Below the pieces are notes generated by a model that saw only the letters and a list, made by a program, of their open reading frames with translations, had not been told where the DNA came from and searched no databases. Shown here piece by piece: positions 1 through 64,000 of a DNA stretch of 64,000 nucleotides. Position numbers and translations under genes: made by a program. Position 1 is the stretch's first letter. Each line of letters opens with the position of its first letter. The stretch is from NCBI GenBank assembly GCA_951406725.2, contig OX597814.1, positions 129,518,001 to 129,582,000 on the forward strand. The letters are read 5' to 3'. Origin of the DNA: Octopus vulgaris. Its lineage: Eukaryota.

Positions 1-10
1 ACACATACAC

Positions 11-43
<33 letters not shown>

Positions 44-67
44 CATGCATGTTTGTTTAAATATATA

Positions 68-906
68 TGTGTACATCAATAAGTATCCAGACTGGTGCCA
101 TAGTAACGAATCTAAAGCATACAGAGAAAAGTTGCTTAGCATAGATTGACCTTGAACTCTGCTGTGCTTGCACGTTAAGTTTTAACATTCTAGCTCACTA
201 CTGCTGTTTGCAGCAGTGCTTGGAAGGAAGGTGTGTAGCGCGTGATTGTCGCATTGAACGTGACACAGAAAGTTGTCATGGCAATACTTGCTCAAAGTTG
301 CAGAAAGTTCAGTCATTTCCAAAATGGCCGAAAAAATGTCGATATTGATGAACATTCTGGGGGACCCGCAACCAGCAGAACTGAGAAAGACATTGCTAAA
401 GTGTGTGTAGCTGTGAGGGGGAAATTGTCGAATCACCATCCGCGAGTTATAAGAGGATGTACAGATTAGTTACAGTTCAGTTCAGTCCATTATCACTGAA
501 GATTTGGGTATGAGACGTATGTCTACCAAGTTTATGCTAAAACTGCTTTCAGCTGACCAAAAAGACACTTGGGTTTCAGTTGCACAAGATCTCTTTGAAT
601 ATATCAAGAATGATAAACAACGTTTTGAAAACTTTCCATAGGCCTCTGAGTAGGTATCACCAAGCTTTTGGCAAAACTTGATACAGACTCTCTGCTCAAA
701 TTTCTCTGTCATGGTCAATGCAACAATCACACACTACACACCTTCCTTCCAAGCACTGCTGTAAACAGTGGAAGTGAGCTAGAATGTTAAAACTTAGTGC
801 ACATGCACAGCTTAGTGGATGGTCAATCTGTGTCAAGTGGTTTTATTTTGTGTGTTTTAGTTTCATTATTATGATAACAGTCCAGATACTTATTGATCAG
901 ACCACA
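68..906. mobile_element. Mariner-derived element with about 200-bp inverted arms (two 5' ends)
   Basis: 75-272 is the inverted counterpart of about 697-897; + strand fragments FSHFQNGRKNVDIDEHSGGPATSRT and ITEDLGMRRMSTKF; - strand start MTEKFEQRVCIKFCQKLG, both mariner N-terminal sequence. Confidence 0.85.
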
Positions 907-999
907 TTTATCTGTATATGTATACATGTGTGTGTGTGTGTGAATGTGTGTGTGTGTGTGTGAATGTGTGTGTGTGTGTGTGAATGTGTGTATGTATGA

Positions 1000-1270
1000 T
1001 TTTGTCTCCTTGTCTTGACATCATGTGATAATCGTAAATGAGTCTCACTCTCATACAAGCAGTGTCATTTATTTCCCATATTCTGTGAAATCATGTCCAG
1101 CCATCGGAAAATACTACCTTCCTTGGAAATAAGTGTGGGTTGGGGACAAATAGGCATCTAACCATTGAAAATCTGCCTCAGTAATTCCATCCAACCCATG
1201 TAGGCATGGAAGAAAAGGATGTTCAAATGACGACGACGACGACGATGATGATGATAATGATGATGATGAT
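1000..1270 (+). mobile_element. SINE-like 3' part with RTE-type (GAT/GAC)n tail
   Basis: Ends ccatccaacccatgtaggcatgg..aaatgacgacgacgatgat, sharing the RTE 3' terminus; related copy at about 14870-15200. Confidence 0.55.
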
Positions 1271-1394
1271 ATATATATAATGCACAAAAAGTTCAAAATT
1301 CAAACAAATGAAATAACCTTAATCAATTCAATGCCCATTTGTGCGTGAAATAAAATTGCAAATATATTCTTTCTTTATTATTAATGCAAGATTA

Positions 1395-1915
1395 AAAAGA
1401 AAAGAGTAGGAAGGAGTCTCCTGAAGGACTCCTTCATGGTTTGTTCCTCACAGAAGGATCATTTCATGGTTTGTTCCTCAGAGAAGACATACTCAGCTTC
1501 CTTCCCCAATCAGTGGCACAGATCAACTTTAAAAAGTATTCATAAATTAGGTTTGCACAGTAGTGGCTAACCTAATTTGCACTGTTATTTCACATATCAA
1601 TAGCTTAGAAAGAATATGGTTACATTCTTATATAATCCCCAGTGAGAAGTTGCAAAGATTGAATCTATTTCATTTTAAATTTAAAGGCTTTGTTGTGCAT
1701 AAAATTTAGTTTAATTAATGACTAGCCAGCAAAGACATAATATAAGCTATACTAGGTTATCCTTTAATATACTTCTTTAATTTATGATTGCATATTATAA
1801 CAGTTAATCTATGCTATTGATTGAGGAAGGAAGCTGAGTATGTCTTCTCTGATGATTGGTCAATAAACAAGGAAATGGTCTATCAGAAGACTCACCCTCC
1901 TTTTCTTTTCTATGC
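1395..1915. mobile_element. Non-coding element with inverted arms carrying hammerhead motifs (Penelope-like)
   Basis: 1481-1523 is the reverse complement of 1807-1849, and 1397-1424 of 1883-1910; hammerhead in the right arm, decayed and internally duplicated version in the left arm. Confidence 0.6.
1842..1891 (+). ncRNA. Minimal type I hammerhead ribozyme motif
   Basis: Stem I gtcttct/agaagac, core CTGATGA (1849-1855), short stem II ttg/caa, GAAA (1872-1875), short stem III, ATC cleavage triplet ending 1884. Confidence 0.6.
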
Positions 1916-1949
1916 ACATCAGTAACACAATAGGAATGTGTTAATATTC

Positions 1950-4100
1950 TCATTTAATCCACTGTTGGTCACACCTTGTCCCCATCAACTTCCCACCTGG
2001 ATATAAGCAAAAGATATTTTCACTTACTCAGGCTTGGTCTTAATCCTCACTTCTCAAATACATCGGCTTGCCTCCAATATTAAACTGGAATTACTCTAAC
2101 CCCTAACAACTCAGTGATCATATGTTTGCTTGCATTGAGAACATCTATCTTAGATCATCCTACACAAGTCATTTTCTGTGCTTGGTTCTCACATTCACTT
2201 CATACATCAGTGCAGAAATTATATCATTTACAGTTACCAACACTTCGGCTAATTTTGTTCCTGACCAACATATAGATACTCTAAAGTCCTTTGATTCTTT
2301 TCTCACCTCCAAACTGAACATCAACCAGACCATAATTGTTTCTGTATCTATTGAATTGGCATGACTATTCATCACACATTGACATGTGACACAATGATCC
2401 CCTCCACCTCTCAGAAGCTATGGCATTTCAAGTCCCCTGACTTGCAAAGTTCCACCAGTTTTATATTATCCTTGGTAGCATATGTACTTCACTCCAATGC
2501 ATCAGAAAGCTTGGCAATGAATAAAACACATTTCTTAATCATATTCTTCCACATCTCACACACACCAAGAATTCAAATCCCAAGTACCCCCATGTGAATC
2601 ACTTATAGCTACACTGCCGTAGCTGAGGCGAAAAGCACAACCTACCACATATTATGAAAATCTTCCATTATAACAAACCAGACAGCTCTTACCCAGCACC
2701 ATAATTTCTGCAAGACCATTATCTGCATCACAAACGATGTAACTCTCTCTCTGTCTCTCTCTTCCTATACTGCAGTCAACACTTTTTTGGTCTTTTGCCA
2801 ATAAGATTTCTCCAACTTGGTAGAATTTTACTTTCCTTTGTTTCTCAAGCTTAACAGTTCTGTGAGCAATAACTTCTCAGAGAAAGCTTTCACATTTACT
2901 TCTTGCTTTTCATCTAGTTCCACAGTTCACAAATTAAATAAATCTCTTTCAAAGTTTTTCCTTTCCATTCCAGCAGATTTATCACCAAACACAAATATAT
3001 GCCAAGTAAGAAAGTGCCTCAAGTTACTTCAAACCTAAAGCTGCCAATCCTATGTCTCTCCCAATAACTTTAGACAATATGTCCCATCATCACCAGCCCT
3101 ATTGTCAACTACCCATTCATCAACTCATTCATTACAAGGATACATCCTGACCATTGGATACATGGCACAGTTTGTCCAATATCCAAGAAAGATAACCCCT
3201 TTGATGTTGCCAACAGCTGACCTACAGCAGTCATTTTACAAAAACCTCAAAATTATAGAACACTTCTACAACACCTTGAATTTTCTCTCACCTTAATGAC
3301 CACAAGTATGGCTTTCATAATGCCAGATCTGCTGGAGATTTACTCTCCATCAGCAGGCTCTCACTCTTGAGAAATTTGGAGAAAGTAGTATTGTTGATCT
3401 CAACATTAGTAGTGTTTGATGGTAAGTCTCCAGTCAAAACTGTTTGCCTATGGGTTCCTTCCATCTCTCATCTCTTGTATCAATAGTTTCCTGCCAGATC
3501 ATATTGCCAGGGAATGACACAGACACACATCCTGCTAACACTGGTGTGTTCCAGATTTCTATTTTTCTCTCTGCACTTTTATTCTAGTTCATCAATGGCC
3601 TACTTATTTCAACTCCATTAATTCCCATTCTAGCAAATATAAATCTACCTTTCATCCCTCCCTAACTAATCACACCCAAGTATTATCCATATGCAACTTA
3701 AATACTCTATACCAAATCTTCTCTGACTACTTGAACAAAGATCCCAAACATGTTCTCCAATGGGGGCCAGTCTTGTCTCTTCCAGTATATAGAGAACATT
3801 ACTCAAATTCTCAAAACCCTTGGGATCTCTTCAAATGCTCAGTCTCATTTGAACTAGGGATTTCTCTTGGCATGCACCCACAACTCCTAGCCCTTGACAA
3901 AGCCAAGTTGTGACTCACAATACAGTACTGCTTACACACTTGAGGTGGTGGTGTTGCTCTTTACATAGACATCTCAGAGTGCATCCAAAGACCATGCAAC
4001 ATGCAACACACCTCGTATATTGTGAAGAACAGACAGTTCTAGGATTACTGAAAGAGAATTTTACCAAACTGAACAATTTAATAACAATTATTGGATATTG
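1950..4100 (+). mobile_element. Highly degraded CR1/L2-clade LINE (RT remnants)
   Basis: Broken RT motifs: KKDNPFDVAN/RP-like at about 3180-3230, YGF..RSAGDLL at about 3305-3345, GVPQGS-like NTGVFQ..LF.FIN at about 3535-3600; many stops and frameshifts. Confidence 0.6.
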
Positions 4101-4664
4101 GCTCTTGCATGCTTATAGAACCATCACCATTTCTCAGCTGAAGAAACCAGAAATTCATGCCGCATGTTTGATCCTTACTATACTTCTAACATTGTTTTAT
4201 ATAGCCACATCTAAATTCTCTAATTTAGCTTTCATAAACCAGACTTTCAATATCAAATACTTTACAATCAATAGACTGGTGCTGATCTGCAGACATGTTG
4301 TCTCTTCTGCTACAGTGGTCTTTGCACTTCAGAGCTGATTGGTCTATTACCACATTCACTCAAGCACTCCTGATTCATTCATCTCTTTTCTATGTATTGC
4401 CCAGGCCCTGCATAAAACATTTTTCTCAGGTCTTTCTTCCTTCTCAAAACATTGGTCTTCTGGAATTCCTTCCATGCACATATTTTTTCTACAACTGTGG
4501 TCCTGTAAGTGTTGAAGTAGAATGTTAATGGTGTCAGTCTCACAAATTTCAAAGGGTCTGCATAGGCCATGTATAATTCCCTTTCTATAGTCCAAACTAA
4601 TAGAAAGAAAAACCAAACATTTTGTAATTCTTTCTTGTAATGTTATTTTTTTCCCAAATCCTTG

Positions 4665-5060
4665 TGGCTCCCATGTTGGTGGCATGTAAAAAGCACTATC
4701 CGAATGTGATCGATGCCAGGGCCGCCTGACTGGTTCCCATGCCAGTGGCACATGAAAAGCACCATTTGAATGTGGCTGATGCCAGTGCCCTCTGACTGGC
4801 TCCCGTGCCAGTGGCACATATAAAGCACTATCCAAACACAATTGATGCCAGTTACCCCTGACTGACTCCTGTGCTGGTGGTATGTAAAAAGCATCCACTA
4901 CACTCTCAGAGTGGTTGGCGTTTGGAAGGGCATCCAGCTGTAGAAACATTGCCAGATCAGATTGGAGCCTGGTGCAGCCAATGGCTTTCCAGATCTCAGT
5001 CAAACCATCCAACTCATACCAGCATGGAAAATGGATGTTAAATGACGACGATGATGATGA
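4665..5060 (+). mobile_element. RTE LINE 3' UTR fragment with tandem hairpin units and (GAT)n tail
   Basis: Reverse complement of the 3' end at 17287-17600; four gtggcacgtaaaaagcac-like units about 66 bp apart; ends ttaaatgacgacgatgatgat. Confidence 0.85.
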
Positions 5061-5489
5061 TCCCACCATAAATGATAAAATAAAATACCAGTTTAGCACT
5101 GAGGTCAATGGTACTGACCAGCACCTCCCTTCAAAACAGCTGACCTTGTGTCTGAAACTGAAACTTTTTTTCTCATACTAGCACCAAGTTCTGAAATTTT
5201 GTCGGAAAAGGTTTGTCCATTAAAATTGTTTTTGTCTGGTACTCTATTTTATCAACCTCCAAAAGAATGAAAGGCAAAATTGACCTTAGCAGGATTTGAA
5301 CACTGAATGTAAGAAGCCTAAAGAAATATTAGCAGTAAGATAAATTACCAGTCAAGACATGGGGGCAGTTTTAGTCAACTAACCCCACCCACCAGAAATT
5401 ATTATCACCTCCATCTGAGACAGTACTACTATCACTACCATGGTCATTATCAATGCTGGTATCAGCATTTGTGGCAACATCAACAGCAG

Positions 5490-5655
5490 TGGAGGTGCAA
5501 TGGCCCAGTGGTTAGGGTAGCGGACTTGCGGTCATAAGAACGTGGTTTTGATTCCCAGACTGGGCATTGTAAGTGTTTATTGAGCTCCAGGGGCGGGGAC
5601 AAACCCCGCTCTACTCTTTCACCACAACTTTCTCTCACTTTCTTCCTACTTCTGC
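5490..5655 (+). mobile_element. tRNA-derived SINE (truncated)
   Basis: ggaggtgcaatggcccagtggttagggtagcggact..ggttttgattcccagac head with A and B boxes; same family as 14327, 31617 and 49845. Confidence 0.8.
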
Positions 5656-6333
5656 CACAAAGCAGAGGAACCATGGTGTAACCTACTATAGTGTGGTAAA
5701 CTTTCAGACCCTAGTCTAGATTGCGAATCCTCTGTACCCCAGGATGGTTCAGCTCTCCACCCGTTAAAGGTCACCATTTACGGAATGAGGATGACAATGT
5801 AGCTCTCCCGCCCATGCAACTGCCAGTTTATCGCGTGTGGTGGGTGGATCTTCAAGTTGCCACACGCATTCTTAGTAGCTTAGAGCAGGCTCGAATTAGA
5901 GATTATTCTTTGTGGCTAATGGAGTGAGTCCTGATTGGAAGAAGAAGAAAAGGAAAGACATCAACAGCAGTAGAAAGGCAAACAAGAGCAATAGAAAAGA
6001 AGCAGCAGCAGCAGCAGCAATATCAGCATTTAAGGATATTGCTGGAGACTGATTTGATCTTGATTCATCAAAGTTCCTGAAAATGAAGTGAAATAGCAGG
6101 ATACATCACTAAGGACCATGTTGCACCACCAATGGAGTTTGTGGAAGGAAAACACAGAAGATCAGAAGACATATATTTGCTTCCCAAGAAACAAATATAA
6201 GATTTCAATTTCCTCACAAAGACAGATTTCTAAGAGTTCCTTTCCAATGTGTAGCTGGAGGTCTGTTATATTGAACGGGACCAGAGTATGGAACAGTAAA
6301 CCTGGTACTGAAAACAAAGGAGGAGCCAACATA

Positions 6334-6584
6334 TTGGGCTGGTGCATAATTATTGCGCCTTTTTTCCAACAAATTTTATTCAACAAAAACAATGACAACA
6401 TGTAACAAAAACATCTTTAAATGATTATTCCAAAGCATATTCACCATCTACTTCAATTACTGCTTCCCATTTGCTTGGCTGGTAGTCAGACCATCATTGA
6501 AAGACGTTTTTGTTAAATATTGTTATTGTTTTTGTTGAATAAAATTTGTTGAAAAAAAGCCGCAATAATTATGCACCAACCCAA
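6334..6584. mobile_element. Mariner MITE with about 90-bp TIRs (two 3' ends)
   Basis: TA-flanked ttgggctggtgcataattattgcg ... cgcaataattatgcaccaacccaa; internal minus-strand QPSKWEAVIEVDGEYALE* resembles a mariner C-terminus. Confidence 0.85.
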
Positions 6585-6779
6585 TATATTGTTCATGTAA
6601 TATAGATTGACTTATAGACTGGTACTTGGTATAAGTGGCAAAGAAACCTGTGACAGTCATGGGGAGAGAATGAAGAAACATGAATGGTCATAATGTTTCC
6701 AAAGTAGTACATAGAAGTCGTGAAGTGATGAGAAATTCAGACAAAAAAGTATTGGTTAGGAGTTGGTAAGGACCTCCAA

Positions 6780-7600
6780 ATAATTTTTTATAAGTCTTAA
6801 GTATAATAAAGCTATTCTTGAGATATATCCCATCAAAGGTTCAGTGAAATTATTTGATTGGACTGGTGGTACAGAGCAGAAAACCAAAGTGCTACATGTG
6901 AGGCACCAAAACCCACCAAAGGGCTTTCTGCCCTTAAGAAGAAGACAAAAAATCAGGATAACAGACATCTGCAAAAGCAACAATAACCTAATCCTTCAGG
7001 GTAAAGCACAGGTGTATAAGATAAGGCTATTGCTGCTGGATACTAAAGACTAAAACACCACCAGTTCCCACTTCATGGATAACTAAAAAAACAAAAATAG
7101 GGAAGTCACTTCATCAACAGCACCTGTAGCTACAGAGGTGGCGACCCAAGGCTTGGAAACATATCTCCCTCCAGCACAGAGCCAGTAAGAAGTCTTAGTT
7201 AATATTCCTAATTTGTCTTGGAAAAATGGGGAGGAAAAGAAACCTGAGGATAATTGAAAACCAGGTAGGATGGTTAATGTATTGTGAAATAAAAAATAGC
7301 TATATCATGATAGAATGATGTTTGGAGTCTCTGATGGGAGACAGGTGGCTCTAGATGTGAATAACAGTATATGTCACACCGTAAGGCTGGTGGCCATCTA
7401 TGCCCCACTGAGGGGAGGTTGGTTAGATTTCTTCAAGTATCAGGAGACTTTTTTAATGATCTACTTGAAGGAGGAATGGCAGTCCCTAATTTTTTTAGGG
7501 CCTCTAAAACCAGTGTGAGGAAAGCAAAAAGTTGCTTGAGGAAAGCAAAAAATTGCTTGAAACAATGGATTCTGCTGAAGATGCCAAAGATATTCAAGAA
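6780..7600 (+). mobile_element. Degraded L1/Tx1-clade LINE (ORF1 zinc knuckle and endonuclease fragment)
   Basis: RKPKCYM*GTKTHQRAFCP at about 6878-6933 is CX2CX4HX4C with one Cys mutated to a stop; GRQVALDV..VRLVAIYAP..FF..ETFL (7315-7518) fits an APE endonuclease. Confidence 0.65.
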
Positions 7601-8183
7601 CCAGTAGGTAGCATTTTTCCAGTAGAGGGACTAAGTCTTCGACCTAAGAATAGAAACAGTTGATTTGATAGGCTTCCACAGTTTCTGTTTATCAAGTTTC
7701 ACTCACAAGGCTTTGATGGTTGATCTGAAACTGTGGTAGAAGACACTTGCCCAAAGTACTGCCTTGTAAGATGGGATTGAACTCAAGACAACATTGTTGC
7801 AAAGCAAACTTCATTGCCACTCAGCCACACCTGCACCCTAAATCTTAGTCTAAGAAAAGAGGAATTAAATAGCTAAAATATTTTATACGGAAATTATTAA
7901 ACCATATTCATGTGTATTTTCTTGTATTTATTTATTTTGCTTAATTATTATTTTTTGAATTCTCTGTCTGTCCTGCAACAATTTTCTTTTGATATGAAAA
8001 TAGTACTACTGACCCTGAAAAGAGGAATAATAAAAAAAAATAAAGATTATATTGTCAAATTTTTTATTACTGTGATGAACACATGTGACATGCATTGTAT
8101 AAGAATATTTGATTCATATAAATCAAGCAACAACTATTTAATATGGTATTAAATCTAGTGCAGTATATTTTATAACAACACTG

Positions 8184-8371
8184 TATTTTTTGCTGTGTCT
8201 GGGGAGAGTAATTTTCTTTTTGTGCCTTATAATTTAACACACTGACCGGTAAAATTTCCACTTATTTCTTATTTTTATTTTCCTAAAATTTATCGTGGAA
8301 ATTTTACCGGTGAGTGTGTTAAATTATAAGGCACAAAAAGAAAATGATTCTCCTCAGACACAACAGAATAT
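8184..8371. repeat. Fold-back inverted repeat (about 77-bp arms, 33-nt spacer)
   Basis: 8184-8261 and 8295-8371 are near-perfect reverse complements (ttttctttttgtgccttataatttaacacac / gtgtgttaaattataaggcacaaaaagaaaa). Confidence 0.85.
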
Positions 8372-10333
8372 GCTTCAACACACAAACTCATATAAAGAAT
8401 CTTGCAAACCAAATCCAAAAACGAAATACTGTATTTTTTATTTAACCAATATATATAATAAATGAAAATGCCAAAATACAATAGACTTTTAACATAGTTT
8501 CCACCAATTAGTTGTTGTTTTTTTTACAAGAGTTTAACTGTGGTGATATTTTATTTATTTTACTTTTGACATTTCCAGAATATTCTGTTCAATTCAAAGA
8601 TATATGTCTTGAATAAATGAGTGAGATAGTTAGATAATGTTCAATAAAATTTGTCAGTCTGACCTTATCCACTCACAGTCAAAGTGAAAACCTCTACATG
8701 GTCAATCAATTTGCCAGAAATAGCAATCAAATTTCTCAGAAATAAACACCCTGATGTCTTAAAAGTGAAACGGCACATTACATAATGTAATCATAGATAA
8801 ATAAGGGATTATTATGACTGGAATGCTTTCTTATCATAGGTCTGAATGATCAGCCCTGAATTAGGGCTATACAACAATAACAACAACAGCAATAATTATT
8901 TAGATCTTTTGAGTACATTTTGTTCATTAGTATTAGTAGGGGTAGTAGAATGGCATCTAAATACTGACCACACCAACTGGGGCTGGGTAGATAAGCATTT
9001 AGAATGGAGGGTTGCAAAAGTCACTGAAATCTACTCAGATATTTTCAGGTGCATCGACAGAGAATGAATGGATTATCTTCATGTACTTCAGTGCACGGAC
9101 TTTGGAAAATCAGAATAGGCCATCCAGATTGTACTTAGAATGTTTGTTTGTACAGCTGACCGAGTTAGTATAAGTAGTATACTTATTTTATGTATTTGAT
9201 TGCACAAAACAAGAGTTTATGATATGTATACTCAATGTAGATTGGAGTTTTTGAAAAGGAAGCAGTTACTAAAAGCTGAACATGCCATTTAAAGCATGGA
9301 GAGTATATATTTATTGGATTAGAGTATTAACTGAATGGTCATTGACAGGCATAATTATAACTAATGGATGATGGGTATGCCTGAAAAGGAAAATTAAAAT
9401 AGAATCTATTAAGAAACTGAAGTGCTGACAGGCAGCTACACCTGGGGCCAATTACAACCCCTTACCAAAGAATGAGACATATGGTGATCTCTTACTGATG
9501 TCATATGCTCCACAAAGAGTTATAGGATTAAGAAGAATCAGTGAAAAGCATTACATGCGGTGAGGTACTAGCTTATTTAACAGGAGCTGATAGGAAGGAT
9601 CTTATAGTCCAAGTGGTAATGGTCAGAATGGCACTTGATCATGTCTTCAATGCTAAACACAAAGCTGTGCTGTCCAAGATAAAGTGAAACTATACAAAAG
9701 GTGTTCAGTGAGTCAGAGTGAAACAATCATGTCATGACAACTGAGCCATGATATGCCTGTGTCATTAAGGTATCATGACATACCTATGTCACCATGATAT
9801 GGTGTTTAACAGACCATAGAGGTATGTGATATCTGATTGCAAGTAGATTTGTGCAGTTTTATCTGCAATATTTTGATAAGTTGTTTGAGAAGGGTGATGA
9901 ACTACAAAGAGTAGGCTTTGATGTCTATTTCAACAGCCTTCCACAAATCATGGTAAAAATGATAAAGTGAGAAAATCTGATTTCAGTAACTATTTCTGGT
10001 TGTGCAAGAGACAAGTCACCAAGATTGGATGGTCCATTTTCTCTACAAATTCTGTTCAGCATATGAGATTTGTTGGTCCAGGGAACAGGGTTGTCTGTAT
10101 TGTACAGTGGTAGCTGATTGGTAATAGTGGTAAATAGCCACCATCCTTGACTGTTTTGTATCTCATACTCAGTCAAATAGTGCTGCTTTCATTGTTTTTG
10201 TATGTTCTAGCTCTTGAGTTCAATTCCTGTGGTGACAAAAGCAACTAGCATCCTGGGGCAGAATTATCTCTCATCTGAGTTATAGGAACCAAAGACAGTC
10301 ACAAGTAACCTTGTGATTTGGGTAACACGAGAA

Positions 10334-11324
10334 TCTTACTATAATGTCCATCTGTCTGTCTGTTCCCTCTTCACAGTCAAACAGCTGGATCAATGGTCAC
10401 AAAGATTTTGAGACAAAGAAGGAGGTAATCAGGAATTTTGCTAGCAAAAGAAAGAGAAAAATGCAAAAAAGTATGATTATTTAGTGGATATTGAGTTTTG
10501 TATTAATAAATCACCTTTGATTTTTTTTTTTAATTCTGGTGATGAGAATTAACTCTGTATACTTTGTGAATTTAGAGGGTTTAGATTTGTGACACTGTCC
10601 CTTTATTTCCCATCATAGATAGGCAGATTTGCTATCTTACTATAATGAGCATTATGTCTGTCTGCCCATCTCTTTGTCTGTTTCCTCTTCACAGCCAAAT
10701 GGTATTTTTCGGGATTACAAAAACAGTTGTCAGGAAGGTTTTTAGCATTAAAAAATCAGAAAATACAATTATTTCATGGATATCGGTTTTTGAATCGATA
10801 AACCACCTTCGCATTTTTATTAAAAATTCACCGACCACTAGTAACTCTGGAGTTTCATCGTATAGTTCGTGGCCCCATCATAGATATGAAGGGGTTCATG
10901 AAGATGGTTAATAGTGAAAATAAAATGGAAAAAATGTGTGTCAGTATACAGTGTGTGCGATTATTTAGTGGTTATTGAAGTGTGTCAGTCTTAAGCAGGA
11001 TTCGAAATGGCTAATTGAAGTGGCTGTTGTTTACATCTCAATTTTGTCAATCAAAATAACCCATAGTACCAGAACATCCAGACATTATTCACACAGAACA
11101 ATGAGAGGTAAGTCTTAGTTTGATTTTTTGCAACCCTAAAGATTCCGCTCATGTATTCACAGCAAACAAGGCACAGGGCCAGACTTTAGATCGTGTAGGT
11201 ATATTTTTATCCACTCCTTACACATGGCCAGTTATACGTCACTATGAGTAGAGCAATGGACTCCAGTAATTTGAAAATTAGTGTCTACCAAACAGAAAAT
11301 ATCATCTACAAAGAAGTTTTGTAA
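10334..11324 (+). mobile_element. Non-autonomous Helitron: two tandem 5' ends and a Pif1 helicase C-terminal remnant
   Basis: a^TCttactataatg...tgtctgtctg starts at 10334 and 10635; 11150-11324 encodes VFTANKAQGQTLDRVGIFL then, after a frameshift, THGQLYVTMSR...TENIIYKEVL*. Confidence 0.8.
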
Positions 11325-12224
11325 TCATATTGATATTATCGAAAGGAATATGATTCATAATTTAAAGAAAATTTGTGAACTTTCAATGTATAAGAGTATA
11401 AACAAGCTTAAAATAATATAAACAACTAAAATAAAAGTATATCTAAATAATATTTTTGTCTTAATACTTTTTATGTAGTGGTTGAAAGAAGCTCTGGCCT
11501 TTATTAGGAGGGGTCCACATAACCATTCATGATACAGAGGATGGGAGCCTATTTCAGTTCGGGAGTGAATCATCATCACATATCACTTAGTTGCAATAGA
11601 ATGCTGTATCACCAACAATAATGTGATTTCTCTAAGACATCACCCAGTAATCTGTCAAGTCCATTTACACATTTCTCAGTACATACTGCTGTTATGACTT
11701 CCCTCTCTCATTTTATGCCTCCATTGTAGATGAGTAGATTTGCTAGTTCAGAGAATTTTCATATTTAATTTTACTCTTCAAAATTGCGACAAATTATTGA
11801 ACATCAAAATTAGTCATCATCATTGTTGTAATCATTCCAGTAATAATCTAGATCAGACCAAACACTGTGGATGCAGACATGGTGGTGTTGTTGAGATGTT
11901 CACTTCACAATCACCTTATGATACACTGTGTCTTCTACTAAATCTTTGAGCAGCCCAAACCATGTGACAGAAATTTGGTAGACAGAAACTTTTGTGGAAT
12001 TCTATCAGATGGCTATCACTGCATCATTCTGTCATTCTGTAGTAGCAAGTTTGATATCCTTGCTCTGTTGTATGACCCAGCCCAGTGGTATGGCTCATTA
12101 TATTTAGTAAGACTGGTAATGAGGTATTCAACTGAAGACCTGAACAAGGTAGTTGAAAAAGGTAACTGAAATGGTACTCCCTGATATCATTTTAATGATT
12201 TATTGCACAAGCCATGCAGAATCA

Positions 12225-12419
12225 CACAAGCTAAATATAGTCTCAAACCCAGTGTGATCATACTGACCAAATGTAATCGCACTAAGTAAATATTGCACAA
12301 GCTAAATATAGTCTCAAACCCAGTGTGACCAAATGTAATCGCACTAAGTAAATATTGCACAAGCTAAATATAGTCTCAAACCCAGTGTGACCAAATGTAA
12401 TCGCACTAAGTAAATATTG
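12225..12419. repeat. Tandem repeat, 3 units (71, 62, 62 bp)
   Basis: cacaagctaaatatagtctcaaacccagtgtgaccaaatgtaatcgcactaagtaaatattg at 12225, 12296 and 12358; unit 1 has a 9-bp insertion. Confidence 0.95.
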
Positions 12420-13202
12420 TTTTTCAATTTTGGTGCAATGCCAGTAAGTTTGGGGAAGGGAATGTATCTATTACATCAACCCCAATGTTAACTGGTACTT
12501 ACTTTATTGACCCCAAAAAGATGAAAGGCAAAGCCAACCTCGGCAGAATTTGAACTCAGAATGTAAAGACAGACGACATACCGCTAAGCATTTTGCTTAT
12601 CATGCTAATGATTCTGCTACCTTACTGCCTCAAGAATAAGGCAAATATTGACAGGAACCAAATAGGATACCATCATCATCATCATTATCATTGTTTAACG
12701 TCTGCTTTCTGTGCTAGCATGGGTTGGACGATTTGACTGAAGTCTGGTGAACCAGATGGCTGCACCAGACTCCAATCTGATCTGGCAGAGTTTCTACAGC
12801 TGGATGCCCTTTCTAATGCCAACCACTCCGAGAGGAAGGGCATCCAGCTGTAGACAATATGGATTAACTATAGAAACTATAGACACTGACTTAATGCAGT
12901 TAGACAGACTAAACATAGTCACCTTGAAAAGTGCTTATCTATTCAAAACAACACCTAGGTCGCAAGAGCCATTTTTTTTTTCAAAAATTTGCAAAAATTA
13001 TTTCTAAGCAATTAAAGCCAAAACAATGAAGTAAGCAAGAAGTATGTAAACAATACAGGAAATATATCTTCGTTTAGAAACAAAATTCTTGTGATCGTGC
13101 CAAAAATGTTATTCTTTCTTCCTTTTCAAATATTCTTAAATGATTTAAAACAATTTAAAAGAACAATAACTTGATTAAAAATAGCAAGACACCTGCCTGA
13201 CT

Positions 13203-13370
13203 GTATGTATGTATGTATGTATGTATGTATGTATGTATGTATGTATGTATGTATGTATGTATGTATGTATGTATTTATGTATGTATGTATGTATGTATGT
13301 ATGCATGTATGTATGTATGTATGTATGCATGTATGTATGTATGTATGTATGTATGTATGTATGTATGTAT
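13203..13370. repeat. (TATG)n microsatellite
   Basis: Direct inspection. Other large simple repeats: (GAT)n 15074-15205, (TA)n 43890-44060, (CTAT)n 59890-59985, (GAT/GGT)n 38815-39125 and 51900-52090. Confidence 0.95.
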
Positions 13371-14143
13371 ATACATATGGGTGCTGTGCTTGTATGTGTA
13401 CATGTGTATGTATTTAAACCTAAGCTGTTTATATATATATATCATCATATATATATATATATATATATACTGGGTCTGCAAGCCCGAAGGCTGCACCAGG
13501 CCAGTCAGATCTGGCAAATTGAGATAGGGGTTGTGAGTGCAACCCACCATGGGATAACATATATCCAATATACTGCCAGTAAAGCACTCAACAAAGTTAA
13601 TACATAAATGTTAAGAATTGCGATGCAATTAATTCATTTTGTATTATGTATTTTGTATATATATATATATATCTACCTATATATATATATATATATATAT
13701 ATATCTATATATATATATATATATATATCTATATATATATATCATATATATATATATATAATGTTTATAAGTATGTATGCGCATGTGTATGTTTAGGTTT
13801 CTCGTTCTGCTGGGGATAAGTTTGGGCAACTGATGTGCTGATGATATTTATTGTGGCAGAAGCACTTGTCTACAGGTGTCCTGTTGTTGAAAGTCAATCA
13901 GACTGTTCTTATTCCTTAACAGCATATCAGTTTTGGAGAATTTTTGATTCTTGAGAGCAAATCTCTTTCTCATTTGGAGTTGGTCCCAGCTGCTAATGAG
14001 TGATTGCTGTAGCTTAATTGGAAGTAGAGATAATTTCAATGACTCAAGCATGTATCCAATAACAACAATATTTAAACAAAATTGGTCACAGAAAGCTTTC
14101 AAGTACATCGTTGTCATCATGATTGTTGCCAATGCCATCATCG

Positions 14144-14186
<43 letters not shown>

Positions 14187-14326
14187 TATCATCATCATCT
14201 TTTAATGTCTATTTTCCATGGTGGCATGGGTTGGATGGTTTGACAGGAACTGACAATGCCCTCCCTATCTATAAAGCACCTGCAGTGCTAGTGCCACATA
14301 AAAAGCACCCAGTACACTCTATAAGT

Positions 14327-14650
14327 GGAGGTGCAATGGCCCAGTGGTTAGGGTAGTGGGCTTGTAGTCGGAGGATCGCGGTTTCGATTCCCAGATCAGG
14401 CGTTGTGCATGTTTATTGAGCAAAAACATATAAAGCTCCACGAGGCTCTGGCAGGGAGTGGTGGCGACCCCTGTTGTATACTTTCACCCCAACTTTCTCT
14501 CTTTCTCTCTCTCTTCCTGGATTTTGAGTAACACTGCAATCGATTGGTGTCCCGTCCAGCTGGGAGGGAACACATACGCCACAGAAACCAGGAAACCGGG
14601 CCCATAAGCCTGGCTAGGCTTGAAAAGAGTGCATAAATAAATAAATAAAA
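14327..14650 (+). mobile_element. tRNA-derived SINE
   Basis: ggaggtgcaatggcccagtggttaggg head and (TAAA)n tail; flanked by repeated actctataa(a)gtgg (14316 and 14652), a possible TSD. Confidence 0.85.
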
Positions 14651-15073
14651 TACTCTATAAAGTGGTTGGCATTGGGAAAGGCATCCAGCCATAGAAACCA
14701 TGATAAAACAGACAATTGGAGCCTGGTGCATCTCTCGGCTGGCCAGCTCCGGTCAAACCGTCCAACCTGTGCCAGAATGGAAAATAGATGTTAAATGGTG
14801 ATAATGGTAATGATAATGATGACGTATGTGTGTATGTGTATGCATGTGTGCATGCGGTGGGGGATGCGGAGGCAGTACTCTTGTCTTAACATCATGTCAT
14901 TGCAAATAAGCATCACCTCCATACAAGAAACGTTTGTTTCCTGGTTTCCATGGAAAATATGTCTGGCCAGGGGAAATAGGTGAGGGCTGATGACAGGAAG
15001 AGTATCTAACTGCAGAAAATCTGCCTCAACAAATTTTGTGTGACCCATGCAAGCATAGAAAAGTGGACATTAA

Positions 15074-15121
<48 letters not shown>

Positions 15122-15128
15122 GTGGTGG

Positions 15129-15184
<56 letters not shown>

Positions 15185-15987
15185 GTGATGGTGATGGTGA
15201 TGATGAAATTGCTCATTTGAAGGTAGAGGCTTTTGGATTTTCACAAGCATCTTATCATTTCTTACTAAGTTCCTCCACAATCACTTCAACAGATCTTTCA
15301 TGTTTAGGCAATTATCAAAGCTTAGTTATTCTGTTATTTGAATTCTACATTCTCTGTGGTTTAGACCCAAGGCTCTTACTTGCCTTCTGATTTTACCTTA
15401 TCTTATTTCCTATCCTTTCATAACCAATATGTGCAGTGTTTACTAATTCAGTCAGCCTGTTCAACTGCCAAGTTCAGCAAAGTGTCACTGGCTTTTATAA
15501 CAAGTGCAGTTGGCTTTTACAGGTGTGGCTGATGTCTACAGCATGTGAAACTGGCGTTTACCGCAAGAGCAAATGGTTAACAGGAGCCAATAGTTAAATG
15601 CTGACCAAAAAAGAAGGGAAATATGTGAGAATTATGTTGCAGCAAATCTGACATATTTATTGTGTCATGTGACCTTGCCCAGTGGTCACATGATCCATGC
15701 TCTTTGATGAGGTTGGCAATTTGATGGAGGAGATGAACTCAGTAGTTAAATATAGCAATTGAAGCAAGTACACAAAGAGCTTATTACAATGACCATTTGA
15801 CCATTGGATACCTTTAGTAGAATTCAACATAGCTATAAGCAGTCAGACTGAGTCTCTGGTTAGAAGATAACTTATGAGTTGCGATTCCTTTCTACCTCTT
15901 CTTGAGCAGTGTTACAGATGCTGCAACAGAAATAGATAACGAATACTGCCCTTCCACCCTTGACTAAGCTGTAAAATGTAATTAAAA

Positions 15988-16175
15988 GCAGGCATAGGAG
16001 TGGCTGTGTGGTAAGTAGCTTCTTTACGAACCACATGGTTCTGGGTTCAGTCCCACTGCATGGCACCTTGGGCAAGAGTCTTCTACTATAGCCTTGGGCT
16101 GACCAAAGCCTTGTAAGTGGATTTGGTAGATGGAAACTGAAAGAAGCCCATCGTAAATATGTATATATATGTGTA

Positions 16176-16248
<73 letters not shown>

Positions 16249-16460
16249 TTGTGTGTCTGTGTTTGTCCCCCCAACATCGCTTGACAATGATGCTGGTGTG
16301 TTTACGTCCCCGTAACTTAGCGGTTCGGCAAAAGTGACCAATAGAATAAGTACTAGGCTTACAAAGAATAAGTCCTGGGGTCAATTTGCTCGACTAAAGG
16401 CGCTGCTCCAGCATGGCCGAAGTCAAATGACTGAAACAAGTAAAAGAGTAAAAGAGTAAT
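15988..16460 (+). mobile_element. Abundant SINE with internal (TA)n(TG)n microsatellite
   Basis: ggagtggctgtgtggtaagtagc..ctgggttcagtcccactg..ggcaccttgggcaag head; tail gactgaaacaagtaaaagagtaaaagagt; at least 8 copies in the window. Confidence 0.85.
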
Positions 16461-17243
16461 ATGAACACCTTAGGCAACCTGGGCTGACCAACACCTTGTG
16501 AATACATTTGATAGAAGCTGTGTTGAAACCCATCGTATATGTGTGTGCGTGTGTGTGTGTGTGTGTGTTTTTTTTGTCTCTTCCACCACTTAGCAGCCAA
16601 TGTTTGTTTGTTTTCATCCTTGTAACTTATCAGTTTGGTGAAAGAGGCCAATAGAATTAGCACATGACTTTAAAAATTAGTCCTGGGGTGGATTTGTTTA
16701 ATTAAGCATTTCAAGGTGGTGCCCTAGCTTGGCCATGGTCCAATAGATGAAACAAGTACAAGATCAAAGATAATAAGAGTGCTAACAAAATAAAAGAAAC
16801 AATAACAAAAACAAACAAAAAGAAAACGAGATTAAATAATGATCGCTAAGTATGGACCAATGTAGTGTAGAGAGTTACATCAATGTTCAATCAAATTGTA
16901 ATTATATTCATAATAATAAGAAAAATCGTTAGCATTAATGGCGTTTCCTGATAAGTGGGATAAGGGAGGGAACACCAAATTATAAATTGATGAAAACTTA
17001 AAAAGAGATGCACAGCTGGGAGTGAGTCTGTTATTTGCAAGGGACAGAACAAGTTAGGAAATTGATTGGTTGAGAGATAACAATATTTAATTGACTCAGA
17101 ATATCATGATAGAAGACAAAAATAGACAAAAACACTTATTCTTTGCTTGGATATTGTGGACAGTAAAATTGATGAAGCACTGGGCTAAATATCATACAGT
17201 ACAGTAGTACCTTGGAATTTTGAACGACTGTGATTGTGAATAA

Positions 17244-17277
<34 letters not shown>

Positions 17278-17286
17278 TATAGATAT

Positions 17287-20200
17287 ATCATCATCATCAT
17301 TTAATGTCCGCTTTCCATGCTAGCATGGGTTGGACGGTTTGACTGGGGTCTGGGAAGCCATGGAGGCTGCACCAAACACCAGTCTGGCTTGGCAGTGCTT
17401 CTACAGCTGGATGCCCTTCCTAATACCAACCACTCCATGAGTGTAGTGGGTGCTTTTTACGTGCCACCAGACAAGGCTGGCAAATGGCCACGATAGGTTG
17501 GTGCTTTTATGTGTCACCGACACGGATGCCAGTCAGGCGGCACTGGCATCTGCCACGTTCGGACAGTGCTTTTAACGTGTCACCAGCACAGGTGTCTTAA
17601 CTACAATTCCCATTTGATTTTCATTTTGATGTTGGTGTTGACGTACTTAACTTAATAGGTCTTCTCGAGAACAGTGGGTCACTCTACGATCCATGTTTAG
17701 CACAGCAGGCCGTCCTGCAAGCTATGAACTCACTTCATTTGTCAGATCTTCACAGTCACAGCATATCTCAGGTATCTCGGTCTTCGTCATTTCCTCTGTG
17801 AGGCCTGACATGCCACCAGCACGGGTATCACAACTACAATATCCATACGATTTTTATTTTGATGTTGATGAACTTGACACAATAGGTCTCTTCAAGAGCA
17901 GCAGGCCGTCCTGCAAGCTATGAACTCACTTCATATGTCGGGTCTTCGAAGTCACAGCATATCCCCAGAGGTCTTGGTCTTTCGTCATAGCCTCTATGAG
18001 GCTCAACGTACGAAGGTCATGCTTGACCACCTCGTCCCATGGGTCTACCTCTACCCCAGATTCCTTCAACAGTTTGGGAGTGTCACTTCTTCACACATCT
18101 CTCCTCATCCATCCATAGTACATGACAATACCAATGCAATCATCTCTCTTGCATGCTGCATTCGATGCTTCTAATGCCCAACATTTCTCTCAGGGCGCTT
18201 ACACTCTGTCGTGCATGGACACTGACATTACACATCCAGCGGATCATGCTAGCTTCATTTCTTTCGTGCCTACGCATGTCCGCCACAGTCACAGCCTATG
18301 TTTCACTGCCGTGAAGCATGGCAGTTCGCACACATGCGTCGTACAATCTACCTTTCACTCTGAGCGAGAGACCCTTTGTCGCCAGTAGGGGAAGAAGCTT
18401 CCTAAACTTTGACATGGTTATTCTTATTATAGTGGTAACGCTCTCTGAGCATCCACCCCTGCTACTAACTTGGTCACCTAGGTAGCAGAAACTATCAACT
18501 ACTTCTAGTTTCTCCCCCAGGAGTGTAATGGAATCTGTTTTCTGAGTATCAATGGTGTCTATTGTCCCTGTGCATCTGTTGCACATGAAAGCTATCTTCT
18601 TGGTTAATTTTCCTTTGATATTGCTACACCTCTTATGTGTCCATAGCTTACACTGGGTACATGTTATGGAGTTTCTACCTACACCTTTTCTACAGATCGA
18701 GCCAGGCCACCTACCTGAAGGTGTGTGTGGTGAGTTTGCCTTCCTACTTACTAGAACTTTGGACTTTGCTACATTGACTCTAAGGCCTTTTGATTCTAAA
18801 CCACACACGAAATTTCTTCTCTAGTTCCGGTAGTGATTCTGCTATGAGGGCTAAGTCATCAGCATAGAGGAGCTCCCAGGGACAACTCATCTTAAATTCC
18901 TCTGTTATTGCCTGGAGGACTATGATGAATAGAATGGGACTGAGGGCTGAGCCTTGGTGGACGCCAACTTCTACCCAGAATTCTTTACTGTACTTATTGC
19001 CAATTCTAACCTTACTAACAGCCTCTCTGTAAAGGGCCTGTACAGCCCTTATTAACCATTCGTCAATCTCCAGTTTCCACATCGCCCACCAGATAAGGGA
19101 TCGGGGGACCCTGTCAAAGGCTTTCTCCAAGTCCACAAAAGCTAAGTATAGGGGTTTATCTTTGGCTAGGTATTTCTCCTGTAGTTGTCGAACCATGAAT
19201 ATGGCATCAGTGGTACTTCTACCCGGCACAAAACCGAACTGCATCTCATCTAAGCAAACTCTCTCCCTGATGAGATGGGCTATGACCCTCTCCGTGACCT
19301 TCATTACCTGATCCAGCAGTTTGATATCCCTGTAGTTATTTCTATCTAGAGCATCACCTTTACCCTTGTAGCAGTTGACTATTGTGCTGCTATGCCAGTC
19401 ATTGGGTATGACTCCATCATGAACTACCTGGTTTACAATGCGGGTGACTAGGCCATAGCCCACACCAGATGTTTTAAGCATCTCGGCAGTGATTCCTGAT
19501 GGGCCAGGGACTTTTCCTGACTACATACCCTTAATTGCCTTAACTACTAGGGAGCTATCTATACGGATAGCTGGTCCTTCTAGATCAACGTTTGGCAGGC
19601 TCTCCTCCTCCCATTCATTCTCCACATTCAGCAGTCTTTCATAGTGGCTTCTCCAAGCCTCTTTCTTTTCAGAATCACTAAAAGCAAGTGCACCATCATC
19701 CATTCGAACACATTTCTCTCCTGTGACATCACAATTTTCTCTCACACACTGCCTTGCAATCCAAAATACCTCAGTTCTTTGGTCCTCACATCTCTGGACA
19801 TTGGCAAACTTCTTCTTTTCTGCTTCGCTCTTGGCTATGTATACCTGCCACCCAGCCTCCCTTCTGGCTACTTGGTACTGTTCCCTGCTACCCCCATCCT
19901 TCCAGGCTTTCCAGGCCTGTTTCTTTGCTCTAACGGCTTTGTCTACCGTACTATTCCACCACCACGTAACTCTAGGTCTGGAAGGGACTTTGCACCAGCC
20001 ACAGACTTGGTCTGTGGCACTCAGTAAGCTGTCCCATAGGAATTTCCAGCTACCTTCTATGTCTGATGTCTGTAGCTCCTCCTCCCTCTCCTCAAATTTC
20101 TTGATGAGGATGTCCCTAAATCTCAGATCATGTGAAGGGTTCTTTAGCCTCCAAATCCTTCTTTTTTGGATTGGTTTGCGTCTTGGTATCCTTCTGGTCT

Positions 20201-21400
20201 CGAGACTAAAGTCACTAATAACTAGCCTGTGCTGGGGAGGGAGGTACATTCTTCACCCAGGAGGGTCTTTGTATTTAAGAGTAACCCTGCATCCCGCTGT
20301 CTGGTGAGGATGAAATCAATCTGGCTAGCGGAGTCCCCCGATTGATAGGTTATAAGGTGGCTGTCTGGCTTCCTGAAGTTAGTGTTGCAGATTAAAAGGT
20401 TACATGCATCACAGAACTCCAGTAGCCTGGTTCCCTCATCATTTCGGGTGCCAATTCCATGGCCACCGTGTACCTCAGTGAAGATACCTGCTTCCCGCCC
20501 GACATTCCCATTAAAGTTTCCAGCCACAAAGACGAGGTCATTGCCACTCGTCTTTGAAGTAGCCTGTAGAAGGGTGTCATAAAAGTGGTCCTTCTGATCA
20601 TTTGGTAGCCCCGCATGTGGGGTGTAGGCAGAGATGATAGTAGCTGTGCTATTCTGCAGGACTAGTCTAAGCTTAAGTACTCTATCACATACCCTAACAA
20701 CCTCTATAACCTTATCCACCCACTTCTCTGAGAGGAGAATGCCTACACCCTCTATACCATCCATGTTACCTTGCCAGAAGAATTTGTACCTATGTGCTTA
20801 GCCTGTGAAGCTCCTCTCCATCTTACCTCTTGTATGCAGCATACATCAACCCGTCTCCTTTCAAGCATCTGTACAATCTCACTAGACCTACCTTTCATTG
20901 TGCCAACATTGACAGTGCTAACTCTGAAAACTGTGGGGTGGGGTGAGGTTTGGGTGGGAGGGATGTTATTCAGCACCTGAAAAGAAAAAGGTTGTTGTGG
21001 TGGTGTTCGTTTGTTTGGCATGCTTCATCCTTTCTTTTTCTTTTCTTCCTCTCTTCCAACCTGACAACATTCAAGCATGTTAAGGATGTTGGCCCTACCG
21101 GAGGTAGAAGCTGGTGTTAGTAGCATTGTAAGCATAAGCATTATGGTCATGAATGATGCAGATTCAAGCAGGGTAGCAAATTGGAAAATATGGATACTCC
21201 AATGTTAGGTTACAAGGGTGTCAGCTGAAACGGTTGCATTGCCTGGGCAGAGGGGGATTGCAGGGATAAAGAAGGGTACCACCAACGAGGAGGGTTCAGA
21301 CAGATGGAGGAAACAAGCGCATTCCTATATATACACAAGCACACCCACACTCAGAAATAGGTACACACGGGCAGCCGAACAGCTTTCTGGTTCACTTCAC
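17287..21400 (-). mobile_element. Near-full-length RTE-clade LINE, disrupted by frameshifts and stops; 5' boundary approximate
   Basis: APE endonuclease (STVNVGTM..CIQEVRW, SAYTP, AGNFNG, QIDFIL; 21021-20222), RT (YKGKGD, FVDLEKAFDRVPR, GVHQGSALSP, LLYADDL; 19481-18780), PHD-like finger and FCYLGD..MLHGSET (18808-18296), long 3' UTR and (GAT)n tail. Confidence 0.95.
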
Positions 21401-22461
21401 TTCATAAGGCCAAAGCATAATATATTCATGAGCAGAGGCGTTTGTAAACCAAGGTACTAATGTATTGAATGAATATGAGAAAGACTGGAGATAAAGTATG
21501 ATTTATTTGTGATCAGAGTTGTTTGAAAATCAAGGTTTTACAGTATTTGGTTTAGTTCTTTACATTCTGTTTATAAATTGTGATGGAGTCAACTTTTGTC
21601 TTTCATCTTTCAGAGGTCAATATCAGGCAAGTATTTGGGTTACATGACAGGTTATACTTTTTCTAAAAAAATTTCTAGTCTTGTGTCTATGTTGAACAAA
21701 TTATTTGTTTTCAAAACAGCTTTGCTTTGCCCAACTCCTGCATTTTTTTTTATTCTTAGAAGCATGCACATACATACACATACACACAAGGCCCAGCACA
21801 CTTAGAAGTAAAACTCAAAATAGCAAGACACCGACTCACCCAAAATAAAAATATGAAAAATATTATAAATCTCTATGTTATCAAGTACCCTTTCTTCAGG
21901 TGGCAAATACTAAATGTTGTGGTTAAATGGGGGTCCACATAGTCACCAGATGCTGGTTGGGTGAGCACCATATTGGGCTAAAACATCCAATGAATGACGC
22001 AAACCCCAAGTTCTACTTCAACCTCCTCATGGTACCACCTGGATGTAAACCAACAAGAGAGGATGACTGCAGGTGCTTGGTGCAGTATAACCAAGCTGCT
22101 CTGAGCAGATGGGACTCATTAGCCATAATCAGCAGCCTATCTAGAAGGACACTGATATAAAACCTATGACCTGAGGACCTCTCTGTCATTGTCCCAGCTT
22201 GCTGGGCCATGGCAGATGAACTCCAGGTGTAAAGGGTGGGCTAGTTTTGCACAGGCTGCACTTCACCTTAAAACTCCATTACACTGTCTGAAGGATCTGT
22301 CCATGTCCACAATCATGATTGACTGTGCAGATGATGTGGACAGCAGCCTTCCTAATCTTCATCAGCGAAGCCAAGCCAAGATAATAATAATGATAATGGA
22401 ATTATTGTGTATAGTGCTCATGTGCACCACAAGTCATCAAAAGTCAGAAAGGTTAACAGTA

Positions 22462-23500
22462 TCATCATCATCGTTTAATGTCCATTCTCCATGCTAGCAT
22501 GGGTTGGACGGTTCGACCGGGGATCTGGGAGCCAGAAGGCTGCACCAGGCTCCAGTCTTATCTGGCAATGTTTCTACAGCTGGATGCCCTTCCTAACGCC
22601 AACCACTCCGTGAGTGTAGTGGGTGCTTTTTTACGTGCCACCTGCACAGGTGCCAGGCGAGGCTGGCATTGGCCACAGTCGGATTGGTGCATTTTACATG
22701 CCACCGGCACGGAAGCCAGTTGAAGCGGCACTGGCTTCGGCCACGATTCGGATGGTGCTTTTTACGTGCCACTGGCACGGAAGCCAGTCGAGGCAGCACT
22801 GGCATCGGCCACGATTCGGATAGTGCTTTTTACATACCACCAGTCCAGGGGTCCTGGCATCTGCCGGGTGCCAGTCATAGGATTGGTTCAATTTCGATTC
22901 CGATTTCGATTTCAATTTCACTTGCCCCAACAGGTCTTCGCAAGCAAAGCGGGGTTGGCATGGGTGCCTGTCATCGGATGAGGTTCAATATCGACTTCGC
23001 TTGCCTCAACAGGCCTTTGTGTGTCCAAGGGAGGAAAGGCATGCATAAGTGGGCTGGACTCACTTGTCCTGCCTTGTCTTCTCACTTACAGCATATTTCC
23101 AAAGGTCTTGGTCGCTGGTCATTTCCTCTGTGAGGCCTAAAGTTCGAAGGTCGTGCTTCACCACCTTGTTCCAGGTTTTCCTGGGTCTACCTCTTCCACG
23201 GGTTCCCTCAACTGCTAGGGATTGGCACTTTTTCACACACCTATCTTCATCCATTCTCGCCACATGATTATACCAGTGCAATCGTCTCTCTTGCACACCA
23301 CAACTGATGTTTCTTAGGTCCAACATTTCTCTCAAGGTACTAACGCTCTGTCGAGTATGCACACTGACATTACACATCCATCGGAGCATACTGGCTTCAT
23401 TCCTCGTGAGCTTACGCATGTCCTCAGCAGTCACGGCCCATGTTTCACTGCCATGTAGCATGGCTGTTCGTACACATGCATCATACATCTGCCTTTTACT
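22462..23500 (-). mobile_element. 5'-truncated RTE LINE (C-terminus and 3' UTR)
   Basis: ORF 23060-23542: YDACVRTAMLHGSETW..LRWMC..RRLHWYNHVARM..GRGRPRKTW; (GAT)n tail at 22462. Confidence 0.92.
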
Positions 23501-24404
23501 CTGAAAACATATACCTGGGAGTATATGAGTTATAATATACATACCTGTATCAGATACATATACTTATATCTGTGTGTGTGCGTATGTGTGGGCATGTGGG
23601 TGTGTTTATGCATGTATGTGTGTGTGCTTGTGTGTGTTGTGCATGTGCATGCATGTATGTGTACTTGTGTGTGTTGTGTGTATACATGCATGTATGCATG
23701 TGTGTGTGTGTGCTTGTGTGTTGTGCGTATAAGTGCATGTATGTGTGTGTGTGTACATGTGTGTTGTCTGCATGTATGTCTGTGTGTGTGTACATTCTTT
23801 AATTAGTTACAGGGTCTCAGTCATTTGACTGTGGCCATGTGGAGCACTCTACTTGAAAAGTTTTAACCAATTATATTTCCGGCTGAGTGGTTGGTGCTAG
23901 GAAGGGCATCCAGAGGCAAAAACCATGCCAAAACAGACACAGAAGTCTGGTGCAGGCTCCTGCCAAGCCAACTCCTGTCAAACTGTTCAACCCATGCCAG
24001 CATGGAAGGCAAACAATTAAATGATGACGACGATGATGATGAGGATTCTTATACCTGTTAAGTAATTTTCTGAACTCTGTAAGGCAAATCCACTCTAGAA
24101 ATAAGGGGGTGTAATTAACTGTAACTGGACAGAATACTACAGAAATATTCGATCAGAGGATGGTAAAAAGACTATCTTGGAAAGGTTCAATAAGGTTGAT
24201 CACCTATTGATAAATATCTCTAATCAAGAAAGTTCAAGAATTTTGAGTTTATCCAAATGTATCATTCAATTACTTATTCTTATCACTTTAGCTCAGTTTC
24301 TTTTCTCGCTCACTACAGTAGAATTTAATGTCACTATTAATGGCAAAAATATGAAACAGACATTGTCATTATATTTATTGATGTGGTATATCTATTCTTT
24401 CTTC

Positions 24405-24603
24405 CATTCTTTTACTTGTTTCAGTCATTTGACTGCGGCCATGCTGGAGCACCACCTTTAGTCGCAAATCGACCCCAGGACTTATTCTTTTTTTACTTAG
24501 CCTAGTACTTATTCTATCAGTCTCTTTTGCTGAACAGCTAAGTTATGAGGGACGTAAACACACCAGCATCAGTTGTCAAGCGATGTTGGGGGGACAAACA
24601 CAG

Positions 24604-24650
<47 letters not shown>

Positions 24651-24815
24651 TATGATGGGCTTCTTTCAGTTTCCATCTACCAAATCCACTCACAAGGCTT
24701 TGGTCGGCTCGAGGCTATAGTAGAAGACACTTGCCCAAGATGCCATGCAGTGAGACTGAATCCGGAACCATGTGGTTTGTAAGCAAGCTACTTACCACAC
24801 AGCCACTCCTGCACC
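24405..24815 (-). mobile_element. Microsatellite-containing SINE (family of 15988)
   Basis: Reverse-complement match to 15988-16460. Confidence 0.85.
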
Positions 24816-25760
24816 TATATATATCTATATATATTTTTTTGTTGTTAAACATAGTTGAGACTAACTACTATACACGTCGTGTTAGACGAAAGCTCTCAGG
24901 TTTTACTTAGCTCAGGTTGCTGTCATCATTCTCCAGGATTGCTCAGGTTTATCCTTTCGGAGCAAAAAATGCCTTGAACTTAAGCTATGCACTGTAATCT
25001 TCTACTATGAAACTTGAGGCAGTTTGTCTCAAGATACTTTATACAAAATATCAACAACTCTCAAATATGTATTGAATACTTAATGTTGCTGATGTTGTCA
25101 ACAAATGAACAGTAAACCACACACACACACGTCACATTCACATATATACACATATACCCATGCACACATATACATATATACATATGTGTGTACACACACA
25201 CACACACACTTGGCTGATTCAGGCCATCTTAGTTGGCGTTTGTCAGATGACGTCAGAGATCAAGGGGGAGATAAATGTCATCCGCTTCGTTAATTTTACA
25301 TTGAGATAAGAACTTGGGAACAAATTGGTCAACAGTTGGAATTCAACTTGGAACTGGAATAATAGAATGATTGCATTACAGAATTAATTCTCATCCGTCC
25401 TTAACCTCTGATTAAATGCCACCAGGGCATATTGTTATTATAGCTGTATTATAGTCACGCTATTTAGTTCTCTTTAGTTTTGGGCCACAGGCCCAATTAA
25501 CCCTTCGCAGGAGTGAGCTTAAAAGTCCACACAGAGTGTGGCTTTTAAACTAGTAAAGGTCTAGAAAAACTAGAAAGACCTAGAAAAACAAGTGCTGAAG
25601 AGATGAAAACCAATCCCAAGTTGTTGCATCTCTCAAAAGTGATAACACGGGACCGTGATTATTAGTAATATGCTGTATGGTGAAAAATCACTGTCTCAAG
25701 TAAGCATGGCAGAGAAATATCTAACCATGAGAATAAGTGGGGTGCACTTGTTGCATCAGT

Positions 25761-26060
25761 GGAGACACATGGCCTAGTGGTTAGAGCAGCAGACTCGCAG
25801 TCAAGGGATCGCAGGTTTGAATCTTAGACCAGGTTATGTGTGTGTTTATGAGTGAAACATCTAAGTTCCATGCGGCTCCGGCAGAAGGTAATGGCGAACT
25901 TCTGCTGACTCTTTCACCACAACTTTCTCTCACTCTTTCCTCCTGCATCTTGCAGCTCACCTGTGACAGACTGGTGTCCCATCCAGGTGGGGAACCTATA
26001 TGCCAAGGAAACCGGGAAACTGGCCCTTATGAGCCAGGCATGGCCCGAAAAGGAACAAAC
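25761..26060 (+). mobile_element. tRNA-derived SINE (related subfamily)
   Basis: ggagacacatggcctagtggttagagcagcagactcgcag..ggtttgaatc head; body shared with the 14327 and 31617 copies. Confidence 0.75.
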
Positions 26061-26507
26061 TTGTTGCATCAACACACATCTTCCTAAATGTCTCCTTCCT
26101 TTTGGGGTATCTTGCGTTCATCCTCTACTCCCCCCCCTCTATGGTTCCCTCCAGCCTTTCTTTTCTTTCACTGTTCTGACTGCATTCATCCACTGCTCCC
26201 CCAACACTTGCTTCTCTTTCTCTCTCCATTCTCTCCTTATAGCTTCTCTCACCTCAGTACTCTCTCATCTCCCATAAAACCTCACCTAAAAATCATTACC
26301 CTTTTCCTTATATTTTTACTTTTTGTCATGATAGTTATTCAGTTTTGCCTGTTACAAGGTAACCCCACTAGAGTTGGTGCTATGTACATACAATGATAGA
26401 AACCATGCCAAACTGAGATGCTGGAACACAATACAGTCCTCTGACTCATCAAAAGGAATACAAAAGTCAATCATCGGGATACAGGTACCAGTTGTGACAG
26501 GAAAAGC

Positions 26508-27115
26508 ATCATCATCATCATCATCGTTTAATGTCCGTTTTCCATGCTAGCAAAGGGTGGACGGTTCAACTGGGGTCTGGGAAGCCAGGAGGCTGCACCA
26601 AACACCAGTCTGATCTGGCAGTGTTTCTACAGCTGGATGCCCTTCCTAACACCAACCACTCCATGAGTGTAGTGGGTGCTTTTTACGTGCCAGACAAGGC
26701 TGGCAAATGGCCACGATCGGTTGGTGCTTTTACGTGTCACCGACACGGATGCCAGTCAGGTGGCGCTGGCATCTGCCACGTTCGGACAGTGCTTTTTATA
26801 TGTCACCAGCACAGGTGTCTTAACTACAATTTCCATTTGATTTTCATTTTGATGTTGGTGTTAACATACTTGACTCAATAGGTCTCCTCAAGAACAGCGG
26901 GTCACTCTACGATCCATGTTTAGCACAGCAGGCCGTCCTACAAGCCATGAACTCACTTCATTTGTTGGGTCTTGACAGTCACAGCATATCTCAGTGGTCT
27001 CGATCTTCGTCATTTCCTCTGTGAGGCCCTGTGTGCCACCGGCATGGGTATCACAACTACAATATCCATATGATTATTATTTTGATGTTGATGAACTTGA
27101 CACAATAGATCTCCT
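26508..27115 (-). mobile_element. RTE 3' UTR fragment of the 17287 subfamily
   Basis: Colinear with 17287-17890, including the internal duplication junction. Confidence 0.9.
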
Positions 27116-27225
27116 CATACATATACATATACTTACACATACACATACACATACATACATACATATATATATATACAGACATGTACATATATACACATAT
27201 ACATATACACATAAATATATATATA

Positions 27226-27616
27226 TCTATATATATAAAGCTGAAGTTTTCTGTGTGTAGCAGGTTTGGTAGCCTTCAACTAACACTATCTCCTCTGAGA
27301 CCCTGCAGCGCAAGTTGACCAAAATTGAGAGTATGATTGAAGAAGGCTTGCTCTTCATTCCGTAGAAAAAATAATTCAAATCGGACCATATTAACACCAA
27401 AAATTATTTACATCAAAAAGGTTTTTTTTTTTTCTATGAAAATCTCTATTTTTTACGATTTTTTTACTGCTGTGTCGCCATTTTTCGGTGTATTTCAACT
27501 AGAAAAATGTTCACTTAAAGAGAATAACAAGCTACATAATGCAAAATTTTTACTTTTCAAAAATTCAATTCTAAAGGGCCGAAACAAACTTGAGCAACAC
27601 CGGGCAAAACTACTAG
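27226..27616 (+). mobile_element. Complete non-autonomous Helitron (391 bp)
   Basis: Starts a^TCtatatatataaagctg and ends gagcaacaccgggcaaaactaCTAG^t: TC and CTRR termini, A^T target, degenerate GC-rich subterminal motif. Confidence 0.85.
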
Positions 27617-27630
27617 TATATATATACATA

Positions 27631-27942
27631 ATCAAAATAAGCAACAAGGATATCCAGAGGTAATGCAGTACGATCATTTCATACGACTCCATTTAATTGA
27701 ACAAGGCAATCATTTCATTACATCAATTTAAAATGTAGAGCAATCTTCAGCTGTACAAAGACATGGAATTTAATTAAATTAGGACACATTAGTATAATTT
27801 TACCAAGAGGATAAGGAGATAGACAAAGAACATGTTTTACCAACTACATCACAGTTGTAACTGTGCATTGTTCAATTAAATGGAGTTGCATGAAACGATT
27901 GTACTGCATTATCTCTGGATATCCTTGTTGCTTATTTTTGAT
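27631..27942. repeat. Inverted repeat (about 80-bp arms) of a Penelope-like non-coding element
   Basis: 27631-27711 pairs with 27864-27942 (atcaaaataagcaacaaggatatccagag / ctctggatatccttgttgcttatttttgat); each arm carries the GAAA-palindrome-TA hammerhead 3' half. Confidence 0.8.
27666..27753 (-). ncRNA. Degenerate type I hammerhead motif downstream of the SPAG16 stop (sense strand)
   Basis: Minus strand reads cag CTGAAGA ttgctc...gagtcgtat GAAA tgatcg TA ctg; 3-bp stem I, near-palindromic stem III, weak stem II junction. Confidence 0.45.
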
Positions 27943-28120
27943 TTTAATCACCTTATTTAGAAATTGCATGGATAATACCATAGTAAATTCTGGTGTCTCA
28001 ACTTATGTATAGTTATATGTAGATATAGTTATTTGCGTGTATAAATATATAATTTGTAATTTCCTTAATAAAAAATTGTGAAAATAACTAAAAAGTAAAA
28101 TGCTAGTTAAAACTATTCAA

Positions 28121-28231
28121 TTAGCTCCAAAATCTAGCTGTACCGTCACTACCACCAGACACTAGGTATTGTCCACTGCATTCAAATTCCACACATTGGA
28201 CAGCATCATCATGTCCTATAAGAGACACCAG
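28121..28231 (-). CDS. SPAG16: SPAG16 last coding exon (final WD40 repeat and stop)
   Basis: catttcAG acceptor; LVSLIGHDDAVQCVEFECSGQYLVSGGSDGTARFWS*, matching the SPAG16 SGGSDGTVRTWS C-terminus. Confidence 0.95.
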   Translation of the reverse strand: MVSLIGHDDAVQCVEFECSGQYLVSGGSDGTARFWS

Positions 28232-28681
28232 CTGAAATGAGAAAGAAAATGGTTTTATACATTAACGTCTAAAATATATTAGGCATTAAAATATATTAGA
28301 TTTCATTCGACATTTAAACCTCATACACAGCATACTGCAAATGTGGAATCCCTTAGAGGATAGTTAGTATAAGGGAGATAATTAATTCTCAATAATATTA
28401 GATGGGATTAGAAGATTGAAGTTGAAATTCAAGAATAGGAGAGATGATGCATAGAATTTATGCATTTAATTTTTTTTTATTGCTTACTTATTACAAAGAT
28501 TTAAAAATTTCTAGTCAATGGTAATCAAATACAATACCATTTCATTCTTTTTAGAAATCATCAGCATGAAATAATTGAAGGTAAATACTATTTTACTGTT
28601 TCACTTGTTTCAGCCAGACCAGGACACCACCTTGTTAATAAAATGGTGCTACAATTAATTTGTTGTCTGCTACAAATTCTA

Positions 28682-29247
28682 TTGGGTTGTCCAGAAAGTT
28701 TGTGCCGATTTATAGTAGCTTACCTTTCAACTTATTTTAGAACATGGTTGAGTTCATAAAATAGGATTTGACTACACTTTCAATTAGAGCAAAGTTTAAG
28801 CTATCTTTTCGGGGAAGAAGGTTTATGTCCTTATAACTTGTGTTAATTCTGTAACCCTTTAAAATGCCTGATAAGAAAGTTCATTTTTGGCACTTGATGC
28901 TTTGGGAACCAGACAAAAATTGCTGCAGCTTGGCTGGGATGTATTATCCCATCCTCCATATTCACCAGATATTGCTCCTTCAGATTTCCACTTATTCAGA
29001 TCTCTGCAGAATAGTCTTAATGGTAAAAATTTCAATTCCTTGGATGACATAAAAAGATAACTTGATGAATTCTTTGCCATGAAACCACCACAGTTCTGAG
29101 AAGAGAGTATTTTCAAGTTAAAGGAAAGATGGAAACGTATTGCGCAACCAAATGGTTCACATTTGGTTGATTAAAAATGTAATGGCAAGTATTTATTGAC
29201 CTTTTTCTTTCCTTTAAAAATCGGCACAAACTTTCCAGACAACCTAA
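28682..29247 (+). mobile_element. Internally deleted mariner
   Basis: TA-flanked TIRs ttgggttgtccagaaagtttgtgccgattt / aaatcggcacaaactttccagacaacctaa; LGWDVLSHPPYSPDIAPSDFHLFRSLQN..KLKERW with stops. Confidence 0.92.
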
Positions 29248-29770
29248 TATTAGTATGTTCTTTTTGCAGAACTACTAAGTTATGGAGATGTAATGAATCC
29301 AGCACCAGTTTACAAGTCATGTGAAACAAATAATTACATATACACAAATATGAGAATTTTTCTCTCTTGGTAAATAACACATTATTTGTGTGTTCTGATG
29401 CAACATTTGCTTTTAAGAGGTGAATATATTTTAGGTCTTGGGATTAATATTGCTTCTGCTGTTCTATTTCTTTTTTTATTAAGTCCACTATCTTCTGGCA
29501 ACATCAGTGCCTGATTTGGCTCTGTATTTCTATGTATGTTGCTAGTGCAGCAGTTTCTGTTATTTCTAGCAGTGAGGTATCTATCATTGACAAGACCAAA
29601 AGAGGCTTAAATCAAGTAATCTAGTAGTCCTGGCAGCAGAATTAGTGGTGATTGCCTGCCACTGGCAATAGCTATGATGTGCTTTTATGCACCAGAAACC
29701 ACAAGGGACTTTATCTCCCTTGGTAAATATTGCAGTATTTATGTGTTCTTAATGCAACATCTACTTTTAA

Positions 29771-29830
<60 letters not shown>

Positions 29831-31018
29831 GACATGTTTTGCCACAGCTTCCATTGACCAAATTTTCTCACAAGGCATTAGTTGGCTTGGAGTTCTAGAA
29901 AGAGACACTTGTTTAAATTGCTGTGCAGTGAGACTGAACTTGAAACCATATGGTTTTCAAATGAATTCCCTAATCACACAGCCATTCCTGGTGATTCCAG
30001 AAATAATCATTGTTGTCACAAGTCTTTATAGTTTAGAAACAGATTAGCTTTATGTGATGTATGATTTCATTCAGAGACATTAAGCTTCAGATTTATGCTA
30101 GATCTAACATTCCACCTATACAAGTAGGGACGAATAGGCCACACTTTAAGGAAACAAACATCAGACTCTGATTTGGAACACACGAAGAAAGCAAAAGACA
30201 GGGCACCATAAAAATAGCTGGAGACAGGATAGTAAGGCAGGTTAACCTTGCTTTTTATCTTGAAGCATTTTAAAGTTTAGTTCCTCTTGCATTGCTCAGT
30301 GCATTGGTCAACAAGCTTCCTCGACTGGATTCGACTGGCTGCTATTCTTGCACATCTATTCCACATAATATTTACCATCTTCATGCAATTTTGAAATGTC
30401 TATCACCAAATGATCTTCAGCTTACCCATTTTATGCCTGTCATTAAGTAGCACCCAATGGCTGGTTACGAGTGCCATTGATTGGCTAGATGGAGAATATG
30501 GTTAGCCAGGCGGAATTGAAACTCTGCTACAATCTTTTGCAGTGACAATCTTAAAGTTGATAAATAAATTAACCAGTCCAGAAAGGTAGGTTAGCAGAAT
30601 TATTAGCAGAGTGTCAGACAAGACCCCTTGCATCATATGCTCTAGTTCTTTGCATTTTGAGTTCAAACTGAACCTGGGTACCAATGGCCAGAATTAATCA
30701 CACAAACATGGGAGCACTCAGTCTGATCTATGAATGGCTAATATGAGAAAACCAGCAATGAGATGCAGAAGCTTTCATTCAACAATGGTCCAACAAGTGC
30801 CAGATGGTAGATGATGTATAAATGTAATAAACTGTAACAGTCATGTAGAAGACAAATAGTCTCAAGCTCTTCTCTTGTGAAAACTTTGGGATTAGAAATA
30901 AGGAATGGGTCACAGACTAGATGCAGTTTGCAGTGAACTTACTGCAATACCACAACTTCTATTATACATGTATGCATTCACTCAAACATACATGTATGAA
31001 TGTACACATGATCACGAG

Positions 31019-31051
<33 letters not shown>

Positions 31052-31052
31052 G

Positions 31053-31109
<57 letters not shown>

Positions 31110-31158
31110 TTAGCAGTGAAAGTAGTGTTTATATATTGGTATAAAAAGTTTGATTTAC

Positions 31159-31223
31159 CTGTCCTGATGCAATTTCATAGATCTTCACAGTGTGATCATC
31201 ACAGGCTATAGCAACTACAGAAC
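31159..31223 (-). CDS. SPAG16: SPAG16 coding exon (WD40)
   Basis: ttttcAG/GTaaa; SSVVAIACDDHTVKIYEIASGQ; 65 nt. Confidence 0.93.
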
Positions 31224-31616
31224 CTGAAAAACAGTAAGAAAATATTTGGAGAAAAGAATGTAATAGCTGATATATGTGATACCAAAGCTGTAAAAAGTAA
31301 ATACTGAGTCTGAGACATTGCTTTCTGAGGTCACTAAAATAAGGACAAGTAATTTCGGGGATTGATTTTATTTATTATTCACCTCATTAAATTTATGACC
31401 AATTATCAATGTGAAAAAAAATCAAAATGTACAATAAACAACTGTGATTTAATTACGAGGTAGCTTTTGAGCTCTATCCTTCAAGGGGCTGTTAAATATT
31501 GATCACCCAACCAAGCAACCTACAAATGGTCATTATTGACTGGTAGGCCTACAACCAGCCTATAAAAGCCAGTAATGACTTGCTGAGGCTTTCAGTTAGC
31601 AATGGTCTAACAAGGT

Positions 31617-31920
31617 GGAGGTGCAATGTCCCAGTGGTTAGGGCAGCGGACTCGCGGTCAGAGGATCACAGTTTCGATTCCCAGACCAGGCGTTGTATGT
31701 GTTTATTGAGCAAAAACACCTAAAAGCTCTATGAGGCTCCGGCAGGGGGTGGTGGTGAACCCCTGTTGTACTCTTTCGCCCCAACTTCCTCTCACTCTTT
31801 CTTCCTGTTTCTTGAGTAATGCTGGTGTCCCGTCCAACTGGTGGGGAACACATACGCTAGAGACCCCGGGAAACCGGTCCCATGAGCCAGGCTAGGCTTG
31901 AAAAGGGTGCATAAATAAAA
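31617..31920 (+). mobile_element. tRNA-derived SINE with target-site duplication
   Basis: Head ggaggtgcaatg..; flanked by aatggtctaacaag at 31601 and 31921. Confidence 0.9.
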
Positions 31921-33513
31921 AATGGTCTAACAAGAGTCAAATGGGAATGGAAATATAGATATTTGTGCTGTAAAATTTAGAGAGAAGTTGCAAAATATAA
32001 GTCATCTAAGCAGGTTTTGAAAAAATGAGGAAAAAATTCACTAAAAAGGGAAAAATGCTGAATTACAACTAAAAGATATTTCTGAACATACAGAAATAGT
32101 ACACTTGAAGACAATTGCAGATTGCATAAGCAAGAATAGAGAATTAATATAAGAACACAAGAGTTGGTTCTATTCATCTTGCTGGATATTTTTAAAAAAT
32201 AGCTTTTAAGATAGTTTTCACATATTATTTGTATTAATTGTATTTCTGATCAGCTGAGGATTATCCCAAAATATATGCTTACTTTTAAAGGAAGCACTAC
32301 CAAGAATGAATAAATAAATAAATACTAACCTGTGTATACAAGTGTGTGTGTGTGTGTGTGTGTGCACGTGCATGCATGTATGTGTGTGTGTTATTGCAAA
32401 CTGTTGAACTTGAAAGGCAGTAGGTATTGTGCCTATTTCTGAATAGTAATCTATTTACAATTATACAACACAGACAAGGCACTGAATTAGCATTTTTGTA
32501 ATGAATTAGTAATATTTTTACAAATTCCTATCCAGACAGCATGTCCTTGATTACATGTGAACACATGCACACATGCACACACACACATACACACACACAC
32601 ACACGTGAATCATCATCATCATCATCATTATCATCATTTAATGTCTCTCTTCCATGATAGCATGGATCATTCAACAGGATCTAATGAATTAGAGAACTGC
32701 AGTGTGCTCCAGTGTTTGCTTTGCCATGCTTTTCCATGGTTGGATACATGCTTGAATTCCCCAAAACAGAAAAAAAAATCAGGAATGCAAGTGACAACCT
32801 TTGGAGCAATCAGTATCTGGAATTCCATAAGAATCCCAATCCTCTTGAGTTGGAGGTGGATTTCCTCCCCTCCACAATCCCCTCATGTTTCTCCAGCATG
32901 GCTAAAATTCTTGCTGGATCTCAATGTGCTAGCACATTCTTGACTTGAATTTGAGTCAACCTCCTGCTCATATAAAAGGGTATCATCATAAAAGTTTGAG
33001 AGGTGCATTGCATTGTCATTCTTCAAGCTTCTTGTTTACGGATGCATATGGCAATTACAGTCCCATACTGTTTGCCTTTGTAGATATGTAAACCTGAGGG
33101 CTCACGCCTTTGGGGTATTTTTTAGTTACTGCAGACAAATGAAATTTAAGTCTCTTGTTGCTGATATTATGAAGAAAAGGGCCCAGTACACTCTGTAAAG
33201 TGGCTGATATTAGGAAGGGCATGCAGTTTTAAAAATCATGCCAAAGTAGACATCGAAGTGCAATCCTCTGACTTGTCAAACCATTTAACTTAAGCATGGA
33301 ATATGGATATTAAATAATGATAGAGATAATGACAATGATAATTATGATGATGATGATGATGACGAAGTGAGTGTCCAGCACAAATTTTCTTTTTGTTGTT
33401 TATGTAATCCAAATGTTCCATGTAATTTTAAGCATGTTTGTCTCTGAACATGTGACTCGAAAAAATATCAACCAGCATTGACCATTATGATCATTATTAA
33501 GGTCGCAACTTAC

Positions 33514-33640
33514 TTGTGTAGTCAAAAGCAAGTTTATTCGCTGAAAAGCTTCCGGCTTCAAATGTGATCATTGGTGCCACAGTTCTTGTGTCCCAGAGTT
33601 TAACAATTCCTTGTGTATCACAAGAGGCAACAGTATCACC
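33514..33640 (-). CDS. SPAG16: SPAG16 coding exon (WD40)
   Basis: ttctAG/GTaagt; GDTVASCDTQGIVKLWDTRTVAPMITFEAGSFSANKLAFDYT; 127 nt. Confidence 0.95.
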
Positions 33641-33703
33641 CTAGAATTTAATGATAAAGCAAAAAGGGAAATAAAAATGTCATAGCATTTCACTTGGACC
33701 AAC

Positions 33704-34025
33704 TAATAATAATAATAATAATAATAATAATTTCTTAATTAACCATAAAGGGTTTACATTAAAAAACGTTATGGACAAATTCGATGTGGAATTACAAGGA
33801 AGTCATGTAAGCAAAGGAAAAAAAAAACCAATGAAATATAACAACAAAATTCTCCAAAAGAGGGACACCTCCTAGGGCTGCTTGTGGAAACCCCAGAAGC
33901 CCACAACAGTCCTGACCACCAGGGTAAGTGCCCTCTACACATTGTCTACAGGCACATGCTTAGAGTAGGCTCATTCACTCAAACCATTCTTGCGACATTC
34001 ATCCACCTTTTGACAAAATTGCAGG
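33704..34025 (-). mobile_element. Probable L1/Tx1-type LINE 3' end with (TTA)n tail
   Basis: Minus-strand NFVKRWMNVARMV*VNEPTLSMCL* followed by a short UTR and tail; clade call is from recall only. Confidence 0.45.
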
Positions 34026-34129
34026 AGAGTGGGGAGGCAGAACTTCTCTCTCCACCCTCACTTGCCTTTTCAAGTGGATCAGGGCAGCCCACTCCACCTT
34101 CGGTAGACTCAGCCAACGTGTATTCTTCA

Positions 34130-34800
34130 TTCACATGCTGACCATCCAGGCAAAGCTCATGGTCTTAAGTTCTATTGTCCTGTCAACTCTTCTCTACACT
34201 TGTGAGACTTGGATGCTGTACTGCCATGACTTCAAATGTCTTGAATGCTTCCAGCAATCCAAGCTACGACAGATCCTCAATATTTGATGTGAAGATCACA
34301 TTACCAACAATGAGGTTCTTCACTGCACCTCACTACCAAATCGCAAAGCCACTATTCTTCATCACTGTCTCTGATGGGCAGGTCATGTCTAGCATATGAA
34401 GCCCTCTTATCTTCCAAGGATCATGATCTATGGAGAACTTGCAATCGGAAGAAGACCCAGAGGAGGCCCGAAATTCTGTTTTAAAGACCAGTTCAAATGG
34501 ACCCTGGCTCAAACTAACATCTAGTCAACCTCATGGTAACAGATTGCCATGGATAGGACAGCCTGGAGGATGGCTATCCACAATGGAGCCTGCTCCTTCA
34601 AGCAGAATAGGCAACAGAATGAGGAGTTAAAACACAGGAGAAGAAAGGAGCATCTTCAACATTCTCGACCCACACTTACCATTCTCAGTGAATTCTACCC
34701 ACGACTCTTTCACCACCAACGTGGACTCCAAAGTCACATTCGGCACAAACATCTGCTAAGGAGACTGGATGGAGACTGACAAACCCAAAGCTCGGATACA
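34130..34800 (+). mobile_element. Old RTE-clade LINE C-terminal fragment (different family)
   Basis: STLLYTCETW, EDHITNNEVL, MDRTAWRMAI..RLFHHQRGLQSHIRHKH (degenerate C2H2) with frameshifts. Confidence 0.7.
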
Positions 34801-34824
34801 AGCTAGAGCTGACGATACATATAT

Positions 34825-34864
<40 letters not shown>

Positions 34865-34929
34865 ACACACATACATACATACATACATACATACATACAT
34901 AAGGTTCAGGTGTGGCTGTAGAGCTGCAG

Positions 34930-35295
34930 ATGTGGGAATGTGGTAAGAAGCTTGCTTCCCAACCACATGGTTCCTGGTTCAGTCCCACTGCGTGGCACCT
35001 TGGGCAAGTGTCTTCTACTATATTCTTGGGCTGACCAACACCTTGTGAGTAGATTTGGTAGTCAGAAACTGAAAGAATCCTATTGTATAGGTGTGTGTGT
35101 GTGTGTGTGTGCTCGCATGTGTTTGTTTATTTCCCACTACCACTTGAGAACTGGTGTTGGTGTGTTTATGTCCATGTAACTTAGTGGTTTGGCAAAAGAA
35201 AATGATAGAATAAGTACCAGACTTTAAAAAAATAACAGAAGAAAAGTACTGTGCCCCAGCATGGCCACAGTCTAATGATTGAAACAAATAAAAGA
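34930..35295 (+). mobile_element. Microsatellite-containing SINE (family of 15988)
   Basis: tgtggtaagaagcttgcttcccaaccacatggttcctggttcagtcccactgcgtggcaccttgggcaag ... gattgaaacaaataaaagaat. Confidence 0.8.
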
Positions 35296-35305
35296 ATAAT
35301 ATATA

Positions 35306-35857
35306 CAGGGATTGGACAAAATAATGGAAACACCTAGCATCATAGCACCATAATTTTGAAATACCTATAAAACTGTCAAAAGTTTGTTTATTTTTATGTT
35401 TTTTGATTTATTATTAGTGTTGCTTAATATGTTTTGCTAAAATTACTGTTTCTTTTCAGATATCATCAGAAAAAGATAATTAAAATTCATTAAAATGACA
35501 GATCTATCGGACTTTCAAAGAGGTCAAATTGTTGGTGCTCATATGGCAGGCACTAGCATAATGAAAACAGCTAAAGTGTTTGCTGTTTCAAGAAGTACTG
35601 TCTTGAAAGTAATGACAACCTTTGAGAAAGAGGGAAAAACCTCCTTGTCGAAACAAAACCCTGGAAGAAAACCAAAACTTTAAGAGACTGTCGGACTCTT
35701 ATGTGCATTGTTAGAAAGGATCACAAAAGTACAGCTCCCAAAATTACTGCAGAGCTTAATGACCACTTCGAGAACCCAGTTTTCACAAAAACTGTTTGTC
35801 GGAAGCTGCACAAAGCCGGATTTCACAGGAGAGCCGCAATCATAAAACCACTACTAT
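35306..35857 (+). mobile_element. Tc1-family transposon 5' half (truncated)
   Basis: TA-cagggattggacaaaataatggaaacacc TIR; MTDLSDFQRGQIVG..VSRSTV..GRKPKL and ITAELN..TVCRKLHKAGF..KPLL HTH domains. Confidence 0.88.
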
Positions 35858-36137
35858 CAGTATCTTTTGCTGAACCGCTAAGTTACGGGGATGTAAACAC
35901 ACCAGCATCGATTGTCAAGAGATGTTGGGTGGGGGGACAAAGACAGGCACACAAACATATACACACACATATACATATATACGACGGGCTTCTTTCAGTT
36001 TCCATCTACCAAATCCACTCACAAGGCTTTGGTCGGCCTAAGGCTATAGTAGAAGACACTTGCCCAAGGTGCTATGCAGTGGGACTGAACCAGGAACAAT
36101 GTGGTTGGTAAGAAAGCTACTTACCACACAGCCACTC
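35858..36137 (-). mobile_element. Microsatellite-containing SINE (family of 15988), 3'-truncated
   Basis: Reverse-complement match; abuts the Tc1 fragment. Confidence 0.8.
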
Positions 36138-36288
36138 TGTGATTTGTTACCATTTGGTTTACGTTCCAATGGCTTAGCTCTCAGGGTCACAAGCCACTGC
36201 ATCATAACAAAGATTAGATTGCGATTGCAATCACACTTGAGCTGGACCTAAAACAAAAACATTGTGGTTGTTTGAGTATATTTCTCAC

Positions 36289-36354
36289 CTTTTGATTAAT
36301 CACAGCGTGGTTCACACCTGCTGTATGGCCATAGAATGTTTGTCCACAGAGACC
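36289..36354 (-). CDS. SPAG16: SPAG16 coding exon (WD40)
   Basis: ctgcAG/GTgag; GLCGQTFYGHTAGVNHAVINQK; 66 nt. Confidence 0.94.
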
Positions 36355-36564
36355 CTGCAGTGAAAGATAAAAACAACACATTGTCATATAAAAGACTTAA
36401 AATGACTGAAGAGAATTACAAAAACTTTTAATTAATCACATTAACCCTTTGTGATAATATTTTAATGGAATCCTTTCTCATATTTCAATTAATTTTCAAA
36501 ATAATTAAGAATAGGGAGGGATTTATAAAATCCTCCTCCTCCTCCTCCTCCTCCTCATCATCAT

Positions 36565-36840
36565 CATCACCATCATCATCGTTTAATGTCTGCTTTTCAT
36601 GCTAGCATGGGTTGGACGGTTTGACTGAGGACTGGCAAGCCAGGTGGCTGCACCAGGCTCCAATCTGATCTGACAAGGTTTCTACAGCTGGATGCCCTTT
36701 CTAATGCCAACCACTCCGAGAGTGCAGTGGGTGCTTTTTACGTGCCCCAGCATGGGGACCAGTCAGGCAGTACTGGAAATGACCATGCTTGAATGGTGGT
36801 TTTTATGTGCCACTATCATGGGACCAGTCAGGTGGCATAA
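36565..36840 (-). mobile_element. RTE 3' tail fragment
   Basis: catcatcatcgtttaatgtctgcttttcatgctagcatgggttggacgg..; similar pieces at 12670-12855, 23880-24040, 41530-41680, 48858-49058 and 53988-54158. Confidence 0.85.
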
Positions 36841-37431
36841 CTTTATTAATTGATTCCTTACATAGGTGCAAACAAAGCCTCAAATGTAGTGACACTAGCA
36901 GTTATTGCAGTAGTTTATCAACTCAGAAGGCAAAGTTAACCTTGGCAGGATTCGAACTCAGAATTTGAAGTTATGCAACTGAATACTGCAAGGCATTTGT
37001 ACGTCATGCTACTGATTCTACCAACCACTATTTACTTTATTAATTAAGCTGCTGGTCTTGTATAAAATCACTGTGGAGAGAAATGGGTGAGGTATGAGCC
37101 ATTGGAATATTCCATGTTAATTTGCATAATAAATGGTGCATTAGCGAATTAAAAGTGGCTGAGTATCAAAAGACATGAAATGAAAAATGCAAGAGAAATT
37201 AAATACACTGGTATGAGCAGTTGATGTGAATGGATACTTGGGTGTCAAAAGAAGGTGCTCCTGGTGGATGAAGGCCAAGGAGGAAAAGGAAGGCAGGAGG
37301 CAAAGTTATGAAATCTCAGGATCTCTTATTAAGGTGATGCAGGACTGAGATGACTAATGATAAATGATATGAAAAAGATTGTTGATTGTTGATGTAAGAA
37401 GAAAGGTAAGTTAGAATAAAAGTAAGCTTAC

Positions 37432-37558
37432 TGTCCTGGCATCCCAAAGTGAGACTGTTTTGTCAGTAGAGCTAGTAAGAAGGATATTTGAGTAGTACAC
37501 AAATTTAATGCTGTTTACTGAATCTGTGTGGCCTCTCAGAGTGTATCTACAGCGCATA
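37432..37558 (-). CDS. SPAG16: SPAG16 coding exon (WD40)
   Basis: ttcatcAG/GTaag; MRCRYTLRGHTDSVNSIKFVYYSNILLTSSTDKTVSLWDART; 127 nt. Confidence 0.96.
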
Positions 37559-38036
37559 CTGATGAAAAACAGAAAGGAAAAGTTAAAAAAGAATAGACTT
37601 AATTAATAGATTATGCATTCTTTAATTAGCAACAAGACAAAAAAATATATAGAAAGGTAAAAAAAAAAAACAGAAAAAGAACAGATATTTCGCCAGAAAA
37701 TTAAAAATTCAATTTGAATTTTAAATGAATTGTAAAAAATAAATAATTTACAAAATCTATAATAAACCCTTTTGACTTAATTAATTTTTGAAAATAATGA
37801 CAAATTTAGTGAAATAACTTTGTTATTATTAAAGTAGTATTAGGAACATAAATTAACCTAAAATTTTGGGGAAAGGTTCAAATTTAGATCATTTTAAAGA
37901 GGAAGCTTATATCATAAAACCAGGGGCAGTCTGAAGCAGGTTTGTATCAAAAGGGTTCAAGTAAATCTTCAAACATGTGAAATAATTCTGAATTCTTTGA
38001 ATATTCTTTGAAACTCTGGGTTTTTTTTTGTATATA

Positions 38037-38418
38037 TTGGGTCATCCCATAAATAATGTATTTTTTTTCAATTGCATGAACTAAAAGTTGGAGGGGACGG
38101 GATAAACTACCTCCAACAACTTGCTATAAAAACAGGTTGTAATTTTACTTTGTACTTATTCTTAGTGCAAGTTCTGAAGAGTGCAGTTCAATTTTAACAG
38201 TTATTTTTTTAAAGTTATAAAGGAAGTGACAAAGGAGCATATTCAGCATATTTTGCTTTATGAGTTCAATAAAGGCAACAATACAATAGAAAGTGCGAGC
38301 AATATTAATGCAGTATATGGGGATTGGACAATAAACATAAGCCAGTGTCAACGATGGTTCCAGAAATTCCGAACCAGAAACTACAGCCTGCTAACCCTGG
38401 TGGAATATAATCCCATTG
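38037..38418 (+). mobile_element. Mariner 5' fragment (family of 45758-47026)
   Basis: TA-ttgggtcatcccataaataatg TIR; EVTKEHIQHILLYEFNKG..QCQRWFQKFR. Confidence 0.88.
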
Positions 38419-38599
38419 GTCCTGGAATATTTGTAGAATTTGACAAAACATCAATCACTTTACAGAGTGTACTGGCTACTTTTCATGTGGCACCAGAACC
38501 AGTGCTTTTTACATGGAACCAGTGCTTTTTATGTGGTACCAACACCAGCATAGTCACTAAGTAGTATGTTAACATTGGCTTAGCTTTGTTACAGCTTAC

Positions 38600-38684
38600 C
38601 TGTTCAAATCCCATACTTTCCCAGTATTGTCTCTGGAAGATGAAGCTACAAAATCTCCAGTCCAGTGCCAAGAACAACTCCAAA
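38600..38684 (-). CDS. SPAG16: SPAG16 coding exon (WD40)
   Basis: tttcAG/GTaag; VWSCSWHWTGDFVASSSRDNTGKVWDLNS; 85 nt. Confidence 0.95.
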
Positions 38685-39441
38685 CTGAAACATAAAAGAT
38701 GTAGAAAGGATGAAAGATGAAATGAATCTGGTAGGGATTTACAATTGAAGGGGTGCTACAAAATATCAAAAGGTATCTTTGACCTACGCTCTGTCAGCTC
38801 TACATTCTAATGTGCTATGATGACGGTAGGGATAATGATGATGATGGTGGTGGTGGTGGTGGTTGTGGTGGCAGTGGTGGTGGTGGTGATGATGATGTAA
38901 TGATGATGTTGGTGATGATAACAAAGAGGAGGAGGATGATAGTAATAATGATGATGACAACAATGATGATGATGACAAAGATAATGATGATAAAGATGGT
39001 GATGGTAATGGTGACCATAGTGGTGGTGGTGGTGGTGGTGGTGGTGGTGACAGTGATGATGATGGTGATAATAATGATCGCAGTAATGATAATGACGGTG
39101 ATGATGAAGATGATGGCTATGATGGTCACAACAGCAACATTTTTCTAATGGACACCTAACTTCATACAAAAATAGGAAGTTGTAATGCTCATTCTTAAAC
39201 AAATGCACTTTATCAGTCGTTCATAAGAAACAGTCGTACAAAAATGGAACTGGGACAGAGGTAATGGACACCAGCCAGCAGGGACATTTTAAATGCCTTT
39301 ATAGACCCATGGGCAAAGTAATACACGAGGGACCCTACATACAAAATCACAGTATTCATAGATGAGTGCTGTACTTCCTAGATTTGTGGTGCACCCCAGG
39401 ACAACTGCTGAAGGTGTCCACACCTTAAGATGGTACAGTCT

Positions 39442-39969
39442 GGTGGCGAGTTGGCAGAAACGTTAGCACGTTAGCAGTATTTTGTTTGCTGTTACATTCT
39501 GAGTTCAAATTCCGCCAAGGTTGACTTTGCCTTTCATCCTTTCAGGGTCGATAAATTAAGTACCAGTTACGCACTGGGGTCGATATAATTGACTTAATCC
39601 CTTTGTCTGTCCTTGTTTGTCCTCTCTGTGCTTAGCCCCTTGTGGGCAATAAAGAAATAAAAAATGTTAGCAGGCTGGTCGAAATGCTTCGTGGTATTTC
39701 GTCTATCTTTATGCTTCTATTTCTTTATTTTTAAGGCGGCGAGCTGGCAAAAACATTAGCATGCCAGGTGAAATGCTTAGCGGTATTTCGCTTGCTATTA
39801 CGTTCCGAGTTCAAATTCCACCGAGGTCAACTTTGCCTTTCATCCTTTCAGGGACGATAAATTAAGTACCAGTTATGCACTGGGCTCGATGTAATCGACT
39901 TAATCCCTTTGTCTGTCCTTGTTCGTCCCCTCTATGTTTAGCCCCTTGTGGGCAATAAAGAAATAAGGC
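39442..39969 (+). mobile_element. Two tandem Meta-domain-type SINEs inside one target-site duplication
   Basis: ggcggcgagctggca..gagttcaaattcc..gaggtcaactttgcctttcatcctttcaggg..aataaagaaataa twice; ggtacagtctg at 39432-39442 and 39970-39980. Confidence 0.8.
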
Positions 39970-41124
39970 GGTACAGTCTGTCAGAATTGATCATAAAGGG
40001 AATCAGTCATAGTATTACTAAACCACCACCCACTGCCCACCCGTCACTACTTCTATAAAAAATACAGAGTTATTAAGTTAATTGCCTTTATATGGCAAAA
40101 GCAGTAATAATCATAGCAAAGTAAATGAGATCTTCAGGTCACTGCTGCTGCTACTGCCACTGCCACCACTGCTACCATTGCCTCCAGTATTATCAATATG
40201 ACGACCCCAATTATTACAATTAACATTGCCATAATCATCTTTTTTCCCTGCCTGTATCATCATCAGTATGACAACTGCAATCATCATCATTATCATCATC
40301 ATCATTGTTTAACACCTTTTTTCCATTCTGGCATGGACTGGAAATTGTCATTATTTTTACTACCATCAAAATCTTCACCAAAACCATCACCATCTGCAGC
40401 AGCAGCACTAGCCCCAGCAGCACCAGCACTAGCACCACCACCACCACCAGCACCACCACAACCACCACCACCACCACCACCACTACCACCACCACCACTA
40501 GGGAAAAGTACTATTGTCATTTACCTAATATCTTTAACCTCATTTTCCTCACCAACCAGAAAGATAACTTGCAGACCTGATCATCAAATGTCAAATGGTC
40601 AAGCAATAAATGCTATTTAAATCCATCATAACCCTAAGGATGATCTGTCAGCTAGTGGTCACTTAGATGATGCAGTATTCTTTAATTTGAAGCTGGTCAA
40701 TAGACAACAATTAGCTATTGAAAAGTCTTGAAATGTCAGAAATCAACAAGAGAACATGGTAAATAGATCTGACAGAAGCAGCTACAAAATCATGCTAAAA
40801 AGGGAATGAACCAACAAGGGAGACGTGGACTCTGCAATCCTCAGTGCAGGCAACCTGTCTAGGAAAACAGTAACTCTGAAAAAAACCGTTGACACAGGGT
40901 TACAAAAAACTGTTAACTCCTACAGCAGGGATGCTGAATAAGAGATGTTTTGGCACAGCTGTTTGGCACTGTTAATTTGATGCTGGCATTAGGTGTTTTA
41001 ATGTTTCTCTCATTTAATGTTTTCCTTGTTCTCTTCTTCCGCTCTCTTTCTCCTTTGCTGTTTATGTGTGTGAAGATATTTCTCTTTGTGCGTCTGAGGA
41101 GGGGGAAAATGTTTATGTGGCATA

Positions 41125-41312
41125 AGCACAGGAGTGGCTGTGTGGTAAGTAGCTTGCTTACCAACCACATGGGTCTGGGTTCAGTCTGACTGTGTGGCAC
41201 CTTGGGCAAGTGTCTTCTACTATAGCCTCAGGCTGGTCAAAGCCTTTGAGTGGATTTGGTAGACAGAAACTGAAAGAAGCCCGTCATATATATATATATA
41301 TATGTATATACT

Positions 41313-41398
<86 letters not shown>

Positions 41399-41527
41399 GT
41401 ATGTGTGTGGATATGTTTGTGTGTCTGTGTTTGACCCCCAGCATCACTTGACAACCGATGCTGGTGTGTTTACATTCCCATAACTTAGCGGTTTGGCAAA
41501 AGAGACTGATAGAATAAGTACTAGGCT
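41125..41527 (+). mobile_element. Microsatellite-containing SINE (family of 15988)
   Basis: Colinear with 15988-16360. Confidence 0.85.
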
Positions 41528-41909
41528 TTTAACATCCATTTTCCATGCTGGCATGGGTTGGATGGTTTGACAAGGTATGGCTTAACAGAAAACTGCACTA
41601 CACTTCACTGTCTGTTTTGGTATGGTTTTTACTGCTGGATGCCCTTCCTAACAGCAAGCACCTTACAGAGTGGACTGTAGGCACGGGTATGGCTGTTTGA
41701 TTAAGAAACTTGCTTCTCAACTACATGGTTTTGGGTTCAGTCCCACCATGTGGCACCTTGAGCATGTATCTTTTGCTATAGCCTTGGGCTAACCAAAGCC
41801 CTGTGATTGAATTTGGTAGGCAGAAGTTCCTGTTGTGCCACCTAACAGTGAGGAAGAAAAGATGTGTTATGTGTTATATATATATATTATATATATATAT
41901 ATATATATA

Positions 41910-42270
41910 CTCTCTTACTTGTTTCAGTCATTTGACTGCCGCCATGCCTTTAGTCGAGCAAATCGACCCCAGAACTTATTCTTTGTAAGCCTAGTACTTA
42001 TTCTAATGGTCTGTTTTGCTGAACCGCTAAGCTACGGGGATGTAAACACACCAGCATCGGTTGTCAAGCAATGTTGGAGGGGACAAACACAGACAGACAA
42101 ACATATACATATATATGACTGGATTCTTTCAGTTTCCATCTACCAAATCCACTCACAAGGCTTTGGTCAGCCTGAGGCTATAGTAGAAGATACTTGCCCA
42201 AGGTGCCATGCAGTGGGACTGAACCTGAAACCATGGGGTTTGTAAGCAAGCTACTTACCACACAGCCACC
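41910..42270 (-). mobile_element. Microsatellite-containing SINE (family of 15988)
   Basis: Reverse-complement match; inverted relative to the 41125 copy about 380 bp away. Confidence 0.85.
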
Positions 42271-42276
42271 CTACGC

Positions 42277-42317
<41 letters not shown>

Positions 42318-42361
42318 AGAGAGAGAGAGAGAGAGATAGTGCTACACACAGCCACCTTAGC

Positions 42362-42445
<84 letters not shown>

Positions 42446-42710
42446 TAGGCGTAGGGTGGCTGTGTGGTAAGTAGCTTTTTTATATATTTTTAAAATTTTT
42501 ACTCTTTTGAAATTTTTGCTCTTTTACTACCTTTTGCACCCACCACCCTCCCTCTTTGTGATCCCCAACTCACTAAAGATTCAACCCCACCAACCCATTT
42601 CCCTCTCTATCTCAACATCCAAACTTCCTCATTCTACATCGAGTGAAAGACGAGATGGACGCTTCATTTTTGTGCTGGTGCCCCACTCTGTCGTACGCGA
42701 CTGTGAAGAT

Positions 42711-43052
42711 TTCCACTGTAACTAGGTAAATAAAATCTTCGAACAGATGGTCAGTAGTGACACTTGCTGGTTCTGACTACACTGCATTGATAAAGGGCAA
42801 CAACCCTGAAACATGTCTGCAGATGTCTGACTAGCAAGGTGAAGCGGCTGACCTCCCCTGTTCGAAGGTTGCAATGGACGCAGGTTCGTGTGTCATATAG
42901 CTAGCTAGAGGCGGTGGCCTCTTGGAGCTAATCAGCAACAGCTTTAGTCTTATATTTAGACTGCCATATTAGTATGGCGATAACTATTAATATCCAGTAA
43001 TGCTGCCATAATCTCCTTTAGAGAGACTTAGTAATTTTAATATTTCTATTAT
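42711..43052 (+). mobile_element. Hammerhead-containing non-coding repeat, family A (copy 1)
   Basis: Colinear with 51403-51690 followed by the continuation seen at about 51325-51384; ends in (AT)n. Confidence 0.8.
42782..42822 (+). ncRNA. Minimal type I hammerhead ribozyme, U3-A8 core variant
   Basis: ctgca TTGATAA aggg caacaa ccct GAAA catg TC tgcag: 5-bp stem I, 4-bp stem II, palindromic acatgt stem III, GTC site ending 42817. Confidence 0.8.
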
Positions 43053-43218
43053 GTATATATATATATACACATATATATATACATATATATACATATATAT
43101 ATATTTATGTATGTATATATATATATGTGTATATAAAAATTCAGGGTGAATACTTGATAATTGTAAGCACCTGTATATACCATTTATTGGTGTAGGTGGT
43201 AGAGTATATTAATCAAAA

Positions 43219-43792
43219 TAAAAACATGATGCCAAGGATTCAGCGGCACATATGTTTCGGGCCTTTATTAGACGGATTTATATATTTACTTATTTATTTA
43301 TATATTTATATACTTAGATACTCTTTTTATATTCTTATATGTTTTTTTATATTCTTATATTTTTTTTATATTCTTATATTTTTTTATATTCTTATATCTT
43401 TTTTATATATTTTTTTAAATTTTACTCTTTTGAAATTTTTGCTCTTTTACTATCTTTTGCACCCACCACCCTCCCTCTTTGTGATCCCCAATTCACTAAA
43501 GATTCAACCCAACCAACCCCTTCCCTCTCTATCTCAACATCCAAACTTCCCCATTCTACATCGAGTGAAAGACGAGATGGACGTTTCGTTTTTGTGCTGG
43601 TGCCCCACTCTGTCGTACGCGACTGTGAGGATTTGCATCCCCAACGTAAAACTTATAATGTAATACATGTCCTTGAAGTAGTAATTGTACGCGGCTGAAG
43701 AAGGCCATAGACACACATTATGCATTGTTATAAATCCGTCTAATAAAGGCCCGAAACATATGTACCGCTGAATCCTTGGCATCATGTTTTTA
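43219..43792 (+). mobile_element. Hammerhead-containing Penelope-like element, family B, with inverted terminal copy
   Basis: 43219-43282 is the reverse complement of 43729-43792; 43405-43635 duplicates 42480-42712; (TA)n nearby on both sides. Confidence 0.75.
43691..43768 (+). ncRNA. Type I hammerhead ribozyme motif with extended stem II
   Basis: gcgg CTGAAGA a ggcc a tagac...gtcta ataaa ggcc c GAAA catatg TA ccgc: 4-bp stem I, palindromic acatatgt stem III, GTA site ending 43764. Confidence 0.75.
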
Positions 43793-43881
43793 TGTATGTG
43801 TATATATATATATATAAATGGCGGTGCCCCAGCATGGCCACAGCTCAAGAGCTGAAACTGGAAAACATAAACATAAACATA

Positions 43882-44063
<182 letters not shown>

Positions 44064-44654
44064 CACACACATCTATCCATTAAGTTATCTAGTAATATCT
44101 GTTGGCACCAGTCTTTCTTTATTTGTCGACAATGAAGTTACGAAGAAATGTTTATAAATACATGTGTGTGAGTGTGTATGTGTACATGCATTTGTTTCTG
44201 CATGTGTGTGTATATACAAAAAAAGGGCTGCTGTAATAGTATAGCATCTCAGATAAAGTGAACAGGTTCAAAACAGTAACTCTAACTGGGTTATGAGCTG
44301 ACTTGGTTCATGAAGGGCTAAGCCACTTGTTCCGCATCACTTGACATCTTCTTTGATCTCTTCACAAGTGAGTAGTATCAGTGTTTTAGTTAGAGAGAGA
44401 TTAAGAGATGCTAAGTGTCTAGTAATAAATTTGTCCAATAATTACTTCATGCTTAATGAACGATGTCTGCAAAGTTTCTGAAAATAGTAGCATGTTATGT
44501 GATCTAGACAGTAGCAGAAGCAAAGATCAAATATGAGTATGGAGTAAAGTTTTTCTTTCTTTTCTTTAAAAGTTGCCACTTGTGGTAAAAAGATACAAAA
44601 AAGAAAAAAGAAACCCCAGAAAATTTTGAGGTAATAGGACTTGCAATGTAATAC

Positions 44655-44755
44655 CTCCGAGCTGATGTTCTTTAAAAGTATGTTGGCATTTGTAGTGTGA
44701 AAAGTCCCAGATTTTCACAGTTTTGTCTCCACCACATGTTGCCAGATGGTTTCCA
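44655..44755 (-). CDS. SPAG16: SPAG16 coding exon (WD40)
   Basis: tttcAG/GTatt; GNHLATCGGDKTVKIWDFSHYKCQHTFKEHQLG; 101 nt. Confidence 0.95.
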
Positions 44756-44839
44756 CTGAAATAAATAAGGGAGATTTTAGAAAGGGAGAAAACTCTAAGA
44801 AAAAGTTCTCAAGAAGCCAAAAAGGATATACCAGTTTAA

Positions 44840-45060
44840 CTCTTTAGTGTTCACATTATTCTGCCAAAATTAATCCTTTTTTATCCACATTGTTTTGAAC
44901 TAATCATACGTTATGTTGTAGCTTAGAGATTTTGATGAGGTAACTGTTAACTTTTAAAATGATATTGTAGGGTTGGTGTGAGAGACCAAATCTGGCCAGT
45001 TTGAACATAAAATAGGCAGAGTACTTTTGGCCGGATATGGCCGGTTTAAAAGCTAAAGGG
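44840..45060. mobile_element. piggyBac-type MITE
   Basis: TTAA on both sides (44836-44839 and 45061-45064); termini ctctttag / ctaaaggg; inverted relative at about 53378-53605, looser ones at 36441 and 37763-37960. Confidence 0.7.
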
Positions 45061-45757
45061 TTAAAATATCTTGCTTTGGATCCTCAACTCATCTGTTGTA
45101 GTAATACTATTTTAACATATCGTTTGTCTTGGGTGTGTAAACTTGGTCTGACTATAGTGGATTTCTTAACACTTCAGGTTTCACAATAATGGATTTCTTA
45201 ACACAGACACATGCAGAAAGAGAATGGGAGAGGGAGGGAGAGAGAAGAGAAGGAGAAAGAGCGGGAGAGAGGAAAAGAGTGGAAGAGAGTTAGGGGGTAG
45301 AGTGACAGAAAGAGAACTAGCCTGTATCAGACTATATCTTAAACTTATTTATTGGCCCTGAGAAAGATGAAAGACAAAGATGACCTCAGCGGCATTTGAA
45401 CTCAAGAATATAGGCAGCTAGAAGGAATACTGCAAGGCACTCTAACCAATGCTTTAATGCACTAATGGCTGCAAATTTGCCACTTTGAGTATGAAAAGAT
45501 AAAAAATGTAAAATGTAATGTAAAAATATAAATTTACTTTTAAGACCATTCGAGCATGGCTGATGCCAGTGCTGCTTGACCGGCTCCCATCCCGGTGGCA
45601 CATAAAAAGCACCATTAATATCTGTATACATGCAAACAGAGTGGAAGCAAAGACTGAAGACTTTTGGATGATGACTTTTTAAGTATTGTTATATAAATAT
45701 TTATATTAATTCGAAGATTAGATAATTAGGGTCTCATTTGTTTACAGTACAGAAATA

Positions 45758-47026
45758 ATTGGTCATCCCATAAATAATGCGATTTTTAAAATTCTTCTTT
45801 TATTTTTCAGAATTAAGATAAACAAGGCCCTCTTTTAATCTAAAATATACTCTCCTTCATTTTCCACAATGCTCTTCCATCTATCTGGTAGACTTGCAAG
45901 ATCTCTCTACTAAAATTCACTTGCCCATGACAAAAAATACTCCTCCAGTATTGTTCTGATCTTGTCTACAGAATTCATATATTTTCGTCGAAATGATTTT
46001 GAAGACAGTGAAATAGATGATAATCAGATGGGGCAATGTCCGGCAAATATGGTGGGTGGGACATCGTTTCTCATTCAAGATGCTCCAGCCTTTGGAATGT
46101 CATCCTTGCTGTATGTGGTCAAGCATTAACCTGATGGAAGAACATTTTTCATCTTGAAACCTAAGATGGTAATTTTTCTTCTAGTGCTGACTGAAGTCAC
46201 TCAAGCTGCTCACAGTAGATCTCTTTTGTTATCATTTGATTTGGGTTTAAAAGTTCAAAGGGGACTAAATCTTCCATATACCACCAAACAGATAACAACC
46301 TCCTTTAGCCTGGGGTGCTGGTATTTCTCCTTTCCCTACCCACTGTATTTGGTGCTTGACATTTTATAGAGAACCCATTTCTTGTCACCAGTCACTATTC
46401 AGTCCAAAAAAGGTTTATTTGTGAAACATGACAGCAAAGAAGAGCACACATTCACTCTCTGCATGCAATTAGACTTGGAATATTTGTGAAGAATCCATTG
46501 ATTCAATTTGCTGAATTCTCTCATGGCACGCAGGTGTCGATGGATGGTTGAATTAGCAATCCCAAGCTTCTCTGCTAGTTCTTCAACAGTTATGATGGGA
46601 TTATATTCCACCAGAGTTAGCAGGATGTCTTCATCAAACACTAGAGATCTTCTAGGACCAGGCTTGTCTTCTAGGCTGTAGTTTCCAGCTCAGAATTTCT
46701 GGAACCATCATTGATACTGTCCTACGCTTATTGTCCAATCCCCATATACTGAATTAATATTCCTCACACTTACCATTGCATTGTTACCTTTATTGAATTC
46801 ATGAAACAAAAGCATACTGAATATGCTCCTTTGTCACTTCCATTATAACTTTGGGAACACAACAGTCAAAATCGAACTGCCCTCTTCAAAACTTGCACTA
46901 AGAATAAGTACAAGATAAAATTACTACCTGCTTTTATTGCAAATTAATGCAGGTAGTTTATCCTGTCTCCCTCTCACTTTTAGTTCATTCAATTGAAAAA
47001 AGTGCATTATTTATGGGATGACCCAA
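45758..47026 (-). mobile_element. Full-length (about 1.27 kb) degenerate mariner
   Basis: TIRs ttggtcatcccataaataatgc / gcattatttatgggatgacccaa-TA; MEVTKEHIQY start near 46843, TVEELAEKLG..WILHK, GDKKWVL, HPPYLPDIAPSDYHLF with multiple lesions. Confidence 0.92.
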
Positions 47027-47427
47027 TACATTATTATAATTTAAAGTGTGACAAGTGCATGTTGAGGAGGTCAAATACAAGAGAAACATGCCCAGAGTCA
47101 TCACCATACTCGCCAAAGATCAAACTCACTCCTCACTGGATTCTCCATTCAAATTTAAGCTAACTTTAGTTAAACCAAATTTTGGAGTTGTCTCCTCAAC
47201 TTCTCTTGACCCAAAGTATTTATTCTGGCTCATTGTGTTCTGAGTTCAGATCCCATCAAAGCTGACTTTGGTTTAATACCATTGCTTGATCTTAAGGTGC
47301 CTTTAGTGAAGTCCATTCTGTTGTGAAATTTGTGGCCAGGTCTTCAGTTTGAGGATACTTCCCTCCAACTCTGAAAAGGATCATAGGCACTGTTTTTCTC
47401 CTGATTAGGCAATAATCAGGTATTTAA

Positions 47428-47692
47428 AGGGAAAAAAATTGGCAAGACAGTCAGTCACCCACTGACACTCGTTGACACTACATTGAAGAGGCCAGGGAAC
47501 AGAAGAAAGAAGACATGCACACAACACTAGAGCTGAAGACACCTCTGAAAGGGAAGGGGGCCCACCATGTCAAAACGGTAGAGGAGTAGGGGTTGAAACT
47601 GGACGTGGTTCCTCCTGATGATTTCTTGAGCTAACTGGATCCTATAAAGGAGCTGTTGTGGTAGCAGACCACGAAACACGGTTGAAATTCCT
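47428..47692. mobile_element. TTAA-flanked MITE with AGG...CCT termini (Kolobok-like)
   Basis: ttaa|agggaaaa...gaaattcct|ttaa; second closely similar copy at about 56924-57191. Confidence 0.55.
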
Positions 47693-47761
47693 TTAAATAA
47701 ATGAATAACGAACAACATGCTGATGGCCTTACTAAGGCTGATGCTGAACAGGTGTACTTAC

Positions 47762-47905
47762 TCATCGTTAAATGCACAGTCTGCTACCCATTCAGTATGT
47801 CCTTCACCGGTCACTATCAATTCACCTGCTGGCATTGACCATAATTTCCAGGTCTTATCATCACTGGCTGTAGCGAGGAGCTTCGACTTTGGTTGGAGAC
47901 ACACA
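47762..47905 (-). CDS. SPAG16: SPAG16 coding exon (WD40)
   Basis: ctgtAG/GTaagt; VCLQPKSKLLATASDDKTWKLWSMPAGELIVTGEGHTEWVADCAFND; 144 nt, phases fit both neighbours. Confidence 0.95.
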
Positions 47906-48089
47906 CTACAGAGGAGGAATGGAATGAAACAGAAAGGTTTAGAGAAAAATAACCTCAAGCACAAATATGTGGAAGACAGGTTCACTATCTAGGTTTGGAC
48001 CCACAGTGTGGCGTCTTGGGTAAATTGTGAGTTGAACAATACTTTATGGGGTGAAAATATCATAGAGAAAAACTATGTGGAAGCACATT

Positions 48090-48730
48090 GTGTGTGTGTA
48101 TTTGGGTGAATGCGTGTGTGTGTATGTGTGTCTGTGTATTTGGGTGCATGTGTGTACATGTAGGTAAGTGTGCATATGTGTGTGTGTGTGTGATTGTGTG
48201 TGTGTGTTTGAATGTGTATATCTGTGTGTGTGTATTTGGGTGCATGTGTGTACATGTAGGTATGTGTGCATATGTGTGTGTGTGTGCATGTGTGTGTATG
48301 TGTTTGAATGTGTATATCTGTGTATGTGTGTGTGTGTATTTGGGTGCATGTGTGTACATGTAGGTATGTGTGCATATGTGTGTGTGCATGTGTGTGTATG
48401 TGTTTGAATGTGTATATCTGTGTATGTGTGTGTGTATTTGGGTACATGTGTATGCATGTGAGTATGCGTGCATATGTGTGCATGTGTATGTATGTGTTTG
48501 AATGTGTATATCTGTGTATGTGTGTATGTGTATTTGAGTGCATGTGTGTGCATGTGGGTATGTGTGCGTGTGTGTATGTGTGTGTATGTGTTTCAATGTA
48601 TATATCTGTGTGTGTTTGTGTGTATTTGGGTGCATGTTTGTACATGTGGGTGTGTATGCATATGTGTGTGTGTGTGCATGTGTGTGTGTATGTGTGAGCA
48701 TGTGTGCATGTGTGTGTGTGTGTGTGTGTG
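48090..48730. repeat. TG-rich minisatellite with a unit of about 95-105 bp
   Basis: tgtatttgggtgcatgtgtgtacatgtagg...tttgaatgtgtatatctgtg recurs at about 48135, 48231, 48335, 48433, 48528 and 48621. Confidence 0.85.
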
Positions 48731-49359
48731 AAGAGGAGCTTTTCAGTTACAATTTATTAAAGTATATTCTTTTGAATTGAGTCCTGTAATTTATTGTTCC
48801 TGGTCCGTCAACAGAGATACAGGTATACATTTAAATGTATGGTGATATATTATATTGGCTTCCGTGCCGGTGGCATGTAAAAGGCACCCACAACACTCAC
48901 GGAGTGGTTGGTATTAGGAAGGGCATCCAGTTGTAGAAACACTGCCAGATAAGACAGGAGCCTGGTGCAGCCTCCTAGCTTCCCAGATCAAGGTTGAACC
49001 GTCCAACCCATGCTAGCATGGAAAACGGACATTAAACGATGATGATGATGATGATGATATATATATATATATTTGTATGCTCTTGATGTTCTCATTTGTA
49101 AAATGAATAAATAATATAGCATTATAATATCCGTAAGTTGATGAACAAACTGAATTTGTTACGGTAAAGATATTTCTTTACCTTCACCCATTTAATACAA
49201 TAAATGAATTAATTGCATTGCTATTAAAAACATTTGTGTATAAAAGAATCTGGGTACTTTACCAACAGTATATTGGATAATTGATATCCCATAGTGAGTT
49301 ACATCCATAACCCCTATCTTACTTTGTACTATATATATATATATATATAAGTATATATA

Positions 49360-50998
49360 CAGGGTGTCCCAGAAGTCGTGCACCATTCTGGCTTTCATTT
49401 AAAATGATTAAAGCATTTTATTTTATTATATTTTTTTCCGCATGTTTTATTGTAGAGGGTGCTCAATTTGAGCATTTGTTAAGGTTAATTTCAATAATAT
49501 GTTTTTGAAATCAGAAGGGGTGTATTCTTTTAAAAAACTAGGGTGACAGATGGTTATGTGTTTTATAATTTTTATAAGTTGCCAGATCTTTCATCTACAA
49601 AGTTTATAAGGAACTAGAGATTGAAGATGGAAATGAATCACCAGTATCAAAGCATAAAAAGCATTCTAAACACTCTGAAAGCATCAGAATGCCTGAATTT
49701 ATCCAGCAAGTTCAACAGACCATTGATTACAATCTCAGAAGGAACAGTTAGAAATGTTGTCCACGAAAACATCAGATATGTCTTTTATGATGAGGAAAGT
49801 TCAATTTGTGAGAAAAAGCAAAAGAAAATCACTACACCAGATCTGATGGAAGCACTCCGTCGGTTACGACGATGAGGGTTCCGGTTGATCCGATCAACGG
49901 AACAGCCTGCTCGTGAAATTAACGTGTAAGTGGCTGAGCATTCCACAGACACGTGTACCCTTAACGTAGTTCTTAGGGATATTCAGCGTGACACAGAGAG
50001 TGACAAGGCCAGCCCTTTGAAATACAGGTACAACAGAAACAGGAAGTAAGAGTGAGAGAAAGTTGTGGTGAAAGAGTACAGCAGGGATCACCACCATCCC
50101 TGCCGGAGCCTCATGGAGCTTTAGGTGTTTTCGCTCAATAAACACTCACAACGCCCGGTCTGGGAATCGAAACTACGATCCTACGACCGTGAGTCCGCTG
50201 CCCTAACCACTGGGCCATTGCGCCTCCACCAGATCTAAAAGGCTCTTAAACTGAAAATTCCAGCAGAAGTAGATATGAGTTGGTTTTTCTCAAACGAGAA
50301 AAACTTCGACCAAGCTCAAAAAGTTAACAGAAGAAATGACAGATGGTTATGTGCAGACCCTTCTGAAGTTCCAAGTGTTATGCATACAAAATTTCTGCAA
50401 CTGTCATGGTTTTAGGGGTTGTAAGCAATGAAGGACATGTGATGCCTCCTTACTTCTTTCCACAAGGCCTTAGAGTTAATTCTGCCACCTACATTGAGGT
50501 CCTGAAAATAATTGTTAAGCCCTGGATAGACAGTGTATGCAATAGAAGGCCATATGTGTTTACGTAAGACTCTACACTATCACACATGGCTCTTGTAACA
50601 CAGGAATGGATGGTTGAAAATTTTCATGATCACATAATCCCTAACATTTGACCTCCCAATTCCCCAGATCTCAATCCATAGGACTGTTACATGTGGAGCA
50701 TTGTTGAGAGGGAGGTCAATGAACATGCCCATAACACCAAAGATTCTTTGAAAGCTGCCATAGTCAGAGTAATGTCCAAAATGAACCAGGAGCACTTGAT
50801 TCAAGTATGTAGTTGATTTAGTTCTCATATAGAAGCAGTTGTTGAAGCTATAGGTGGCTTTATTGAATGACATTATAAAAAAGAAGGTTTGCCTTTATTC
50901 TCATAGCATTTCTTGATAAATAAAGTTATTATCTGTTATTATATATCTATTTTTTTTTGATAAATATAAATCTGTCATCAAATATCTTACACACCCTG
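49360..50998 (+). mobile_element. Degenerate maT (DD37D) transposon interrupted by a SINE
   Basis: TA-cagggtgt...acaccctg-TA ends; FFSNEKNF, VMVLGVVS, and *DSTLSH...PPNSPDLNP*D with 37 residues between the second and third Asp. Confidence 0.88.
49845..50227 (-). mobile_element. Full-length tRNA-derived SINE nested in the maT element
   Basis: Minus-strand head ggaggcgcaatggcccagtggttagggcagcggactc; TSD accagatct at 49836-49844 and 50228-50236. Confidence 0.92.
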
Positions 50999-51011
50999 TA
51001 TATATATATGA

Positions 51012-51061
<50 letters not shown>

Positions 51062-51067
<6 letters not shown>

Positions 51068-51690
51068 GAAATATTAAAATTACTAAGTCTCTCTAAAGGA
51101 GATTACGGCAGCGTTACTGGAAATTAATAGTTATCGCCATACTTATATGGCAGTCTTATAAATATAAGACTAAAGCTGTCGCTGATTAGTTCCAAGAGGC
51201 CACCGCCTCAAGCTAGCTATTTGACACACAACCTGCGTCCATTATAAACATTGGAGCTAATCAGCGACAGATTTAGTCTTATATTTATAAGACTGCCATA
51301 TAAGTATGGCGATAACTATTAATTTCCAGTAACACTGCCGTAATCTCCTTTAGAGAGACTTAGTAATTTTAATATTTCTATTATTGAAAACAAGTGGATG
51401 TATTCCACTGAAACTAGGTAAATAGATTCTTTGAACAGGGACAGTCAGTAGCGACACCTGCTGGGTCTGACTACGCTGCATTGATAAAGGGCAAATACCC
51501 TGAAACATGTCTGCAGCTGTCTGACTGGCAGGATGAAGCGGCTGACCTCCCCTGTTCGATGGTTTATAATGAACGCAGGTTGTGTGTCAAATAGCTAGCT
51601 TGAGGCGGTGGCCTCTTGGAGCTAATCAGCGACAGCTTTAGTCTTATATTTATAAGACTGCCATATAAGTATGGCGATAACTATTAATAT
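51062..51690 (+). mobile_element. Hammerhead-containing non-coding repeat, family A (copy 2): inverted 5' segment plus 1.2 tandem units in (AT)n
   Basis: ttggagctaatcagcgacag at 51251 and 51616 (365-bp period); 51062-51250 is an inverted copy of the unit's 3' portion. Confidence 0.85.
51475..51517 (+). ncRNA. Minimal type I hammerhead ribozyme, U3-A8 core variant (second copy)
   Basis: gctgca TTGATAA aggg caaata ccct GAAA catg TC tgcagc: 6-bp stem I, GTC site ending 51511; differs from the 42782 copy mainly in loop II. Confidence 0.82.
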
Positions 51691-52287
51691 ATATATATAT
51701 ATATATAGTATTACCACACATATATATGTACAGCTGAATCTCTGTTGATTCACCAGAAACAATAAATTATATATGTATGTATACATATACATATATGTGT
51801 GTGTGTGTGTGTGTGCGTGTGTATGTATACATATGTATATATATATGTGTGTGTATGTATGAATGTTTGTATGTATTTACATACATGTATATATGGTGGT
51901 AATGATAAAGACGATGATGGGATTAATAATGATGATGATGGTGATGATGATGATGATGGGGGTGATGATGATGATGACGACGATGACGATGATGGTGATG
52001 ATGACGAGGAGGATGATGATGGTAATGATGATGATGATGATGATGATGATGATGGTGATGATGATAATGTCGATGGTGATGATGACAATGATTTACTGAC
52101 AGCTTTTGTGACACTGGAGAGAAAGTTGATTAGTATCCAACAGTGATGAGATAACACCTTCGTCTCTTTGGTCTTTGTCTGAAGCACAGACAGACAAACA
52201 GGTGTCTTCACTTACTTCTGTCTATGCAACCAACGGAACACCATTTCTCAATCGATGACAAAAATCAATAAGATACTGTTAACAAAC

Positions 52288-52424
52288 CTGCTTATAGCAT
52301 CTTTATGTCCAATATAGGTTTTGGTCAGTTTGAAACCACCGGCTCGGATAGGGTAGCTGCTCAGTGTCTTATTCATTAGCAAAAGTGGGTTTATCCTTCT
52401 GTCCGATGGAAATTTGGAGTCCTT
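52288..52424 (-). CDS. SPAG16: SPAG16 coding exon
   Basis: gtttacAG/GTttg; KDSKFPSDRRINPLLLMNKTLSSYPIRAGGFKLTKTYIGHKDAIS(S), matching the SPAG16 KDSEFP..NP motif before WD repeat 1; 137 nt, phase 2 out. Confidence 0.92.
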
Positions 52425-53687
52425 CTGTAAACAGAAACAACAATCAGGGACACAGTATTAGAGTGGGGCAGGCAGAAGTAATAGTAGTAGTAGTAGTAAC
52501 AGTAGTAGTGGTGGTGGTGGTGGTGGTGGCGGTGGTGGTGTTATAGTAGCAGCAGCAGTAGTAGTTTAGCTCCAGGTCAGTCTTAGTCAAGTAGATCTGT
52601 TACTTATCAAAGATTTTCCAACCATAATCTTTCTCATTCATGCTGTTCCTTTTCAATCTTTACACCTACAACCATCATGTGAATATGTCTTTCTTGCTCT
52701 CTCTCTCTTTCTATCTTTTCTTCTTTCTCTTTTCTTATTCTTTCCTCTATCAGCTCCTTTAACTCTACTAACTCTCATCCTGGTTCTCTCTCCCATCCCC
52801 ACCAACACCTTCTCAGTTGTGTCACTTTTATTCATTCTCCTTACCAATAACCATCACATAGCTGCCTATCACACACACACACACACACACACTCTCTCTC
52901 TCTCTCATTCTTCCTTTATTCATTCATTCATTATTTTTTTGTATTGGTTCTCTTTTCACCCACTAGTATGGAAAAGAAACAAACAAAAGCATTGCACAAT
53001 GTAAGGATGGAGTGAACATTAATAGTTTTTTCTGGGCAAAGACATTGACCAAATGGAGAGTATGCAGTGTAGAAAGGACTCATTAGTCTTTCCAGAGACA
53101 AGACAAGCTGTCTAGTGGTGGTACTATGATAAATTGCTCCCAGCAGATTGTGTAAAGTGATTGGCAATGAGAAGAGCATCCAATCATAGACGTCACATTA
53201 AAAATGCTACATACATGCAATACATAGCCCTTAATCTTTACCTATCTAGGGGGCAATAATTCTAAACAAGGCCTAATTAAGACTGCAATGTCCTCTGTAA
53301 CCCAGGACAGTAAGGGAAAGCAAACAGAAAATGATGATGATGATGGTAGTGGTGACAGTGGTGGTGAGTGATAGGGTCCATTAGTAAGCATTTAAACTGA
53401 CCATATCTGGCCAAAATAATTTAGCAGTTTTATTCTTTGAACTGGATAGATTTGGCCTCTCACATTTACCCTACAAAATTATTCTACAAATAAACAATCA
53501 TGTCATTGAAATCTCAAAGCTACAAGGTAAGGCATGACTAATTCATATCAATGTGTATAAATAAGCTTTACATTTTTGACAGAGTAATTTGAATGCTAAA
53601 GGGTTACTGGTTCAAGAAGGAACAAAATCAACATATATGTGTGTGTGTATATTGCTAAAATGTCTTATTGACGAGTTTCGTTTTTTC

Positions 53688-53773
53688 ACTTTCCTGAAGA
53701 GAAGATTGCATTGTTTATACCATTTATTCTTTTGAATAATATCAGTGGAATTTTCGAAACATGTGTTGAAAGT
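53688..53773 (+). ncRNA. Type I hammerhead ribozyme motif with long stem II
   Basis: actttc CTGAAGA gaagatt...aattttc GAAA catgtg TT gaaagt: perfect 6-bp stem I, 7-bp stem II base with one G-U, GTT site ending 53767. Confidence 0.72.
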
Positions 53774-54640
53774 AAAAATATTTGATTTATACCTGCATTA
53801 AACTCCATTTATTTATTCATATATTATACAAAAAATTCCACGTAAACATGAAGTTTCTACCTTTATAAACAATGAGTTACAACCTCTTTACTTGTGAGAT
53901 TTTTTGCTACCCTGGTAACTATTTATTTATTTTTTCCGTGTTAATTGTTAACAAGGAAAAAATACACTCATCTATTTATATATATATATCATCATCATCA
54001 TCATCATCATCATCGTTTAACATCTGCTTTCAATGCTAGCATGGGTTGGATGATTTGACTGAGGACTGGCGAACCAGATGGCTGCACCAGGCTCCAATCT
54101 TGATCTGGCTGAGTTTCTACAGCTGGATGCCCTTCCTAATGCCAACCACTTTGAGAGGAACGGGGGGGGGGGGGGTTAAGAGGTAGAGGAAATACCAATG
54201 TGTTGTAGTAGCTTCCGATTCCTCTATCTTTTACACTATGATACCTTTCTCTCTCTATCCCCACTCCTACTTTCAAATTATCTCCACTAACCACTGACCA
54301 ACCTCTATCTTAATTTTTCTTTTATTTTTTTCCTTACTCCCTTTATTCATATCTTCAGGGCTTTTATTCTCTATTGTATTTTTTGTTATTTTTACTAATC
54401 TTCTTTCTTTTTTCTCTTTCATTCTTTCTTTCTCTCCTCCTTTTTCTCTCTTACTCTCTCTTTTTGTTTCATTCCTCTCTTCCTGTTTTCAATTTAACCA
54501 TACTAATAAACACCCTATTTCTAGGTCAGTTTGAATATAAACCTTGAATTTGCTACACTCTATATAAATTCCCTACTGGGAATGACCAACTCTATATCTG
54601 GATGAACTCATATTAATCTCTGTTGAACTTTTGGATTTTA

Positions 54641-56068
54641 TAATAATAATAATAATAATAATTGTGTACAGTGCTCAGGTGCACTACAACTCATCTAAAG
54701 TGTATATATAATCAGGTGTAGTTTCGGCGGATTTCGGAAAGCATGAGGGCCTTAAAGGATGCAGTGTCATGGCAGTCAACAACTGACGCAGGCAGTTTAT
54801 TCCATGCTTCAGCAACTCTGAGCGTGAAAAAATGTTTCCGAAAGTCATGGGAGCTGTGTTGTTTTCTGACTTTGTAGGCATGTCCACGTGTGTTAGATAC
54901 ATGGAGATCAAAAAGGTGTTCAGTGTTGTTGTCGGTGAGGTGGTTGATAACTTTGTGGGTGTTCACCAAGTCCGTCGCCAGACGCCGGAGCTTCAGTGAA
55001 TCCATGCCCAGGGAAACAAGGTGCTCAGAATATGGTAGGTGTCTGATGGAGGGTATGCGTTTGGTTGCACGTCTCTGGACAGATTCCAGGAGGTCAATGT
55101 TCTGAGCAAGATAGGGGTTCCAAACTGATGATGCGAATTCCAAGTGTGGTCGTACCATAGCTGTATACAGTTTTAAATAGATGGCTGGAGAGCGGCTAAC
55201 AAAAGTCTTGCTGAGTGATGCCAAGACACCCTCGGCCTTCTTGACAATTTTAGAGATATGCTTTATCCAACGCAAATCACTGCTGACAGTGATGCCTAGG
55301 TCACGCTCGCAAGAGGATTTCTTGATATCAGTGTTGTGGAGGGAGTATGTGGACGCAGGGTTTTTTCTCCCAAAATGCATGGTGGTACACTTGTCCACAG
55401 CCAGTTTCAGTTGCCAGTCTGTGATCCATTGCTGCATTGTGTCTAGGTCTGATTGCAGGAAAGAGTTGTAGACATCAAGATCTGTCCTCTTGATTTCAAG
55501 GTACAGCTTGATGTCGTCTGCATATTTCAATACTGTGGCATTCTTTAAATTGGCATCTATGTCATTAATGTATGCCACAAACAAGAGGGGACCAAGGACA
55601 GATCCCTGTGGTACACCCGATGACATCTCATATGGTGTAGAATGCTGTCCTAGAACTGTGACTACTTCCTTTCGGCTGAGAATGAAGGATTTCAACCAGT
55701 TAAAAAGATCATCCCTCACACCCATTGCAGAGAGTTTCACCATAAGCCTTTTGTGTGGCACAGAGTTGAAAGCCTTAGCAAAGTCAAGGTAGACAACATC
55801 CACCCATGAGCCACTGTCAGTGATCTGAGTAATGTCCTCAAGGAACTCGACAAGCATAAGTGGCTGTTTTCCTGGCAGCAGCTCGGAGGATATCGCAAAG
55901 CTGTGTGTCTTGATGGTAATTTGGGGGACGATAAACAACACCAAGCAGGAGTGTTGACATGGTCATACATACGTCACAGAAAAAAACTTCTTCTTGTGAT
56001 TTGTTCAAATCGGCACAAGGAATTACCGAAAAATTTGAACGAACGTAGACCATCATCCTTTTACTCAA
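54641..56068 (-). mobile_element. CR1-clade LINE with internal deletion (endonuclease stub joined to RT) and (TTA)n tail
   Basis: ORF 54712-55944: YLDFAKAF, SGVPQGSVLGPLLF, YADD, ERDLG, VRPHLE, VQRRATK, TRGH; 55838-56068 VYVR..LGVVYRPP is endonuclease N-terminal sequence. Confidence 0.92.
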
Positions 56069-56226
56069 AGGATATTGGAATATTACACATATATACCATT
56101 ATGCTGATAAAACGGATTTATGAATTCAATACCCATACATATCTTTCATCTATATTCTTTCCTCCACCTCACTCTCTATTTTGTATCACATCGAAACTAA
56201 CTATGATTTAATTTTCCTCTCATACC

Positions 56227-56278
56227 GTCTCCAATGAAAGGATATTATTAATTAATATCCTAGAAACAGCTGTAAGAC
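56227..56278 (+). ncRNA. Hammerhead-like motif with mutated core (probably inactive)
   Basis: gtct CCAATGA a aggatatta ttaat taatatcct a GAAA cagctg TA agac: all three stems intact, stem III palindromic, but core CCAATGA instead of CTGANGA. Confidence 0.55.
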
Positions 56279-57373
56279 CTTCTATCTATAAATGCTCTAA
56301 TAAGTATACAGCCTTCGTTTTTTATCTCATTACACAAAAAATGTTTATAAGTACACGCTGACATAGAACCAACGTTGAACCTTTTATTCGCAATATTACC
56401 GAATCTGGAACTTAATCTGGAACTTAACTATGGTCTGTCTATAGCACTTATTCAGCATTACCTGATACCTTTGGGACTCAATGACACCATTATCTCTTAT
56501 AACCTCAACTTCTTGCTAATATATATATACATATATATATATGACTGGCTTCCTCACACCTTCCATCAACAAAATTCGCTGGGCTTAAGCAGAAGACACT
56601 TGTTTGAGGTTCTGCACAGTAAGACTGAACCTGCAACCACATGGTTGTGAAGCAAACTTCTTACCCACATAGCCATACCTGTGCCTATATTCATAATACT
56701 TATTTGAATGGGATTACATTGCATAAACTCAAACTTAGATCTGTCATCGGCCCTAAGACTCATGAGTCTCACAAGACTCATAAGACTCACTGGACCCTAT
56801 TTTCAGGAAATATAAGTAACAGAATACAATATGTCCTACTGAATGGAATGTTGGTCTGTCACAGGGTCAGTGACCCCAGCTATTGCTGGAACTCAATTTA
56901 CAGCCGAGTAAACTGAAGTTTAAAGGGAAATTTCACAAGACAGTCAATCGCCCACTGACACTCATTGACGCTACATCGAAGAGGCCAGGGAAAGAAGAAA
57001 GAAGAAAGAAGACATGCACCCAACACCAGAGCTGAAGCCACCTCCAAAAGGGAGGGCCCCCGCCATGTCAAAACGGTAGAGGAGCAGGGGGCTGAAACAG
57101 GATGTGGTTCCTCCTGATGATGTCTTGAACTAACTGGATCCTATAAAGGAGCTGTTGTGGTAGCAGGCCACGAAACATGGTTGAAATTCCTCCGCAGTGA
57201 AGTGTCTTGCTCAAGAACTCAATGCATTAACTGGTGCAGAAATTAAACCATGATCTTATGAAACCATGATCTTATGATCATGGGTGCAATGCTCTGACCA
57301 CTAGGCTATGAACCTTCACCTTTGACATTGCATAGAATTGAAGAAAGATAAGCAAATATGGAAGTGAACCTAC

Positions 57374-57507
57374 CTTAAGCTCTCTTGTAAAGCTGCGAGT
57401 AAAAGACTTCTCCCTTTCTTCTGCCAGTTTTCTTTGTGTTGGCCCCATGCCTTTCTCATCCAATATCACTCTACCTTTACCACAAGGATGTGTAGTTATG
57501 TATGGTT
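57374..57507 (-). CDS. SPAG16: SPAG16 coding exon (linker before the WD40 propeller); most 5' exon confidently seen
   Basis: ttttgacAG acceptor and GTagg donor; encodes (E)PYITTHPCGKGRVILDEKGMGPTQRKLAEEREKSFTRSFTRELK, resembling the SPAG16 GPTQKGLREARE segment as I recall it; phase 0 joins the next exon. Confidence 0.8.
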
Positions 57508-58184
57508 CTGTCAAAATATCAAAGCTAAATTAAATATACGTTTAACTATATTTTCTGTATTTTTCTGTTTTATTATAATTCATCCCACCCACACATACAA
57601 ACACATATAAACACACACACACATACACATAGATATGCACGCATACACACACATATGCATACACATACGTATGCACACACAAGCAATCACACACATCTCA
57701 ATATCCATAAACATATGTATGATGAACTTCACTACTGTTTCTATCTACCATTTCCACTTACAAGGCATTGATTGGCCCAGGGTTAGAAGAGAAGAAAATT
57801 ACTTAAAGCAATTTGGACCAATTCCAAATGAGAAAGGGAGATGTTCTAAAGAATCAAGAATTCTCCAGAACTGACATGTCGTGAAAGATCAGACACTAAG
57901 CATGCATTAAACTTGCAAAAACCAATGAAGTGCAGCAGTCATTTAGTTGTTGCACAGAAATCAGTCTCCCGTATCTAAGTATTCCATTCTTGTGTTATTT
58001 GATAAATTTAGCCATGTATTTCCAATGATATTGAGGTCTACTTCATTAGTTGTTACACATGTGGGATAAGGTTGGGCAACTGCTGTGCTGATGATGTCCG
58101 CTGAGGCAAAGATGCATCAGCACAACTATTTTATATATGTATGTGTACAGGTACCATCTTCATCATTATAATTTAATGTGACTA

Positions 58185-58408
58185 GCTGGTAGAAATGTTA
58201 GCATGCCGGGCGAAATGCTTAGCGGTATTTCGTCTGCCGCTACGTTCTGAGTTCAAATTCCGCCGAGGTTGACTTTGCCTTTCATCCTTTCGGGGTCGAT
58301 TAAATAAGTACAAGTTTCACACTGGGGTCGATATAATTGACTTAATCTGTTTGTCTGTCTTTGTTCATCCCCTCTGTGTTTAGCCCCTTGTGGGTAGTAA
58401 ACAAATAA
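58185..58408 (+). mobile_element. Meta-domain-type SINE
   Basis: gagttcaaattccgccgaggttgactttgcctttcatcctttcggggtcg..; older copies at about 60590-60820 (+), 12420-12630 (-) and 5230-5330 (-). Confidence 0.85.
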
Positions 58409-59888
58409 ATTTAACGTCTGTCTGGCATGTTGGCATGAGTTGGACAGTTCATGATCCAACATGTTGGAAGACTCTCATGTTCAAGTGTTTGGCATGGTTT
58501 CTAAGGCTGGGTGTTCTTCCTGACACCAACCTACAGAGTGCAATAGATACCTTTTTTTCGTGGTACCAGCCCTTGTGGGTGTCACCATGTAAATCATTTC
58601 TTCCTCCACAGACATATATTCATGCATGCATACATGTAAGACTAGTAGAAAGAGGCATATTAAAAATGTGCAAGAATGATATTTGTTACACTCAGGTAAG
58701 GGAGCAATACAATGAAATGGATGCAAAATGGATAAAGAATAAGTTAAGGAATTTTAAAACGGTGCTATTCTAGCAATAAAAAAATAAACTTCAGAATAAA
58801 ATATTTCAAACACCTTTATCTTTTTTAAATTCTTTCCTTCATCTGATGAAAAGATGATAAAAAAAAAATTATTAATTTATAAAATAAGAATTTATACAAA
58901 TAATAAAAGTATTAGCACATAAATCCATAAAATTATAAAAAATATAATTTTTTAAAAGTGGTCTCAGTAACCAATATTGGGTTTAAAAAATGGATTCGAA
59001 ACAAAACAGGTTAAAAATGGTGAAGGAAAAATAAATAAAACAAAATGGACAAAAAATAAATTTATAAATAATCAAACGTGAAGTGATAGGAATCAGAATA
59101 AAGTAAAAGGAATTGGTGTTGATAGAATATTGATCTGCTAACCAAAATACTATGGAGTAAAGCATGGTGGTGCTGCTAAAATGTATGTGCAGTGCATTGG
59201 GTGCAACAAAATTTCTTCAGATGAAAAGTGGTAAAAGTTTTTCACAGTGTTTTCATCCAGTCAAAAGCAAAACTGATATTAGGTTAAGGTGGTTCATACA
59301 GAGGTAAATGGTATTTTGGTGCATGCTTGCAAGGATTGAATAGCTCTCACCTTAGAATTAAGCTGCTGAAATTTTGTTGCAAGAAGAGCCATTTTCTCAG
59401 TTTGGCATAACTGGCAATAAAGCCGAGATGTGAAGCTTCCTCGGTGATATGACTTTGTGTAGCACAGGATGGACCAAGTAATTCTGAACGTGTGTGTTCA
59501 GTTGTCTTTCTGATAAGCCATATACACTTTGATAAAGCTGCCCTACAGCATCTTTGAGCATTAATGAAGGAATGCCTATGTTTGTTGGTCTGCGATTTGA
59601 AGCTATTTTTGGTGAATCTGTTATAGGACTTCAGTGAAGAGTTGTCTGTTAGTCTGTCAATTGTCTATTTGTCTATTTATCCATCTACATATTCAGTCAT
59701 CTATCTTGCTGGTTAGAAGCCTATGTCTGTATACATACTTATCCAACTGTCTGTCTATCTGTCTGTTTGTTGATAGGTCTATCTGTTTGCCTGTCTGTCT
59801 ATCTTTCTATCTGTCTGTCTGTCTGTCTGTCTGTCAGTTAGTCTATCTATCTGTCTGTCTATCTTTCTATCTGTCTGTCTGTCTGTTA

Positions 59889-59984
<96 letters not shown>

Positions 59985-60939
59985 GTCTGTCTATATATGC
60001 ACCTATCCATCTTCCTATCTACATCTCTAACTATCCATCTACAGCCCAACTTATCTCTGTCAATTCATCTATCAACACATTCAAACATTAAGACTTAAAC
60101 TAGAAAAAAGAAAACACACACACAAAAACACCTCTTGCTCTTGTCTTCTCTATTCTAATAGTTTTTGACATTACATAATTTTGTTATATCAGTTTTTTGC
60201 ACTGCTATGAACCAAATTTGACATCAAATACACACTACCCCTATGCTTAAACCTGTTGCTTGAGGTACATCATGCACTGGGGTTTCTTTCAGTCTTGATG
60301 AACATAAAAGGAGTAAAAATGGTTTTAACCAGTAACCCAAGCTGGGTCATACAGGGAGCCTCTATGTGGTCCCTGAGCCTTCTAGAAACAGCAGCCAAAT
60401 TTTGCCTAAATTACATTCACTGTCTTAAAAAATGGGAATGACAGATTAGATGATATAGCATTAAATACCCCTAAATAGATGAGGTTGACGTCATTAGAAT
60501 GCTTTTGATCATAAATCAGTTTGATCACGACTGATTTAAGATTAAACAGCATCGTAATTATTATTATTATTATTATTGTGCCGTAATAAGGCAGTGAATT
60601 GGCAGAACTTTTAACATGCTGGGGAAAAATGCTTGGCAGCATTTTGCTTGTGTTTATGTTTTGAGTTCAACTCCCACCGAGTTTGACATTGCCTTTCATC
60701 CTTCTGGGGTTAATGAAATAAGTACCAACTGAGCTCTGGGGTCAATGTAATGTAATTGACTAGTATCCACCTCCCCAACTCCCTCAAAATTTCAGGCTGT
60801 GTGCCCATACAAAAAAGGATTATTGCTGTGTTATAATCCTCCTCCTACTCCTCCTACTCCACCACCACCCTCCCCTCCTCCTCCCCCTCCTCATTGTCAT
60901 CATCACTAACACTGGTACCAACAGCAGTGCTACCACCCC

Positions 60940-61135
60940 TATCGCCCCTGTGCATCTGCTGCACACGAAAGCTATCTTCTAGGTTAATCTTCCTTTGATG
61001 TTGCTGCACCTCTTATGCGTCCATAGCTTACACTGGGTACATCTTATGGAGTTTCTACCTATACCTTTTCTACAGATCAAGCAGGGCCACCTACCTGAGG
61101 GGGTGTGTGATGAGTTCGCCTTCCTACTTACTATA
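60940..61135 (-). mobile_element. Isolated RTE fragment covering the PHD-like finger
   Basis: VSRKANSSHTPSGRWPCLICRKGIGRNSIRCTQCKLWTHKRCSNIKGRLT, close to the 18570-18750 region. Confidence 0.9.
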
Positions 61136-61599
61136 ACTTTGGTCTTACACACACATGTATGTATGAGTGTGTGTGTGTATGTGTGTGTGTGTGTGTATAT
61201 AGTTTGATAAGTGTCAATGCACGAAACTCTTGGACCTTGAGTCACTGTTACTTTTGCTAAATATTAATATATGTATATATACATATATACATGCATACAT
61301 ACGTATGCACGTCCGTACATACATACATATATACATACATATTTATAGACATACATGGTATGTATATACACAATAGGTTTCTCTACAGTTTCCATTCCAT
61401 TCAAGAAGTATGGGTTAATCTGGGGCAATGATAGAAGACACTTGTCCAAGCTGCTGTGCTGTGGTACCAAACCTAGAACCACATCGTAGCGAGCCAAACT
61501 TCTTAACCACACATCCATATCTTCCCCTCTATTCCAATAAACTACCCCACCATATCAAATAGACCATACATGCCCCACCTCCCCTCCCCATCCAGCTGT

Positions 61600-61916
61600 T
61601 TGAAGACTTCCACATTCAGTGCTTATTTCTCACAACTATTGAAACTCCGATGTGTGGCAGCTGATTTGGCAGACACCCATAAAATTATTAACCATCTTAC
61701 AAATAATAACTATGAGCACCTTTTCAAACTCCACCTGTCTAACACCCGTGGACATGTTTACAAAGTCAGAAAACAGCTCCCATGACTTTCGGAAACATTT
61801 TTTCACTCTAAGAGTTGCTGAAGTATGGAACAAACTGCCGACATCAGTTGTTAGTTGTTGGAGCACCGCATCCTTCAAAACTTCCATGCTTCCTGAGATT
61901 CGCCAACACTACACCT
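61600..61916 (+). mobile_element. CR1 3' fragment (family of 54641)
   Basis: DLADTHKIINHLT..SNTRGHVYK / SSHDFRKHFFTLRVAEVWNKLP..EIRQHYT; 3' UTR resumes after the SINE at about 62158-62310. Confidence 0.85.
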
Positions 61917-62145
61917 ATTTCTTTATTACCCACAAGGGGCTAAACACAGAGGGGACAAACAAGGACAGACATAGGTATTAAGTCGATTACATCGACCCCA
62001 GTGCATAACTGGTACTTAATTTATTGACCCCGAAATGATGAAAGGCAAAGTCGACCTCGGTGGAATTTGAACTCACAACGTAACGCAGACGAAATACCGC
62101 TAAGCATTTCGCCCGGCGTGCTAACGTTTCTGCCAGCTCGCCGCC
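61917..62145 (-). mobile_element. Meta-domain-type SINE inserted at the CR1 stop codon
   Basis: TSD aacactacacct at 61905-61916 and 62146-62157. Confidence 0.92.
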
Positions 62146-62924
62146 AACACTACACCTGATTTTCTTCCCTCCATACGCATGCAAGCATGTATCTGACTCA
62201 TACACTGTTCACTTTCCAGACATTTGTACATTACTGCATATGCTTTATATGCACTTTTGACAAGTTGTGGTGCACAACTCATTATTTCATTATTATTATT
62301 ATTATTATTATACAGCATCAAATTTCCCAGGCAAGCTTCATGTTGCTTGCCATTTTCAAATGGAGAGAGAGAGAGACAGAGAGAGAAACACCTTTTGCTG
62401 CCAACAGAGTTAAAAGGCTCCTGAACTTTAACACTTTCCTACTCTAGCTACAATACTTTCGCTATATTTTATAGAAGCTATCAAATGATATCAGTTATTA
62501 CAATCAGTCATCCCAATAAAAGATGTAAGCTTTATATAATTCATGATGACCATGGGGATAGATTAAATAATTATTAAATCATTAAGACAATGGAAGTATA
62601 ATGAAGTGTCTCATTAGAAATTAGAATAATGTCATACTGATGGTGATAAAATATTTACCTTCTCTCTCTGAAATGAATGCCATGAAATAGTAACATATTA
62701 AATGCAAACATACCATTATTAACCTCACTAACTGTCCCAAAGGTTGCACAGCTCTGTTGATAACATGTTCATATGATCCAACAAGACAGCCTCTTTACAG
62801 TCATTTGATTTGCTAGACATAGCAGCTAAGCAACTATTAAATTACACTAAACTATCTTAAAATGAAGTCCATATTAGACAATGTAATTCAAGAAACCAAT
62901 AAAATAATGGTATCACTCTCTTTT

Positions 62925-63340
62925 CTTTTACTTGTTTTAGTCATTTGACTGTGGCCATGTTGGAGCACAGCCTTTTAGCTGAGCAAATCGACCTCAGGAC
63001 TTATTCTTTGGAAGCCTAGTACTTATTCTATCGGTCTCTTTTGCTGAACCGCTAAGTTATGCAGACGTAAGCACACCAGCATCGGTTGTCAAGTGATGTT
63101 GGGGAGGGGTAGGGGTACAAACACAGACACACAAACATATACACACACACACACACATATATATATATATTCATATATACGATGGGCTTCTTTCAGTTTC
63201 CGTCTACCAAATCCACTCACAAGGCTTTGGTCGGCCCGAAGCTATAGTAGAAGACACTTGCCCAAGGTGCCACGCAGTGGGAATGAATCCGGAACCATGT
63301 GGTTGGTAAGCAAACTATTTATCACACAGCCACTCCTGCA
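62925..63340 (-). mobile_element. Microsatellite-containing SINE (family of 15988)
   Basis: Reverse-complement match; another copy begins at about 63960 and runs off the window. Confidence 0.85.
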
Positions 63341-63344
63341 CTTG

Positions 63345-63930
63345 GTCAAAGTTCGAATGTCTTTGATCATAAGTCTTGCTCAATCAGGGCTGACCTAGGG
63401 TTAAACAACAATAGCAACAATATCTTAAGATGCTCTCGGACACCAACATCATTAGTAGAGAAGGTAAGAAGATATTAATGCATGAAACTTATCCTGCTAT
63501 AAAACACAAGAGGTGAGGAAAAGGCCATATTGGAGAATAGAGTCTGAGGTATATTATGTCTGAAACAAAAGATGAGTTGGTTATGGCTGGAATGCTTTTG
63601 ATCATAGTTCTGCTCAATCAAGACTTGCCTGGGGCTAAACAACAACAAAACCTAAATTCTAGACAAGCTAATGAGGGAAGCTGTACTTGATTGTCTGACC
63701 TGCTAGAAATAGAAGCCAGTTCTTTCTCAAATCATATGTTTACTATTTTAAAAAAACAGGAGGATATATTGGTTAATTGGAAAGGACATAATGTTTAAAA
63801 AAAAAGTTTAAACTGTTGTGATAGCTGTTACTGGAACACCTTCGATGATAGGTCTCTTCAATGAGGATTTACCTGGGGCTAAAGAACAAAAACAACAGTC
63901 ACAACCACAACAACAACAGCAACAAAAATA
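63345..63930 (+). repeat. Cluster of three (CAA)n-tailed repeat ends
   Basis: ttgatcatag.tctgctcaatcagggctgacctggggctaaacaacaac-like motif at about 63360, 63595 and 63845; also at about 8820-8890 and 60500. Confidence 0.6.
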
Positions 63931-64000
63931 CAACCAGCTACATAGATATTAAAGTATACTCTTTTACTTGTTTCCGTCATTTGACTGTGGCCATGCTGGA

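Follow-up and report, generated by a model that had tools for sequence, protein, structure and literature searches.

What kind of element lies within a (TA)n microsatellite of an Octopus vulgaris intron, devoid of any sizeable reading frame but carrying the motif of a hammerhead ribozyme? The window – by which we mean the whole stretch of 64,000 nucleotides that was analysed – had received a first-pass annotation that saw there a structured, circularly permuted unit of some 365 nt, a candidate retrozyme copied from tandem or circular RNA. The view that we favour, and hold to be probable, is that this 365-nt ORF-less repeat is a non-LTR retrozyme, likely copied in trans by a Penelope-like reverse transcriptase (RT) and endonuclease. 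Elements of this kind are already known, and we see no sign that the unit serves its host.

Anatomy of the insertion and of its unit

The element is a 627-nt insertion inside (TA)n, made of an inverted piece of 188 nt, a single nucleotide and a forward piece of 438 nt (Table 1). A 20-mer found at 51251 recurs exactly at 51616, with a period of 365; one-mismatch matches are present at 42922 on the forward strand and at 51176 on the reverse strand. Shuffling (100 shuffles) leads to an expectation of 0 such matches, and the 365-bp period proposed in the first-pass annotation holds. TRF reported the flanking (TA)n alone and did not call this period. Because the direct overlap is just 73 nt long (51251-51323 against 51616-51688, 72/73 identical), the forward piece has to be counted as 1.2 units with one hammerhead. 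With one ribozyme only, the locus is unable to release a monomer by itself. Two consecutive units with complete ribozymes were not found at 51062-51688, nor was a dimer or multimer with two intact ribozymes found in the 64-kb window, and no listed contig is long enough to span a unit. The 1.2 units, inversion and lone ribozyme of this locus set it apart from the 'active' retrozymes of a recent preprint, which are defined by two consecutive complete ribozymes, lone copies being treated as solo monomers of the family (Li, Clavereau and Pollet, 2026 preprint, 10.64898/2026.07.22.740005).

The inverted piece is the reverse complement of the unit from position 51562 to an 'attat' end (184/188 identical). 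This inverted 5' segment and the (AT)n target, the latter recovered by TRF, had both been correctly recognised beforehand. The forward piece is longer than one unit and runs across an intact cleavage site, and it cannot therefore be a single-pass copy of a cleaved linear monomer: the template must have been circular or a multimer left uncut, unless the copying enzyme jumped between templates. The circle model predicts cDNA longer than the unit (PMC7761336).

Table 1. Features of the insertion, of the second copy and of the host gene, with window positions.
Feature	Position	Strand	Evidence or remark
SPAG16-like host gene, about 11 exons	28124-57514	-	tblastn, Octopus SPAG16 proteins
Older second copy, 0.94 unit, 90% identical, loop II CAACAA, outer helix I pair A.A	42711..43052	+	Sequence comparison
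Host intron with the insertion; ribozyme antisense to pre-mRNA	47914..52289	-	Exons 52430-52290 and 47913-47770, tblastn
Left (TA)n target microsatellite	50999..51064	.	TRF period 2, 33 copies; junction ...ATAT/ATAATAGAAAT
Inverted 5' piece, 188 nt of unit, without ribozyme	51062..51249	-	184/188 identity to unit read across its junction
Single nucleotide at inversion junction, fitting neither neighbouring template position	51250..51250	.	Sequence
Forward piece, 438 nt, 1.2 units of the 365-nt ORF-less unit, across intact cleavage site	51251..51688	+	Sequence comparison
73-nt terminal redundancy, first copy	51251..51323	+	72/73 identical to 51616-51688
Preferred 3' insertion boundary ...TCTATTAT	51371..51384	+	Copy 2 and inverted piece; (AT)n loose ends in contigs
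18-nt linker	51385..51402	+	Depth like neighbours; bridged by diverged contigs; pair probabilities 0.85-1.0
Intron-like signals round ribozyme (AG/GTAAAT donor, CTGAC and pyrimidines, CAG); weak lead	51416..51578	+	Pattern
Long interrupted stem with hammerhead at tip, predicted	51430..51560	+	MFE and centroid folds
Type I hammerhead	51471..51521	+	Strict descriptor, folding, loop comparison
73-nt terminal redundancy, second copy, ends ACTATTAAT then (AT)n	51616..51688	+	Sequence
Right (AT)n target microsatellite	51687..51707	.	TRF

The unit is 365 nt long, with 41.6% GC. Read in tandem, its longest ATG-started frames have 21 aa on the sense strand and 52 aa on the antisense strand, in agreement with the earlier statement that it lacks an ORF, and no RT/GIY-YIG ORF was found in or beside either copy. 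It falls within the size and GC criterion for retrozymes (about 150-400 nt, non-coding, GC under 45-50%). Compared with shuffled versions its fold has a z of -6.0 as a linear molecule and -6.2 as a circle, and that of the second copy a z of -5.7. Two of 28 control windows score below the unit (z -11.0 and -8.1), both of them palindromic repeats. At a z of about -6 the description of the unit as structured is borne out, though the antisense strand folds equally well (z -7.0), so that the fold by itself cannot tell which strand is functional. The 18-nt linker is predicted to pair with 51404-51409 (probabilities 0.85-1.0). As for the long predicted stem that would carry the hammerhead at its tip, its basal helix (51433-40 with 51550-57) has pair probabilities of 0.94-1.0, and pairing is extended by the majority letters found at 51432 and 51560 in other copies, in the contigs. 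A tRNA module was also considered; there is none in the window.

The second copy, read against the unit from 51403 through the junction, matches it at 312 of 348 positions (90%), which upholds the earlier view that the 18-nt linker 51385-51402 leads into 51403. It had also been said that the two copies differ in loop II and not in their stems. This has to be withdrawn: the outer pair of helix I, G-C in the unit, is A.A in copy 2, and the distal stem is altered as well.

The hammerhead motif

The motif comprises a helix I of 6 bp (51475-80 with 51512-17) next to internal-loop nucleotides C51474 and U51518, a core U3-U4-G5-A6-U7-A8-A9 at 51481-87, a helix II of 4 bp (51488-91 with 51498-501) with the loop CAAAUA, then GAAA at 51502-05. 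Helix III is the palindrome ACAUGU (51505-10). C17 is at 51511, and cleavage is predicted after C51511. The core TTGATAA is found in both copies (51481 and 42787), as first reported. A strict type I descriptor gives three matches in the window – both copies and a separate motif at 43695 – versus one in 30 block-shuffled windows together. In context, helices I and II have pair probabilities of 0.85-1.0, and helix III within one molecule has a probability of 0.0. The helices III of two copies can pair, with a computed energy of -4.6 kcal/mol. Activity is predicted for the dimer because this helix pairs between two copies, not within one molecule.

Canonical metazoan type I hammerheads, which are those used by retrozymes, have a helix I of 6 bp, a helix II of 4 bp and a short palindromic helix III (Cervera and de la Pena, 2014, PMC4209133). 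To judge by its letters, the octopus motif is of this canonical type and not of the minimal Penelope form. The latter has a helix I of 4-5 bp and a long helix II with a 5' bulge; the octopus helices I and II have 6 and 4 bp, there is no bulged base, and the nucleotides of a loop-loop contact are present. The closest comparison that we made is with the hammerhead of Schistosoma mansoni, which shares with it loop 2, CAAAUA, and an internal loop 1 with a 5' U and a terminal UAC (PMC2632901). The Schistosoma contacts involve internal-loop U1 and C8, and U51518 and C51474 stand in those places in the octopus (PMC2632901). Unlike its Schistosoma mansoni counterpart, the octopus motif has U-A as its 3-8 pair, a helix II that opens with A-U, and a helix III which is a 6-nt palindrome of intramolecular probability 0.0.

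The U3-A8 pair, which the first-pass annotation took to be a tolerated swap, does occur in nature and is stated to be active in vitro (PMC3088659); it is present in about 1,300 Schistosoma hammerheads linked to Penelope (PMC4209133). The core pair of the octopus unit is therefore uncommon but already known. In this pair, and in a palindromic helix III implying dimer activity, the motif is like the hammerheads of EN+ Penelope elements (Schistosoma; PMC4209133). Helix II opens with A10.1-U11.1, at a place where G-C is highly conserved (PMC4209133). As a consequence of this A-U pair in the unit and of the A.A mismatch in helix I of copy 2, the activity of the ribozyme may be low. Rfam gave no hammerhead match at gathering, nor at E<=10, and its miRNA and snoRNA matches are spurious, lying on AT repeats. 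Pattern scans gave 0 matches in viral contigs, metagenome contigs and prokaryote genomes. What the octopus unit suggests is that searches demanding C3-G8 miss whole high-copy families.

The family in public contigs and the ends of its copies

One unit (51275-51639) was aligned to the contigs of four public runs, X1, X3, X10 and X19. Of these, X10 and X19 are merely guessed to be RNA, and contigs show no ends, strand or level. The stretch is present in 20 of the 24 runs listed, under 4 organism labels and in 9 studies; none of the runs that contain it is listed as RNA. Aligned contigs number 3173, 2488, 176 and 48 in the four runs, the two largest figures coming from two DNA runs, and many of them are less than 95% alike. 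Summed depth in X1, which is not a copy number, is 1.48 million at 51366-78, 1.11 million at 51379-91 and 1.03 million at 51392-404; it remains at about 1.0-1.5 million over 51353-51404, versus 25-70 for single long contigs. The repeat family is large, abundant and diverged, and it is met under several organism labels. Dips in depth at 51418-51482 and 51561-51586 were considered as boundaries and rejected, the loose ends there being diverged versions of the unit.

Does the linker belong to the unit? Four of the eight X1 pieces listed, which each show 16-23 differences, bridge position 51384/85 with at least 31 letters to its left and to its right, and 51402/03 is bridged by record 5 of X1 and record 19 of X19. 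A joint that goes back by 365 nt is present in 4/4 runs. Since the linker is bridged in diverged copies, and since this joint recurs, we count the linker as part of the unit, which thereby forms a closed cycle of 365 nt. The contigs thus support the cyclic part of the earlier proposal of a permuted, retrozyme-like unit; the two copies of the window alone are no proof of permutation, for the 'attat' 3' end recurs in copy 2, in the inverted piece and in many other copies, and the 5' end of copy 2 at 51403 is met again in another contig.

This closure bears on the possibility that the unit is the pseudo-LTR (pLTR) of a longer coding Penelope element, its copies being 5'-truncated fragments. The anatomy of the insertion is that of Penelope, U3-A8 is known from Penelope-linked hammerheads, Xenopus retrozymes are homologous to pLTRs (10.64898/2026.07.22.740005), and 31 Penelope-like families have been active recently in Octopus vulgaris (PMC13282606). 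We nevertheless consider it improbable: in each of the four runs the graph of contigs returns to its start after 365 nt, the unit has no ORF, and its ribozyme is canonical and not minimal. Of the 388 loose ends, the 24 listed consist of (AT)n, of flanks that are unique or of diverged unit versions, with no shared coding continuation evident among them. The first-pass annotation had itself raised the case of fixed-end copies of a coding element and, as far as short contigs tell from these 24 ends, the copies are not of that kind.

Variation within the family reflects on the ribozyme. Among 40 of the 85 variant rows, those that were listed, none falls in the core 51481-87; in helix I, a U-A pair would result from 51475 G>T and 51517 C>A if these are in phase, and 51514 C>T makes G.U. 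In loop II the variant CAACAA, which is also the loop of copy 2, accounts for about a third of the depth in X1 and X3, and keeps the first C and the last A. Helix variants, as far as these letters indicate, mostly preserve pairing. A ribozyme-dead repeat that spreads as DNA, whether as a satellite or by template-switch repair in microsatellites, and in which the hammerhead would be a relic, is hard to reconcile with a core which, among the variant rows listed, is invariant while its neighbours vary. Such a repeat would fit the two departures from the consensus (U3-A8 and A10.1-U11.1), the absence of an Rfam match and an antisense strand that folds like the sense strand, but in U3-A8 the two changes compensate each other, and activity in vitro is stated for this pair (PMC3088659); moreover, dispersed copies with an inversion and more than unit length fit reverse transcription. 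We hold this explanation to be most improbable.

Two observations may be added on the diversity of the family. In a diverged subfamily the first hairpin is swapped for a GTCC...GGAC version, an apparent compensatory change, and in one X19 contig helix III is two bases shorter, with a shorter palindrome left.

Counted from the cleavage site, the segment ends in the window lie at 50, 104, 176, 237, 237 and 256; none is at the cleavage site. Permutation is biased, because three of the four segment 3' ends in the window are the same 'attat' site. In the contigs, (AT)n loose ends behind 51384 occur in X3 (16 contigs) and X10 (2 contigs), while other 3' ends are 51688 in the window and 51318, 51322 and 51381 in X19. 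The 3' ends come after CTATTA-type stretches and lead into (AT)n, 51384 being the commonest, and priming by microhomology on (TA)n is likely at the 51371-51384 boundary. Copy 2 likewise ends at 'attat', leading into (AT)n, and its 5' end is joined to a piece of another hammerhead repeat. A 2-kb contig (record 7 of X1) shares with copy 2 its point of entry into the unit, 51401-51403; record 27 of X3 is probably the same locus. This 5' end at 51401-51403 may be an RT stop at the linker hairpin or the true 5' end of an RNA.

The piece that adjoins the 5' end of copy 2 is a 244-nt fragment of the second hammerhead repeat of the window, at 42472-42715, 94% identical to 43395-43637. The fusion sits at a short common 'GATTT' stretch, and could record template switching between two families.

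Recurring ends – 51384 on the 3' side and about 51403 on the 5' side – are what one would expect of a non-autonomous Penelope derivative that moves as a linear RNA, read through or multimeric, and favours certain ends. The ribozyme would trim this RNA or rarely cut it, and tandems would arise by template jumps with no circle involved. An intact cleavage site fits an uncleaved RNA as well as a religated circle, and partial tandems and inversions are known in Penelope clades without hammerheads (PMC8557442). The intron-like signals round the ribozyme resemble, besides, the 5'-UTR introns of pLTRs. This pattern, fitted after the fact, was matched in 27 of 2000 shuffles, and no spliced joint for the stretch appears among the 13 joints listed, which come from contigs of runs merely guessed to be RNA. 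Against a purely linear route stand also the linker, which stays constant as copies diverge and whose predicted pairing spans the junction, the further 3' ends (51688 in the window; 51318, 51322 and 51381 in X19), and a ribozyme with the loop-loop architecture of circle-forming retrozymes. We see such a derivative as rather unlikely.

Proposed mobilisation, relatives and neighbours

As a non-LTR retrozyme, the element would multiply in the following way. The source would be a locus of at least two units, from which RNA is transcribed. Two hammerheads, in which U3-A8 would maintain the 3-8 pair of the core, would pair via their palindromic helix III and cut after GUC, giving 365-nt monomers that would be ligated to circles, as in other animal retrozymes. 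A Penelope endonuclease would then nick (TA)n, and the 3' end of the target would prime at UAUUA-type stretches of the RNA, chiefly at two sites. Copying would run on past the intact cleavage site, beyond the length of one unit, and the inverted piece would stem from a further priming event on the opposite flank; for these last two steps the DNA structure is what we observe. The 51062-51688 copy, with its single ribozyme in antisense orientation to the host gene and within one of its introns, is most likely a descendant that is itself passive.

An inverted 5' copy, a partial tandem and a (TA)n bias are hallmarks of Penelope (Craig et al., 2021, PMC8557442), and it is these that the octopus insertion, like the pLTRs of EN+ Penelope elements, displays. 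They speak for the Penelope-type copying initially put forward. The octopus unit differs from EN+ Penelope elements in that no RT/GIY-YIG ORF is attached to it, and the window itself is of no help: filtering left 161 frames of at least 70 aa, and among the 150 of them that were covered no Penelope ORF was found. For this reason a Penelope driver can only be inferred.

Mussel (Mytilus) retrozymes are 350-390-bp repeats with less than 45% GC, expressed as circles, for which Penelope is the proposed driver (Cervera and de la Pena, 2020, PMC7229834). According to the 2026 preprint, animal retrozymes derive from pLTRs and have many solo copies, and 1 of 9 Xenopus retrozyme dimers was cleaved in vitro (10.64898/2026.07.22.740005); a Penelope origin of animal retrozymes is thus already in print. 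The octopus unit is like metazoan non-LTR retrozymes in being ORF-less, about 365 nt long and below 45% GC, with one canonical type I hammerhead, strong self-pairing, a head-to-tail junction common to many copies, many solo copies and a proposed Penelope link. It is unlike them in its U3-A8 core with A10.1-U11.1, and in its cephalopod host.

A literature search, which covered few subscription papers, yielded no description of a cephalopod retrozyme family, and the words 'ribozyme' and 'retrozyme' are absent from the main text of the paper reporting the Penelope-like families of Octopus vulgaris (PMC13282606). With the octopus family, cephalopods would join the animals known to have retrozymes. 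That Penelope mobilises animal retrozymes has so far been put forward because the two co-occur and because retrozymes are homologous to pLTRs; a 2020 review states that retrozyme repeats show no motif revealing their driver (PMC7761336). Dispersed copies longer than the unit, with 5' inversion and (TA)n priming, would be countable footprints of Penelope mobilisation in chromosome-level octopus assemblies. A bolder picture can be drawn, which we offer tentatively and with some doubt: an abundant octopus retrozyme family, whose family-wide U3-A8/A10.1-U11.1 core would be invisible to CUGANGA descriptors and to Rfam, would be expressed as a 365-nt circle and twin-primed into (TA)n by the Penelope machinery, fusions of the copy 2 type then reflecting template switching between retrozyme and driver.

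We must add a few words on the surroundings of the element. The host gene is recognised, among others, by a WD40 exon at 47770-47913 (minus strand), 45 residues of which show 98% identity with SPAG16-like proteins from both Octopus sinensis and O. vulgaris. All three hammerheads of the window are intronic and antisense to this gene. One of them belongs to another hammerhead repeat, at 43222-43790, which is of the minimal Penelope type, is not related to the 365-nt unit and is absent from the first-pass annotation. Its motif, at 43695, has the core CUGAAGA, a 4-bp helix I, a long helix/loop II, a palindromic helix III ACAUAUGU and a GUA site; the repeat has an inverted copy of its 3' end at about 43222-43282, and (AT)n at its end. 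The frame upstream in this repeat has no Pfam match and no homologue among 45 candidates, which is weak evidence.

Directly to the left of the target microsatellite, at 50400-51000, lies a broken transposase remnant with PPNSPDLNP in its translation, which we take to be Tc1/mariner-like. Remnants of a transposase HTH are found at 35626-36108, 38178-38561 and 46402-46689. Long palindromes occupy about 6330-6580 and 42248-42477, where the fold windows from 6301 and 42001 have z of -11.0 and -8.1; the palindrome at 42248-42477 is an inverted SINE-like end round microsatellites. LINE-type reverse transcriptase remnants are present at 18299-20797 (minus) and 54715-55962 (minus). Neither adjoins the element, and one of the two has endonuclease and PHD-finger matches. 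Finally, an exon matching JAMP (PF05571) is located at 3898-4335 on the plus strand.
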